Below, one piece after another: positions 1 through 64,000 of a stretch of DNA of 64,000 bases. The notes beneath the pieces were generated by a model that was not told where the DNA came from, made no database searches, and saw only the letters and a list, made by a program, of their open reading frames with translations. How positions within the stretch are numbered: the first letter of the stretch is position 1; each line of letters begins with the position of its first letter. The DNA is from Podarcis vaucheri. Taxonomy: Eukaryota. The position numbers were made by a program, and so were the translations under genes. The stretch is taken from NCBI GenBank assembly GCA_965113315.1, contig OZ220366.1; one strand, written 5' to 3'.

Positions 1-2219
1 CCAAATGTACCATCTGTGTGTGCAGCATTTACAGCTGTACGGGTCTCAGTTCTGCTCCATTTGCATTGCTAGCTGAATGCTATCATGTTAGACAGATACA
101 AAGTTTGCAAGGGGACATTATTGTGTGTCTTTTGTTGGATAAGAGATTGTGCAACTTTTTGGACTTCATGGTTTCTTAAGGGAGAAGGGGTATTGCAAAA
201 TATAACAAGATTAGGTGTTGCATGTATTCAATTAATACTGGTATCCTGTGCATAGTATGAAGTGCTCCTAGGGGAAGCAGTGAAAATTCAGGATTACCAC
301 ATCTTCTTACTTGGTGAGTTCTGGGATTCTTTGAGGAACTTCTCCTTAAATTCCTAAAGCAATGCATTATACAACAATAACTGTTCTCAGTCCCAATTAA
401 CAAGAACATGTTAGATCGTCTAGTAGCCTGGAACGAAACACCTGAACCATCAAGAGTTTATACATACTTCCTTAGTCCAAGTAGCATCTATAGCTCCTCT
501 CCTTATACTTTGTATAATTTGCCACAGCTTGCCTTTGCCCGTAGGCCTTCCTCCCTGCACCTCTGTATGTGCAAGAAAATACACCCGGGATGTTGCTTCT
601 AGTTTGCATACTATACTTTGCATCAGGCAACGTATGTTTCCTACCAAGTATTAAGATATAAGGAGCTTTCTTAGAGGAGGTCAGAACTACCTGGTCTACC
701 TGGCCCAGGGATGTTGACAGCATTTCTCAGAACTCTTTCTCACCTGTCAGAGATATCCTTTAGGCAATGGTAGTTAATAGACAAGGATGGTAACTTGAAC
801 TTCTGTTCTGCACCAGCTGGACTCCTTTCTTGCCCTTTCTGTTTCTACACATACCTCAGCTGGTGCAGCTTTTGTCAATCCTGCCAAAATCTGCTCTTCT
901 GTAAACAATTAAAAGCCTGGTTCTCTTTAGCAGTTAGAAAACCTGTTGGTTTGTTCTAGCAGTTTGGTGGGATATTATGCTTAGGCAGCCATTTTAGTAT
1001 GGCACCTTTTTTTGCAAAGGTGCCATACTCCAAGGAATCGGCTCCTTAAACCTAAACCTCCTCTGGGAATTTTTTTTTATTTTTTTAATGTTTGTATTAG
1101 CTTATTTGCAATACAACTACCAAACAACATTTGGTTTAAAGAATAATCCATAACAAAGGGGTGTATACAGAGTATTCTCAATACATATATAGCATCATAT
1201 ACAAAAACTAAAATGTGACGTGTTAAGATTGTTGCAGACACCCACACCACTGGAAAGCCTGACTGGCTGGTGGGAGGGGGCAGGCACTGATTTGTTCACA
1301 TAGACGATAAAAAGAAATGAACACTTTAAATATGTATAGAACACATACATATGACTTCTGTCCCTGACACTGGGTACCAAATATCCCAGGCATTTTGATG
1401 GTTTTTGCTGGACTGTCATGACAAAATTGGGACAGGTTGACAGTAGCCCTAAACTTTACTTTTGATAGAGGTCTGAGATAATATCTTGTCCCTTTTCAAT
1501 CTTAAACTATCTTGATGTTATGAGATGTCAAAGATAACAGCATCAATCACTAAAGTATCATGAGACATGAATCCTGTATGTTATCTTCTGACTGGCAACA
1601 AATTGGCTATAAAACTTCTGTAAAAGCAAGTATGGATTTCGTAAAGGAGAGCAGCATCCTGATCAGATATTGAAAGGTCATCTACCATAGCAGTCCAGAA
1701 TAGAAAAAAACGGAGGTCTTCTTTAAGTGTCTCTGATATCCATTTCACTTGTTTCGGTATTAGGTTTTCTAACAAGCAATTGTGAGCCTTCTAATTTTTT
1801 ATTTCTATATCTTGAACTATATTGAACGAGGAAGAATCATGCATATTAAATAAAAACAAAAACTTATCAACAAGGAATTGAAAGACTTCTTACGTTAAGC
1901 GCTACAAACTCACAAAATATTTACTAATTGTTCCCACTCCCCAATTCTGTCAGCCACTGTCTGCAATAGTCTAATGGATGAGCTGTCTGATTTCTAAAAT
2001 GAGAAATGCTAAGCCTCAGTTTTAGTTGGAGATCTTTGTTTGAACTGGAAGTACTTTTGGAGCTATTTCTGGCTGATGTATCATTTTATTTATTTACTTT
2101 GAAGCACTCTCTTTGGCAAAATAAAACTCAAGAGTTTGCATATAAACCCTGATCAGTTGACCAAATTTCTTTGCCAGTCAGTGCAGATAGACAATACTGA
2201 ACAAGATAGACCAGAGACC

Positions 2220-2407
2220 TAGGAAGCTGTCACATAATGACTCAAACAATTGGTCCATCTTGCCCAGTCTTCATTGCACAACAGAAGCAGTTCTCCAGAA
2301 TCTTTGAAGGTATAGGAAGATCCTTCCCATTACCTGATACACAGATGGCAGAGCTTGAACCTCAGACGGTATAAATGCAAAGCATATACTTTATCACTGA
2401 GCTATGG
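2220..2407 (-). mobile_element. Degenerate tRNA-derived SINE (Squam2-type)
   Basis: Reverse complement resembles the tRNA head (ccatagctcagtgataaag...tttgca...ggttcaag) and 3' tail of the copy at 12451. Confidence 0.55.
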
Positions 2408-3473
2408 CAGTGTTTCTTTCAGGAGGTATTCAAGGCTATGCAGTACTGACACCTCTTTTCGTTGTTGTTAAAAAGTGTGACACTTACTGTAACAACTTCA
2501 TGGTGAGTATCAGCACCTATTTTTTTAGGGGGAAAACCTCTGGGTACAAGGACATTTCCTATGCGCCTCTTCACCCTCAGTTTTAGTCAGAAGATGTCCC
2601 CATGTAACCTTCTAAAAATACTGAGAGGCAGACACAGAGGGTCGGGCAATCTCTGATCCCTTGTCATTCAAACTCTGGACTCCAAGCATCTGAGTTTCCT
2701 TCCATGCAACTTACAGGGCCAGACCTCCTTAGCTTCATCAGAACTGGGCAATAGAATTGTAGAGTTGGCAGGGACCATGATGGTCATCTAGTGCAATGCA
2801 GGAATCTTTTGCCTAATGTGAAGCTCAATAGTCACTATATAGCTTTGTAAGTACTTGAAATGTTCCACGATCTGGTATTTGGGAATGGGGGAGAGGAATC
2901 TGTATGAAAGCTATGCTTATGCATGCTTCATTAGAAACACTCGAACAATAATCTGATATAGCATTTAAGCAAATCTGTAGCATTATTTTGTACAGCATCA
3001 GAGCTCCGTAATGGCCCGCAGTTTGCAAGAACTGTCCTTGAAGGAACTCTTTGTACAGTGAATGTATTTTAGCCTAGTGGCACAGAATATGTTCTACAAA
3101 TGACCTCAGATGGTCTTGGAGGATTATTTTCCCAAATTCAAGCTTCAGGCAAGGCACAGCCTTCAGTCCTGTAGTTACGTATATTAAAATAAATGGATTT
3201 TCTCCTTTCCCCTTGAAACCGTCAGGCCGTCCACGGTAAATAAATGGCACTGAATAAAATAAATCATTTATGAAAGATTTGGAATGCCATTCGTGAAATG
3301 ACACATGCTACTCCTGCTGCACATCGTGAGCTCAGACTTTTCTATGTTTTTTCAGTGTCTATATGTTTTTGTATGTAACAAAAATTCAATTAAATTTTTT
3401 AAAGGCTTTTCTATGAATGATTTGTAACATGTGGTTTGTTAGGATACAACCCACTTTTAATATACTTACTATT

Positions 3474-3733
3474 GCTTGTTTTTTTCCAGCTCTGGAGGCT
3501 AGGACCCAAACCAAAGCATTCAATTACAAGAAAGAAGATTCCAACTAAATATCTTCTGACAGTAAGAGCTGTTCGACAGTGGAACAGACGCCCATGAGAG
3601 TGGTGGATCTCCTTCCTTGAAGGTTTGTAAGCAGAAGTTGGATAGCCATATGTCATATTTGATCTAGTTGAGATTCCTGCATTGCAGGGGGTTGGACTAG
3701 ATAACCCTTGGGGTTTCTTCCAACTCTACAATT
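3474..3733 (+). mobile_element. CR1 LINE 3' fragment
   Basis: Contains the ttctgacagtaagagctgttcgacagtggaacag segment and the CR1-type 3' end ggttggactagat...ttccaactctacaatt. Homologous to 27440-27856. Confidence 0.75.
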
Positions 3734-3978
3734 GCTCTCTACCTTGTGGAGGGTAGAGAGTTGGTGATGGACAGGAAGAACTAGGATGCCCACACTTGCC
3801 CTCCACCCTCACAACTCAGATTGAAACTTGAAAATGGATCTAGACACTCTTGATTGCATTTATCCTTGGAAGCAATTTGTGAGGTACATGCCTGTTGTTT
3901 CAATTTGAGGAAAACCTAGCTTTTTAGAGGAGACATTAGCATGGAGCCAAACTAAGGTTGTTGCATTCAGTTTCCATT

Positions 3979-4175
3979 GAATCATAGAGTTAGAGGAGAC
4001 TTCAAATGTAATCTAGTCCTGTGCCTTGCAGATGCAGGAAATGGACTACCACAGCATTGCTGATCCAGCCTATGCTTATAAACCTCTAATGAAAGAGGCT
4101 CTACTAGCTTCCAATGCAGTTTGTCCCAGTGTTGAACACCTTGTGCCATCAGGAAGGGGTTCCTAATGCCTAACT
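3979..4175 (-). mobile_element. Degenerate CR1 LINE 3' fragment
   Basis: gaatcatagagttagaggagac...atctagtcc is the reverse complement of a CR1 3' end. Confidence 0.55.
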
Positions 4176-5258
4176 TCAGTATCTAGAGTTTAGTACAGAG
4201 CCTGTGGTGTGTAATGATCAGTGTCTTGGGCTTGTGCCTGGGACACCAGGGCTCAAACCCCTACACATCCAAGGGGACCCTGGACAAGTTATCATCTCCC
4301 AGCCCACCTATACACAGCTTCTCTTGCCAGGCCTTTCAGAACAGTGGACATATTGTATGTTAGCAAGCATGGATGATGATTTAGCCCAGATGGTTCCAAG
4401 TTAAGGTTGGCTGGCAACTGACATAAATGGTTCAATTGGAGCAAAACAGACATTTGTGGTAGGGCAGTAGTTTGTGATATGTTCTAACTTCTAACTGCAC
4501 GGAACAGTGAACCATTCAGCAGAGTTTAAGTTCCAGTGTGTAAAATTTATAGAGTGAAAAAAGTAGAAAAATGAGCTATGCTTACATTGGCTTGAAAAAA
4601 AGGTATTAAATAGTTCAGATGGAATCCATGTTAAGGAAGGAATTAATTCACGTGAAAGGAAAACCTGAAGGCATCACCATTAGATCACTAAAAATGCCAT
4701 GCTAAACACACCAATTTTGAAGTCAATACTACTGAACTTAATGGGAATTCTGAGTAAATATTCATAGAATGGTGCCATAAGTAATACTTCAAGCACTTAG
4801 TGGAAATTTTAATGCACCAAGGATGACCTTGTCCACTTCCTCATGATCCCATCTGTGCTTCAAGAAGCAGTGACCCACTGAACCACCTAATGTGCCCTCA
4901 CCTGTTTTCACCTCTGCTGTGGGACAAGGGACAGGTGGGCAGAGGCAGTTGCTGGCCCTTTCCCACTTCACTGCCACTGCTGACCTACCCTCTGGACCAC
5001 CCTGCCACCACAGAATGACAGTGGTGGTGGGAGACATGGAGATGACAATGGTGTTGAGGATAAGGATGAGCAGCAGCTATCACTGTGCTGGAGCCACAAC
5101 TGTGGTGCACAAATAGCAAATAGCTGCTGCTGTTCATTGTGTCCAGCAGTGAAGTTGGTAGCTGTGGTTGGTAGCGGGCTCTCAGCCTGTGCATGGTCTC
5201 CAGAAAATCCCTGACTATGACCATGCTTCCAACCACTCATTCTAGGTCTCGAGTACTA

Positions 5259-5492
5259 CAGTTGTACCTTGGAAATTGAACGGAATCCATTCCGGAAGTC
5301 CGTTCAGCTTCCAAAACGTTCAGAAACCAGCTTCTGATTGGCTGCAGGAAGCTCCTGCAGTCAATCAGAAGCCATGCCAGACATTTGGCTTCTGGAAATC
5401 ATTTGAAAACTGAAACACTCACTTCTGGGATTCGATCGTTCGGGAGACGATTTGTTCGGGAGCCATGGCATTCGGGATCCAAGGTATGACTG
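5259..5492. mobile_element. Tc1/mariner (Tigger/pogo-like) MITE
   Basis: TIRs cagttgtaccttgga / tccaaggtatgactg. TA on the left flank, CA (mutated TA) on the right. Confidence 0.7.
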
Positions 5493-5959
5493 CATTGGTG
5501 TTTTGTGATTTGGTTCACCACATTCCAAAAGAGTATCCTTTGGGGATAAATGCTGTTCATTTTTTGTTGAAATTCATGGGACAACCTTTTGCAATGGTCA
5601 AGATATAATTTCTCCCAAGATATAATAAATTCCAGACAAATGATGACTCAGAAAATACTGAAATGATGATGAAAATTTAAGCGATGACTCAAAATGTCAT
5701 ATTCAAGTTACTGATTTCCCCAAGACCTCCTAGATCATTAACATATAATGTTATACAATATATGCATATATTTGGCAACTTTACTGCTGGAGACTACTGT
5801 TAAGGACATCTCCGCCCATTAACCTTCTCCTTTCCTAATCTTCAGTTTCCTAACCTTTCCTAATCTTCAGTTACAGATAGGTAGCCGTGTTGGTCTGCCA
5901 TAGTCAAAATAAAAAATTCCTTCCAGTAGCACCTTAAAGACCAACTAAGTTAGTTCTTG

Positions 5960-5997
5960 GTATGAGCTTTCGTGTGCATGCACACTTCTTCAGATAC
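5960..5997 (-). ncRNA. Minimal type I hammerhead ribozyme motif (Penelope-associated)
   Basis: Exact reverse complement of 6093-6130. Confidence 0.75.
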
Positions 5998-6092
5998 ACT
6001 GAAACAGAAGTTGCCAGATCCTTCTATATAGTGAGAAGGTAGGGAGGGGTATTACTCAGAAGGGTGGTGGGAATGGGAGATTGAATGGGAGT

Positions 6093-6130
6093 GTATCTGA
6101 AGAAGTGTGCATGCACACGAAAGCTCATAC
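6093..6130 (+). ncRNA. Minimal type I hammerhead ribozyme motif (Penelope-associated)
   Basis: GUAU-CUGAAGA-A-GUGUGCAUGCACAC-GAAA-GC-UC-AUAC. Stem I GUAU/AUAC, CUGANGA and GAAA core boxes, stem II hairpin, palindromic AGCU in place of stem III. Predicted cleavage after C6126. Confidence 0.75.
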
Positions 6131-7208
6131 CAAGAACTAACTTAGTTGGTCTTTAAGGTGCTACTGGAAGGAATTTTTTATTTTTCCTAATCTTATAACA
6201 GAATTTTTTCAAGTTACTGAAAATTGGAAAGGAATGAAATGCTCCAACAACAGAAGTTGGCAGAATAAAGATACCATGTTATCTTAGAAAACCTAATGCT
6301 GGCAGAAGTTGTTGTCAAAGAAATAACCTTTCCCATGTTGTTATCTCTTCGTCCCATAGACCAATGGATGTCTAACGGTACTGGTAGAATTTCATTTCCA
6401 TATATATGTAATGTATTGATCCACAGAAAGAATCTTGTTCCAACCCTCTGAGCAAAATGTTAAGGTCATCTGTTTTCACATGCATAGCAGGAATATTGTA
6501 AACATTTTCCACACTAGTCTGTTGCAGCAACTCATTTGCTACAAAGATCAAGTTTCAAGCACTGCTCACAAAGGTTCAGGAAAGGCATTATATGAATTAT
6601 TAGATTGCTCCCGATGTTGCCCCATATTCCTATATGTACAGGTTTGAGCTGGCAAAATCCAAAGAACATTCATATTCTATTATATAATTTTATTATCCCT
6701 CTTCACATAGATGGGGAGGGGGGCGGGACTCAAGTGTGTAGGTAGGTAAGAGAATTGTGCATGATGGGCCTCATCAACCAGACACTGCTTCTGACCCAAC
6801 TAAAATCAATTCACTTGAATGGGGTGTTCTGCAATTAGAACATGGTGAGTGGAATTTGATATATCCTCCATCATTTCCTTCCCAGCTTCCATATGAAATA
6901 TTTTGACATACTGCAAAGAAGAAGAAAAAAACATGCTATGTAGCAGGTGGAGCCATGGGAAATATTTTATTTTTTTTACTGGATTTTACAGATTCTGGAT
7001 TTGGATTCTCTGATCAATTTCTTTTCCAACTATGTGGCTGCCCTTTGAAGTTAACATCAGAGCTTTGTTCATTGATAGAAAGTCAGGGAACCAAAATGAG
7101 ATGAGGAACTTCCGAAGCTGCTGTTTCGAAAAAGCCACCTGTGGTCCTCTCCTCTATACGTATATCCAAATTAAACAGGGTAAATGGAAAGCTATATGGA
7201 CTGGGTAC

Positions 7209-7807
7209 GAGGGATGGGTGACACTGTCCATTTCGGTTTCTCTCATTTTCTCCTTCTCCAAATCTTAATCCAGTTCTTCACATTTCCACATCAGTTTGCA
7301 TTTTTAATGTCCTCGTGAATCTTCATCTGTATTTTAGTGGGACTTGTATCTAAAACACAACTTTACCTGCAATTTTGCCTTATACACATTTTTACAAAGC
7401 CAAGCTCATCCAAATAACTTTATTGTGCTAGCCATTGGCCATGACAAATCTGAATCAAAAATAAATGCAAGCAAAAGGGGTGTTGTGCCACAAATAATGG
7501 TCTCTGTTCAGATCTCTGCATCTCCCTTATAGTTTACTGCTATATTGATTTTCACAATGCCTATATTCCCTAGTATTTTTATTCCTCCTAATATAATGTG
7601 TGTGTTATTTTCACTAGATTTTAACGCACATTTTACCTTAGTATATTTTTGTACCCATTTCTTGGCTGGAGAAGTGTGTTGCAAAATTCACAGGACTGTG
7701 AATTTCAAATGATGGTTGTTTTTCAGTTTGCAAATGATTTCAGAAAGTGTGAATTAGATAGATTCACTTTTGAATGCCAAAATAATTGAATTCCTCTCCC
7801 ATCCCTA
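7209..7807 (+). mobile_element. Non-autonomous hAT-like DNA transposon
   Basis: TIRs agggatggg / cccatccct. 8-bp TSD ctgggtac / cttggtac. Related copies near 42760-43120 and 56213-57680. Confidence 0.7.
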
Positions 7808-8872
7808 CTTGGTACACGCAACAATTATGGGCTGATTGTTTTGTTGTTGCATCCCTTACCACAGTTAATGGCTGTGGCTGACCTCAAAGTCTCTTGCCAA
7901 TTATAAAACATGCTGCAGCATTTGTTTTCTTTTAGATTTTAGACTGATTGCCTTCTTTGAATGTCCCTAACTACAGTTCAGGTCATTTCCCCACCCTCCA
8001 GTCCTCTGTTGCTCATGTTTAATACATACTTTGCAGGATATGATTACAGAATACCAAAAAGAGCCTAAAGCAATACATTCCGTCACTCTGATCATATAGC
8101 CTTATATCCCTCTTGCCCCCTCACAAGCTCTGTAGAAAGAAAACTGCCCAGGCTCTTGCAAAGATGCTGAAGAATCTTTTCAAATAATTATCTGCTGTCA
8201 CAGGAGAGTAAGAAAAGAGGAGGTGGAGAGGAGGAACTTGATTCCTGAATTTCACAAGTAGGAACAAAAAAGACTGAAAGAGGCCTGTGCATTGTAAGCC
8301 CAGGGCTAAGATCATTCTAGTCACACAAAGGCAGGATTTCAGGAGGCAGGAAGTCAGATCCACAGAAGTTCTCTCTCAAAGCACTTTTTCCAGAATATGT
8401 GTCGTTACTATGGCACCAGTGAAAAACACAGGACAGACGCTGTCCTGCGGTCGCTGTGTGCTAACTAATGAACATTTAGTAATTAAAAGTGACAGAAAGT
8501 GACCTCAGTCAAAAGCCCTGTGCTGCTCATCACCAAGAAGCAGGCCTTTCCACAGCATAGCCGTGCTTTTGCTAATGTTGAATGGCTTTTGTTTCCTTGC
8601 TCCTTTTTGTTCTTGACCAAAAACTAGTGCACACATGCCACATGCAGTTCTGAGGGGGTGAGCACATGCAAAATTTGCTACGTGTGACACATCAAATCAG
8701 CCTGATGTCTTGAATATCTGCTCATGAGAATGGGAATGGCATATATCCTGTATCAGTATTTTACTATGGACCTCAGAAAGCATCTGCAACGTTGGCAGAA
8801 CACACACAGAGACAAAAAACTGCACTGTGGACTAACATAATAATCAAGGAGCATTATTTTAGCTTCTGAGAT

Positions 8873-9056
8873 CAGGGGCTTTCCGGGGGGGGGCGGTTCG
8901 CTCCAGGTGCCATTCCAAAGGGGTGTGTGACAAAATGCTGACCCCCGATTGGCGGCACCCCCCCCCCCAGGTGGCACACTACGCCCCCTGCGATGCGCAC
9001 CATATCCCCTGGGACGAGCACCGCTCCAGGTACTGGAGCAGGTTGCTTTGCCTCTG
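8873..9056. mobile_element. hAT MITE
   Basis: Ends caggggc...gcctctg. 8-bp TSD tctgagat / tctgagct. Confidence 0.65.
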
Positions 9057-9647
9057 TCTGAGCTACAGGAAGGACAAAGGGTCTGAAACTGAACTATGAA
9101 ATGGTTCAGAATTCATGGCGCTTACACTTCTCTCTTTTTTACTCAATAAAATCCTTGTGAGCCAAACTGTATTGCAGATTATTATGATTACTGGAATTCC
9201 TATTACAAAAAATTAATTAAAAGATTGGAAGTGTAAATGCAAAGAGCATGTAAATGCAGTGTTCAGGAATGAGAGGAAGATTCTTCATGGGGCAAAGGTT
9301 CTGAAAGGAAATGACATTTTCCTCATTCTGTATCATAAAGAGGAAAATCAACATCAGTTTGTGGCACAGATATAGATATACTGTAGATATAACTTGTCAA
9401 GAAAATTTATCAGTATTTTAGAACACATTTATCCTAATATGCACTTTATGTTTATTTTTATTGCAAAATGATTTCCTAACATAAAATCTCCTTTGGAGAA
9501 TGCCACCTGAAACCTATTTCTGGGGAAATAGAGAATGGAATTTACACAAATAAATGATCTCTGAACATCCAGTATACAAGTATTCTGACCAAACATTTAA
9601 TCCACATTCAAAGTTCCAGCACAGAACAATTGTATGGCAGGTGATGT

Positions 9648-9794
9648 CAGTGGCGTAGCGTGGGGGGTGCAGTGGGGGCCGGCCGCACCGGGCGCAACAT
9701 CTGGGGGTTAGGGTTAGGGGGCGCAAATCCACTGGTTAGGGGGCACAAATTACTTGCCTTGCCCTGAGTGCTGACAACCCACGCTACGCCACTG
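9648..9794. mobile_element. Young hAT MITE
   Basis: Perfect 17-bp TIR cagtggcgtagcgtggg / cccacgctacgccactg. Perfect 8-bp TSD ggtgatgt (9640-9647, 9795-9802). Confidence 0.9.
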
Positions 9795-9814
9795 GGTGAT
9801 GTACAGAGCAAATA

Positions 9815-9993
9815 ACTGCACTCAACTGTATAGCAACCAGGTGCTGGAAACCGCAGGAGTGGATAGCATTCTTGTGCCTGGGTCCTGATAATGAGTTTCC
9901 CACAGGCATTTAGGTGACCACTGTGAGAACAGGATGATGGACTAGATGGGCCATTGGCTTGGTCCAGCAGGGCTCTTTTTATATTCATATGTT
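9815..9993 (+). mobile_element. CR1-type 3' UTR/tail fragment
   Basis: ccactgtgagaacaggatgatggactagatgggccattggcttggtccagcagggctc followed by a degenerate ttcttatg-like tail. Confidence 0.6.
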
Positions 9994-10876
9994 ATGTTGG
10001 CAAATCTCCTGTGTCTTTTCAGAGAGTGGTAGTGTCCATACACCCTGCTCAAATAATCTCATTGGTTTTAATGACAGTCACCCAGAGGAAGTAGTGTCTG
10101 TGTAAGAGAATTTCTCCTAAAATGTAGTAGCTTGAATAAAGTCAGTTGGGGAACAAAGCATGAATAGCCTAGCCCTTTAGGATGCACAGTATGAGTTCTG
10201 CTAAACTAGCCAGTTTTGCTTTGAGAGAAGTGCAGGAGAAGGCATATTGATTATCCTTCGTGCCTGAGCAAACTATTCATAAATTCAGCCCAGGGAGATA
10301 CTTTGTACTTCTAATACCAAGCTTGCATGGGGGCACTTATCTCTCTAAATCGGCATTCTGAAGCCACTAGTCAAATCGAGGAACTTAATTTTGCAGACAG
10401 CTGGAGAGAAATATTTTTGGACTTTTTACCTCCCTGCCCCACTTAGAAATTAACTTCTTTTCCCCTCCAACAAAAAGAGTATGCTGAACAAAAGGCTAAA
10501 TGTCTGCTAGCAGGAAAATGGTCTCTCGGTTCCCCCAAGAGGGTTCAATAAGAGAGAAAACTGCTGCAAGGCTAAAAGAGAGAGAGAGCGAGAGCTTGAT
10601 TTCCTGTTTGTTTTCTCCAGCAGTGTGAATGGTTGTGCTTTGTTCTGGTTGAAAAGCTGAGCTCATGAATGCTCTGTCTCCCACAAAGCAGGACCAAGTG
10701 CTCCTGCTGAAGCTGGCTGAAGTCCTTCTTGTTTTGAAAGATGCTCAGAACCCTCCAAATGTTTGGTTTCACAACAACAGCTGTTTCCCCGGTCTTGGCA
10801 TTACCCCAAACTCCATCCGCACTGCTGATGCATGGCATTGGCATGCCTCCTACCGCCAATGCCCATAGTGCAAGTA

Positions 10877-11118
10877 CAGTGGTACCTCGGGTTAAGTACT
10901 TAATTCATTCCGGAGGTCCGTACTTAACCTGAAACTGTTCTTAACCTGAAGCACCACTTTAGCTAATGGGGCCTCCTGCTGCCGCCGCGCCGCTGGACCC
11001 CAGTTTCTGTTCTTATCCTGAAGCAAAGTTCTTAACCTGAAGCACTATTTCTGGGTTAGCGGAGTGTGTAACCTGAAGCGTATGTAACCTGAAGCGTATG
11101 TAACCCGAGGTACCACTA
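10877..11118. mobile_element. Tc1/mariner (Tigger/pogo-like) MITE
   Basis: TIRs cagtggtacctcgggtta / taacccgaggtaccacta. TA TSD on both sides. Internal taacctgaag subterminal repeats. Confidence 0.9.
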
Positions 11119-11137
11119 TACCCACTTGCATATTTGG

Positions 11138-11270
11138 ATGATGATGATGATTATTATTATTATACCCCACTTATCTGGCTAGGTTGCGCCAGCCACTCTG
11201 GGCAACTTCCAACACATATAAAAACATAATAAAACGTCAAACATAAAAAACGTCCTGATACAGTGCTGCA
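11138..11270 (-). mobile_element. L2 LINE 3' tail fragment
   Basis: (GAT)/(ATT) tail plus tataccccacttatctggct...gccactctgggca. Same 3' end as 44344, 53499 and 62540. Confidence 0.7.
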
Positions 11271-12450
11271 CATAGGCCTTCTCCATGTGAAAGGGACCCT
11301 TATTGGGCCATAGAGCAGTGGGGGTCATGACCAATGAGGGGACTGGTGGAAGGGGTGTGACTAATTCACATGACCTCCTTCACAGTTGTTGTTTTTTTCA
11401 AAGTGGAGGGCATCATGCGATCCTCCCAAAGAAGAACTACCTAGATTTTGCAGGTAGTACATTGCTACAAAACGCAAAATAAAGAAAAAAGTGCTTGCTA
11501 TTTAAAACGCAAAGCTTGATCACAGGTTTTATTCCCCCCCCCCAAAAAAAAACCATTAAAAATTTAAAGACTAGAGAGACATAGTTAAGCAGCTGGGAGG
11601 AAGATTGTAACAATTCTAACATGATGTCAAAAAGACAAGGATGTATTGAAGGCCTAAAGCTTTGGGAATTGCAAAGTATTTCTCGCTGTGGTTGTGTCCC
11701 ACTTGTGCATGTCCTATTGGTTAGATTTCCAAGCCAATATTCTGAATTCATTTGCAGAGCACTTCTTTTATCTACATTGCACTGACAATTAAATAACATT
11801 CTAGCTTAGAAAGATGTGCCAGTTTTCTGAAAGCATTGGTATGTAGCAATCTGTGTTTGGGTGGCAGCCAGAGCAGTGCCTATAAAGCACATCAACATCA
11901 CAAATAAACACCTTGATGAGCATTTCTCTGTTTCTGTTTGTTGGAGGGATTTTAGTTGACAGCGTTAACATAAAAAGACAACTGTAGCATAGTCTAATGT
12001 ATCTTCACATCAGGAAAATTAAGGTATAGGGGTTTTTTAAATCAAAAAGTAAAGAAGATAATCCTTTTGGAAATAATGTACATTTGCAGCATAAAAGGGA
12101 ACGAGACAGTCTCTGCATGTACATGTGCACAGCAGAACCTCCAAAGAATTTTATTTATGGTCACTGATTTTCCGTCTGTCTTACCCATCTTTCATATTAA
12201 TTTAAACACAAATCTCAATTTATGATGTCCTTTAAGGAATACCAATGAAACAACTGATTCATTATTGCACTGTAACCATGCTACTTGTGTAGGGAGAGCA
12301 GATAAATCTTACCAAAAATGAAAAAAGAAACCTGCTTTGAAATAGGATTTCAAAGATAAAAAGACAAGTAAACTTTTTGTTGTTACTTTTGCTGTGGTAG
12401 GGAAATATCCTCCCACCCCCACCCCTCCCCCCAAAAAAAATTCCCATTGG

Positions 12451-12642
12451 GGAAGAGGTGTAGCTGAGTGGTAGAGCATCTGCTTTGCATATAGAAGGTC
12501 TCAGTTTCAATTCCCAGTATCTCCTGGTAGAGCTGTGAGTTCATCCTCTGAAGTCCTGGAGAGCGGCTTCTAGTCGCTGTAGACTATACTGAGCCAGATA
12601 GGCTCTGATTCAGTACAAGGCAGCTACTTGTGTTCCTGTGTT
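12451..12642 (+). mobile_element. tRNA-derived SINE (Squam2-type)
   Basis: tRNA-like head tagctgagtggtagagcatctgctttgca...gtttcaattccc, followed by a non-tRNA body and a tgttcctgtgtt tail. Confidence 0.7.
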
Positions 12643-12898
12643 CTCCAAGATTGATTTCATCTTAGTGGGAGGGTAAACTCTTGGAGCTATTATGTATGCA
12701 TCATTTTCATACCATGCACTTTCTCTAATAGAAGTACAGGGCAGCCCTAATGATATAAAAATAAGACAAGAATGCCAGTGTTCCTAGCTAAAATCGTATC
12801 AAGTCCCATTAAACTATCTAACCTCAGCAGTAGCAGAAACAGAGTACTGCTGAGTGGGATGCATCTTATGTTAAAGATGAAACGGTCAAGGGTTTGCC

Positions 12899-13026
12899 CA
12901 GGTCTCTTTTTTTCAGCCAGAACTTAGTTCCGACACCTGTCAGGTGGGTGCCATTGCCATTCTATGAGAACAAGGGAGGTGTTCATGGTGAGTTCTGGCA
13001 CTTCTTTTTCTAGAGAAACAGCACTG
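12899..13026. mobile_element. hAT MITE
   Basis: cagg...cactg ends with perfect 8-bp TSD ggtttgcc. Confidence 0.75.
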
Positions 13027-13073
13027 GGTTTGCCACTACTTTAAGTGGCAGTTTGGCTGCCCCCAGCTTGCGC

Positions 13074-13506
13074 TGTGTTGAAATCTGCACCGTGCAAGGC
13101 TAAGGAAGACTTAAACACGTCGCAGAGTTCTGAAAAACAGACCAGAGGCAATTGTACTTCATCCAGCAGAGCTTTAGTGCTACTGAAGGCAAATGAGCAT
13201 AATGGTCACAAATCCAATATATTCAGGATTGGCACGGTCCATAAGAAATCCAGTTCCAGCAGACTTATCATAAACTAACTTACAAGAACTTATAATATAA
13301 CTAAACCTTAACACTATATACGGAACAGAACACCATGGCCGGAACAAAGAGATAGAACGAGAAAGTGAGCGAAACCGAGGCTCCTCCTGGCCTGACTATT
13401 ATAGTTAGCATGACCTTGACAGAAAGGATAACAGAACCAGTTTAAACCAGCTGTACTCAGCTTCCCAGAAGGAATAACCCAAACATCAGAAACCTTCCAC
13501 CACACA
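13074..13506 (-). mobile_element. Possible solo LTR
   Basis: About 430 bp with imperfect TG...CA inverted ends. TATA-like and decayed poly(A)-signal-like motifs occur in LTR order on the minus strand. No clean TSD found. Confidence 0.35.
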
Positions 13507-14418
13507 GACAAGCTTCCAGAACCCTCTTGAACTAATCAGAATAGGATAGATCTCTACACATCAGATCAATACTTTCTGTACTAAGAAATGCAAACTGACA
13601 ATCTGTCCTCCAGTTTATCAAAAAAACGTCCTTCCTATGATGCAGAAGAGGATTCCATTTTTCTGCCTTCTTTCTCAGAGCAACTGAGAACTTCTATAAA
13701 ATTTCTGGGGGTATAAATTTTTGAGCTTTCCTAATTGTTCCAAAGTGACCAAAGGGGGTGGGTGGGATCAAACCCCTGTATGCCAGCCATAAGAATGTTA
13801 CCATTTTCCCCTCTCCCTATCAATAATTTCCAAATGCAATTTCTTTTCTCTGCAATTGGTGGAGAACAGTCAATGAAGGAGAATTTTAACAGCATAGCAC
13901 TACCTTCAAAAACTCAGTGGCAACTCAGAATGCCCCATATAATTGATACTACAAAAACAAAAAAAGTTCCTGAATGACAAGTCCCCCTGTTGTCCACGGA
14001 GACAAAGAGCCCTGCAAGTGACATACATGATCCCAAAGTTCTCATCAAATAATTGCCTTCTATATGGGCATGCCAAGCAGTTCTCATTTCAAGCACTGTG
14101 GCTCACAGCGTGATAAAAGAAAACGCAAGTGGTGACTTGGGATCCATTTGGGCTGTCAAAATGCATAGCAAAGAGCAAGAGGTTCATGCTACAAAACATC
14201 AGTCACTGCAGAAGTAATAAGGATATCTAACTGACACAACATTTACAATGCAAGTTTAAACTTATGCCTTGGTGCAACTGGGATCTTTATAACAGCCATG
14301 TCATCCACGTTCACTAATACAGCTCATGACAGGACTCTCAAGCCCACAATAGTTGGGACATCTTAACTCAGGAAGACTATGACCACCATCTAGATTATAT
14401 TGGTTTTATGGGACTAGC

Positions 14419-14578
14419 CAATGCTTTTTTTTCCAAAAAAAATGTTTAGGGGTGCTCTCATTTTGACTCGAGAAAGTCACCATTTTATAGTTCAAATTGG
14501 GAAAAATAAATACAGTAAATGGACAAAAGTACAAAGATTCACAAAATGTTTAGGGGTATGCCTATTCCTGCATCCCCC
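14419..14578 (+). mobile_element. Truncated hAT-like MITE
   Basis: Starts caatgcttttttt and has internal repeats aatgtttaggggt. The right end is lost at the junction with the L1-like fragment. Confidence 0.45.
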
Positions 14579-14720
14579 CTCTTGCTCTTTCTGTTCTGTC
14601 TCCTGCCCAATCTGAATGCTGTTGTTATCTTGAATTCTTCCTCCTGCAGATCTTCCTGCCAAAAGTCAGAAAACTCTTGTGTAAGGAACTCCACAAGACT
14701 GGTGATATACTCTTCTTGCA
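14578..14720 (-). mobile_element. Probable L1 ORF1p fragment
   Basis: Peptide SLVEFLTQEFSDFWQEDLQEEEFKITTAFRLGRRQNRKSKR resembles the RRM region (I-x-x-A-F/H-R-L-G plus basic patch) of vertebrate L1 ORF1p. Confidence 0.5.
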
Positions 14721-16719
14721 TACTGAGAAATGCTCCATCAGCTCTGAAGTCATGAAGACACTGGAGGTGTACAGCTTGCACATAGCCTTCTGCTAACAAT
14801 CTCATTGCCAGGGCCACCCACACATCTTTTGGGGCCTTTTGGGCAGTATCTTTGAAATTGCATATTTATTGCATAATGAATATATGAGTTACTGAGACTC
14901 GCCGGTGGCAGAATGTTGTTGCACCCATATCTAACATATAGGCTTCCCACAGGCATTTGCTTGGCCACAGTGATTAACATGACTCAACATGTTAATCCAT
15001 GTGCAGAGCACTCTGAATATGTTCTGCTCTGTTCTTGCATTTTCCCTTTTTGAGAACTGAAGACATGATCAGCAATTTCTAACTAGGGTGCAGATATGGA
15101 GGGTAAAATAGTAGGACTTATTCCAGTTCTTGTAATCCATGGGTGATTCTTAAACTCTACAGCTCATATTGTTTAGAAGACAAATTCTAAAAAGTTCACT
15201 GCAGATGTGTACATATCATCAGTTTTGATGTGGACACACTGTGATATAGAAATGCTGTTGGACAACTATAATTAAACAAAATGAGTGGAGTGTAATGGGT
15301 CCAACAGTTTAAAAGGACACTTTTAAAGCTTTTCAAACACTTACATGTATGAATGGGCCATCATAGACCTAACACCCCAGACAGAACCTTCATTCCGACA
15401 CAAATGCAGTACAATACAGTTAGGATGCACAGTCATTTTAAATGTGCATTTAAAAAGAAACGAATGAGCTCCATTTATTCCATTTTTCTTTTTGCAATGA
15501 AAACAAATGGAAAAGTGAAAATGAATGGAAAACACACACAAGTGAAATCCCATTCATTTGTTTTTTTTCCAGTTGCTGTCCATTGGAGTCTCTGTTTCTG
15601 CACTAGAAACATACTCTGGAGCAGAGTGTACAGTTCACAAAACACTCGGCTTTAAAGTGTTCTGTGTACACTGTGTTCCAGACAGTGCCTCCAATGCAAA
15701 GCAATTGCAAAGGTCAGAAAGAAGGGGAAGAGAGAACTCCACAAAACTGAAAGATTGGGAAAGCATTTAGTTGACATAGCAGTTACCCTGTGTCAGGGTA
15801 CCTTTTGTTCATTACCTATAAAATGAGTAACCTTAGTCCTATTGATCTGCAAATTGGCAGGTCTGAATTTCATGCCCACAGAATGTAAAACATAGGAATT
15901 ACAAGCAGGAGAATTCCATCTGAGCATCTGACTAAAAGCAATACGATTATAGGATGCACACCTTTCCAAACTGCCTATAAAATGGGGACTCTTTGATCAC
16001 ACAGTTTGAAAAACTGGGCATAACTGCTATACTAGAGTTAGCTGATATTGAGACAAAATGCACACACGTATTGCATTACAGCCAGACTTGGGCTGTAAAA
16101 ACCCAGCCACCTCTGTGCAGACCAATGCTTATAAAAACACCACTGATTCTTTGTGAAAGAGACAGCAGTGTAACCTCGAATCAATTGACATAAAGGTGAG
16201 TGCTGGACTGGGATTTGTGCAAAACTCCCATGCCAGCATTCTTGTATAAATGAATGCCTTCCATAGGTATTAGTACCCATTTTTATTTGCATCCCCTCTA
16301 GCAATATGTTGTTCATTTGATGTACTCTCAGTGAGGTCTAATGTCATTGGCACACCAGTTTAAACATAGCTTATTGTATCATAGCAAAGGTGGCCCTGAT
16401 TGGAGCTGGCCCACCCAGAAGACACCATTAACAAGGTGACTTGAGTCAGATCTGAGTCTCTCTAAAGTCCTGGGTCACTCTGTGGACTTGGGTGTCCCAA
16501 AACACAGCATTTTAAAACCAACAACTGCTATGCCTGCTTGTCTTTTTTATCATTTATTTGTATTGTCTTTATGGATCTTATTTTTTATTGAATTTCTATA
16601 TATGGTTGTACACCACCTTGGCGTTTTATATTAATGTGTGAAGCAGGCATATTTTTATAACAAATAATAATTAAAACAAAAACACTGCTGACAAGGGAAA
16701 CACCCTGAGCTTGGATAGG

Positions 16720-17099
16720 GTAAAAAATGGGTAAAGGACTCCTGGACGGTTGAGTCCAGTCAAAGGTGACTATGAGGTTGCGGTGCTCATCTCCCTTTCA
16801 GGCCGAAGGAGCTGGTGTTTGTCCACAGACAGCTTTCCGGGTCATGTGGCCAACATGACTAAACCGCTTCTGGTGCAACAGAACACCGTGACAGAAACCA
16901 GAGCACACAAAAATGCCGTTTACCTTCCCACCACAGCAGTACCTATTTATCTACTTGCACTGGCATGCTTTTGAACTGCTAGCTTAGCAGGAGCTGGGAC
17001 AGAGCAATAGCAGCTCAGCCTGTGTGGGGATTAGAACCGCCGACCTTCTGATCAGTAAGCCCAAGAGACTCAGTGGTTTAGACCACAGCGCCACGTCCC
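16720..17099 (-). mobile_element. Sauria SINE (Squam1), full length
   Basis: Reverse complement has head gggacgtggcgctgtggtctaaaccactgag, a B box, the core ctggccacatgacccgg region and an acctttac-like tail. Imperfect TSD gcttggRtagg. Confidence 0.9.
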
Positions 17100-20000
17100 A
17101 CTGCTTGGGTAGGAGCGGGATATTGAAGAGGGAGGATCTTTCAATTTGGTAGACATGTTTAGATTCTAATCGCAGTGAATTGTTTCCTATGGCACTCCAA
17201 AAACAATGAGCCAGGGGAGGGATATTTGCTTTTCATGTGGATCAAGGGTGTTTTCCTCACACCATCACTCCATTGCATATCAATAGAAAGAGAGAATAGG
17301 CTGTATCCTCCAAAATCCATTGTGGGGAGCAGAACAACCATCACCCTTGGAACAGCAGGGCCCTTGCTGATATGTGCATGTGTGTGACATTTTCCCCACC
17401 TTAGTCTTTCCTGGTGATCCATGGGTTTCCCCCCACCACAACCTCTTATGCTATAAAAGTCCATTATGATCTCTCTTTTTCCCAAAGTAATCTGTACCCC
17501 CAAGATTTGTGGTAGTAGGCAGACTTGCACCCCAAGCCAATGCCCCTTGGCTTCTTTCTCACGATGAGTGTGACATATTACCCACCATGTTCATTCCTCG
17601 GATCTATGCTCTTTTTTCACCACCATACCTAGAACCCGTATGATTTCTATTGTAACCCCCCCCAAAAAAAAGTCTGCCCTCCAACAACAAAAAATTAACT
17701 ATCATTCTGCAATTTGCCAGGCCTTGTTCTTTTAGAAATTGCATCCAATTCTGGCAGAAAATAAAATAGAACTTTTCAAAACAAACAAACTTTAGTGACA
17801 CCCTGTACAAAATCTCATAGATGCATCTCCTTACAATTTGACAGGCTTCATCCACTGTGAATGAGCTCCTGTACCTTCAAATTGCCACAAACCCTTTCCC
17901 TTTTTCACACAAGTAGATGTGAAAAGCTACCAGTAGAAGTTGAATCTCGGTGCACACCCCTATCATTTGCCTGTGTTATATTTCACGGCCTTTCTCCCAT
18001 CTCAATCTCAGAAACAGACCTAGGCAATTAAGAACATTTAATTATCTGAAATGTTTTTGTTTTGCCTTGTTTCAAAATTAGAGACAGACCATAAGTTCTG
18101 TTCCAATAAGATCTTCATGTACAGTTTTGATAGCATTTTCAAATGTCTGGACACACTGCATCTGTTGTTTACTGGATCACTTAACAGCAGTAAATATAAA
18201 TTCAAAGTCTATCTGAAATAATTAGCATGTGTTGAAGCTTAGCATTAAGCAAAAATGCCATAATACTTGTATAGCAGAGAAGGAGTAGCAGGGAAGCTGG
18301 AGTTTCCCAGTTCCAATTTAGCTACATTGTCATTGTACACCTTTCCTTTTCTGTTTCTCCCTCAGCTGTTTTTATGAACTTTGCCTCTCCCTGTTGAAAT
18401 GAACAAGGGAAGCTTCCCAGCTGAGGAAACCTGTGCATAGTTGCCAACTCCTAGGGGCCGAGAAATATTTGAGAGGGCTGCCCCCCCCATGGGCATTGCC
18501 ATTTAAATGGAGTTCATGCACCACATCATGTGACTAATTATGTGGGGACGGGCTTTCCTCCCCTCCTAATATTTTAGTCAAGTTGGCACTCCTGACTCTA
18601 TGCATATATTCCAGAGTAAGAGTACATATTTTGTACTCTTATATATAAACAACAACAAATACAATGAAATAAATGAATGAATAATATATTGCTGCTCAGA
18701 ACAAGTGAGTGGATCAGATTATTATTGCTCAGTCCTATTACTTTGAGTTTATGGTTTACAGTCACCTTGCAAACCAAAATTAGAAAGCAGGTTTCCAGTC
18801 CTGGTTTGCAGGTGAGCACAAGCCATACTATGGTCTGTCCCAAAACAGGAAAGGAATTGCTACACACAAGGTAGAGAATAAGAAGGATATGAGCCCAAAG
18901 ATCTTTGAAAACCTATTCTTCTAGAATCAAGTTTGGTGTTACATCTGAAACAGTCCACTAGGTACACTGAAAGATGCTATAGAAATGATGAATGAAAATG
19001 CAGGCATTGTGAGAAGAATGGAACCATTTTTCAATGGTGCAGCTAGGCCCCATCTTTGGGGCTGAAGCCCAGGGTGCCACTGCCCAGGAATATTCACCAA
19101 AACAAATGATGGGGACCATGGCAGACAGGCCACACATTGTCACCAAGTCAACATGGGAATGCCAGGACCACCAAGGCTGATGCTAGTCACCATATATTTT
19201 TTTAAAAAAACAACATTTTATAGCTAGAGTGGTGGCATGGAATGCATGTGGTTGCAGATGGTCATTTTATTCTTTTTACTGCTATTTTATAATAAGGATG
19301 CTTATTCCCAGATAAAGGTGTTTGGTACAAGGCCAGCAGAATCCATCTTATTCCTGTCATCATGATGGTGCAATGGTTTCAGTGAGTTTAAAATATGAAA
19401 CTGCACATACCCATTATGCTTCTTTTTTCATCTGGGTTGGCAAATTGTGGTGTGGTGGGTTTTTTGCTGCTCTAATGTATCAGCAGCATGGAAGCGGCTG
19501 CCAAAGATGGAATGGCATTTGTGGAGGTGGTGGGGGAAAGAGAAATGTTAAACATGTGTTTCACCAATGAAGTAGTACACATGACCATCTAAAGGGAACA
19601 AGTTCCACAAGACCATTAAGTCCAGGGTCTAAAATTACCACACTGCGCTACTTCAGCTGTTACTGTGAAAGGGACAAGATTAAAATATATTGATACTCTC
19701 TGCAAAACATGTTAAAGTCTTCTGCCTCTTTTCTTAGATGGAAAATGCTATTAAGATGTTAAATGTAGCAGTGTTTCATTTTTAATAGTTCATAAATGGA
19801 GCTTTTGCTTTTCTTCTTTTAATCGTTGTTTACTTGGCCTGTCTGTGAATCATGGACTCCTTTCATTTGCTACATGCTGAATTTTCTTTTTAACGATTTG
19901 TATTGTTTTGGGAAACAAAGAAACAATGAAATGGGCATTTTATTCAATTAACTGTGACTTGATCAAAAAGACTCCCACAAACTCTCGTTTTTGTTTATTT

Positions 20001-21490
20001 CATGTGGGTTTGAAATATGTCTGTGGTGTTCATTTGGACTTCAGACATTTTAAAGGGAAAGCTTTGCTTTGTAGAAAAAAAATGAGATATACATTTAAAA
20101 AACTCTCACAATGTTGGAGCTTATCAGATAACACATCACTAATTTGTGCAACTCACTTCAAAAACTATTAGATATATGTATGGGGGATAATTCAGCTATG
20201 ATGACAAACTTCTGTGTTGAAAAGTAGCCCTTTGGATGCCAGTTGCTAGAGGGCAAAGGAGTACTGATGAATTTATGTTATGCTCATAGACATCCCAGAG
20301 ACATCTGGAAGAGGCAGATTATAATTATTATTGAGTGAGGCCACCACAAAAAACAGGATGTTGGAGTAGATAGACTTTTGATGTGATCCAGCAGATTTTT
20401 TCTCCTGTTGGTCTGGATGCCCATATTTCTATGTTAACTCTTCAGAAGGGTGGCAGGATACAAATACAATATGTAATTCACCTTATTCAACTAAAAGGTA
20501 GGGAAACCCAAAGACCTACTGTTTTTGGAACATACAGCATCTACACATCCCGTTTCTAACATAAATGGCACCCACTGCTCCAAGTCACTAATTGTATTCA
20601 CTCCAAAAGAAAGCAAGTCCACTAATGATACCATTAACATTTAACCTATTCTATTTCCTGAAAACAAACAGTAAGTGGATACATATAATTTTCTAAAATA
20701 TAAAATTCTCCAGAGGCTATTGTAAGGAAGAGAAAGAGAATAAAACCTATCCATTCTGTTAATTAAACATTCAAAGAAACTCAGGTTGCTATATAATCTT
20801 ATACAAATCACAAGTGTCTATCCATGTGTTTAATTGCCATGCTTTCCTCCTTTTTTTCCGGAGCAGTTTTTCTCCTGACCTTTTCATGCTGCTTCTGCGT
20901 TCCATGTAATTTTGATTAAGAAATGTTTAATTGCTAAAATAATAACTGCTGCTTTTTAATCCTTTGCAAGTCAACTCTTCTTTCTCTGTTGTAATTCCCA
21001 GTGAATGCAGGAAGGTTTTCTTTAAGGTGGCATTGTTCCTGTACAGGCTTATGGGAGAATTTCCTTGTAATCATGGGTCATAGTTGATTTCAATATCAGT
21101 TCCATCCCAGGACCTGGCAAAGCAGCATCACAGTCTCACATCATTAGAAAATATTCCCCGCACCAGGTTTCATGAAGCATTTCATGAAGATTTTATAGTA
21201 ATCAGCACTAAAGAAGTCAACCTTATCTTTCTGTTGCATTAATTTTAATCTACAGGAGTGATTGTCATGTTGTGGGTTACCAGGCTGTCACTGGAATAGT
21301 AGCAGCAATGAATGAGAACCAATTGTGATAGCCAGGTTGCACAATGGAAATCGGGTTGTACAATGGGGTCTCTGGTCTCTCTCTTCCCTCTACAGCTCTA
21401 CCTGTGTGCCCCCAAAATAGGGCCCACAAAGGCTACAGCTAAGGAAAAAATGGGGGGGAGCCTCACTACATGGGCAGGTGCCTCTTGCAG

Positions 21491-21491
<1 letters not shown>

Positions 21492-21533
<42 letters not shown>

Positions 21534-22045
21534 TTATTTATTAAACATGTACACCACCCTATACCCAGAGGTCTGAGGGCAGTTCACAACAAGACTACAA
21601 CATATAAAATCAAACCAAAAGCAATAACCCAATAAACTCCCCTCCCAAAAATCCACATTCTAAAAGGATGTCAATAAGGTCAACCAAAGGCCTGGTCAAA
21701 AAGGAATGTTTTTGCCTGGCGCCTAAAGGTATAGAATGAAAGCTCCAGGCAAACTTCCCTGAGGAGAGCATTCCATAGATGGGGAGCTACTGCAGAGAAG
21801 GCCTGTTCTCGTGTTGCCACCCTCTGAACCTCTCAAGGAGGAGGCACACAAAGGAGGCCCTTAGAAGGTGATCTCAGGGACCGGGTAGGTTCATACGGGA
21901 AGAGGCAGTCCTTGAGGTAATGTGCTCCTAAGCCATTTAAGGCTTTGTAGGTCAAAACCTTTGAATTGGGCCTGAAAACTAATTGGTAGCCAGTGCAGTT
22001 GGACAAGGATCGGTGTAATATGCTCAAACCGTCTACATTTGATCT
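21492..22045 (-). mobile_element. L2 LINE 3' fragment with (ATT)n tail
   Basis: Peptides EHITPILVQLHWLPISFQAQFK and LTYKALNGLGAHYLKDCL (L2 ORF2 C-terminus, frameshifted). (ATT)13 at 21492-21530. Confidence 0.9.
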
Positions 22046-23066
22046 CACCCAGTGCTTTAAAATGCAAAATCTGCATATGCAGGAATGCATTCTCTCACAT
22101 GACAGCTAATGGAGGGCTTCCACTCTCTGCAGTGGCTTTTGCTTGTGTGCAGAATAAAGTGTAGAAAAATTTTCCATGGTTTCAGCTGAAGTAGTAAGAG
22201 GAGAATTAGGGCTTCTGATCTGCAGAAGAAAGAAGCAAAATGATACTCTATTTATAAAACTGCCATTCTGTTTTAGTTAATATAAAACATCTGAACACTC
22301 TGCCAGCTCTGCCGGCTTTCTGTTTGCAAAGAGGTTGTTGTTTATGCAAAGGAGCATTTAAAGCTGGAGTCCCCCCCCACCTGCAGTCTGAAGTGGTGCA
22401 GATCTTTCTAACACCTCATTGGCCTACAAGCATCGATCAGTCCTGATTGATGCTCTCATTACAGGAAAAACACATGATCTGGTGAGTGAAAAATGAAAAG
22501 GCTGCTGAACCGTTTTAGAGATGGACCTCCTCAACCATGGAAAAACGGGTGAGAGGAAGCAGCACCGCACTCTCCCCCTAACATAGTAGCAGGAACATTA
22601 AGTGTTGGGAAGGAAATAATATCACACAGGGGGAAATCCATTTTGCCTTTGACTAATGTAATTATGTGATCCCTTGAGAAATGATTAGCATCCCTTAATT
22701 TATATCTTAGAAACACATTTTCATAATGTGTTGCTGTTGCATTGTATTTAGTGCATCTAGTTTATGTCTCGAGGGTGGCACACATTCTGCTTGCCTGCCA
22801 ATGAGTTAATAGAAAATTGAGTATGTACTGGGAAGGCACTGGGCTGATGATGTCCAAAATAACATTACTTTAATGGTATGTGATTCAAAGTGAGAGTATT
22901 ATATGTTCCCCAAAGTTAACTTTGCATCAGAGTTTACAGAAAATAGCAGTCAAGCATCCCACCCACCCCCCACCAGCGGTTGTATTAGTGGGTTTGTTGT
23001 CTTACAACAATGGGTCCCTAATGTTATACTGTGTGAGGAGAAGAGGATGCTCTTTCTTCTGTTTCT

Positions 23067-23321
23067 GAGAGCCAGTGTGGTGTAGTGGTTAAGAGCGATA
23101 GACTCGTAATCTGGGGAACCGGGTTCACATCTCTGCTCCTCCCCATGCAGCTGCTGGGTGACCTTGGGCCAGTCAGACTTCTTTGAAATCTCTCAGCCCC
23201 ACTCACCTCACAGAGTGTTTGTTGTGGGGGAGGAAGGGAAAGGAGAATGTTAGCCGCTTTGAGACTCCTTCGGGTAGTGATAAAGCGGGATATCAAATCC
23301 AAACTCTTCTTCTTCTTCTTC
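23067..23321 (+). mobile_element. Squam3-type tRNA/CORE SINE with (CTT)n tail
   Basis: Head gccagtgtggtgtagtggttaagagc, MIR-like core gggtgaccttgggccagtca and CTT tail. ttcttctgttt is repeated on both sides. Confidence 0.85.
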
Positions 23322-24124
23322 TGTTTATGCAGTCCTTCCCCGCGACATAGTCTGAAAATGGCCTGCCGCATCCTGCCATGTGAACCATGGCAGAAAGTTG
23401 AAACCACAAAGGAAAATTGTAGCGCATATAAACATAAGATGGAGAAACAGCCAACATCTTTGCACTGCTGCTGTGCAGGTGGTACTCACTGTGTTGCTGA
23501 GATGGTATAATGCTCAAGTAGACAATACTGAGCTAGGTGAACAAATAAGTTGACCTCATAGAGTAGTTTCTTATGTTCCTAATAGCGCATTGACAAGCTT
23601 GTTTTCTGTGTGCAGGGGATTTTATCTATGGCGGGGTATTTGAATCTGTAGCCTGAAGTGGAACACTCCAGGAAAAGCCTCACTACTTGCTTATGCTTTG
23701 TAAACACTGCATTTAGAAGAGTAATCATAGAAATGTCTGAAAATGTCAAGTCTCATTTGCATGCAGCATTTTTATGACTCTTCATACCCATCAGGCTAAT
23801 GAGTGCACAAATGGCAACTGAGGGAGGGGGGAATTTAGGGGGTGTATTTATTTATTTATGTATTTATTTGCTTCTTGTCAAAGACTACCGATGCATCAGA
23901 TGAAATCTGCCATGTAAAAACCATGTGTGCACAGGGTGTTGAGATTCCAAAGACTGTTATCTATTAAGGAGGTAGAAGACTCATTATTATTAGCTAGAAT
24001 TTGTAACTCACTCTTCTTTTCTAAAGAAAGCTGTAAGCCATTAACAATATATGCCAGTCTGAGTAAACTATAACAACAATACCTCCTAACAAACAGTATA
24101 ACAGTATAAGCAAAAAGCTATTAC

Positions 24125-24126
<2 letters not shown>

Positions 24127-24175
<49 letters not shown>
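24127..24175. repeat. (TAT)n microsatellite
   Basis: About 16 perfect units. Confidence 0.95.
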
Positions 24176-24421
24176 TAAAAACAGAAAACAACCATAAAAG
24201 AAATGTGAACATGGCAACAGTTTCAAATTCGAATCCAGCCATGACAAATGTAAATACAAGTGACAGGTTAGTTGTAAAACTACCATTATATTTCCCACTC
24301 AGAAAAGTGGGAAATATAAGCACAAGAAAAGTTAGTTCCCTTAAGTCCACAGAAGCAGAGAGAAAGGAATATGGAAGTCTTGGTTTTTTTAATTTAAAAA
24401 AATGATTAGGTACCTCCCAGC

Positions 24422-24828
24422 AAGTGAAAGCTGGACCATAAAGAAGGCTGATCGCCGAAGAATTGATGCTTTTGAATTATGGTGCTGGAGGAAACTCTTG
24501 AGAGTTCCATGGACTGCAAGAAGATCAAACCTATCCATTCTGAAGGAAATCAGCCCTGAGTGCTCACTGGAAGGACAGATCCTGAAGCTGAGGCTCCAAT
24601 ACTTTGGCCACCTCATGAGAAGAGAAGACTCCCTGGAAAAGACCCTGATGTTGGGAAAGATGGATGGCACAAGGAGAAGGGGATGACAGGGGACGAGATG
24701 GTTGGATAGTGCTCTCGAAGCCACAAACATAAGTCTGACCAAACTGCGGGAGGCAGTGGAAGACAGGAGTGCCTGGCGTGCTCTGGTCCATGGGGTCATG
24801 AAGAGTCGGACACGACTAAATGACTAAA
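24422..24828 (+). mobile_element. Bov-B (RTE) LINE 3' fragment
   Basis: Peptide ESWTIKKADRRRIDAFELWCWRKLLRVPWTARRSN...LEKTLMLGK and the gagtcggacacgact 3' end. Confidence 0.95.
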
Positions 24829-26353
24829 GGGAGAGTGGGTCACCTGATGTTACTGTGATGTCAGGTGACTGACAGGTGGGCGGTCTCCGTTCTTCACCCT
24901 TGGTCTAGAAGCTTCGAGGCATTCATGGAGTGGGGAGGGCAGGGTCACCGAACCACATGCAAAAGTGACTGAGCATCAGGGCTGGCCCTATTCTTTTCAG
25001 TGCCAGACTACTCCATGTATATACTGAAGATGTGCAAAGCATTTTACAACACAGGAAAAGCACTTCTGGCATACTGGCGTCACATGTAACTTGGGGTCAT
25101 AGCCACAGATTATTCTTTCCCTACCACAATTCGGTAGCATTCCTAGATCTCTCCAACCTCACTATCCCTGGTTTTCTTCAGAGATTTATAGCACTCCCAT
25201 TTTCTTAAAAGATTCACAATGATTTATTCTCCAAGTCAGTAACAGTGTCATCATTACTCAACCATCCAACTGTGCTGCATGTTACGTTAATAAATCATCA
25301 AACTCGAAAATCAATACCTCAATGAATTGCAGCAAATTAAAAGCGTTCCTATTCGATGGTTCCACCTGTATAGTTGGAGCTTTCGCTGTCTGAGTTCATA
25401 AAACTTCCACCGGCTAGTTAGGTCACCACCGTTCTAAGCAGCTCTGAAGAATCAATGTCAGACAAATATTGTCAGTTGATTATTCCTCCCCACACACACA
25501 CACACACTCTGCATTAAACTGTCAGCATGTCTCCAGTATATTACTGTGATACTTGCTTCCTCTGTGGTGTCTTCAATCACTTTCTTTTATTGCAGGGTAT
25601 CCACCCAAGCCCCCCCCCCCGACCCATGTCTCCATTTTCTTGTGGTTCAAGGGACATCCCAGTCCCATTTTAAATCTCCTTTTCAGTTTAAGATATATAT
25701 GTAAAACAAGCATTTCAATACCCCAACCGCCCCATATTTCATTCTGATCGTTGCCTCTGCTCTCCAAAGGCAACGGAACTAAACTACTTGTAGAATTTTT
25801 TACGAGTGATTTGTGCCAGGGCAATTAAATTCCAAGGCTTGATTTACTGATGTCATTTTTTTGCTCACCCTACATTCATCTGCTTAATTTAGCTAGATCA
25901 ACATATAGAAGTCTGAATTGATGAGACACCACTACAGAAGCTGAAATAAGTCTTGCCTGTGAAGGACAATTTTATCCAATGCACACACGCACACATATAC
26001 ACACATCAGTATGGAGAGAAGTAAATCTGCAGACAAGCCTACTGATGCCTAGTCTCTCATCCATAGAAGAATGCCAAGTCTAGCATTAAGTCTAATGGCA
26101 GACAAATTACTGAAACTGGAGTGAAGATAACAGTAGATTACCTCTCTGAAATCACAATGGAATATTTTCTTTTGTTCCCTCCTTCTTAGCATCATAAGAA
26201 TTCATTGGCAGAAACCACCAGAAGTTTTTATTGCTTAGTCATAGATCAGGCGAGCTAAAGGTGTTAGGTAAAGAATTGTTAATTAGGTCTATCAATTATA
26301 ATTTCCTGTATTTGGTTACATATGCCTTTCTGGTTATACAGTGCAGAGCATAT

Positions 26354-26838
26354 GTTGTTGTTTAGTTGTTTAGTCGTGTCCGACTCTTCGTGACCCCATG
26401 GACCAGAGCATGCCAGGCACTCCTGTCTTCCATTGCCTCCTGCAGTTTGGTCAAACTCATGTTTGTAGAGTCGGGAACACTGCCCAACCATCTCGTCTTC
26501 TGTCATCCCCTTCTCCTTGTGCCATCCATCTTTCCCAACATCAGGGTCTTTTCCAGGGAGTCTTCTCTTCTCATGAGGTGGCCAAAGTATTGGAGCCTCA
26601 GCTTCAGGATCTGTCCTTCCAGTGAGCACTCAGGGCTGATTTCCTTCAGAATGGATAGGTTTGATCTTCTTGCAGTCCATGGGACTTTCAAGCGTCTCCT
26701 CCAGCACCATAATTCAAAAGCATCAATTCTTTGGTGATTAGCCTTCGTTATGGTCCAGCTCTCACTTCCACACATCACTACTGGAAAAACCATAGCTTTA
26801 ACTATACCTTTGTTGGCAATGTGATGTCTCTGCTTTTT
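26354..26838 (-). mobile_element. Bov-B (RTE) LINE 3' fragment
   Basis: Peptide MVFPVVMCGSESWTITKANHQRIDAFELWCWRR..., (CAA)n tail, 11-bp TSD gcagagcatat (26343-26353, 26868-26878). Confidence 0.95.
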
Positions 26839-27439
26839 TTTTTTTTTTTTTGCTTAAAAAGTAAAAAGCAGAGCATATACCAGAGGCAATTAAGCTCCTT
26901 TTAGCAGTCATATTGATGATAAAAAACAATCTTTCACAGATCATTCACTTAAATTCTAAGGTTCAGGTGTCAGGTATGGACAGCACCTAGAAATGACTGG
27001 AATGCTAAGGTCATTGAGCAACATTTGTTAAATGTTGTAGGGATTTCCTTTTGAGTGGCACCTTGCTGTTGCAAATCAGTTGAGTGCTTTTGAATCCATT
27101 TAATGAACACAGACAGTTCGTTCCTTTTACATGTGACATTGGCATTCTGATCTTAACATTATATCCTGTCATATCTGATTGCTGTAATTTCTTAATACCG
27201 GACTAATATCATGCTTTTTGCTGTCCTTGATTTAGTTGTTAGATTCTACTATAAACACTTATGTGGTGGCTGTGCAAGCCATCAAATCAGAAAGTCAGAC
27301 TGTTAAATAAGGCAGAGGTTCTTATTATTGTATTATTGATTTGTTTCGTATTTATATATTATTCATTCATTCACAGCTCACCTTTCTTTCAAGGTGCTTA
27401 TGGGCACCACAGCTTAACAAGGATATTGGCAAGTTGGAA

Positions 27440-27856
27440 GGAGACCAAGATGATAAGGGGTCTGGAAACCAAGCTTTATGAGGAGCAGTTGAGTGAGCTG
27501 GGTATGTTTAGCCTGGAGAAGGAAAGACTGAGTGAAATGAGTCATATCCAAATATCTGAAGAGCTGTCACATGGAGGATGGAGCAAGCTTGTTTTCTGTT
27601 ATTCTAGAGGGTAGGCCCTGAACCAATGGATTCAAATACAAGAAAGGAGACTTAAACTAAACATTAAGAAGAACTTTCTGACAATAAGAGCTGTTCAATA
27701 GTGGAACAGACTACCATGGAAGGTGGTGAGCTCTCTTTCATTGGAAGTGTTAGACGGCCATCTGTCAGGGGTTCTTTAGCTGAAATTCCTGCATTGCAAG
27801 GAGATGAGCTAGATGACATTTGGTGTGCCTTCCAACTCTGCAATCCTATGATTCTG
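27440..27856 (+). mobile_element. CR1 LINE 3' fragment
   Basis: Peptide TKMIRGLETKLYEEQLSELGMFSLEKERL (CR1 ORF2 C-terminus) and the ttccaactctgcaatcctatgattct tail. Confidence 0.9.
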
Positions 27857-28098
27857 TGCTCAAGGTGGCATACTTGGTTCCCATTTTATCCTCACAACCA
27901 CCCTGCAAGGTAGGGCTGACTCAAGGTCACCCATTGGGGATTTGAACTCCCAAGTCCTTGTTCAACTATTCAACCACTGCCTATTATGCAAATATGAGGA
28001 TCAAACATTTGTTTAATCACGTCAGCTCTGCCCACATACAAAGCAGGAGAGTGGGAGACCTGGCTTTAAAATCCAAGGTGGCATAAAGGTAAGTGGGC

Positions 28099-28298
28099 NN
28101 NNNNNNNNNNNNNNNNNNNNNNNNNNNNNNNNNNNNNNNNNNNNNNNNNNNNNNNNNNNNNNNNNNNNNNNNNNNNNNNNNNNNNNNNNNNNNNNNNNNN
28201 NNNNNNNNNNNNNNNNNNNNNNNNNNNNNNNNNNNNNNNNNNNNNNNNNNNNNNNNNNNNNNNNNNNNNNNNNNNNNNNNNNNNNNNNNNNNNNNNNN
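28099..28298. other. Assembly gap (200 N)
   Basis: Run of N. Round length suggests a placeholder of unknown true size. Confidence 0.99.
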
Positions 28299-29367
28299 AT
28301 CAATTATTTCTCACTAAGCTGTATTTTAGCTGTTCTACCAACTAAGAGGCAGATATAGTGGAAGAGTCACGGTGCCCCACAGAGAGATTGTATAGTGAGG
28401 TTTCCACCTGCAGACACAGACAAACACATAAGCAACAGTATATTTCACTGCCTCTGGTTCTTTCCTATATATAAGGTGAGAACTTATCTGACATGCCCTA
28501 TAGCCTATTGGTATTATTAAGTACAGGGTCCCTCATCTCGGTGTCTCTGCTCATTTTATTTTTCCCTCACTCAAAGCAGCTCCTTTCTGCCCTGCCTGCT
28601 CTCGAGAAACCAGTCAAGCTAAGTAGAGACCTGATTGCTTTCCTTCTGTACTATTGACACTATCAACTGAAGCTGCTTTATTTAATGTGAACAAACAACC
28701 TCTTTTCTATAAGCATTTGTATGCTGAAGTAGCTCCTACTAATAGGAGTAGTCTTACTGTTTGTGCAAGGAGTACTTCAGTGAATTGTCATTATTGATCA
28801 TGATGTGGAATTTGGCCCCAAATGGATAATTAAATAGGAGGATGGAGATACTCTTCTAAACTTAGAGTTCTGTTTGTTTGCATGGCACCTCAGCAGTAAA
28901 CACCACCTCCTTTCCCATTTTAACATGACTAGAAGAAGTAGAGTCTTGTCCATGACTGCTTATGCCATAATACATTTGTTTATGTCACCATTATTCTACA
29001 GTGACATATGGCATTATGACACAATAATGAGATGAGAACGCTTTTACAATAATAAACTTATTAGCCATTCAACATGGCTGTTTTTGCTCCAACACACACT
29101 AACACAACTAACTCTCTGGAAACTGAATTAAAAGTAGAAATCACAAATTGAGATCTGTTTAGGAGACAATACCATGTACCTCTTAAGCAAGACAAAAGAA
29201 GAATGCACCAATTATCCCACTGCAATATGATGTTGTCTTTGAAGGTATAACCTTTCAAAATATACAAAACTCTGTTTCACCTGCTTAGTGGTATATAATT
29301 TGTCCTAGCTTGCCATAGTTAAAACTGCACTTTCTTTCTAGTTAGAGTCATCCATTCCTGCCCAATA

Positions 29368-29709
29368 CTTGAGAGTCCCATGGACTGCAAGAAGATCAAA
29401 CCTATCCATTCTGAAAGAAATCAGCCATTCTGAAAGAAATCAGCTCACTGGAAGGACAGATCCTGAAGCTGAGGCTCCAATACTTTGGCCACCTTATGAG
29501 AAGAGAAGACTCCCTGGAAAAGACCCTGATGTTGGGAAAGATTGAGGGCACAAGGAGAAGGGGACAACAGAGGACGAGATGGTTGGACAGTGTTCTCGAA
29601 GCTACCAACATTAGTCTTACCAAACTGCGGGAGCCAGTGGAAGATAGGAGTGCCTGGCATGCTCTGGTCCATAGGGTCACAAAGAGTCGGACACGACTAA
29701 ACAACAACA
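29368..29709 (+). mobile_element. Bov-B (RTE) LINE 3' fragment
   Basis: Peptide MRREDSLEKTLMLGKIEGTRRRGQQRTRWLDSV and (ACA)n tail. Confidence 0.95.
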
Positions 29710-31209
29710 TTTGGCCTACAGTCATCCCCAAAGTTATTGTGGGACCTCTGACTAACTGGGACTCAAGGAAAAGGATACAGTCTGTTGTTCCTTTTGTTCT
29801 ACAGAAAACATAATATGCACACAATCATATTTTATTCAGAAACCATTTAAAGTTACTAAGCAGTGTACAGAAGTAATTTAAAATCACAAGGTACTGCCCT
29901 CAGGCTTTTGATTTAAAAATTACAAATACACAAAAGGAACAAAAGGGGACAAAGTGTTGAGAAACAGTGGAAAACAAACGGAGCAATATGATTTCTGAAC
30001 CAGGGGTTGCGTCTAAGAAATTAAAGATCAACAGAAGGGGGAGGCCCAACAATAGCACAAGAGAGATGAGTTTTAAGAAGCATTTAAATGCAAGCAGTGC
30101 ATGAAACACAGGCAAAGCGTAGCCATGAAAAGGCACTCTTGATTGCAGCTCTGCATTTGTGGGATTGGTTTTTCCAACAGAGGGTCTCCCAGCAGCAACT
30201 AGAAAATACTTTTGACAGAATTTCATTTTGGAAAGGCTATGATAAAGTTGGTTTCGGGAAGTATGATAAATAGAGGCTTAAAAAAAGCATTCATCCCATC
30301 TGCTCTTTGTAATGAACATGCCGCCATGCTGCCTTGAGTTTCCAGGGTTCTGTGAGGTCAGAGAATGAATATACAAGCAAACAGTTGAGGAATATCATAC
30401 TGGAGAAAAGTGAAGAGTTTACCTCCATCTCACTTCAGATGAGAACCCTTTCAGAAAACTCTTAAAAAGAACTCAGGCCATTTTGGAGATTTCTCCTAAA
30501 GGCCATAACCACTTGGTCTCTCACAGGTTTTCTACCAGTCCCAGACTTAGCTACAGAAAATGCCTCTTCCCTGCCTTCTCAAAACTGATTGTTCAGTAAA
30601 AGGGATGCTGGTGGTTCTTTGGGCTCCTTTAGAGCAGAACATGCCAAATGCAGGAAGGTCTGAAGGGGAGATGTTGGGTGTGGGGTTTGTGTGTGCATCA
30701 TGCTCCTCCCCACATCTGTCCACTTTTGACACCTTCACGGGACTACTAGCTCCACCAGAACAAGAACGGGCTGAAATGTGCATGTAAAATAAAACCAACA
30801 CCTGGAACATAGGAGTACAGGAAGTTGCTTTAGATTGAGCCAGGCCACTGGCCCATGTCTACTGTCTATACAGACCAACAGCAGCTCTCCATAAATTAAA
30901 ATACTTTGCAATGAGCTGTTGCTCACTTGAACAGAAACCTCTTCTTTCTGAGTTTTGACCTAATGTTTAGGGTAATAAGCTGTGCTTTCAAAAAAATAAA
31001 ATAAAAATAAAAAATGCATCTCTGGTGGCTAGGGGTGTAGGGCACGAGTCATTAGGGGTGCCATATGCATAACCCAAAATAGGTCAAAACAGAGCACCAA
31101 TTCCCAACTGTTTATGGTAATTTATATGTTTATACCCACATTAAGAAATAATTACTATAACTTACATAGAAATACAATACATCTCATCATAGTGGGGAAA
31201 GACACCAGA

Positions 31210-31505
31210 GGTATATGGCAGCGATTGGCTGGACAATGATGAGTGGTGGCTAGATACTGAGGAGTGGGCACTGGGAGAAATGGGGCTGGAGACTGACTTG
31301 GAAGAAGGGATCAGTGAACTTGAGGGGGGTGTAACAGCCAGGGGACAAGTGGCAGAGGCAGGATTGAGATTGAGGAACAGGTGCAGGAGGAGGGAGAAAC
31401 AAGCCAGGCTGGTAATCTCACCTCTCCTGCTCTACTGTCTCCCGGGACCAGGTGAGAATTGAAGAAGGAGAAGCAGAAGCAGGTTACAGACGCAGTCAGG
31501 TGGGA
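31210..31505 (+). mobile_element. Probable truncated LTR-retrotransposon LTR fragment with a decayed acidic/basic reading frame
   Basis: Purine-rich block translating DWLDNDEWWLDTEEW...SPALLSPGTR*ELKKEKQK, a pattern I associate with squamate LTRs. Ends not resolved. Confidence 0.4.
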
Positions 31506-31518
31506 GATATACATAAAC

Positions 31519-31727
31519 TAGAGTTGCCATATTTGAAAAAGTGAAAATCTGGATGCAAAAGTTGTTGGCAAAGCTGTTGAGTTCCGACATGGCAAAATCT
31601 AGACTTCCAACATGGCTTGCCTTAGGTTCAGATTTTCCCAGAGATTCCAGCGATTTCCGACCAGACACTGCTTTCGACTGCCATATTCCGGCTATGTCTG
31701 GGAAATTCACAACTTATGGCAACGCTA
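31519..31727. mobile_element. hAT MITE
   Basis: TIRs tagagttgccata / tatggcaacgcta. 8-bp TSD acataaac / acattaac. Confidence 0.75.
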
Positions 31728-32988
31728 ACATTAACTGAGGTCAGGGGTGGTGCCTCTCTGTTGCTATAACTGCCTCATTGGGTGCACGCCTAGGAGTAGC
31801 TGAGATGTAGGACTGATAGATACACCTTTTCCTAACTTTTGTACCTTTGACAATAGTTATTTCCCCTCTCTTGACATTCCTTGCCTGCAAGGGTCGTGAC
31901 ATTATATTATGGTTTGGATCCCTGTTTTATACACGATACAGAGGAGCAAAAGAACACAATTCAGCATGATTCAATGAACATTAAGATTTAGGCCTTCATT
32001 AATTTTCTACTGAATTATTCTTTAGCAAGTTTCTTTTTCCTTGACAGCCATAATATTGCCACATTTATTTAGTATAATCACCCTCTCTTCATTACTTATT
32101 CCTGTTTCTATAATTTTAAGCATATTCAACACTTCCAAAATTGTGACAAGCTCTGACCTTTAAAATGTGCTCACCTCATATCATTTTCTCATTGTATGGA
32201 AATGAATAGAAAAATTATATTAAAGAATTAGAACAGATTCGTGTTCTTCAAATAAATTTGGAATTATTCTTTCTGTGGCTTGTACACACAGCATATTTTT
32301 TAAATCTATCATTCCACTCTTTTGTCTTGATACCCCAAAATAGCATTTTGTATTATAGTGCTTAAGACATAATACTAAGCCATGGTTTGGAGTCTTGTGG
32401 GCATGAAGTTGATGAGCCTCTCCCCACTCCTACCATGTCAAGAAAATTCCTGACATGTCCTGGTTTTCGGGTGTAAAAATGGCAATGGGGGAATTTTGTC
32501 TAGGAAAACCCAGATGTATGGCAACACAATGGAAAAAGCAGTTGAAACAGCTCAAAAAGGTTAATATCACTATTTTCATGGTAGCTGAACAATTTGGATT
32601 TGTTCCCAATTTTGGTGGGTTTTTATAAAAAACTTAACAATTTATGGATCTTCTGAGAAAAGGTCAGCAACTTTGTGGGTGAAATATGGCACCCCTCCTA
32701 CCATGTGTGGTGATTTCCTAACCTTCTAGTCTTGTTTGAGGCCAACTATAGTTCTGTGTTTCTCTTGAACTGGCAAATAATGATTTTCAGTTTCTCTGCA
32801 AATCAGGATCAGAAGGTGTGCTAAAAGTGTTTTCCTGCCTTTGCATCGTTATGTGGATTATTAGCAGAACTGCAGCAGAAATAAGGCATCACATATGTTC
32901 TTTTTAAAAGTTGCCCTTTTGCAGCCGTTTATGCAAAAATTAAGTATTGTAACGTAACTAATATAGTAAGGATGACACCAATGGGATA

Positions 32989-33085
32989 TCTGAAGAAGTG
33001 TGCATGCACACGAAAGCTCATACCAAGAACTAACTTACCGTAGTTGGTCTTTAAGTTGCTACTGAAAGCAATTTTTTTTATTTTG
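32989..33085 (+). mobile_element. Short Penelope-like pseudo-LTR fragment with hammerhead motif
   Basis: Near-identical to 6096-6184. Exact 12-bp flanking duplication accaatgggata (32977-32988, 33086-33097). Confidence 0.8.
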
Positions 33086-34167
33086 ACCAATGGGATAAAT
33101 AGCTTAATACCCCAATGGTGTTTCCTTGCTCAGCTTCTTTGTGGTGCAGTCGTTCCATTGATGGCCTTTATATTGCTCTGGTAGGCTTTCAGCTTCACCC
33201 TTTAACATATAATTCTGCAGGGTTTTTAGCTATAGGACTTGATATGGACTAGAAAGGTCTTAGACACATCCTAGCACGCTGTACTCTTTCAGCTTCAACG
33301 TCTCTATAAATAAAAAAAAGAACATCAGATATGGGGATGATATATGTGGGTTTATCTTTAGACAAGTTGACAATAATCCTCTCTTAGCCATCCACCTGTA
33401 TGTTTTGACTTAACACCCCCAAACCGCTGATCTTCAGCATGAACTAACTTGCGAGCTACTCTACTTAAACACACAGACAGAGAAAGCAGCCGTCATTACA
33501 AAAGAGCCTCCCGCTGGGAGGTAACTACACTCCATTGATTTGCCTGGTTTGTTTTTGCAGATTAAAAAATTGCAGTATGGTTTTAGTGCCTCTCTTACAT
33601 GGAGCCATTAAACTGCAGATGCTTGGGGCTGGTGGAGTGGGGAGGGAGAATAAAAAGGGGGGGAGGCACCATTTTAATTATATAGTGTCAAATAAAAGGG
33701 GAAAATCATTTCAAGAAATGTTCTATGTCTTTTAAATCCCTTCTATCTTCCACAGCTCGTACCTTTATCTCCCTTTATAAAATTCACGGAGGTATGTGTT
33801 CAAAGGACTGGTTTTCAGAGAAAGCTACTGAAAGAAATTGTATTTTTATTGGAGGAAAGATATAGGTTTTTATCTACTGTTTACAATAGATGCTTGGCCT
33901 GTGAGCATAAAGAGAAGGTTATGGGTAGCTTCCAAGGACTGCACAAACTAAAGGTTTTATATGTGAAGGACTTTGAAGAATCACCTTACAGCTGTGAGAA
34001 AATATTTTTTTAAAAAAAAATAGAATAAAGTCATTCTTTAAATTCTTTACAATCCAAGATATAATTTGAAATTAAAGTGAACTCCTCCAAGTTATTCCAG
34101 AAATATATCAGTGTCCATGTGGGCATTCATTTCCCAAGTCATGAATGATCCAAAAACCCATGACTGA

Positions 34168-34520
34168 TCATAAAAAGATCCCTGCTGGATCAGACCGAAG
34201 ACCAACCTAGTCCAGCATCTTGTTTTCCCATAGTGGCCAGCTAAATGCTTGCAGGATGTCTAATGCAGGAAATGAGCATAGGGACACTCTGTTTGTGTTC
34301 CTCAGCAACTAGTATTCAGAGATACACCACTGCCAATATGGGACCATGACCATCATGATTTGTAAGAACATAAGAAAAGCTGCGGGATAAGGTCAATGAC
34401 CCATCTAGTCTAGCATTCTGTTCTCACACTGGCTAACCAAATGCCTGTGGGAAGCCTACAAGCATAACTACATTCCCCACACTTGTGACTCTCAGCAACT
34501 GAGTTACTTTGGAATATCTG
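34168..34520 (-). mobile_element. Two adjacent degenerate CR1-type 3' tails
   Basis: Two copies of cataa...ctg...ggat...cc...ctagtc(c/t)agcat..tgtt, the reverse complement of the 9815-9993 family. Confidence 0.55.
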
Positions 34521-34993
34521 TTGCCCCTGGAATTTTCCAGTGCTTTGATTCAGCTGCAAAGCTATGATAGACCATCTCTATGTGCTACAAGAGATATTGC
34601 AGGGAAAGTTCTGACTCTGGGCGATGCTACCAGGCTAAACACATTTATCCTGATACCTAAACCACACTCTCCAACACCCCCTCCCCAAAAAGCCTATGGT
34701 GCTTAGTATTCAAAGCTAACAAAGTTATTTTGAAACATGAAGTAGAAGCTCCCACAAGCACCTATTCTTGGGAGTAGAAGATACAATTAAGTGAAAAGTA
34801 ATGAACAACTGCCAGATGGTCATTTCATTCTGTCTAATGCTTGGGCCGGTCCTTTCTGAGATGTCAGCAAAGCATTGTCAATTAGCCAGCATGCAGCAGA
34901 ATGTCTGTGGGATTTCCTGCTACACTGTAGACCTCTTTCAGATACAAGTTAAACAACCCCAGAAAGTATCTTGCAGTGAGGATTTAAGCATAA

Positions 34994-35197
34994 AAGGTAA
35001 AGGTACCCCTGCCCGTACGGGCCAGTCTTGCCAGACTCTAGGGTTGTGCGCCCATCTCACTCAAGAGGCCGTGGGCCAGTGCTGTCCGAAGACACTTCCG
35101 GGTCACGTGGCCAGCGTGACATCGCTGCTCTGGCGAACCAGAGCCGCACACGGAAACACCGTTTACCTTCCCGCACAGCGCCACCTGCGTCCCAGCC
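34994..35197 (-). mobile_element. Sauria SINE variant with internal deletion
   Basis: Head gggacgcaggtggcgctgtg is joined directly to cgggaaggtaaacgg. 16-bp TSD gaggatttaaRcataa. Confidence 0.85.
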
Positions 35198-37181
35198 GAG
35201 GATTTAAACATAACCATCTTTAATTCACCCTTCTGGTCTCCAGGGTATGAGAGCAGCAGAATCAAAGCGTATGTTGAGGGTTTTGTACTTGACTTTGGTG
35301 ATCTTATATACAGTGAGAAATGGCAACATTCTGCCCTAGTCATATTTTATGTTAATCTTGTCTGAAACCTGATACAACTTACAGCTGGGTCTCTCAAGCT
35401 AGAAAGACTTAGTTAAAAATCAAAATATGGTACAGCAACAAAAAGCACAGCAACATCCATATGCAAACTGAAAGAGAACCAAATATGCATTTAAGATGCT
35501 TGTGTAGTGCCCAGCACATTGCTGCTGACAGTAAGCATGTCCTTAATTGAAGAAATATACTGTGTTTATGGTGATGCAATATGAAAGCTCACTCTGTCTT
35601 TGTATCTGTGAAGGTTGGGGAAAATACCTTGCTAATACATTTACATGAGCTATATTCACATATTCCTTGCATTTGCACATATTCCTTTAGCCCTCCTTCT
35701 GATGTCATATTCCCCCTCCTCCAATAACCATGTGCTGTGTTCAGTTGTGCAAGGTGAACTCTTGCACATGAGTAGGGGCTCTATGCAGTTGGGTTACCAG
35801 ATTATTCTAGTGTTCAGACTGCATAGAGCCACTGCCTTTGAGCAGGAGCTCACACATTGGGCTTTCTGTTCTCACAGCTGCTCATGGCATGTAGTTCCTG
35901 AAAATAATTAAGTTGTGGGGATAAAAGCACAGCCCTGCTCCTAACTGCATACGTTTAAGCTCTGACAAAAGTCTACCACTCTACAGCCTACATCTCCATG
36001 CAAATCCACACTTCCTTTGCTTAGGAACTCTACAATTCTATGATTTTGTTCTATTTGTCTGGAACCCCTGGCACCCAGAGCACTGCCGTTTCACCTTTGC
36101 AGTGATTGTGGGAAAAGCAATGGCCTTAATAGGAGAGTTTTGAGTGCTGCTGCCAACTAAGTTTTGAGTTAGCAAAAGAGACAGAGATGCAAGGCTTAAA
36201 AGCCTGGGGTGATTTGGGACTCACATGCAAGTTTGGGGGACACATAATATGTGGAGAAGTGGTCAGACTCCATTCCACACTGAATGATGGTTTCTATATG
36301 AGAAACTGTGTATGGACATCTCTTATTGTTTCTGCAGAGGTGGTATTGAAACAATCAACCTAGTAGTAGTAGTAAACATCTTGATTGGGGTGGGGAACGT
36401 GTGTTGTTGTCCAGATGTTGTATTCCTACTCCCATCAGGCCTTGCCAACATGGACAATGATCAGGGGAGTAATGGGAGTGGTTGTCCAGCAACTTCTTAG
36501 AGCCACAAGTTCCTCATCTTTGAACTAGATTAAAAGAGCACAACATTTTTAAACTCCACTTCTTTTCCTATATGTAAGTGTGTACTGTTTGCAGGCAGTC
36601 CAGTCACAGATGACCATCTTTCCTGTCCAAACCTTCACCTCTGAATACACAGTATCATTACAGACGTATCTAGACAGAAGTATCTCACAGAAGATTTAGT
36701 CCAATCATCAGACAGCAGACCTCAGAGATAGGCAGTGCACAGGCAGCAAATCAAAGTCTGATTTAATAACATTTTAATTATGCAATAATTATTTATTCAT
36801 TAAATTGTTTATTCTCCTACTTCATGTGAAATCTCTCGTGCCCTCGCAAGAAAACTGCATGGTTTCTTCACAGCCTTAAAGGCTCAGATAGTATTTTAGT
36901 TCTTCCTACCACATTTAGCCAAGAGAGTGTTGGTTTAAAATTCAGCCACTAAAGTGAGCCATTTCCTTAGTGGTGTTTCTCAATGACAACAGAAGTTGTT
37001 CTGGACCAGCCATAAACTTTGCCAGTGCACCCAACAGAAGACTCAGGAGACCATGCTCTGGTGAAAGAGCTTACATTTATTCAATGTAACACCTTAAAGG
37101 ATCTGCAAACCAACACACATAAATAGTTGAATCAAAATACAGTCTGAGCAAGTAAGTTCCCTAAAATGGGAGGAATCAGGT

Positions 37182-37264
37182 ACTCCCAACTCATGCACAA
37201 CTTTAACCTATGGTCTTGGAGAACTCCCAACTCATGCACAACTTTATGCCTATGGTCTTGGAGA
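37182..37264. repeat. 41-bp tandem duplication
   Basis: actcccaactcatgcacaacttta(a/tg)cctatggtcttggaga x2. Confidence 0.9.
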
Positions 37265-37428
37265 AAACGACTGGAAGGAATACTTCCTTCCTTGCTCCAA
37301 GAACCCCAGGTATGTGGACTTGACAAGCACACAGTGGCCCCACCAGCTCAGCATTCACCCCAATTCACATGCCATGCTTAAAGGGCACCCCCAGTGACCC
37401 CCACACAAGGCAGTATAATGTGACCAAA

Positions 37429-37790
37429 AGGTAAAGGACCCCTGACAGTTAAGTCCAGTTGCAAATGACTCTGGGGTTGCAGCGCTCATCTCACCTTACT
37501 GGCTGAGGGAGCTAACGTTTGTCCACAGACAGTTTTTCTGGGTCATGTGGCCAGCATGACTAAGCCGCTTCGGGCGAAACCAGAGCAGCGCATGGAAATG
37601 GCGTTTACCTTCCCACTGGAGCGGTACCTATTTATCTACTTGCACTTTGACATGCTTTCGAGCTGCTAGGTTGGCAGGAGCTGGGACCAAACAATGGGAG
37701 CTCACCCCGTCGCAGGGATTCGAACCGCCAACCTTCCAATCGGCAAGCCCAAGGCTCAGTGGTTTAGACCACAGTGCCACCCAAGACCCG
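37429..37790 (-). mobile_element. Sauria SINE, full length
   Basis: Complete head, B box (ggttcgaatccc) and tail. 11-bp TSD atgtgaccaaa. Confidence 0.92.
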
Positions 37791-40700
37791 ATGTGACCAA
37801 AGAGTGTCCTTATCACAATTTGGCCTCAATTATTTATCCCACCATATCTTGTGCTTCCTGCCTGGACTAACAGCCAACCTATACAAATGCCACTCCAAAC
37901 ACCCAACTCCAAACAGAATGAAGTAGGTAAAAAAGGGGAACCCCAAGGCCAAAACAGGCCCCCAAAGAAGAATTCCTACTCAACTCCCAAACTAGCAAAG
38001 CCCATACAGCTTAAGGAAGGAGAGCCAGAACACTTAAGAAAAGACTGGAATGTTTGGGGAGAAGCATGGCTTATAAAGGCTTGCTTCCCCCTCCTCTCTT
38101 CCTATTGGTCCAACTCGTCAGCTGGCCAATCTTCAACTCCACCCTGGGACAAACCAACTGAGTCTTCTCCAAAGGGGAGTTGGGGTGTGGTAAATGTGGC
38201 AGCAGCATTGGCTGAAAAACCACCAACATATTCCTTGCTGGAAGTTCACACTAATCAAATTTGGCAATGCCCAGAGGTGATGGAGTAATTCTCAACTTTT
38301 TAGCGGAAGATATTCCAGCCTCCAACCATCCCCAGGTCTTTCTTCAGACACAGGGAATGTTCCTTGTAAATTATTTTAAAGCCTAACTATGCATTGAGCT
38401 ACACGTGTTTGTTTGTTTTTTATCCTAGGTGGGAGAGGGGCAATTTGTATTGCAAATGTGGCAGGTCAGGAATAGCGGTTTAACCCTTCCCTCACCAGTC
38501 ATGATCCTGATGGAAACTGTACTTCCCACACTGAGTTAGCAAATAAAATAACTCCCCTTGATGCCAATGGAACCTTTCCCCCAAATTGCTGCCTGCAGTA
38601 TGGGAGCACTTTTCATCAGGATTGTGGCTGGGAAGGAAAGTGTTACTTTCTTTCTGCATGTGGCAAAAAGTCATTCAATTAATGTAATGTATGGTGAAGT
38701 TTTTTAAGTGTTGGCATTTCTAATTTTCATCCTTATTGCCATTATCCCATGAAAACCAAAGGTGGTCATATCAGGTAAGGGGGAGATCATGAGAAATCAA
38801 GTTATTATTATTATTTTTTAAAGGGATATTCCAGTTCTTTAGTCCTGTGTAACATCTTTCAGAATATATTGGTTTCTGTATTGATAGCCCCAATCTACAA
38901 ATGTAAAAATGAAACATTTTGTGTTGTGTTATTTTTCTGAGTTTTGCGTTAGGGTGGAAAGATATGTATCACTGTTCATTATATCAACATTTGATTAATT
39001 AAGAAGTTCTTTTACATGGAAATGGTACACAGCTAATGAAGATGCAAAGACTTGTCAGCACAGCAATTGGCTCACAAAGCTGTTATATAAAAGGTCTAGA
39101 AAACGGCAGTATTAATTTGTTCCCAATAAATTCTGGCTGGGTTCCTGATTTCTCATTTTCTTTACCCTACCTGCAGGATAATACACTTGCAGGAATGCAG
39201 CTAATAATGCTTGGGATGTGTGTTTATGGCACCTTTACCCACAGAAAATTGCCTTGGTCTTATTAAAGCAGCCAAACTCTGCCGTCTAGCTGGAGATTCT
39301 TATCAAAGTTTCACTGATGTATATCCAAAACAAAGCTATTGCAAGTGAGTTAAACTTTACCACAGTGTCATTAAAATCAGAATTCATTATAACCCCTTCC
39401 CCACTCATCAAGATATAATGGGTGCTTTCCACATCCCACTGAAGTGAACCACAGTACTTCCAGTGAGTTACCAAAGCAACAGACAGACCTTCCTTTAAAA
39501 AATAAAACCTGCTATAGAGAACTGTAGGGGGAAGTAGGGTAGTGTGCACTTTATCTCCTGATCTGCCACTGCTGGGCCCAGATCCACATGTGCAGAAGCA
39601 AAGCCAATCCATACCATACGTTTAAAGCACACTTAAATCACTTGATCAATAATGGCTTGATCTGAAGAATCCTGAGAACTGTAGTTTGTTAAGGGGTACT
39701 GAGAGTTGCCAGAAGACCCCCTCACAGAGCTATAATTCACAGCGTCCTTGAACTACAGTACCCAGGATTCTTTGGGAGAAGGCATGAATGGTAAAGCAGC
39801 AGTATCCCTGCCACTTCATAACATCCCTTGGGCCAGGTGGAGAGGTTTGGATTTCAGCCCAAGTGTGGTAGTTATTGGCAGTAACCAACAGCAGCTTTCT
39901 TTCTGAATTCTTTAACTATGGCGTCTCTGCCATCACCTGCACTGGAGAAGCTACAATTAGTATTTCCATGGACCACCATTCTCTTCAGTGCTTCTGGTTG
40001 AAGCACAAGGATTTATGTTTGTGCAATGGGACTTTCCCCCTTCTCCTCCTTCACGCGCCACCTGCGGGAGAGCACTCAGAGTAGATTAGGAGAAGGTGTG
40101 GTGTCTGTGTAAGGGAAAGTCCTCATGCAATGGGACACTTACTTAGCACTGCATTGGACACAAGCCAGTCTTTCTGGCCAGTCTTTCAGAGTGCCATTCA
40201 AGCAGCGGCATAAAGGAGAAGAGAAGAATGGCCCTTTGATTTATTTTTCTAGGCATGTGTTATCATCCATCTATTTTTCTATATAAAAGACACTTATACG
40301 TTATGCCACCACTCCTTTTCATTTACCTCAGTGTGAATAATCTGTATATCCAAATTTCAGATATATATGCAGGTGTGGGGGTGGGGTTTCTATTTGATCA
40401 AGGGTATAGTTTACTTCTGTTATGTTTTTATTTCTCATCTCTCTCAAAAAAAGTTATTGAGGTGTAGTAAGTACAAAGTATTACTTTTTTAAAAAGGTGT
40501 GCTGTTTGGAGTTGGGTGATGGGTTTTGTTTTGTTTTTACCAACTAATATTAATATCCTTCCAGCATTCTCTGTCAAGGTATCAATCAATGTCATTAAAC
40601 TCATGATTACTTTCCAGGTAGGCAAAATGATGAATTGCCAATGTGACAAGCAATTATAATCCACACATTTATTTTTAAAAAAACAAGGTGAGGAAGTCAC

Positions 40701-40971
40701 ACAGATCAGGCATCTTTCAAACATGTTCGAAACAAACATTGCACATGAGACCCAATATTGCCCATTACCCAGAAGCAAAAAGGCAAGAGCCAGGATATTG
40801 GGGGAGAGCAGCCACTATGTGGCAAATCAATACTCATCAAACGGGGTAGGGGGTTTCAGTCCATGAATGTTACATTTAAAAATTACGCTCTTTTCCGCAT
40901 GGCTTTTGACAGTTCTCTTTTGACATTTACGTTCCATTGAAATGTATTGAAGTTAATTATACAATTAATTA

Positions 40972-41129
40972 CATGTTGGAAGATTCAGGACAGATAAAAG
41001 AACATATTTCTTCATGTAGTGCATAGTTAAACAATGGAGCTGATTCCCACAGGAGTCAGTGATGGCAACCAACTTGGATGGCTTTAAAAGAGGATTAGAC
41101 AAATTCTTGCAGGACAAGGCTACCAATGG
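40972..41129 (+). mobile_element. CR1 LINE 3' fragment
   Basis: agattcaggacagataaaag...ttggatggctttaaaagaggattagacaaattc matches the CR1 ORF2 end (FK.GLDKF). Confidence 0.7.
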
Positions 41130-41513
41130 GACAAAAATTGCTGCCTCCTTACATCCCTACTTTCTTTCAGTAAGTTATTAGGTCTTATAGATAGAACTGA
41201 AGATGTTAGTCAAAACATGCAGGCCCTATTCTGATCGTTTGTTTTGTGAGACATGAACCCACCTTTCAGTGCTTTTAGCTAACCAGTGAAATCATAGCAG
41301 TGGCTGACATTGAGGAAAGCAGATCTAGCCAACTGGACAGAAGGGAGCTGTAGCAACACACCCATTACCCATATAGGGAACTTCTTGGCTCATTTTAAAG
41401 CCTTTTCTGCTGGTCTTCCCAAGTGGAGAACTAATTGTTGCCCAACAGAAAACAATTCAAGTATCCTGGATTTCAGTGCAGCTGTGCTTAGGCAAAAGGT
41501 ACCCCAGGAACAA

Positions 41514-41751
41514 CTCCTGCCAACCTAGCAGTTCGAAAGCACGTCAAAGTGCAAGTAGTTAAATAGGAACCGCTCTGGCGGGAAGGTAAATAGCATTTCC
41601 GTGCGCTGCTCTGGTTCACCAGAAGAAGCTTAGGCATGCTGGCCACATGACCCAGAAGCTGTACGCCGGCCAATAAAGCGAGATGAGTGCCGCAACCCCA
41701 GAGTCAGTCACAACTGGACCTAATGGTCAGAGGTCCCTTTACCTTTACCTT
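41514..41751 (+). mobile_element. 5'-truncated Sauria SINE
   Basis: Body plus (ACCTTT)n tail. 14-bp TSD taccccaggaacaa. Confidence 0.92.
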
Positions 41752-42188
41752 TACCCCAGGAACAAAGGTAGCAACAGAAATGGAGATTCATTATATTTCT
41801 AAGACTGATCTTTTTTCATAGCCACCCCCCAAGTGATTCTACCCATGAGTTTAGAAAATTACCCTGCCAGCACTAATGCAGATAAAGATTTCTATACCAA
41901 TATTGGAGTAGCTGTGGTTGAGAGAGTATCAGTTACATCAGCTCTGCAAAGTAACTGTGGTTGCACCGATTTACTGGAGGTGGGGCATTTGGGTGGTGCA
42001 TTATATCTCTGTTTTTATTTTAGAAGGTGCAGTGGGTAGGTGTGGTTGTGATGGATGATTAATGAACTGCACTGCTGCTGTGAGACAAAAGTCCCAGACT
42101 CACCTGAGGCCCAGTTTGTTGCCCAGCATGGAGACAGATGGAGAAGAGCAATGAGTGCACCACCCTTTCCCATAATACCTAATAGAAC

Positions 42189-42500
42189 CAGGGTCAGATT
42201 TAGGTTTGATGAAGCCCTAAGCTACTGAAGGTAATGGGGCCCTTTATATGTCCAGCTGTCCTTTGTCAACAACACATTGTTGCTGTCTTTCATGTTGAAT
42301 ATATGCTATATGGTAATTTATGGACCTAATAGGTATCCAAAGCCATTTGCACATAACAAAATATGGAATTTATCAAAGTAATTGTTGAACTCAAATACAA
42401 TTAAGAAGAAGTATATTAATAGTGAAATTTTTTGGGGGGGAGCCAAGAGAGTGGGGCCCTAAGATATAGCTTGTTTAGCTTATATGTAAATCTGGCACTG
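42189..42500. mobile_element. hAT MITE
   Basis: TIRs cagggtcagattta / taaatctggcactg. Perfect 8-bp TSD aatagaac. Confidence 0.85.
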
Positions 42501-44343
42501 AATAGAACTCTTGCAGTCATATGAAATCATGAGCTAATTCAAAATTCTCTTCTAATAGCTTCTGTGAGCATACAAATAAAAGTAACGAACCCAATCTGAT
42601 AGAATAACTTATCTTTTCCATTAAGCTTCTTATCTTTCTCCATTTTTTATGGAAGTGGACATGTCCACCAGGTATTATAGAAATCACTCTGTTTCCTTTA
42701 ACATTTCCAGTAACTAGAATTATGCTTCATGTCTAGCTTTGCTTGAGTATGCGGCACCTAACCATCATTTTAAAGCAATTTCCCTGATACAGATATTCAA
42801 AGGTGCATACAAGCATTTGAGAGTTATGCCCTATATTTTGTAGTGTACCCAGACATTTCCAATTAGTCACAGCTTTAAAATTATATGAAGTGAAAATAGC
42901 AAAAATACATTACTTTAGGGACAATTGCTTGCCGAAATGTGTATATTAGTCAAAAATGCATAAAAATGTATTTATTGGAAGAAATTGACACTAAAATGCT
43001 GGCAAATTTTCATGAGAATTTTTTTTAAAAAATGGCAAATTGCTGCATAAATGTGGAGAAATGAATTTAAGGTTGAGAAAAGAAACTGAGAGAAACTGAA
43101 CGTGACAGTTATCTATCCCTAATTTATACACTTGTTTACTATGTACTTCATTAAGGGTTAAGCCTTAGCAACCAGCAGCAAGTCTTATCATTTCCACCAC
43201 TACCACAATTCAGATGTTCACAGATCCCAGTTTTACTTTGGATGATCCAAAGCCAAAGCAACATTTATAAAAATATGTTTATTTGGCTAGTATCCCCTTC
43301 TTAATTCAGCAGAGCTCTTGATTACATTCCTTTCCTCCTGTCACAACAAGGAGTGAAAACTGGGCTGTCTGAACAGAAATGGCTCAATTTTGCATTTCCT
43401 TGCTATTTGGTCTCTACATTGCTCCAACTGCATGCTTTCACCCATTAGTGTAATTTTGAACTATGAATATATTTTAAACGAAGTCTCTCTCTTCTGCTGT
43501 TGTGAAGGCTTTAATTGCCATGCCCAAATACCGTTTTATCCATTTGAAAAGATAATGGCATTTAGATCATTGAAAAAGCACTTGGCTCTCTTTTAATAAA
43601 TTTGCATTCCTGATGCGGACTAAAAATTTATGGTCCACCCCCTCCCTTTAGATGAAGCACATTTAGAAAGATGAGCTCTCAATGCATTATAAGGAAGCTT
43701 TAGTTTTAGTTATGGAGAAACAGAGAACAAAGTTGTCCTTTCTGCTTCCCATTTGCAAACCTGACACTTTTAATTTTGGGGGAAAACTGCTCATAAACAA
43801 GAACCTCAGCTACAACTTCCCATTTAAAAATTGCAGCAGTTTAGACTACATTGATCTCTGACGTCTTTAGCATTCCAGAAAAAATTAATGTGCAACATTC
43901 TAAAAGCAAACATATTGGAATGCAATTATGTCAGTGTCAGTAGAGTCTCCTTTGAAAGAAAATTTACTTGGGAGTACCTTACCTTTTACCAGAAAGAAAG
44001 AGAGAGAAGAAAGCTTGAATTGTCTTTAGCAGCTTATACAGGGGATTGCAACAGTATGTCTAACGGAAATACACAAACAGCAACCCAGAAAGCTGAAGTC
44101 ATTTATTTCCAAAGTAATTAGCAATCTGATACAATAAAATTCCTTTAGTATTCTAATAAAGTTTTAAAGCTTTGACTGCTCTTTAATGTGAATTACTATT
44201 GAACAAGATTTTGTCTCAGAAAATGTTGGGGGTGGATCTATAGCATAAGATCAGGAGGCAGGCTGATCTTCACTGAGGAATGCACTCCTTCTGCACTTGT
44301 AGATTCACCACTGCCAAGTATTCACACTGCCTTCTGCCTGGAG

Positions 44344-45039
44344 AACAACAACAACAACAACAACAATTAATACCCCGCCCATCTGGCTAGGTTTCCCCAG
44401 CCACTCTGGGCAGCTTCTAACAAAATATTAAAAAGACAATAAAACATCAAACATTAACAACTTCCCTCAGCAGGGCTGCCTTTAGATGTCTTCTAAAAGT
44501 CAGATAGTTGTTTATTTCCTTGACATCTGATGGGAGGGCATTCCACAGGGCGGGCGCCACTACTGAGAAGGCCCTCTGCCTGGTTCCCTGTAACTTCACT
44601 TCTTGCAGTAACCACCAGAAGACCCCCAGAGGAGTACCTCAGTGTCCGGGTTGAACAATGGGGGTGGAGACGCTCCTTCAGTTTTACTGGGCCAAGGCCA
44701 TTTAGGGCTTTAAAGATTAGCAGCAACACTTTGAATTGTGCTCTGAAACGTACTGGGAGCCAATGTAGATCCTTCAGGACTGGTGTTATATGGTCTTGGT
44801 GGCCACTCCCAGTCACCAGTTTAGCTGCCGCATTATGGATTAGTTGCAGTTTCTGGGTCACCTTCAAAGGTAGCCTCATATAGAGCACATTGCAGTAGTC
44901 CAAGCGAGATATAACTAGAGCAGGCACTACTCTGGTGAGACGGTCTGCAGGCAGGTTGGGTCTCAGCCAGTGTACCAGATGAAGCTGGTAGACAGCTGCC
45001 CTGGACACAGAATTGACCTGTGCCTTCATGGACAGCTGT
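44344..45039 (-). mobile_element. L2 LINE 3' fragment
   Basis: ORF 44493-45059: ALVISRLDYCNVLY...QKLQLIHNAAAKLVTG...HITPVLKDLHWLPVRFRAQFKVLLLIFKALNGLGP. Microsatellite tail at 44344. Confidence 0.95.
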
Positions 45040-45269
45040 ATTCCCTCAGCTAGGCTCACTTATGGTTTAAAGCCCCACTAGGTAACAATTGCCCATCAAG
45101 CAAGGAAATCCATCAACCTCCCAACCTCATTTCCATACAAAGCCACCGGACACCAGATTGACTCCCAAATATGTAATGGTATGAAATTTGATCTTTATTT
45201 ATCAAAACGTGATTGGTCCCCCTTTCGGTCCCTCAAGAAACATATTCCAGCAAAAAGGCTAACGTATAT

Positions 45270-45294
<25 letters not shown>
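45270..45294. repeat. (TA)n microsatellite
   Basis: Perfect dinucleotide run. Confidence 0.9.
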
Positions 45295-45300
<6 letters not shown>

Positions 45301-46676
45301 AAGCCGGAAGCCATAAAAGCAGAATAGCATAGTCAGCAGGGTTAAAACTGTATATGAAAAGCTTGGGGAAAATAGAAAGCTCTCTGGCTTGTACCCAGAG
45401 GGCAATGAGGCAGGCAAGCCTCTCTTATTGGGGTAAGCTTATTATTTATCCTTAATTGATCACATAAGCTATTGGAATGTACTCTGATCTCTGAATTGCA
45501 GGAGAACACAGGCATTGCCTTGCAGCTGGACTTTCAACATATTAATACAATTGGGGAGCAATCTAAGCTCCCCCCCCCCGGCCTGGCAGGCTTTACAGGG
45601 TGGCTTGGCCACCACTCCCTATGTAGCCCTGCTTCACACAGTGGCCAAGGTGAAACAAGGGCTGCAGGCAGATCACTGTATCAGCCTGAAACTAGCACAG
45701 CCATTGTCCCTGGATTGTGCCTAGTGCCATCATGCAATGACAGCAGGGCCATCTGGTGGGCTTAGCCTTGCTCCATGAAAACTCCATTTTGATGTTTTCT
45801 GGTGACTGGCACTGGCAGGGATCCCATTGGAGTCAGCAATGTAGATTTGGTAGGTGGAAGGGGAGCTCTTCATCAGCGGAAGGAAACCAGAATCCCTTCA
45901 CTGACGGTCTCTCTGTTGGGAGGCTGATAGAAGTTGATTCGGTTGGTGGAGGGACACTCCTGCCCACTCCAACCCCCCATGACCACAGCAAAGAAATTAG
46001 GATTGCTCTGTTAATATCCCAAGCCGAGAGGAATTTGAGGGATTGTAATTCCCTGCTTCTTGTTTCAGACAAGCATTACGAGTCACCAAGATTCATCTTA
46101 TAATTATGATGGTTAATGACATATCTGCTATGTGGAGTCTAGTGGTCATATTTGCCCTTTTCTCAGCCCCTTTTAATTCCATTATGCCCTCTGAAACAGA
46201 TGTTTAGCTGCTTGGAGATGAGAGCTCATCTGTTCACATTGATTATTGTCCGAGCCAGAGGGATAGGCATGATTGCAAATGTAAATCAATCAATGAGCCT
46301 CCTTTTTTACAATGACTTATGGAGAGCGCATTCTTGCTTGGATCAGTGGACAAGGTTTTCCTAAGTCATTTACACACCTGAGGGGAAAAGTCAAAATGGC
46401 ATCTTGCCCCACTCATTTTTTTTAATAAAAAAGAAAAATACTACTATTAAATGACCTAAGTTACATAAAGATATACATAAAGACAAAGAGAGGGAAGTGG
46501 CGGCTGGGGTGTGTGGGGGTGTGGAGAAAGCTAACTGAACATAATTCCATCAAATTATGTCATACTTGTACAAATAAGAGTAATAATAAAAATGTCTTCT
46601 TGACTATTTCATCCTAAAGTCAAGGAAGGTGTTAGCGTAAACAAGACATATGATTGTATCTTACCTTGGAATTATA

Positions 46677-47024
46677 TAAAGTAAAGGTAAAGGGACCCCT
46701 GACCATTAGATCCCGACTCTGGGGTTGCGGCGATCATCTCGCTTTATTGGCCGAGGGAGCTGGTGTACAGCTTCCAGGTCATGTGGCCAGCATGACTAAG
46801 CTGCTTCCTGCGAACCAGAGCAGCGCACAGAAACACCGTTTACCTTCCCGCCGGAGCGGTACCTATTTATCTACTTGCACTTTGACGTGCTTTCGAACTG
46901 CTAGGTTGGCAGGAGCAGGGACTGAGCAATGGGAGCTCACCCTGTCGCAGGGATTCGAACCGCCAACCTTCTGATCGGCAAGTCCTAGGCTCTGTGGTTT
47001 AACCCACAGCGCCACCCGCGTCCC
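46677..47024 (-). mobile_element. Sauria SINE (Podarcis-type), full length, young
   Basis: Head gggacgcgggtggcgctgtgggttaaaccacagagcctagg. Perfect 17-bp TSD cttaccttggaattata. Confidence 0.95.
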
Positions 47025-49679
47025 CTTACCTTGGAATTATAGATTCCAGTAATTCACAGACTCCACCTTACAATAAATTTGTCTGCAGCATGATTTTCTT
47101 TGCACCACTTATATAGCAGGAATGGGGAATCTTTTTTTTCCGCCTGAGGCCACATTCCCTTCTGGACAACCTCCCAGAAAACATATACCAGTGGTGAGGA
47201 GGAGGGAAGCAAAGGCAAAAGTGTTCCGAGCAGTGAAGATGAACATTATCTTTGCATAGTAAGCTAGATTCTTCACATTCAGCAAAAGCCTGTTGGAACA
47301 AGAAAGTCTTCATCTGCTGACAGAAGCATGATAAGGAGAGAGCTGCTCTAGCTTATCCAGGGAGGGAGTTCCAAAGTCTGGAAGCAGCACCAAGAAGGTC
47401 CTCTCTTGTGTCCTGTGAGGGTGGTGGGGTGAAGAGATCCATCTTTTCTTTATCCTCCATCCAGACAAGCAAGTGGGCTTTGCAGAGTGCAAAGTCACAT
47501 TCCAGCCGGGCAAACAGTTGATGAAAATGGAAAGCAAGGTTAGTAAGGGGTGTGCGCCTTGGAGGGTGTTTGTCTGACAGACAATGTGCTACATTTGGCC
47601 CCATTGCCTGAGGTTTCCCATCCCTGGCCAGTATGTCCCATTTGTTCATGGTGCCATTTTCCACACTTCATCATACCACTGGAATTTCCTCCCCTTGTTT
47701 TTAAAATGATACCCAAAGCCAAATTCAATAAGAACTGCCTTGTTGGTTGAGTTCATAGGCTCCTTCCAGGACTACCATTCTAAGATTGCCCCATTACATC
47801 TTTTTATAGGAACAGCATGATAGAAAAGCAGTTGATTCTCTTCCTCAGGGGAATTAAATCAAACTCCTCCAAAGGGCAAGGTTGTTTTCAGTGGTTGTCT
47901 CTGGCATCTGAATGGCACACCTCAATATTTCCTCCCTACTCAACAATCAACAAGCATGTCTTTCTAAAAAAAAATCTCCCCCTACTTCCAGCCGCACAAT
48001 AAACCCAACATGCTTTCATCCCGTCGAAATCAATACCCTTTACACAGGTGGATAAAAGCATGACTATACCTCTGTTCTTAAACCTAAGCTCCTACAGAGA
48101 CAAGAAAGCCATCTTTTAATACCTGTGAATCTGAGATCCCTGCATGGGTACAAACACTAAGCACTAAACCTGGGCATGCCGAGTGATCAATGGTTTCTTT
48201 TTCTGAAAGTGAAGCCCTACAAAAGCACAGCAGTGTAGTTCTTCTGTCTTCATCATTCTGCTGTACTTTGAACAGAATCCTATTTACGGCAAATGATGAT
48301 GGATTGAAAAGGTTATCTTGCTGAGATCAGCACCTTTGGTGCTTGCCAGCTGAGTGACCCCCTCGGTTGATGGATAGAGTACAAGTTTCCCCTAAATGTT
48401 CGGTAAGGAAGAGCAAAATTGATGTCTTCACCCTTTCCGCCTCTGCAGATATGTTAAGTCTCTTTTTTAATAATAAAAAAACCTACCCCAAAAGTGTTAT
48501 GCTGCACAATATTATCCACTTGCATCATTGTTGTTGTTATCTGCTATCTCCATCCAGGTAGGTCACAGCTGTCATATCATGCTAATACAAGGGAAATGGA
48601 GTCAAAAGGTAACTTGAGCCTCTCATGATTCAGAAGGCTGCTTGATCCAGGGATGTGAAAGAAGTTGCACATGACATGGGCTGGGGCTGGGGTTTCTCTT
48701 TCTTTCTAAACAGAAGCTCATATTACATATCATAAGACATAAATGTAGAAATTGAGGTTGGGCAGAAAAAAAATCCCCACAGACATCAGGATGTTAATCC
48801 AATATGCCCACTCAACAAATAATGAGGAGATTTCCCATATATCGCATACCACATTTTACACAGTTTGAAGCAATTAAGATTTTTCTAAGGTAAGCAATTT
48901 TTATGTAGCCATATAAAAGTAAACACAGGGAGCTAGTTATAATCACTGCTTGTTAGAGAAAACAATTTTTATTGAACCAAAGAATCTCTGAAGTGCTCTA
49001 TATTTTACAGATGCTTACAATAACCAACTTAGGGATAGAAATTGCTTAATAAAAAAATATTGTCATGTTTTGCTGGAGGTAGAGTATGCATATTCAGATG
49101 CTTTAAAAGTAGTAAATCTTCCCCCTTTATGATTTGAATCTCACAATTTGGAGATGATCTGAATCTCAAATTATTTGTAGCACCTTTTCATTGAAAGGCT
49201 ATTTCCCTTTTACTGCCATCCTTGAGTGTCAGGCACCAGTTTGTGGGTGTCCATGTGCAAGTTAAATCAAACATCATCCTCACTCGGATGTGTGTCCTCC
49301 TTTAGCTATCAGTACATAGCAGAGACATCACAGAGACGGTGAGGATCGTCTTTGCATTTTGTGGATATGCCATTAAAAGGTCCTAGCTTGTCATACCCCT
49401 GGCTGCACTTTGCTATTAAAATGAAACACTTTCTATATTGACATTGCAAAACTATTTTGGTGAACTATATTTTGGCAGGGAACAGGGGGAGGACCGTGCA
49501 GGGAGAGGAAAGGGAGGGGAACTTCTGTTGGACAGTCAGAAGTCCTTGAACATCACTGGATATTGGCCACATAACTTGTACTGTGCAGACTAGCCATTTG
49601 AGCATTTCAGGGATGGTGAACCTGTAGCCCTCCTGATGTTGTTGGATTCCAACTCACATCAACTTCAGCAAGCAAGAGA

Positions 49680-50348
49680 TTATACGATATGATATCTTTA
49701 TTGTTATTGTCCCTTGCGGAACAATGAAAATGAAAAACTACATAAAACTACCACAAAACTACATAAAACTGCATAAAACTACTATAAAACTACAGAAAAC
49801 ATTCAAAAACCCCTAAAAACTCTAAAACCCCATTTTAAAATACACTATACTACAGAGACCCCTTATGCTGTGTTTAGAGCCAGAATTGCATTAGCGTAGA
49901 AACTGTTTCTCAGGCGGCTAGTCCTGGCCTTTATAACCCTATACCTTCTTCCAGAAGGCAGAAGCTGAAAGAGATCATTTCCGGGGTGCGTACTATCCTG
50001 CGCTATCTCTGCTGCTTTCTTATGGTACCTGGCAGCATAGATTTGATCTAAGGTGGGAAGAGTGCACCCAATTATTCTCTCTGCAGTCTTTACAACCCTG
50101 GATAGCATTGTTTTTTCCCTGGCTGTGCAGCTCCCAAACCACACACACAGACCATAAGTTAGTACGCTCTCCACAGTGCAATGGTAAAATGCCATCAACA
50201 GGTCCTTTGAGAGATTGTTTTTCTGGAGGATTCTCAGAAAATATAACCTCTGCTGTGCTCTCTTCACCAGGTCTTTGCTGTTCTCTCCCCAGGTTAGGTC
50301 GTCTCTCAACTCCATTCCCAGAAATCAAAACACCGAGACCTGTTCCAT
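49680..50348 (-). mobile_element. Rex1/Babar-clade LINE 3' fragment nested in a small palindromic MITE
   Basis: Peptide EQVSVF*FLGMELRDDLTW...VKRAQQRLYFLRIL...FYHCTVESVLTYGLCVWFGSC...HPGNDLFQLLPSGRRYR...TSRLRNSFY. Natural stop, tandem-repeat 3' UTR and AATAAA. Confidence 0.9.
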
Positions 50349-53300
50349 ATAGGAGTTGCAGCCCAGCAACTGCTAAAGTGCCACAGATTCCCCACTGCTT
50401 CTGCATTTCTTTTTTTTAATGATAGGAAGCCTGCCCTTTGCCATGCACGATACCTACTTCTGTAAGTATTTGTTGGGATAAACTAGCACACCAAACTATT
50501 CCTGCTTCCCAACCATTTTCTGTGTTAGCTGATACTCATGGAAAAATAATGTGGGAGTAGGTTTTCCTTTCAACGTGAGCTCAGCCATCACTTCCTAATT
50601 TTCGTCCTTTTTCTACAGTCTTCCTGATTACTTCTCATTCCTCTAAGACAGTTCAGTGTTCAAAGAACTTCACAGTTCTTATTTTGTTCAGTGATCCTCA
50701 CATTGACCCTCTGAGACAGGTGAGGCTAAGGGAAAATGAGTGACCCAAGAACCTATATGCTGAACTTTTTGTGTGAGTGGGTTTTTGAACCAGGATCTCC
50801 CACATCCTTCAAAACCAACAGTCTTTTCATTGCCACACACTGGCCTCCCCACTGTTTCCATGCTGTTTTTCATTTGAAGGAAAAGTTCTCAAATATAAGA
50901 TGTGAAGTGACCATGGTGGCCTTCGAATACTTCAAAATACAAATCCTCGTGAAATTGAACCTTTGCTTCATCTCTAGGCTTCTAGGAGTATAGCAGGCAA
51001 GATTTTTACTTTTTTTAAAAAAAGCAGTTTGTTTATTTCATAATATTTAAAGTATAATACATTTCTTGACAAGTAGATATTTTTTTGGGGGGAATCCTTC
51101 TTGTTTGTTTGTTTCATAAAGCAAATGCCTTAGAAGCAACGGCATTTAGAAGTGTACGTCTCTGGACAGAACTCTCTAGAAGCTTAAGTAATGAAATAAG
51201 GATGATTGGATCTGACGGAATGCCCAGTGGGGACAACATAAACCTACAGACAGAAGTAGAATTTTCAGCTCCTTAAGAAGGGCAAACAAATAACCTGTCT
51301 TAAAGCATATACAGTATGTCCTTCACTGAGAGAAGCCCCTGGAGATACCTTGCTTCACCTTAGTTAATCAGATGCATAAGGATAACAGCTAGACAAGCAG
51401 ATAACTGATTTTTATCGGCTAGAAACTGATGCTTTCAAGGTCTATGCTACTGTTGCCTCTTCAGTAGGTCTATTAATTTTATTCTCAGATTCCCTTTATT
51501 GGCATTTAGTTCATCTCTCGTGTCTGTGGGATTACAAATTATTTCCCCCCCTAATTAAACTATCATTGACATTGTGCTGCTTCTGAAGGATCTTTCATCT
51601 TAGCTATTTTTCCCTAACCTGGAGCATCTAAGACATCTGGATGAAGTAAAATATATTTGCATGAAATTAATTCTTTCACTTTTACATTTATCCTCCTGGG
51701 TTTAGGATTTGGAGATGTGAGTGCACATACTTTCAGGCATACAACTGAACTGTAATTATATTTATTAAACCACAGGTACAACAATGATGGTGACAGTTTG
51801 GCTAGGCTTAATATCACATTTGGTCCATACATGTTTGGCATTATGGTTAAAGCCTCAGAAGATATTTTGTTAATAAAATGAGTGATGATATATAGACAAC
51901 CATGGGTAAAGCCACCATTTGTATTTTTAAAGACATTATAGTCAGCTAATGTGCCAGCCAAATCTATAATCTTAATTGCTGCAACATGAATTCCTCACTG
52001 TGCAAGAAATTGTGTAGATCAGGGGTGGTTAACTTGTGGCCCACCAGATGTTGTTCAACTCCCACCAAGCCCAGCCATCTTGGCTAATGATCAGAGATAA
52101 TAGGTGCCATGGTCCAGTAATATCTGACCCATTGGCTACCCTTGCCAGAAGAGGTGCTCCAACTTGTGCATATTGCTTTATAACACATAATACATTTAAT
52201 TAGGGAACACATGAAAAGGAAAACATAAACAAAACACTGTACAAGTCAAGTTCTAATCAAGCTTTCTTTTCTTTCACACATTATCTTCCAATCCTCTGAG
52301 TTACTTGCATTTCACCGATGGCTGCAATCACAAATTGTGACATCTCCCATCCTTCCACCCCAGTTATCATGTGCCAATGAACTGTCGCCTTTCCACTCCT
52401 GATTTCTTCCAATGTGGAATCCTGATTTATAGCTATGGAACGTGTGCCAGTTTATAGGCAGAAAACAGTGTGGTGTTTAATAAGAATGGTCTGTTCTGTG
52501 CCTCACACAAACAGAGCCACAGCTCTACCTGACAATAACAGATGCCTTTGGAAAAAAACCAATGGCGTAGATAGTGAAAAGACATGCACTGCAGATGGGA
52601 CGAGGGCATTGTGGCTCAGAAAGTGTAATATAAATCTGGCTCGAAAAGATCTTTAGTCATTTGACAATCTGGGAAATGCCAAGATCTGGTGCCTTAATGA
52701 TGCAATGTTGGATTGGCTATCCAGTGAAAAATGTATGCAAAGTCACTACAATATATCTGCCTAGTTTACTGCAGGGCACAAGGTACATATGAGCAGCAGG
52801 GATTTGAAAACAACATATTGGAAGGAGACTAAGCAATGAGAGTTCCTTTCTGTAAATTAAGAAAAAGGAACAGAGCTTCAAATAGGAGAAATCAGCACTG
52901 GTTGTTGCCGTTCAACTAGGCCTTTTAAGGAACCTGGGTGTCTCAAATTTAAATTGATTTCAAATTGTGTTTCACTTCTAGTTCATTTTTTAAATTAATA
53001 TGTTATAATTGTTATTGTTCTATATTGTATTTTAATGTTGTTCCAGTTGTTTGCCTTGTGAGCTACCTAGAAAACGTTTGTTATATAGAAATGTAATAAT
53101 TAAATACCAAACCTTCTAGATTGACAAACATTTGGCATCTGCATGTTGTCAACATTCAGTTTTTGCAGGGTGTTCTGTGCTTTCTTTTGCCTTTTTGCTG
53201 TTCAGAGAAAGACAGAGAAATATCAGGCTATTCTAGAGATGATGTTACAAGCTGGACTTTAGCAACATCTAAGGACCACAAGTTAGCCACCCTTGATCTA

Positions 53301-53498
53301 AGGGTTCCTTAGCCATGTAATGTTAGAGAGCATGACTTCTTGAGATAAATTCTTTACCAATGTCTTAGTGAGCTGTGAAAAGCTTTTGTTTATTTAAAGG
53401 TGGATATTTATTATTGCTCTTATGACAGATATATTAATCATATGTTTATGGAAAGTTTTAAATTTTAATGTTTTTATCATCTTGGACATGTATTTGAC

Positions 53499-53547
<49 letters not shown>

Positions 53548-53654
53548 TTATTTATACCCCACTCATCTGGCTGGGTTTCCCCAGCCATTCTGGGTGGCTT
53601 CCAACAGAATATTAAAATACAATAGTCCATCAAACATTAAAAGCTTCCCTAAAC
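53499..53654 (-). mobile_element. L2 3' tail with (AAT)n microsatellite
   Basis: (AAT)~16 followed by tttataccccactcatctggctgggtttccccagcca. Confidence 0.85.
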
Positions 53655-54565
53655 AAACTATTATGAGTGCTTGATATTATGATTGTTCATTGTTCTTGCA
53701 GCCTCTTTGAACATATTGTGGACAAGTGGCATATAAATAAATTGTGATGATGATGTTAATGGTTAATCTTCATTAATATGAATAATTTCCAGTTTGAAAC
53801 TTAGCTCCATTCTTAGAGCCTCTGCCTATTTATTTTGACATTTGATTATCCACTATCATATACATTCCATGCATTCATTTCAAGATTTGTACCCTACAAA
53901 AACATGGCTCCATCGCCGAATAAAAACTTGAAAAACATATAAATTTTAAATTTCACGTGTAAACAACAGATCAATCAACAGCAGCAAAGGATTAATCTGT
54001 GCAGCAGCTTTTAAGAAAACATATGCTAGCTAATTCAGTTCTCAATGGATTGTTAGAACAAAAATATTTACTAACTTTCTTAAAATAAAACCCAGCTATC
54101 TTAGCAGAATGTTCCTTTCAGTTTCCCTCTGTTCCTCATTCCCTCCCACCCCCAATATTAAGTATTTACAACTATATCTACAACTTTAAATACTCTTTCT
54201 TATTTAGTTCCATCTACTGCTAATGGAACCAATCTATCGATTGCAGTGGCATATTATACATTTAGGCTACCATAATGTGCTGACTTTCTTGGGAATAAGC
54301 CCCACTGAAATAAAGTAGATTTACCTCTGAGTAGACATGCATAGTATCACACAGTTACAGTAAATTCCTATTTATGTAAAATATCCTGATGAACATTTCC
54401 TGACCATATCAAGTTAAAGAATCTGTAATGTTGCTTTCCAGAACTGTGAATACAAAGCCAGTATTGAGTTGTTCCAGGGACCCCAGAGGCAAAAAACGAA
54501 GGTCCCTTTAGCAATGTACGTGTGTATGAGAGACATTAAGGGAAAAGGGGCTAGGTTGTTTAGCT

Positions 54566-54816
54566 CAGGGGTCAGCAAACCTTTTCAGCAGGGCACCGGT
54601 CCACTGTCTCTCAGACCTTGTGGGGGGCGGCGGACTATATTGGGGGGGGGGGAATGAACGAATTACTATGCCCCACAAATAACCCAGAGATGCATTTTAA
54701 ATAAAAGGACACATTCTACTCATGTAAATACATGCTGATTCCAGGACCGTCCGTGGGCCGGATTTAGAAGGCGATTGGGCCAGATCTGGCCCCGGGCCTT
54801 AATTTGCCTACCCATG
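54566..54816. mobile_element. hAT (Charlie-like) MITE
   Basis: TIRs caggggtcagcaaa / tttgcctacccatg. 8-bp TSD gtttagct / gtttagtt. Confidence 0.8.
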
Positions 54817-55871
54817 GTTTAGTTGGTCAAAGGTGAATTTAGGGGAGCACAACCAGTTTCGTTGCATTGGGTGTGGAACCTTGAGGAAGCTGAAGAAGGC
54901 TCTGCAACTATGAGGTAAAATGCAAGGAGACGGGTGCTGAATTTTGGGTCTGCACAGGGTGCTGCTGACATTTGAGACCCCAAGGTCCGCCATTGAGTGG
55001 GGTGCTGGAAGCAGAGACCACAGATCTGTTTTAAATATTCTTTAACCATATCTCTATTTCCTGATAGGCTGTCAAACAATAATATTCCCATTCTACATAT
55101 GCCCTCCTAAAGACCAATTGAGTCCAATGGGGCCTACTTCCAGATAAGTCTATACAGGGCTGCAGCCCAAATGTCTGATAAGAAAGCAAAATATCCCTCT
55201 TAAGTTTTATATGACATGAACCTTACATCAGATTCAGTTACCAGGCAAAGTTTGCATCCCCACATAAGTTTAAAAAGCACTGGAAATTGTATTATATGGG
55301 AAGGTTGACAGCGGTAAATTAGGATCAAGGGCAGTATCCCTTTTGCTGATCCTTCATAGATATACCTTAGATTAGATTCATCATCTGTAAACCACATTAC
55401 CAACCATACAAGGACTCTGATGCGCCTTGCTCTTCCTTGAGATTGCGTTTTCACATACGTTCTGAAAAACACATCAGTGCTAGGCTTAAAATGCCACAAT
55501 CCATAAATAAATGGCACATTGACAACCTTCACCTCTTTTCTCCTCAAAACTAAAGTTTTCTGCTGCATGGAGCATCAAATTCCTGCCAAAGAAATAGCCC
55601 GCCCTTCAACATAATGCTTGCATTCTTCTGTGAGTTGTACTGCATCAGCAGTCAGCCTTGATTTGATGTAGAGGAAATAACAGCTTGCCATCTACTCAAG
55701 GTAGAGAGAGTCACCTTGGAAGATGTGCATTATCTTTATCTTTGTGGCTCCCGATATGCTGTGCAATACACATGAACTTACTATTATCTATTTTTTTCAG
55801 CATGGCCAACACAGCAGAGTTTAGTTTTACTTATGTAGAGGTCAAAAAATGGGGGAGAGTTCCCTCCCTGC

Positions 55872-55876
<5 letters not shown>

Positions 55877-55911
<35 letters not shown>
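55877..55911. repeat. (TC)n microsatellite
   Basis: Perfect dinucleotide run. Confidence 0.95.
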
Positions 55912-55914
<3 letters not shown>

Positions 55915-56431
55915 CGAAGAATAAGAGTTTTTTCACTGGCTCCAAATTACACTTGGCTTGGGGACTGCATTTATATACATTCTTTGAGATGGTAAAATGT
56001 GTTGTACTGAATTGTCTCAGAAAATGCTTCGATTTTCATACAGATCAGCAACATCAATTGCAGGTGTTTTGATCAATGTTCATGCTGTATTTTTAACAGT
56101 GAGGAATTAGGGAAATGGGAACATAATTCAGCCCCCCTCGCCCCCGCCTCCCTTCCTTAGCTATGTGATCTATTGACCTGGTCGTTTTTTAATACAACAG
56201 ATCCAGGTGGTATAGGGATGGCTAAATCCATCATTTTCAGTTTTTCTCTGTTGCTCACCCCCCCCCCAATCTGAAATTCAGTTCGCCACATTTTCATATG
56301 AGTTTGTTATTTATTTTAACTTCAGGGTAGGTGGGATAGGAATCAGCAACAGTTTAGTGGGCATTTATCTGACTATACATGTTTCTGTATGCAATTTCCC
56401 CTAATAGACACATTTCCCCACATTCCCCCCT

Positions 56432-57455
56432 AAAGACTCTCCTCCCTGGAAGAGAGGGGAGTGGTTGTGGACGGGAGCCCGAGCTCCGCCCATAGCAGGG
56501 GGCGTTAGCCCCCTGCCTTCTCCTCTTACCTGGCTGGCGCCCACGCCCCTCGGCAGGCACCCAACCAGGTGCCTCCGAGGGGGCGTGTACAGCAGGCTTT
56601 TGCTGCGGCGCCAGCCTCTCCTCGGCCTCATTCTTCGCCATCGTCTCGTCGCGAGTCACCCACCCTCCACTCCCTTTGAGCTCAGGGTCTTAGTTCATTG
56701 GCCTTGCTGTGGACCTTAGGTTGGTCGCCCTGGTTGTCTAGGGGGCCTGGTAGGAATTTTTCCGTTTGGCATTAGGCTTTTTGGTTTTTCCGCCTACCTC
56801 GTAGCAATCGTCACAACTTTTGTGGTATTGGTGAGTAGGTTAGGCATTGGAATAATGTGTTGTGGTGCGTCGAAGGGCTAGGCGTGGCCATCGCCTATGC
56901 CTTCAATTTTTGGGTATTCCGTTAAAGGGATCTGGCGGTCGTGTGTTCTGTCTGATGCCTGCTTGGCGGGAGGCCATGGCACGACCCTCGGTGACATCAG
57001 GAGAGAGCCTATAGTTGGATTAGCATCAACAGGCTCCACCTACTGGTGAATAAACCCCCTTGTTTTAGATATCCAATGCCAGTGTGGTGTAGTGGTTAAG
57101 AGCGGTGGACTCGTAATCTGGGGAACCGGGTTCGCGTCTCCGCTCCTCCACATGCAGCTGCTGGGTGACCTTGGGTCAGTCACACTTCTTTGAAGTCTCT
57201 CAGCCCCACTCACCTCACAGAGTGTTTGTTGTGGGGGAGGAAGGGAAAGGAGAATGTGAGCCGCTTTGAGACTCCTGAAGGGGAGTGAAAGGCGGGATAT
57301 CAAATCCAAACTCTTCTTCTTCTTCTTCTAAGCCAATACCTTTTCACTGCTGTAATCAATAAAGTTGTGGCCTTTTCTTGCCCATTAGCCTTATATCACG
57401 TGTCCTTGCGTATTCATTTCACACTGCGGGGGGAGGGCGGGTCCTCGAACCACAA
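56432..57455 (+). mobile_element. ~800-bp non-coding retroelement terminal unit, probably DIRS/Ngaro-like (copy 1, interrupted by a SINE)
   Basis: Homologous end to end with 58987-59788. Ends aaagactct...cgaaccacaa, CpG-rich 5' part, aataaagttgtggcc near the 3' end. No TSD; the empty site ccctaatataatg restores the host hAT-like repeat. Confidence 0.65.
57078..57329 (+). mobile_element. Squam3-type SINE nested in copy 1
   Basis: Close match to 23071-23321. Absent from copy 2, which reads atccaatgcc|taagccaatacc. Confidence 0.9.
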
Positions 57456-58986
57456 TATAATGCCTTTTTACTAATAGATATGCTTTTTTATGTGCACATT
57501 CTCCTAATATATGCAATTTTGCCCATATTTTTGGGTCAGAGACCTGTACCACACAATGCAGAGAAGTGTGAATTTCAAAGGTTAGCAGTGTTTCAGTTCC
57601 ATGCATTGCTTCAGGAAGTGTGAACTGTGTAGGTCTGCATTAAATTGGGAACCGAAGTGAATTTCTTCTGCTTATCCAAGTTTCACTGGGCTGGGGGTGG
57701 AGCTGTCCAGATGACAAGTCTGTGTTGAGGAAAGGTAAGGGAGGAGAAAGGTTCAGCTCCCCTTATTGGATTGCAGCCACATGCACATGAAGAGCAAGCA
57801 TCCTATGCCATTTATCTTGGTCCTCTGGGTGGCTGCTGCATTTGGTGGCAGTAGAATCTGTCCAGAATAAAGTTCTCCATCAGCTTGGGATGCCAGCAGA
57901 CATCCACATGTGGTGATGTTGTGGCAGTCCAACAGTCCTTGCAGTGGCTCACACAACTGAGATATAAAAGATTCAATGCCAGGAGCCAGTTGAGACTGTC
58001 ATGTTGACAAATTAAGCTGCATGCCTTCTGAATGTGATTTATGAATAAAGTAATCCGCTTAATGCCGTATTCCTTATTTGTGATATGGTTTTATTGGTAA
58101 TGAAGAGTGGCATGCATATCTGAGTATTATGCAAATAAGCTTATTCATCTGATGCAATTGCAGCCAGAAAGTTAGCACAAGTCACAGTAAAGCATAGAGC
58201 ATGACAGCCTTTTACCAGTCTGGCTACTAATGAATATTTCTTCCCATGATTTTGTTTGTTCTCTGCATATAATACAAAAACATAGTAGGGGAAAGGAATA
58301 GGATATGGAGAAACTGCCTACTAATTTAATGTAACTTTTGTTGACCTTGCTTAACATAAGCTTAACACAGTTTGAAATTTGGCCATCATGAATTAATTGA
58401 TATTTTCAGCATTTTTATTTACTATTTTTGATAGCCGGCTTTTATCTTTCTTACTTAAAAACAAACTTAACTGATCTTTTCAATGATAGAGTTATCTTTT
58501 CTTTAATACTGAACACAGAAGTGATCTGCATGATTGTTATCATTTGCTAATTATAGTTTATGAACACAGAGGATTGGTTTCTTTCATAAAAAGAGGGGGA
58601 TATAAAGAACAACAATAAAAAACATGAAACTCCTTATGATCTGTCCCAACAGTTGTTTGAGATGTGACAAATATTTTTATAGCATCTAATTTTCATATAT
58701 ACTCAGAAACACTAGCACTGTGCAATATAGAGAAATTATGCTGATAGTACAAAGAGTCCCACTGAAATTAATGAGCTCTTTATTACTGTGATTGTAATGA
58801 CTCCCCAATGGGCAATACATGCTGGAACAATACTCAGATAGCTTTGCTGTGTAGCAGTCCTTCTCCCTCTCTTTCTTGATATCTGTGTACACGTACACAC
58901 ACAGAGAGAACGTTTTGCTAATCTGGACCTTGGTGAGCTGGAGAATCAGCAACTACAGCAAATTTAAAATACACAGAATGTTGACA

Positions 58987-59788
58987 TTGTGGTTCGAGGA
59001 CCCGATCCCCGCGTAGTGGAATGAAAACACGAGGACAAGTGATATAAGGTTAATGGGCAAGAAAAGGCCACAACTTTATTGATTACAGCAAGTGAAAAGG
59101 TATTGGCTTAGGCATTGGATTACGTCAGCTGACTCCACCCCCTCAGAGAGGGGTGAGTCTAAAACAGGGGGGTTTATTCACCAGTAGGTGGAGCCTGTTG
59201 ATGCTAATCCAACTATAAGCTCTCTCCTGATGTCACCGAGGGTCGTGCCATGGCCTCCCGCCAAGCAGGCATCGGACAGAATACACGACCGCCAGATCCC
59301 TTTAACGGAATACCCAAAAATTGAAGGCATAGGCGATGGCCACACCTAGCCCTTCGACACACCACAACACATTATTCCAATGCCTAACCTACCCACCAAT
59401 ACCACGAAAGTTGTGACGATTGCTACGAGGTAGGCGAAAAAACCAAAAAGCCTAATGCCAAATAGAAAAATTCCTACCAGGCCCCCCGGACAACCAGGGC
59501 GACCAACCTAAGGTCCATAGCAAGGCCAAAAGAAAACTGAGACCCTGAGCTCTAAGGGAGTGGAGGGTGGGTGACTCGCGATGAGACGACGAAAAGTGAG
59601 GCCGGAAGGCTGGTGCCGCAGCATTTTGGGCTGCTAAACACGCCCCCTCGCAGGCACCTGGTTGGGTGCCTGCCCGTGGGCGTAGGCCAGCCAGGTGAGT
59701 GGGAGGCAGGAGGCTAACGCCCCCTGCTTGAGGCGGAGTCCGGCTCCCGACCACAACCACTCCCCTCTCTTGCAGGAGGAGAGTCTTT
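58987..59788 (-). mobile_element. ~800-bp non-coding retroelement terminal unit, probably DIRS/Ngaro-like (copy 2)
   Basis: Inverted homolog of 56432-57455 with the same termini. No TSD; the empty site reads gacattcacacaatacattt, the start of a common palindromic repeat. Confidence 0.65.
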
Positions 59789-60074
59789 CACACAATACAT
59801 TTAGACCACTATGATACCACTTTAAACAGACTTCACCCAGAGAATTCTAGGTACTGTAAAGCTGAGAGTTGTTAGGAGACCATTATTCCCCAGAGCTACA
59901 GTTGCCAGATTTCTTTGTCATGATGGATTAATTGTTAACCCACTCTGAGAACTAAAGCTCTAGGGGGGGGGGTATAGGGGTATCGTAACAATGCCCAGCA
60001 GCTTTAACTAATTATATCTCTCAGAATTATTTGGGGGATGCCCTGACCATTTAAAGTACAGTATCACAGTTCCT

Positions 60075-60167
60075 GAAGACAGCAGTGCCTGGAGTGCTCT
60101 GGCCCATGGGATCACGAAGAGTCGGACACGACTAAACGACTAAACAACGACTAAACAACAACAATAA
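60075..60167 (+). mobile_element. Very short Bov-B 3' end
   Basis: gagtcggacacgactaaacgactaaac tail. 12-bp TSD atcacagttcct. Confidence 0.9.
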
Positions 60168-60705
60168 ATCACAGTTCCTAGGCTGGAGCAGCCATGATGG
60201 ATTAATGTGAACAACCCTGGGTCATTTCTGTGCACACTGCTTGGACCTTTCTGCTAGATTTCGCTGCCCATTATGTGAAACCTTGGCATCCTGAAGCACG
60301 ATAAGAACAGAAGGCAGTGAAACTAAAATCAGAGTATAACATGTTTTTGCAAGTCAGTTGTGGAGTCTGTTAAAGGGCCCGGCATGGAAAACCACTGACA
60401 AAGCAAGGGTCCAAGTTACACTTTCCCCCTCTAGTAATTTGTAGTAATTTGCGGAATAAGTCTTATGTGGGTGTGCACATATGAGTAATGAAATTAAGGT
60501 CAAAGATTAAAAGTCCCCACATAACTGCTCCTGTTCCTGGAGGGTATAAAATGTATATAAAGACTTATGGAGATTGTTTTGTTTCTATATTTCTTCTGTC
60601 TTTCTGCTCAGTTTTGTGTGCTTCTGCCCAGCTGAAGGCCAATGGGCCTGGTATACTCCCTTGGACTGGTAACTTTTACTTTTATTATAATCTAATGTGC
60701 TAGAA

Positions 60706-60947
60706 CGGTGGTTCCCAATTGGTAACCCACCCAGGGCGTCTGTGGCGCAAAGCTGTCAACTGTATGGGATATTCCATTTTGTGGAGCTGTGCTCTTGTCC
60801 AGTTTTGCATTGGGACATGTACAGTTATGGTGGCATTCACATAACAAAAACTACCACCGAGATATCAACATTTTCAAAAGTAGGGGTCCATGGCTTGGCT
60901 TTTGAAAAAGAGGAGATCCACAGTTCTTAGCTAATTGGGAACCACTG
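60706..60947. mobile_element. hAT MITE
   Basis: TIRs cggtggttcccaatt / aattgggaaccactg. 8-bp TSD tgctagaa / tgctagag. Confidence 0.8.
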
Positions 60948-61403
60948 TGCTAGAGAATTAAGAAATGCTTCTGAACTAGATGGGCTGGTAGAAGTTAGGA
61001 GATTATGTTAACAATATTATTCACTCTAAACGACTGATTTGTCAGTGCAATAATTAGTTCATGCTGTTATTAAACCAATGCATTTTTAATGTACATTGCT
61101 TTATTTTCTTTAAATTTTATCTTATGTAATTTGTTTTAAGTTTTGATAACTTGCTTTATTTTAATTTTAATTTTAAATTTCATAGTACCATTAAGCTTTG
61201 TGTGCCAATAAACCGAGTCATCTCAGTCCCAATCTTAAGTCTGTGGTTATTGCTTGTTATGCTTTACTCCTCATTCCACTGGGTTGCTGATGAGCAAATT
61301 CTAACCTTGATTGAAGGACCCAATTAGTGCTGATGTATTAGCCAGGATTAGCTTTGATTGGTTTTCCAGATTAACACACTAATCCAAAATTTTATACACG
61401 TAT

Positions 61404-61405
<2 letters not shown>

Positions 61406-61442
<37 letters not shown>
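61406..61442. repeat. (CA)n microsatellite
   Basis: Perfect dinucleotide run. Confidence 0.95.
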
Positions 61443-61446
<4 letters not shown>

Positions 61447-62010
61447 TTCAGAAGAATCTTTCCCTCATTAAAACATTCAAAGGTTATTTTTTTAACAAAC
61501 CTAAGAAATCATTATAAACATCTATAGCATCATCATCATTGTCAGGTTTATTTATATGCTGCTTTTCCAAATTATGCTCAAAGCACAATAGTAGAATAAG
61601 GAAAATTAAAAGGACGTTTAACAAACAGAAGGACACCATCCTCTTTCCATGCTCCTCCCAATGGAAACATGCAGATGGGACTGGTAAGTTTCTGTAGATA
61701 TTTTTTGTATTAGTGGGACTGGGAGTATTAACTATGTATGTGTGATTAGACTAGTTATTGCCTCACGTTTAATATTGTAGATATATCCCTGTTTTAAGTC
61801 ATTAACATACTGTCTTCTCTTGTATATTATTTACTACAAAGGTATGTCTTAATTATGCATTCTCAACATATTTTTAATTTTTATTCTTAATTTTAATTTT
61901 CCTTATTCTATTTGTTAATTCAGTGCAATTATGTTACAATTGATTTTGACAGCTCAATTGATGACTAAGCTCTTTAGCAACGAAATGTCTGATTACTGGA
62001 ACAACGTCCA

Positions 62011-62188
62011 AGCACTGAACCACTGGTATATCACAAGTGGACTCTTTATTACTGTGTTTGCAATTGTTCAATATAAAATTTATTTTGGAAAGAGAAGAAA
62101 TGAGCACTGAACCACTGATATATTACAAGTAAACTCTTTATTTACTGTGTTTGCTATTGTTTAAGATAAAACCTATTTGAGAAAGAAA
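62011..62188. repeat. Diverged ~92-bp tandem duplication
   Basis: agcactgaaccactgRtata...actctttatt...actgtgtttgc at 62011 and 62103. Confidence 0.85.
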
Positions 62189-62544
62189 CTGCTTTTGCCA
62201 TTTTTGTGGATGTTTATTGTTTGTTTATAGATAGTTGCCTTGGTGATATTATCTTGTGTCAATCACAGTAGTCATTGTATCACCACCCTGTTCATTGTTT
62301 TATTGTACTAGTTTCTCAGCAGGTGGGTTGCTGCAGCTTGCCAGGAAGAAGACTGGCAAGAAGATTGCTGTGCAATGCATCGGTGGAACCAATCAGGTAT
62401 TTCTGCCAGTGTGTTTGCACTGCACCAATCTCCCTGTTGCTCTTTCCTTCTCCCTGCTGACAAACAAAAGTGAGACACCCTCTGCCCTGCTGCAGCCACC
62501 AGGAAACTAGTCTAGTGGCTCTGCCTCACCTAGCAAGTTACTCC

Positions 62545-62719
62545 TACCCTGTGGAACGCCCTCCCAGCAGATGTCAAGGCAATAAGCAACTATTTTATTT
62601 TTAAAAGACAACTGTTTAGGGAAGTTTTTAATGTTTGATGCTGTATTGTTTTTAATATTTGGTTGGAAGCCGCCCAGAGTGGCTGGGGAAACCCAGCCAG
62701 ATGGGCGGTGTATAAATAA

Positions 62720-62783
<64 letters not shown>
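62545..62783 (+). mobile_element. L2 3' fragment with (TTA)n tail
   Basis: tggaacgccctccc...agccgcccagagtggctggggaaacccagccagatgggcgg followed by (TTA)~21. Confidence 0.9.
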
Positions 62784-64000
62784 GAATAGCTCTTGACTAG
62801 GCTGTTAGAAACACTGCTCTCTTTTATAAGGATTCTGGTGGTTTAACTCTTTCTAACCCATGTATTTTTCCTACTGAAAATTCCTCCATGTCTGTTACTT
62901 GCTCTTCAGGTTTTCCATTGCAGAAAATGACATCTTCAGGGGGATATAACAGTTTCTGGAGGTGATTTTTATCAGAAATGGACCCAGGGAAAGGCTTAAT
63001 TTACCCCAGCATGGTGGTCCTTATTGTACTATCTCCTCCCCCATGTTTGAAAATTAAATGTGGAGGGGAGAATGGGAAGGAAGGTGATGTGTGTCATGTC
63101 TAAACTGATCCTAATGTTGTTTGTATTGGTGCTTAGAAGATATCAACCAGTAAAAAAGTGTATTTTCATGCACTGAGACTGAAGACATTGTATAAAGGTT
63201 TTCAGATATATAAATCATTAGGACAGGTAATTTAACAGCATTTGTTTTATAAATTATGGAGTGTAATAGAATACACCAGCAGCAAAAAATAAGATCTAGG
63301 CAGATAATGGCCTATTTATTTCCACCCTTACCAGGGAAGTGATTTCATTTCATATGTAGATGAAGAATATGCTATAAAACATATCACACAAGAAGGCAAT
63401 CAACAATCTTTGTGACAAAAATAATCATTCATGGTGTCTTCATCAGAAATTAATAGCAAAGCTATATTAACAACCCTGTCCTATTCCCAGGAAGAGGCAA
63501 TGCATACAAATAGCATTTCCTTTTCTCAATAAGCATGTGAAGTGTTCAGAATTATAGGTAGGTGATCTAGTCATTAAAATATGTTTATGAAATGATCTGA
63601 GTGTGCAATTATGTATTTATGTTCAAAATGTATGTGCTTCTCTCCAACATGTTTTAAAGTGGCTTACAACAACCAATATATGATGTGGTTATGTGCTGAA
63701 AGCCAAGTGGATCTCATTCTGACCGCGACTTGGATGGGAGGGAAATTGAGAGCCTTGTGGGAGCTGCTTTGAACATCATAGATGATAACAATATTACAAA
63801 AAGGAATGGTATCCCACCATGATGTCTCCCATAGCATCTTCAAAGAAGGAAGTCTCTTTTGAATCATACGTGCTTTGAGAGGCTGGCCCTTTTATACAGT
63901 CTGTAAAGACTGGTCTTTTAGACAGGCATCATGTAAAGAATGTTGGTTTGTCTCCAATGAATTTTTATTGGCCACATTTTGTTTTCACTGCTGGTTTTAT

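Follow-up and report, generated by a model that had tools for sequence, protein, structure and literature searches.

The window, by which we mean the whole 64-kb stretch of Podarcis vaucheri DNA that was analyzed, holds two copies of a 50-nt motif whose predicted folds place U tracts on both strands of a stem-closed internal loop, as is known from ENEs. This motif is a real, non-random feature of the sequence. We lean toward reading it as a compact two-loop RNA stability element of the ENE type, situated in the terminal repeat of a reptile retrotransposon, and on its modeled fold it would be a plausible ENE variant.

A two-loop motif in two copies of one repeat

An earlier note on this DNA had described a 6-bp lower stem closing a U5/U5 internal loop, with a possible second U3/U3 loop above it. 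We confirmed the motif at 56749-56798 on the plus strand and at 59429-59478 on the minus strand. Copy 1 reads GGTAGG AA TTTTT CCG TTT GGC ATTAG GCT TTT TGG TTTTT CCG CCTACC, and both the predicted MFE fold and the centroid fold of the isolated motif agree with the architecture described, the U3/U3 loop included (Table 1). Folded alone, copy 1 reached -13.8 kcal/mol (z -2.05), and 6 of 200 shuffles were equally stable. Copy 2 adopted the same fold at -12.2 kcal/mol (z -2.51), a stability shared by 3 of its 200 shuffles. The opposite strands folded worse (z -1.12 and -1.64) and formed the same pairs at a probability of at most 0.13. In the predicted folds AA and U5 face U5 and CCG within the internal loop of copy 1, while the right side of copy 2 consists of U6 and CG.

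Table 1. Positions of the motif, its carrier repeats and associated features in the window. E3 is the third, degenerate instance of the motif.
Feature	Position	Strand	Remarks
Copy 1, lower stem	56749-56754 with 56793-56798	+	6 bp; predicted fold
Copy 1, AA 5' of left U tract	56755-56756	+	
Copy 1, U5/U5 internal loop	56757-56761 facing 56785-56789	+	predicted fold
Copy 1, middle stem	56762-56764 with 56782-56784	+	3 bp; predicted fold
Copy 1, U3/U3 loop	56765-56767 facing 56779-56781	+	predicted fold
Copy 1, top		+	apical stem of 3 bp and 5-nt loop; predicted fold
Copy 1, CCG linker	56790-56792	+	
Rival pairing partner of the lower-stem 3' strand	56833-56845	+	alternative hairpin ~56792-56845
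ENE-like motif, copy 2	59429-59478	minus	right side U6 and CG; middle stem C-G, U-G, A-U
First AATAAA	57049-57054	+	250 nt after motif; copy 2 equivalent 59173-59178, minus
Second AATAAA	57358-57363	+	followed by G/T-rich stretch; ~95 nt before element end
Second AATAAA, copy 2 equivalent	59075-59080	minus	348 nt after motif
Host repeat, copy 1	56432-57455	+	non-coding; AA shared at both ends; SINE-interrupted; inserted in another repeat
Host repeat, copy 2	58987-59788	minus	802 nt, uninterrupted; same ends
SINE inside host repeat copy 1	57078-57329	+	94% identical to 23071-23322; adjoins ~36 nt deleted as compared with copy 2
Imperfect complement of the joined element ends (3' end and 5' start)	56454-56479	+	21/28 columns in copy 1, 22/28 in copy 2
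E3	37922-37980	minus	AGTAGG AA TTCTT ... TTTTTT A CCTACT
E3 carrier unit	36997-38341 (approximate limits)	minus	old, CpG-poor repeat unit
E3-unit parts	CCAAT 38108; TATAA 38075; motif 37980; SINE about 37427-37790; AATAAA 37081	minus	

The two copies of the motif differ at 3 of 50 positions. Two of these changes had been named before and were confirmed, CCG becoming CUA with the pairs C-G, U-G and A-U; the third, U5-CCG becoming U6-CG on the right side, was absent from the earlier note. The pairs are indeed kept in copy 2, but as evidence for the fold this counts for little, because all three changes are transitions and two of them fall at one CpG. Of the 24 single transitions possible at paired sites, 14 would preserve a pair. 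The motif (47 of 50 positions identical) is also not better conserved between the copies than its surroundings in the central zone (308 of 319).

Directly downstream of the motif, both copies carry a hairpin that is mutually exclusive with the ENE fold. When the whole elements were folded, the lower-stem pairs reached probabilities of 0.75 and 0.59 for the two copies, compared to 0.0-0.13 on the other strand. Of the 16 contexts folded, eight had the ENE fold as their best structure, both whole elements included; in the other eight it was 1.2-5.4 kcal/mol worse than the best one. Its probability fell to 0.0 when the pairing span was capped at 150 nt. Since the fold energies omit the gain from a triple helix, a poly(A) tail could tip the balance toward the ENE fold.

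Rarity of the motif and a third instance

We scanned the window with a descriptor that called for at least five U residues twice, a 6-bp lower stem and an upper stem. Just the two known sites were found in the 64 kb, at three stricter settings and at a G-U-tolerant one, and 30 block shuffles gave a mean of 0.0-0.1 matches per window. Dinucleotide shuffles of the element passed the strict form in 0 of 5000 cases and two looser forms in 13 and 59 of 5000. The descriptor had no match in 424,854 bases of loci from bacteria and archaea. When bacterial and archaeal genomes were scanned for the two halves of the motif, 79 loci were obtained as a background set; a 6-bp lower stem was present in two of them, the full architecture in none, and none was similar to the window. 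A plasmid search gave no match. These rarity figures flatter the motif, because the descriptor was fitted to it and because the two copies belong to one family and have to be counted as one event. A generic 6-bp pattern was present in 14 of 300 window shuffles, and a sequence-specific pattern, which was set after E3 had been seen, in 0 of 300.

No Rfam family matched the carrier element at gathering score, and none of the nine weak matches obtained up to E 10 over 56300-59900 covered the motif. Elsewhere in the window, a weak Rfam tRNA match (12454-12525, plus strand, 30.4 bits) is likely the head of a SINE. The exact left half of the motif, GGAAGGAATTTTT, recurs at 5912-5924 and 6166-6178; these candidates were rejected, as both occur without a complementary right half. 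The partnerless half lies in an inverted-repeat element with CTGAAGA...GAAA cores (5870-6185 and 32980-33087), which we take to resemble the hammerhead ribozymes of Penelope-type repeats.

E3 was first seen as a two-mismatch match and was then recognized as a second lineage. E3 retains the 6-bp lower stem, with the outer pair changed from G-C to A-U, as well as the AA, a pyrimidine/U tract on either side and a purine preceding the 3' strand. Its left tract is interrupted, and its upper part has a different predicted fold that lacks the loops of copies 1 and 2 (z -0.64). When a covariance model was trained on copies 1 and 2 only, E3 came out as the top held-out match (19.2 bits, E about 0.008, a value that is rough by a factor of five), followed by a match of 14.5 bits. 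With E3 added to the model, no further instance appeared in the window, the next match having 14.7 bits and E 0.19. In its own unit E3 lies 95 nt after a TATAA, with AATAAA near the unit end, and its distance from the 5' end of the unit (361 nt) is similar to that in the host-repeat copies (311-318 nt). The best local alignment of E3 and copy 2 is centered on the motif and is not significant overall, since 16 of 200 shuffles reach its score. The E3 unit and the host repeat are weakly alike at their 5' ends (16 of 2000 shuffles) and not at their 3' ends (730 of 2000), so the two carriers would be related very distantly, if at all. Covariation amounts to one two-sided change, the outer pair of E3, in three sequences, and 286 of 500 shuffles reach it. 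Judged from these comparisons, recurrence of the motif in a second repeat that can be aligned only at the motif is supported.

The same results bear on the possibility that the motif is a neutral by-product, that is, a G/U-rich repeat with chance U runs between complementary hexamers, with E3 a look-alike or a decayed unselected paralogue. The modest z-scores of the fold, its dependence on context, the missing excess of conservation, the generic pattern in window shuffles and the ease with which shuffles reach the E3-copy 2 score would all fit such an origin. It is nevertheless quite unlikely in our view, because no element shuffle passed the strict descriptor, no window shuffle contained the sequence-specific pattern (bearing in mind when that pattern was set), the held-out model recovered E3, and the full architecture was missing from all 79 background loci.

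The main rival to an ENE-type element is a structured RNA signal that is read by a protein, for export, packaging or the start of reverse transcription, and that does not clamp poly(A); the motif and the downstream hairpin might then be the two states of a switch. In all three instances the lower stem and the AA keep their very letters and not just the ability to pair, and the mutually exclusive hairpin stands right downstream in both copies. Furthermore, the short distance from TATAA to E3 would put the motif close to the 5' end of any RNA that begins at that TATAA. The symmetric U tracts on both strands of the internal loop are, on the contrary, an ENE hallmark, and no Rfam family matches the motif even at E 10. 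We give this rival a small though appreciable chance.

A palindromic kB-consensus match is present at 37933-37942, inside the E3 motif. Copy 1 contains GGAATTTTTCC and two GGAAA words on the other strand, which are kB- or NFAT-like. Together they would suit a reading in which NF-kB/NFAT-like transcription-factor sites act at the DNA level in a promoter region and the RNA fold is incidental. This we find hardly credible: copy 2 has 0 matches to these words yet keeps the fold, and the complementary hexamers 38 nt apart would be left unexplained.

The carrier repeat and its likely RNA strand

The DNA of the window is non-coding, and its repeat types look like those of a squamate reptile. The motif had been said to lie inside a retroelement, and its carrier is a non-coding repeat of about 800 nt with two copies in the window. 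The copies are inverted, 1,531 bp apart and about 90% identical, and if read through, these facing copies could form long double-stranded RNA. Their alignment shows 19 substitutions and 33 gap columns in the first 270 nt, and 14 transitions with zero gaps in the next 369 nt. The ends of both copies are identical, starting with AAAGACTC and finishing with GAACCAC-AA-T, and in both of the two copies AA stands at either end of the element with T next to it. Copy 1 has no target duplication longer than 3 bp, and a related host repeat near 7580 matches its empty site, in which AA stands once. For copy 2 we found a match of 4-5 bp only at an offset not shared by copy 1, one of about 400 start-end combinations tried. 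A short likeness to the element 3' end at 24932-24957 (+), with a score reached by 0 of 2000 shuffles, is probably a fragment of a third relative.

Duplication-free integration at a shared word is the rule for Ngaro as it is for DIRS1. Integration by a tyrosine recombinase is described as leaving identical ends and a shared short word without duplication (PMC3266345, PMC7192593), and DIRS1 is reported to insert at a short shared word without duplicating its target (PMC3266345). The host repeat behaves in this way, lacking a target duplication and sharing a 2-3-nt word with its target, as in Ngaro/PAT-type elements. Isolated non-coding repeat units, so-called solo A-B repeats, have been described for Ngaro in passages of PMC8547959, and the copies in the window are likewise isolated and non-coding. 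Here, in contrast to those, the class is inferred from the ends, since the window contains neither a reading frame nor an A1-B1-A2-B2 copy: RT or recombinase Pfam matches were absent among the 35 frames scanned of 137 open frames in the window, and no A1-ORFs-B1-A2-B2 copy with RT/RNase H and recombinase was found in it. Judging by these ends, a solo A-B repeat from a tyrosine-recombinase retrotransposon of the Ngaro/PAT type is the most likely carrier, an assignment that we hold with reasonable confidence. In the parts of the literature covered, PMC3212892 and PMC4350176 among them, the text does not confirm Ngaro in lizards.

A separate open frame (49866-50324, minus strand) matches Pfam ALKBH8_N with E 1.8e-16 and is presumably the end of a LINE reverse-transcriptase gene.

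A solo LTR is a rather doubtful alternative for the carrier. CA is a possible reading of the 3' end, and TGTGG occurs about 37 nt inside the element, after a purine tract. The TG...CA ends with a target duplication of 4-6 bp that characterize solo LTRs are absent, and the sequence common to both copies extends 5' beyond TGTGG. Three other stretches (13050-13520, 31190-31520 and 45060-45420) look LTR-like by eye; the motif was not found in them.

Two AATAAA words are present on the U-rich, A-poor strand of the element and none on the other, and 0 of 2000 shuffles give two. The statement that the motif lies a few hundred nucleotides upstream of AATAAA holds well, with 250 and 348 nt in the uninterrupted copy 2. 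Because AATAAA occurs on that strand only, the RNA strand is likely the U-rich one, as the earlier note had assumed. Near the element 3' end we observed a promoter-like cluster (59040-59135, minus, and partly 57330-57420, plus) with CAGCTGACG, two CCAAT and, about 60 nt before the element end, TTATA; CAGCTGACG and CCAAT also precede TATAA in the E3 unit.

The question of the strand mattered because the element read backwards has DIRS1-like NTT ends. A DIRS1-like element transcribed on the opposite strand would yield RNA with A tracts and not U tracts. The reversed element begins with ATT and ends with TTT, like the DIRS1 NTT termini described in PMC3266345, and near the reversed 3' end, hence just inside the 5' end of the element as read here, lies a stretch complementary to the joined ends (reached by 5 of 2000 and 61 of 2000 shuffles for the two copies). 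At a circle or B/A junction this complement would make a hairpin of about 28 bp across the junction. DIRS1-like elements occur in Anolis according to PMC3266345. Against this reading, the longest inverted arms measure 20 nt, compared to inverted terminal repeats of 66 bp or more in DIRS1 (PMC3266345), and the element has no near-perfect internal complementary region, the complement being imperfect (Table 1) where about 100% over 85-130 nt would be expected. Furthermore, AATAAA is confined to the U-rich strand, and the E3 unit orders CCAAT, TATAA, motif and AATAAA on its U-rich strand. We therefore regard transcription of a DIRS1-like element from the opposite strand as very improbable.

Comparison with known ENEs and with CR1 elements

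The motif shares with the KSHV PAN ENE a loop of five plus five U residues between short stems, a short basal bulge and a position upstream of a poly(A) site, which here is predicted from AATAAA. The A-minor triples of the PAN ENE dock on three G-C pairs. The motif differs in that its lower stem offers two G-C pairs and then A-U, offset from the loop by the AA before the left U tract and by a 2-3-nt linker, and in that the upper stem has just 3 bp before a second loop follows. On the upper side of the U5/U5 loop stand C-G and C-G (C-G and U-G in copy 2). Where the 3' U tract gives way to the lower stem, the three instances have a short bulge of CCG, CG and A, respectively. No adenosine triad or 3'-end pocket of the double-domain ENE kind was assigned in the motif, whose base carries a conserved AA. 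While the PAN ENE is proven by structure and assay, the motif here is a fold prediction.

Known ENEs bind the poly(A) tail via U.A-U triples and A-minor contacts, three A-minor triples in the PAN ENE (PMC7583470), and block deadenylases (PMC7583470, PMC13541005). Plant and fungal transposons carry double ENEs (dENEs), in which two loops are present and the lower loop has a bulge of 3-4 nt (PMC7583470, PMC13541005). For Evade, passages of PMC12501189 report that the triplex needs four U tracts and adjacent G-C pairs, and that deletion of the ENE lowers RNA and new insertions. The motif resembles the TWIFB1 dENE and the Evade/Copia93 ENE in its four U tracts and two stacked loops within a transposable element, predicted here as U5/U5 and U3/U3 split by a short duplex, as well as in the 3-nt bulge of the lower domain and perhaps in the G-C pairs beside the tracts. 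It differs in the 3-bp spacer, in the reptile host and in the upper domain, which is PAN-like in dENEs and here is U3/U3 without a bulge.

The likeness to the MALAT1/MEN-beta triple helix is limited to a bipartite U-rich loop. The element has no downstream genomic A-rich tract that could serve as third strand (AATAAA words and one A4 only), no tRNA-like element, and no match in Rfam to either MALAT1 or a tRNA-like RNA; the two parts of its loop are separated by 3 bp and not by one C-G pair and one C.G-C triple. Endogenous retroviruses of stickleback are listed as ENE carriers in PMC7583470, which cites Tycowski 2016 for them. They share with our case a predicted ENE in a vertebrate retroelement, as far as their description in that paper goes, whereas the carrier here looks recombinase-integrated and not retroviral. 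Since the PAN-like upper domain of dENEs and the MALAT1 features are missing, we call the motif ENE-like and do not count it as an ENE member. What carries this designation is the architecture, the position upstream of AATAAA on the same strand and the recurrence of the motif; the pairing kept in copy 2 adds little.

A similar motif had also been suggested for vertebrate CR1 3' UTRs. The motif was absent from two stretches of the window that we take to be CR1-like 3' ends (3491-3732 and 27603-27844); an assembly gap of 200 N lies at 28099-28298. In the part of the CR1 alignment of PMC4316615 that was covered, the right half of the motif was seen in Xenopus CR1-2_XT and the left half had 0 occurrences; the ambiguous ORF2/3'UTR boundary had been removed by its authors. 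CR1-2_XT keeps TTTGCCTTCC at the alignment cut, shortly before the terminal hairpin (PMC4316615 supplement), and is the only such row among 10 shown of 12 occurrences of that word.

Discussion

We propose that the motif is a candidate new ENE variant and suggest the following model for its action. Transcription of the repeat would yield the U-rich strand as RNA, with polyadenylation at either AATAAA. The poly(A) tail would then enter the U5/U5 loop, perhaps also the U3/U3 loop, and serve there as the third strand of U.A-U triples; other A residues would contact the lower-stem G-C pairs and the 2-3-nt bulge. Clamping of the tail would slow deadenylation of the intronless element RNA and thereby leave a larger pool for reverse transcription. 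Binding of the tail may be needed to draw the RNA out of the competing downstream hairpin.

ENEs in transposons are already known, and the vertebrate precedent is given by the stickleback retroviruses (PMC7583470). Predicted ENEs number about 200, most of them from plants and fungi, and reporter assays have confirmed about 10 (PMC12501189, PMC7583470); the passages of PMC12501189 name one ENE, that of Evade, as shown to raise retrotransposition. In the open-access literature covered we found no report of the motif, and none of an ENE from reptile elements, Ngaro or CR1, and the six passages returned from the supplement of Kojima 2018 (PMC5786205) contain no such motif.

A more far-reaching and clearly speculative idea, which we think improbable on the sequences at hand, is that of a sequence-fixed poly(A)-clamp module common to unrelated vertebrate retroelements, namely tyrosine-recombinase retrotransposons, LTR-like repeats and the long-3'UTR CR1 LINEs of amphibians and reptiles. 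Such a module would consist of a G-W-A-G-G-A-A stem foot, twin U tracts and a purine linker. If it exists, it was missed by earlier ENE surveys, whose finds were mostly from plants and fungi, and if the CR1 link holds, one RNA module would extend across retroelement orders. Solo repeats with promoter, clamp and AATAAA could then give rise to stable non-coding RNAs that are short, resemble PAN and carry their own switch between the clamp and the downstream hairpin.

If the motif works as an ENE-type element, the strategy of protecting transcripts against deadenylation would extend to the mobile DNA of amniotes, and notably to a tyrosine-recombinase retrotransposon. It would also add to the known ENEs a 50-nt two-loop design with a non-canonical foot, formed by a 5' AA and a lower stem with two G-C pairs.

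Follow-up and report, generated by a model that had tools for sequence, protein, structure and literature searches.

The locus raises the question of what kind of mobile DNA two related units of about 800 bp are, and of how they were inserted at an AA. The units lie in a repeat-rich window (the whole stretch of DNA that was analysed, 64 kb in length) with about 40% GC and with LINE and SINE tails, by which we take the genome to be that of a squamate, probably a lacertid. According to the sequence-only reading, they are candidates for a tyrosine-recombinase (YR) retroelement system, and the joined end and start fold into a hairpin that may serve as an att site. The observation was confirmed and extended by the analysis described here; the interpretation is plausible and unproven, and it has a serious known rival.

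The two copies, their strands and their parts are collected in Table 1. The sequence alignment of copy 1 with copy 2 runs from the first AA through the last AA and breaks off outside. Both copies start with AAAGACTC (56432 on the plus strand; 59788 on the minus strand) and end with CCACAA (57455; 58987 on the minus strand). The copies are 88% identical in their first 66 nt and 82% identical in the 200 nt that follow; the value rises to 96% in the middle and is 90% at the 3' end. The 5' 260 nt diverge more (82-88%) than the middle (96%). No third copy was found in the 64-kb window. The insertion that interrupts copy 1 (57078-57329) is taken by us to be a SINE. On the strand on which the unit was first read (hereafter the reading strand), GC boxes, CCAAT motifs and, about 90 nt before the end, AATAAA are present; the GC-rich 5' part (59530-59732) may be U3-like and the spacer at 59120-59180 is a candidate A/B boundary. 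Read on the other strand, both copies start with ATT (together with the flank) and end with TTT.

Table 1. Positions of the two copies of the unit and of their parts in the window.
Feature	Position	Strand	Remarks
Copy 1	56432-57455	+	AA counted at both ends; interrupted by the presumed SINE; lacks about 35 nt of the variable spacer beside the SINE
Copy 1, inner stem-loop	56436-56462	+	9 bp with a single G-T pair; also formed by the linear copy
Copy 1, start-side arm	56465-56491	+	from TTGTGG; predicted pairing with the element's end
Copy 1, inserted presumed SINE	57078-57329	+	second copy at 23071-23322, 95-98% alike
Copy 1, AATAAA	57358-57363	+	GT/T-rich stretch downstream
Copy 1, end-side arm	57428-57455	+	terminates in CCACAA
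Copy 2	59788-58987	-	AA counted at both ends; 800 bp missing at the empty site of organism D
Copy 2, inner stem-loop	59759-59784	-	9 bp; G-T pair on -, C-A mismatch on +
Copy 2, start-side arm	59733-59756	-	would be the 3' subterminal inverted repeat of a Helitron2
Copy 2, GC-rich 5' part	59530-59732	-	82% between copies; low family depth (subfamily-variable)
Copy 2, conserved middle	59158-59529	-	96% between copies; internal stop-free frames of at most 55 codons
Copy 2, hypervariable spacer	59120-59180	-	various short sequences substitute in family copies
Copy 2, best-covered family segment	59065-59118	-	includes AATAAA (59080-59075); common to diverged relatives
Copy 2, end-side arm	58987-59012	-	ends CCACAA; would be the 5' inverted repeat of a Helitron2
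Flank piece of another high-copy repeat, target of copy 2	59787-59829	+	loose ends at both edges, 84-106 contigs

The ends and the target were determined from sequencing reads, which were found by a search that listed 24 runs under several species labels (14 of them with at least half of the query words), and 4 of the 24 were analysed. In run X5 (organism D), contig 9 joins 59787-59906 (record 1-120) directly to 58700-58986 (record 121-407), with 7 differences across the 407 flank bases. Since both flanks are thereby joined with 800 bp missing and the AA retained once, this contig represents the empty site of copy 2. In run X1 (organism A), a contig carries element bases beside the right flank, so the presence of the copy 2 insertion varies between close species labels. 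For copy 1, the empty site was inferred and agrees with two similar flank units at 56400 and 57503. The earlier claim that only AA is shared and that the target is not duplicated was borne out directly for copy 2, and the inferred site of copy 1 is in line with it. The AAT target proposed with it was found for both copies in the window, but the T after AA is absent from a 7-read RNA loose end (agreement 0.6) at the same terminus. As to a folded or palindromic target, there is a weak 5-bp stem at the site of copy 2 and none at that of copy 1, and this idea was dropped.

The same boundaries bear on the reading of the unit as a solo LTR that an ERV or Gypsy element (with TG...CA ends and a DDE integrase) left behind together with an upstream purine tract. 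For this reading, a TGTGG...CCACA terminal repeat, the purine-rich tract immediately upstream of it and AATAAA about 90 nt from the end can be cited. At the empty site, however, the insertion begins 33 nt upstream of TGTGG and shares only AA. Among 16 of the 7851 rows that were listed, at least four other copies of the family end at 59788/59789 and continue into other DNA (X1 records 5, 6 and 7; X5 record 14), as the fixed shared termini claimed earlier and the end of the two-copy alignment would have it. The duplication was at most 2 bp at all three boundaries tested, TGTGG..CCACA included, and no 4-6-bp duplication was seen at any of them. Copies starting at TGTGG with 4-6-bp duplications, which would have spoken against the sequence-only reading, were encountered neither in the two window copies nor in the four others listed. 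A standard LTR with such a duplication is ruled out for copy 2 by the empty site and the boundary test, and a solo LTR of this kind is considered very improbable for the family.

The end and the start of each copy were joined and folded, with DNA parameters unless otherwise indicated. The 64-nt junction window, which was chosen post hoc, gave z = -2.55 for copy 1 and -3.32 for copy 2, and 6 and 3 of 500 shuffles, respectively, were equally stable; in 104-nt windows, 25 (copy 1) and 22 (copy 2) pairs were predicted across the junction. The predicted structure is an imperfect hairpin of 80-95 nt with single-base bulges and a 2x2 internal loop. The gain in free energy on joining was -13.6 (copy 1) and -10.2 kcal/mol (copy 2) on the reading strand and -7.1 and -6.9 kcal/mol, respectively, on the opposite one. 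When, on the reading strand, the end arm was combined with other pieces, the gain was matched by 2 of 300 (copy 1) and 0 of 300 (copy 2) controls, and when other pieces were combined with the start, by none of 300 for either copy. Accordingly, the long junction hairpin was reproduced in both copies beyond chance and, with DNA parameters, is stronger on the reading strand; with RNA parameters, copy 2 gave no strand preference (-16.6 versus -17.1). The junction is not the most stable 64-nt window, as an internal hairpin near unit position 100 reached -20.0 versus -16.7 kcal/mol. The inner stem has the 9 bp given before, but the outer one extends over about 26-28 nt with bulges instead of 6-7 bp. 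The further statement that the hairpin exists only in the circular or tandem form proved too strong, because the first 31 nt contain the whole inner 9-bp stem, which forms without the junction in the linear copy, and because the outer stem could also arise by long-range pairing within a linear single strand.

Four family variants fall in the hairpin among the frequent ones listed (40 of 216 substitutions and 12 of 51 indels). The site 59006 is unpaired, 59772 and an insertion at 59774 belong to the loop or adjoin it, and one predicted pair is disrupted by the allele that is in the majority (71-78%) at 59750. Among these listed variants none was present in the CCACAA/TTGTGG helix or in the 9-bp stem, and the two Gs facing the junction are the same in both copies and without a variant in the 40 of 216 variant rows listed. 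This distribution fits a kept structure and does not amount to a covariation test. Masking of the upstream AATAAA by the junction was also considered and was not supported, the two copies being in disagreement.

The family was characterized by read depth and by the contigs of the four runs. The depth over the unit is hundreds to more than 10,000 times that of the flank, being 57,000-1,120,000 in X1 compared with 85 in the flank, and points to a very large family; the depth sums are not copy numbers and are biased near repeat ends. The AATAAA segment (59065-59118) has the highest depth, 1.12 M in X1, and the termini are much lower (all-depth 86 k at 59006 and 239 k at 59750). Diverged relatives retain AATAAA and the downstream GT/T-rich stretch, and about 60 contigs per DNA run diverge from the reference at 59440 into a different 5' part. 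The depth peak at AATAAA, the kept GT/T-rich stretch and the variable 5' part would together make an LTR-like pattern. In the RNA run X23, first mates over 59160-59527 are mainly on the plus strand (11-35 versus 0-5). Provided that the library, whose strandedness is not on record, is of the usual stranded type, the transcripts would run in the AATAAA direction; 392 of the 531 reads are less than 90% alike and about 280 reads, seemingly from one locus, lie the opposite way. The run search listed no RNA holder of the unit, which has no bearing on expression.

Two kinds of trace of a longer parent or of a circle were looked for in the same data. No head-to-tail (end-to-start) joint was present among 15 of the 31 joints that were listed for the four runs, the weakest of which had a depth of 67. 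Since the empty-site joint was likewise unlisted, the list is incomplete and hides weak joints. No pair of loose ends marking the A1-to-interior and interior-to-B1 boundaries was present in DNA among the 24 of 583 listed. The unit itself shows no sign of coding, with stop-free frames of at most 111 codons and no Pfam match in any of its 6 frames. No RT or YR Pfam family was detected in the 18 ORFs of 120 aa or more of the window, and solo units are not expected to carry them. For one unit frame, none of 5 candidates among longer proteins was a relative; another had no match among 1.84 billion representative proteins. Neither an Rfam match nor a tRNA was obtained, and the 4 loci at which a pattern search matched viral contigs, like the 10 in metagenome contigs, were only chance matches of 19-22 nt.

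Our favoured reading, to which about an even chance is given, is that the 800-bp units are solo A+B terminal repeats of a split-direct-repeat (Ngaro/PAT-type) YR retrotransposon and that the predicted B/A hairpin is its recombination site. It is drawn from the conserved poly(A) region, the variable 5' part, the short shared motif without duplication and the variable spacer between conserved blocks. The depth peak at AATAAA, the stronger fold on the AATAAA strand and the first mates of X23 are also counted in its favour. Insertion at a short motif without target duplication, as expected of a split-direct-repeat element, was found both at the X5 empty site and in the boundary test. YR retroelements integrate at a short junction motif, mostly NTT/AAT, without target-site duplication, and for the DIRS order such integration is the standing model (PMC3266345, PMC7192593). 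Solo AB repeats are known for Ngaro of Cafeteria burkhardae (PMC8547959), and SIRE consists of A2+B2 of VIPER with an internal piece of about 30 bp (PMC6681497). The unit is not filed by us as a Ngaro member; no report of Ngaro in lacertids was found in the literature searched.

The mechanism that we propose starts from what was observed, namely fixed termini, the 2-bp shared AA, an empty site in another species label and a very high copy number. Transcription of a parent of the structure A1-[gag, RT/RH, YR]-B1A2B2 would begin at A1 and extend as far as the poly(A) signal of B2. The B1/A2 junction inside this parent would be the joined end and start of the unit, with the consequence that the hairpin would be carried by every full-length parent at B1/A2, in DNA, RNA and cDNA. 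Following the published model, reverse transcription would yield a circle with the B1/A2 junction, and the YR would carry out the crossover within its AA and an AA of the host. Later recombination of A1 with A2 would remove the interior and leave the solo unit. The junction hairpin is predicted to act as a cis signal on the reading strand, as cDNA or RNA. Counted against the Ngaro/PAT-type reading are the lack of a parent, an RT or a YR in the window, the lack of a listed joint, the 59750 allele, the RNA-parameter result for copy 2 and the fit of the ends to Helitron2/HINE. The YR interpretation given earlier is in keeping with the missing duplication, the fixed termini, the high-copy family, the junction fold and the LTR-like poly(A) region, but it had overlooked the fit to Helitron2/HINE.

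Read in the opposite direction, the unit would be a non-autonomous Helitron2/Helentron (HLE2, HINE). Such an element has T and an inverted repeat at its beginning, the partner repeat, a stem-loop and a run of T at its other end, and a target site between two Ts. It would be mobilised by a RepHel (HUH) protein via a circle of single-stranded DNA, and the asymmetric terminal inverted repeats would form the junction hairpin by pairing with each other. The insertion at TT without duplication or change of the target, as reported for Helitron2/HINE (PMC4067079, PMC11417382), is also that of the unit. Its 5' repeat lies 0-1 nt from the end. Its 3' repeat is separated by 2 nt from the hairpin that follows and by 32-33 nt from the end, slightly past the published range for Helitron2 (0-2 bp to the end for the 5' repeat and about 20-30 bp for the 3' repeat, which precedes the hairpin), for which pairing of both repeats was proposed (PMC3627910); joined ends were amplified for FoHeli1 (PMC5148889). 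A high copy number without coding capacity is typical of HINE, and a HINE needs no internal copy of the junction, which fits the unseen head-to-tail joint. The poly(A) signal could be located on the other strand, since reverse-oriented HLE2 exist (PMC11417382, PMC3627910). Helitron2, HINE and DINE-1 thus resemble the unit in the T^T target, the missing duplication, the asymmetric inverted repeat directly upstream of the end hairpin, the proposed end pairing and the joined ends (PMC3627910, PMC4067079, PMC11417382, PMC5148889).

The differences concern mainly the repeats and the hairpins. The longest perfect repeat of the unit measures 7 bp (copy 2) or 6 bp (copy 1), compared with the published 8-15, 12-15 or 12-16 bp; with two gaps, the repeat of copy 2 reaches 15 of 18. 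The actual pairing is a long bulged stretch of 26-28 nt. At the 5' end the hairpin is marginal, with a 4-bp stem and -1.0 kcal/mol; some HLE2 have none (PMC5148889). The tail is very short, the stem-loop being 3-4 nt from the terminus versus 8-35 bp in mite HINEs (PMC4067079), and the hairpin side of the unit is the more variable one, but for HLE it is the left ends that were reported as more variable (PMC11417382). One Helitron family has been placed in Lacertidae (PMC12001565). The best-covered segment of the family is the poly(A) segment and not a terminus. HELIANO Table S10, from a scan that requires an intact transposase, has only HLE1 entries for Lacerta agilis (438) and for Vipera ursinii (3); HLE2 is given for none of the four species there that we take to be reptiles. 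For the position of this segment, the 6-7-bp perfect repeat and the missing HLE2 in those four species, the split-direct-repeat solo A+B reading is favoured over HINE, which is regarded as a serious and rather unlikely alternative.

The 800-bp unit could also itself be the mobile DNA, excised as a circle by a YR acting in trans, re-forming the folded junction and re-inserted at AA in the manner of an integron cassette or a non-autonomous Crypton, with the internal arm as a mini DIRS-type splint that holds the two ends together. Positions 24-60 are indeed complementary to both the start and the end, and their order is that of the internal complementary region (ICR) of DIRS. All units seen were short, the empty site is an exact one, and the shared Gs opposite the junction were counted for this cassette reading. 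DIRS1-like elements share with the unit the NTT/AAT-type junction motif, the missing duplication and an internal stretch that is complementary to the two ends and ordered as in a splint; unlike them, the unit has no long ITRs and no RT, MT or YR (PMC3266345, PMC7192593). ITRs of 66-316 bp and a near-perfect ICR of 85-130 bp are required for DIRS (PMC3266345), but the longest perfect end repeat of the unit is 7 bp and its complement is about 40 nt, bulged and mismatched at the junction. Cryptons have direct repeats of 4-6 bp (PMC3212892), compared with 2 bp in the unit. As no enzyme is at hand and the poly(A) signal would be without a role, the cassette is judged a quite improbable explanation.

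Within the favoured Ngaro/PAT-type reading, it is possible, though tentatively put, that the hairpin is used as a folded att site. The whole model, in which a vertebrate YR retrotransposon would integrate via a folded single-stranded junction like integron attC, is taken as unlikely at present: the 80-95-nt bulged hairpin would be the att site, the exchange would take place at the AA beside the 2x2 loop, and a two-base homology with G-T wobble would explain the AA(T) target. Under this model the 800-bp units might be remobilised as cassettes. The attP of the CTX phage is a further folded site for comparison, with its rule of short homology with wobble. No proposal of a folded att site for YR retrotransposons was found in the literature searched, which included few subscription papers, and the available parts of PMC3783388 and PMC4157794 contain nothing on junction structure.

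The specificity of the YR of DIRS/Ngaro is untested, and the cDNA of DIRS-1 was found to be single-stranded (PMC7192593). As the integration route of DIRS/Ngaro has not been shown, a family of very high copy number, in which exact empty sites between close species go together with a long, strand-biased junction hairpin, would offer a defined substrate and a target rule for tests. If the folded-att model is true, the double-stranded circle of the DIRS/Ngaro model would be unnecessary, which would fit the single-stranded cDNA of DIRS-1. If the unit is a HINE instead, it would add a new member from reptiles to a known class, distinguished by an end pairing that is bulged and unusually long, and its interest would be modest.

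Among the known systems, integron attC (PMC5027507) resembles the junction in the imperfect hairpin with single-base bulges, in the G-T pairs favouring one strand and in the AA beside an unpaired centre, all as predicted with DNA parameters, and in that the hairpin is completed only when end and start are joined. It differs in the AAC triplet (7-bp R box), which is missing from the unit, where the junction reads AA and then AG; in the bulges, which are on the AA-bearing arm and distal in the unit, unlike the extrahelical bases of the attC bottom strand, which face the triplet close to the L box; and in that the unit is eukaryotic, has an internal loop of only 2x2 and has no known integrase. 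Compared with the 388 bp of A+B in Xenopus DIRS-53_XT (PMC9210276), the unit is larger at about 800 bp, and it has a junction hairpin, of which there is no mention in the available text on the Ngaro solo AB repeats, SIRE or DIRS-53_XT (PMC8547959, PMC6681497, PMC9210276). The variable spacer at 59120-59180 resembles the inner piece of about 30 bp of SIRE (PMC6681497). Like the Ngaro solo AB repeats and SIRE, the unit is short, non-coding and of high copy number, and it fits a collapsed A1-B1A2B2 element.

About 280 reads of X23, an RNA run mapped onto the ~800-bp repeat unit, had their similarity confined to the 54-nt poly(A) segment of copy 2 (59065-59118). Based on the uniform non-unit sequence on both sides of this segment, together with the opposite strand of the mates, these reads seem to come from a single strongly expressed locus carrying a diverged relative of the unit.

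An internal bulged hairpin was located near unit position 100 in both copies of the unit, and its predicted energy of -20.0 kcal/mol made it more stable than the 64-nt window at the junction, where the element end is joined to its start. Copy 1 was interrupted at 57069-57329 by the insertion of a SINE, with a second copy at 23071-23322. A deletion of ~35 nt in copy 1 adjoined this insertion, and through it the small hairpin of copy 2 (~59125-59160) was lost from copy 1.

Features located in the window
Feature	Coordinates	Strand	Basis
Inverted repeat (100 bp, 98%, 89-nt spacer), partial third copy; young MITE-like element	5901-6189, 32987-33083		
153-codon frame, ALKBH8_N (PF09004) match; presumably C-terminal part of a LINE ORF	49863-50324	-	Pfam search
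Internal bulged hairpin, unit position ~100	copy 2, 59640-59683; copy 1, 56539-56582		Predicted fold

Copy 1 was flanked by degenerate short repeat units (56390-56431 and 57456-57520), similar to its inferred empty site. A weak 5-bp palindrome was present near the insertion point in the empty site of copy 2 (58970-58986 joined to 59787-59800), and none was found at the copy 1 site. The target of the copy 2 insertion was the edge of another high-copy repeat (59787-59829), the end of which resembles a Harbinger-type MITE terminus.
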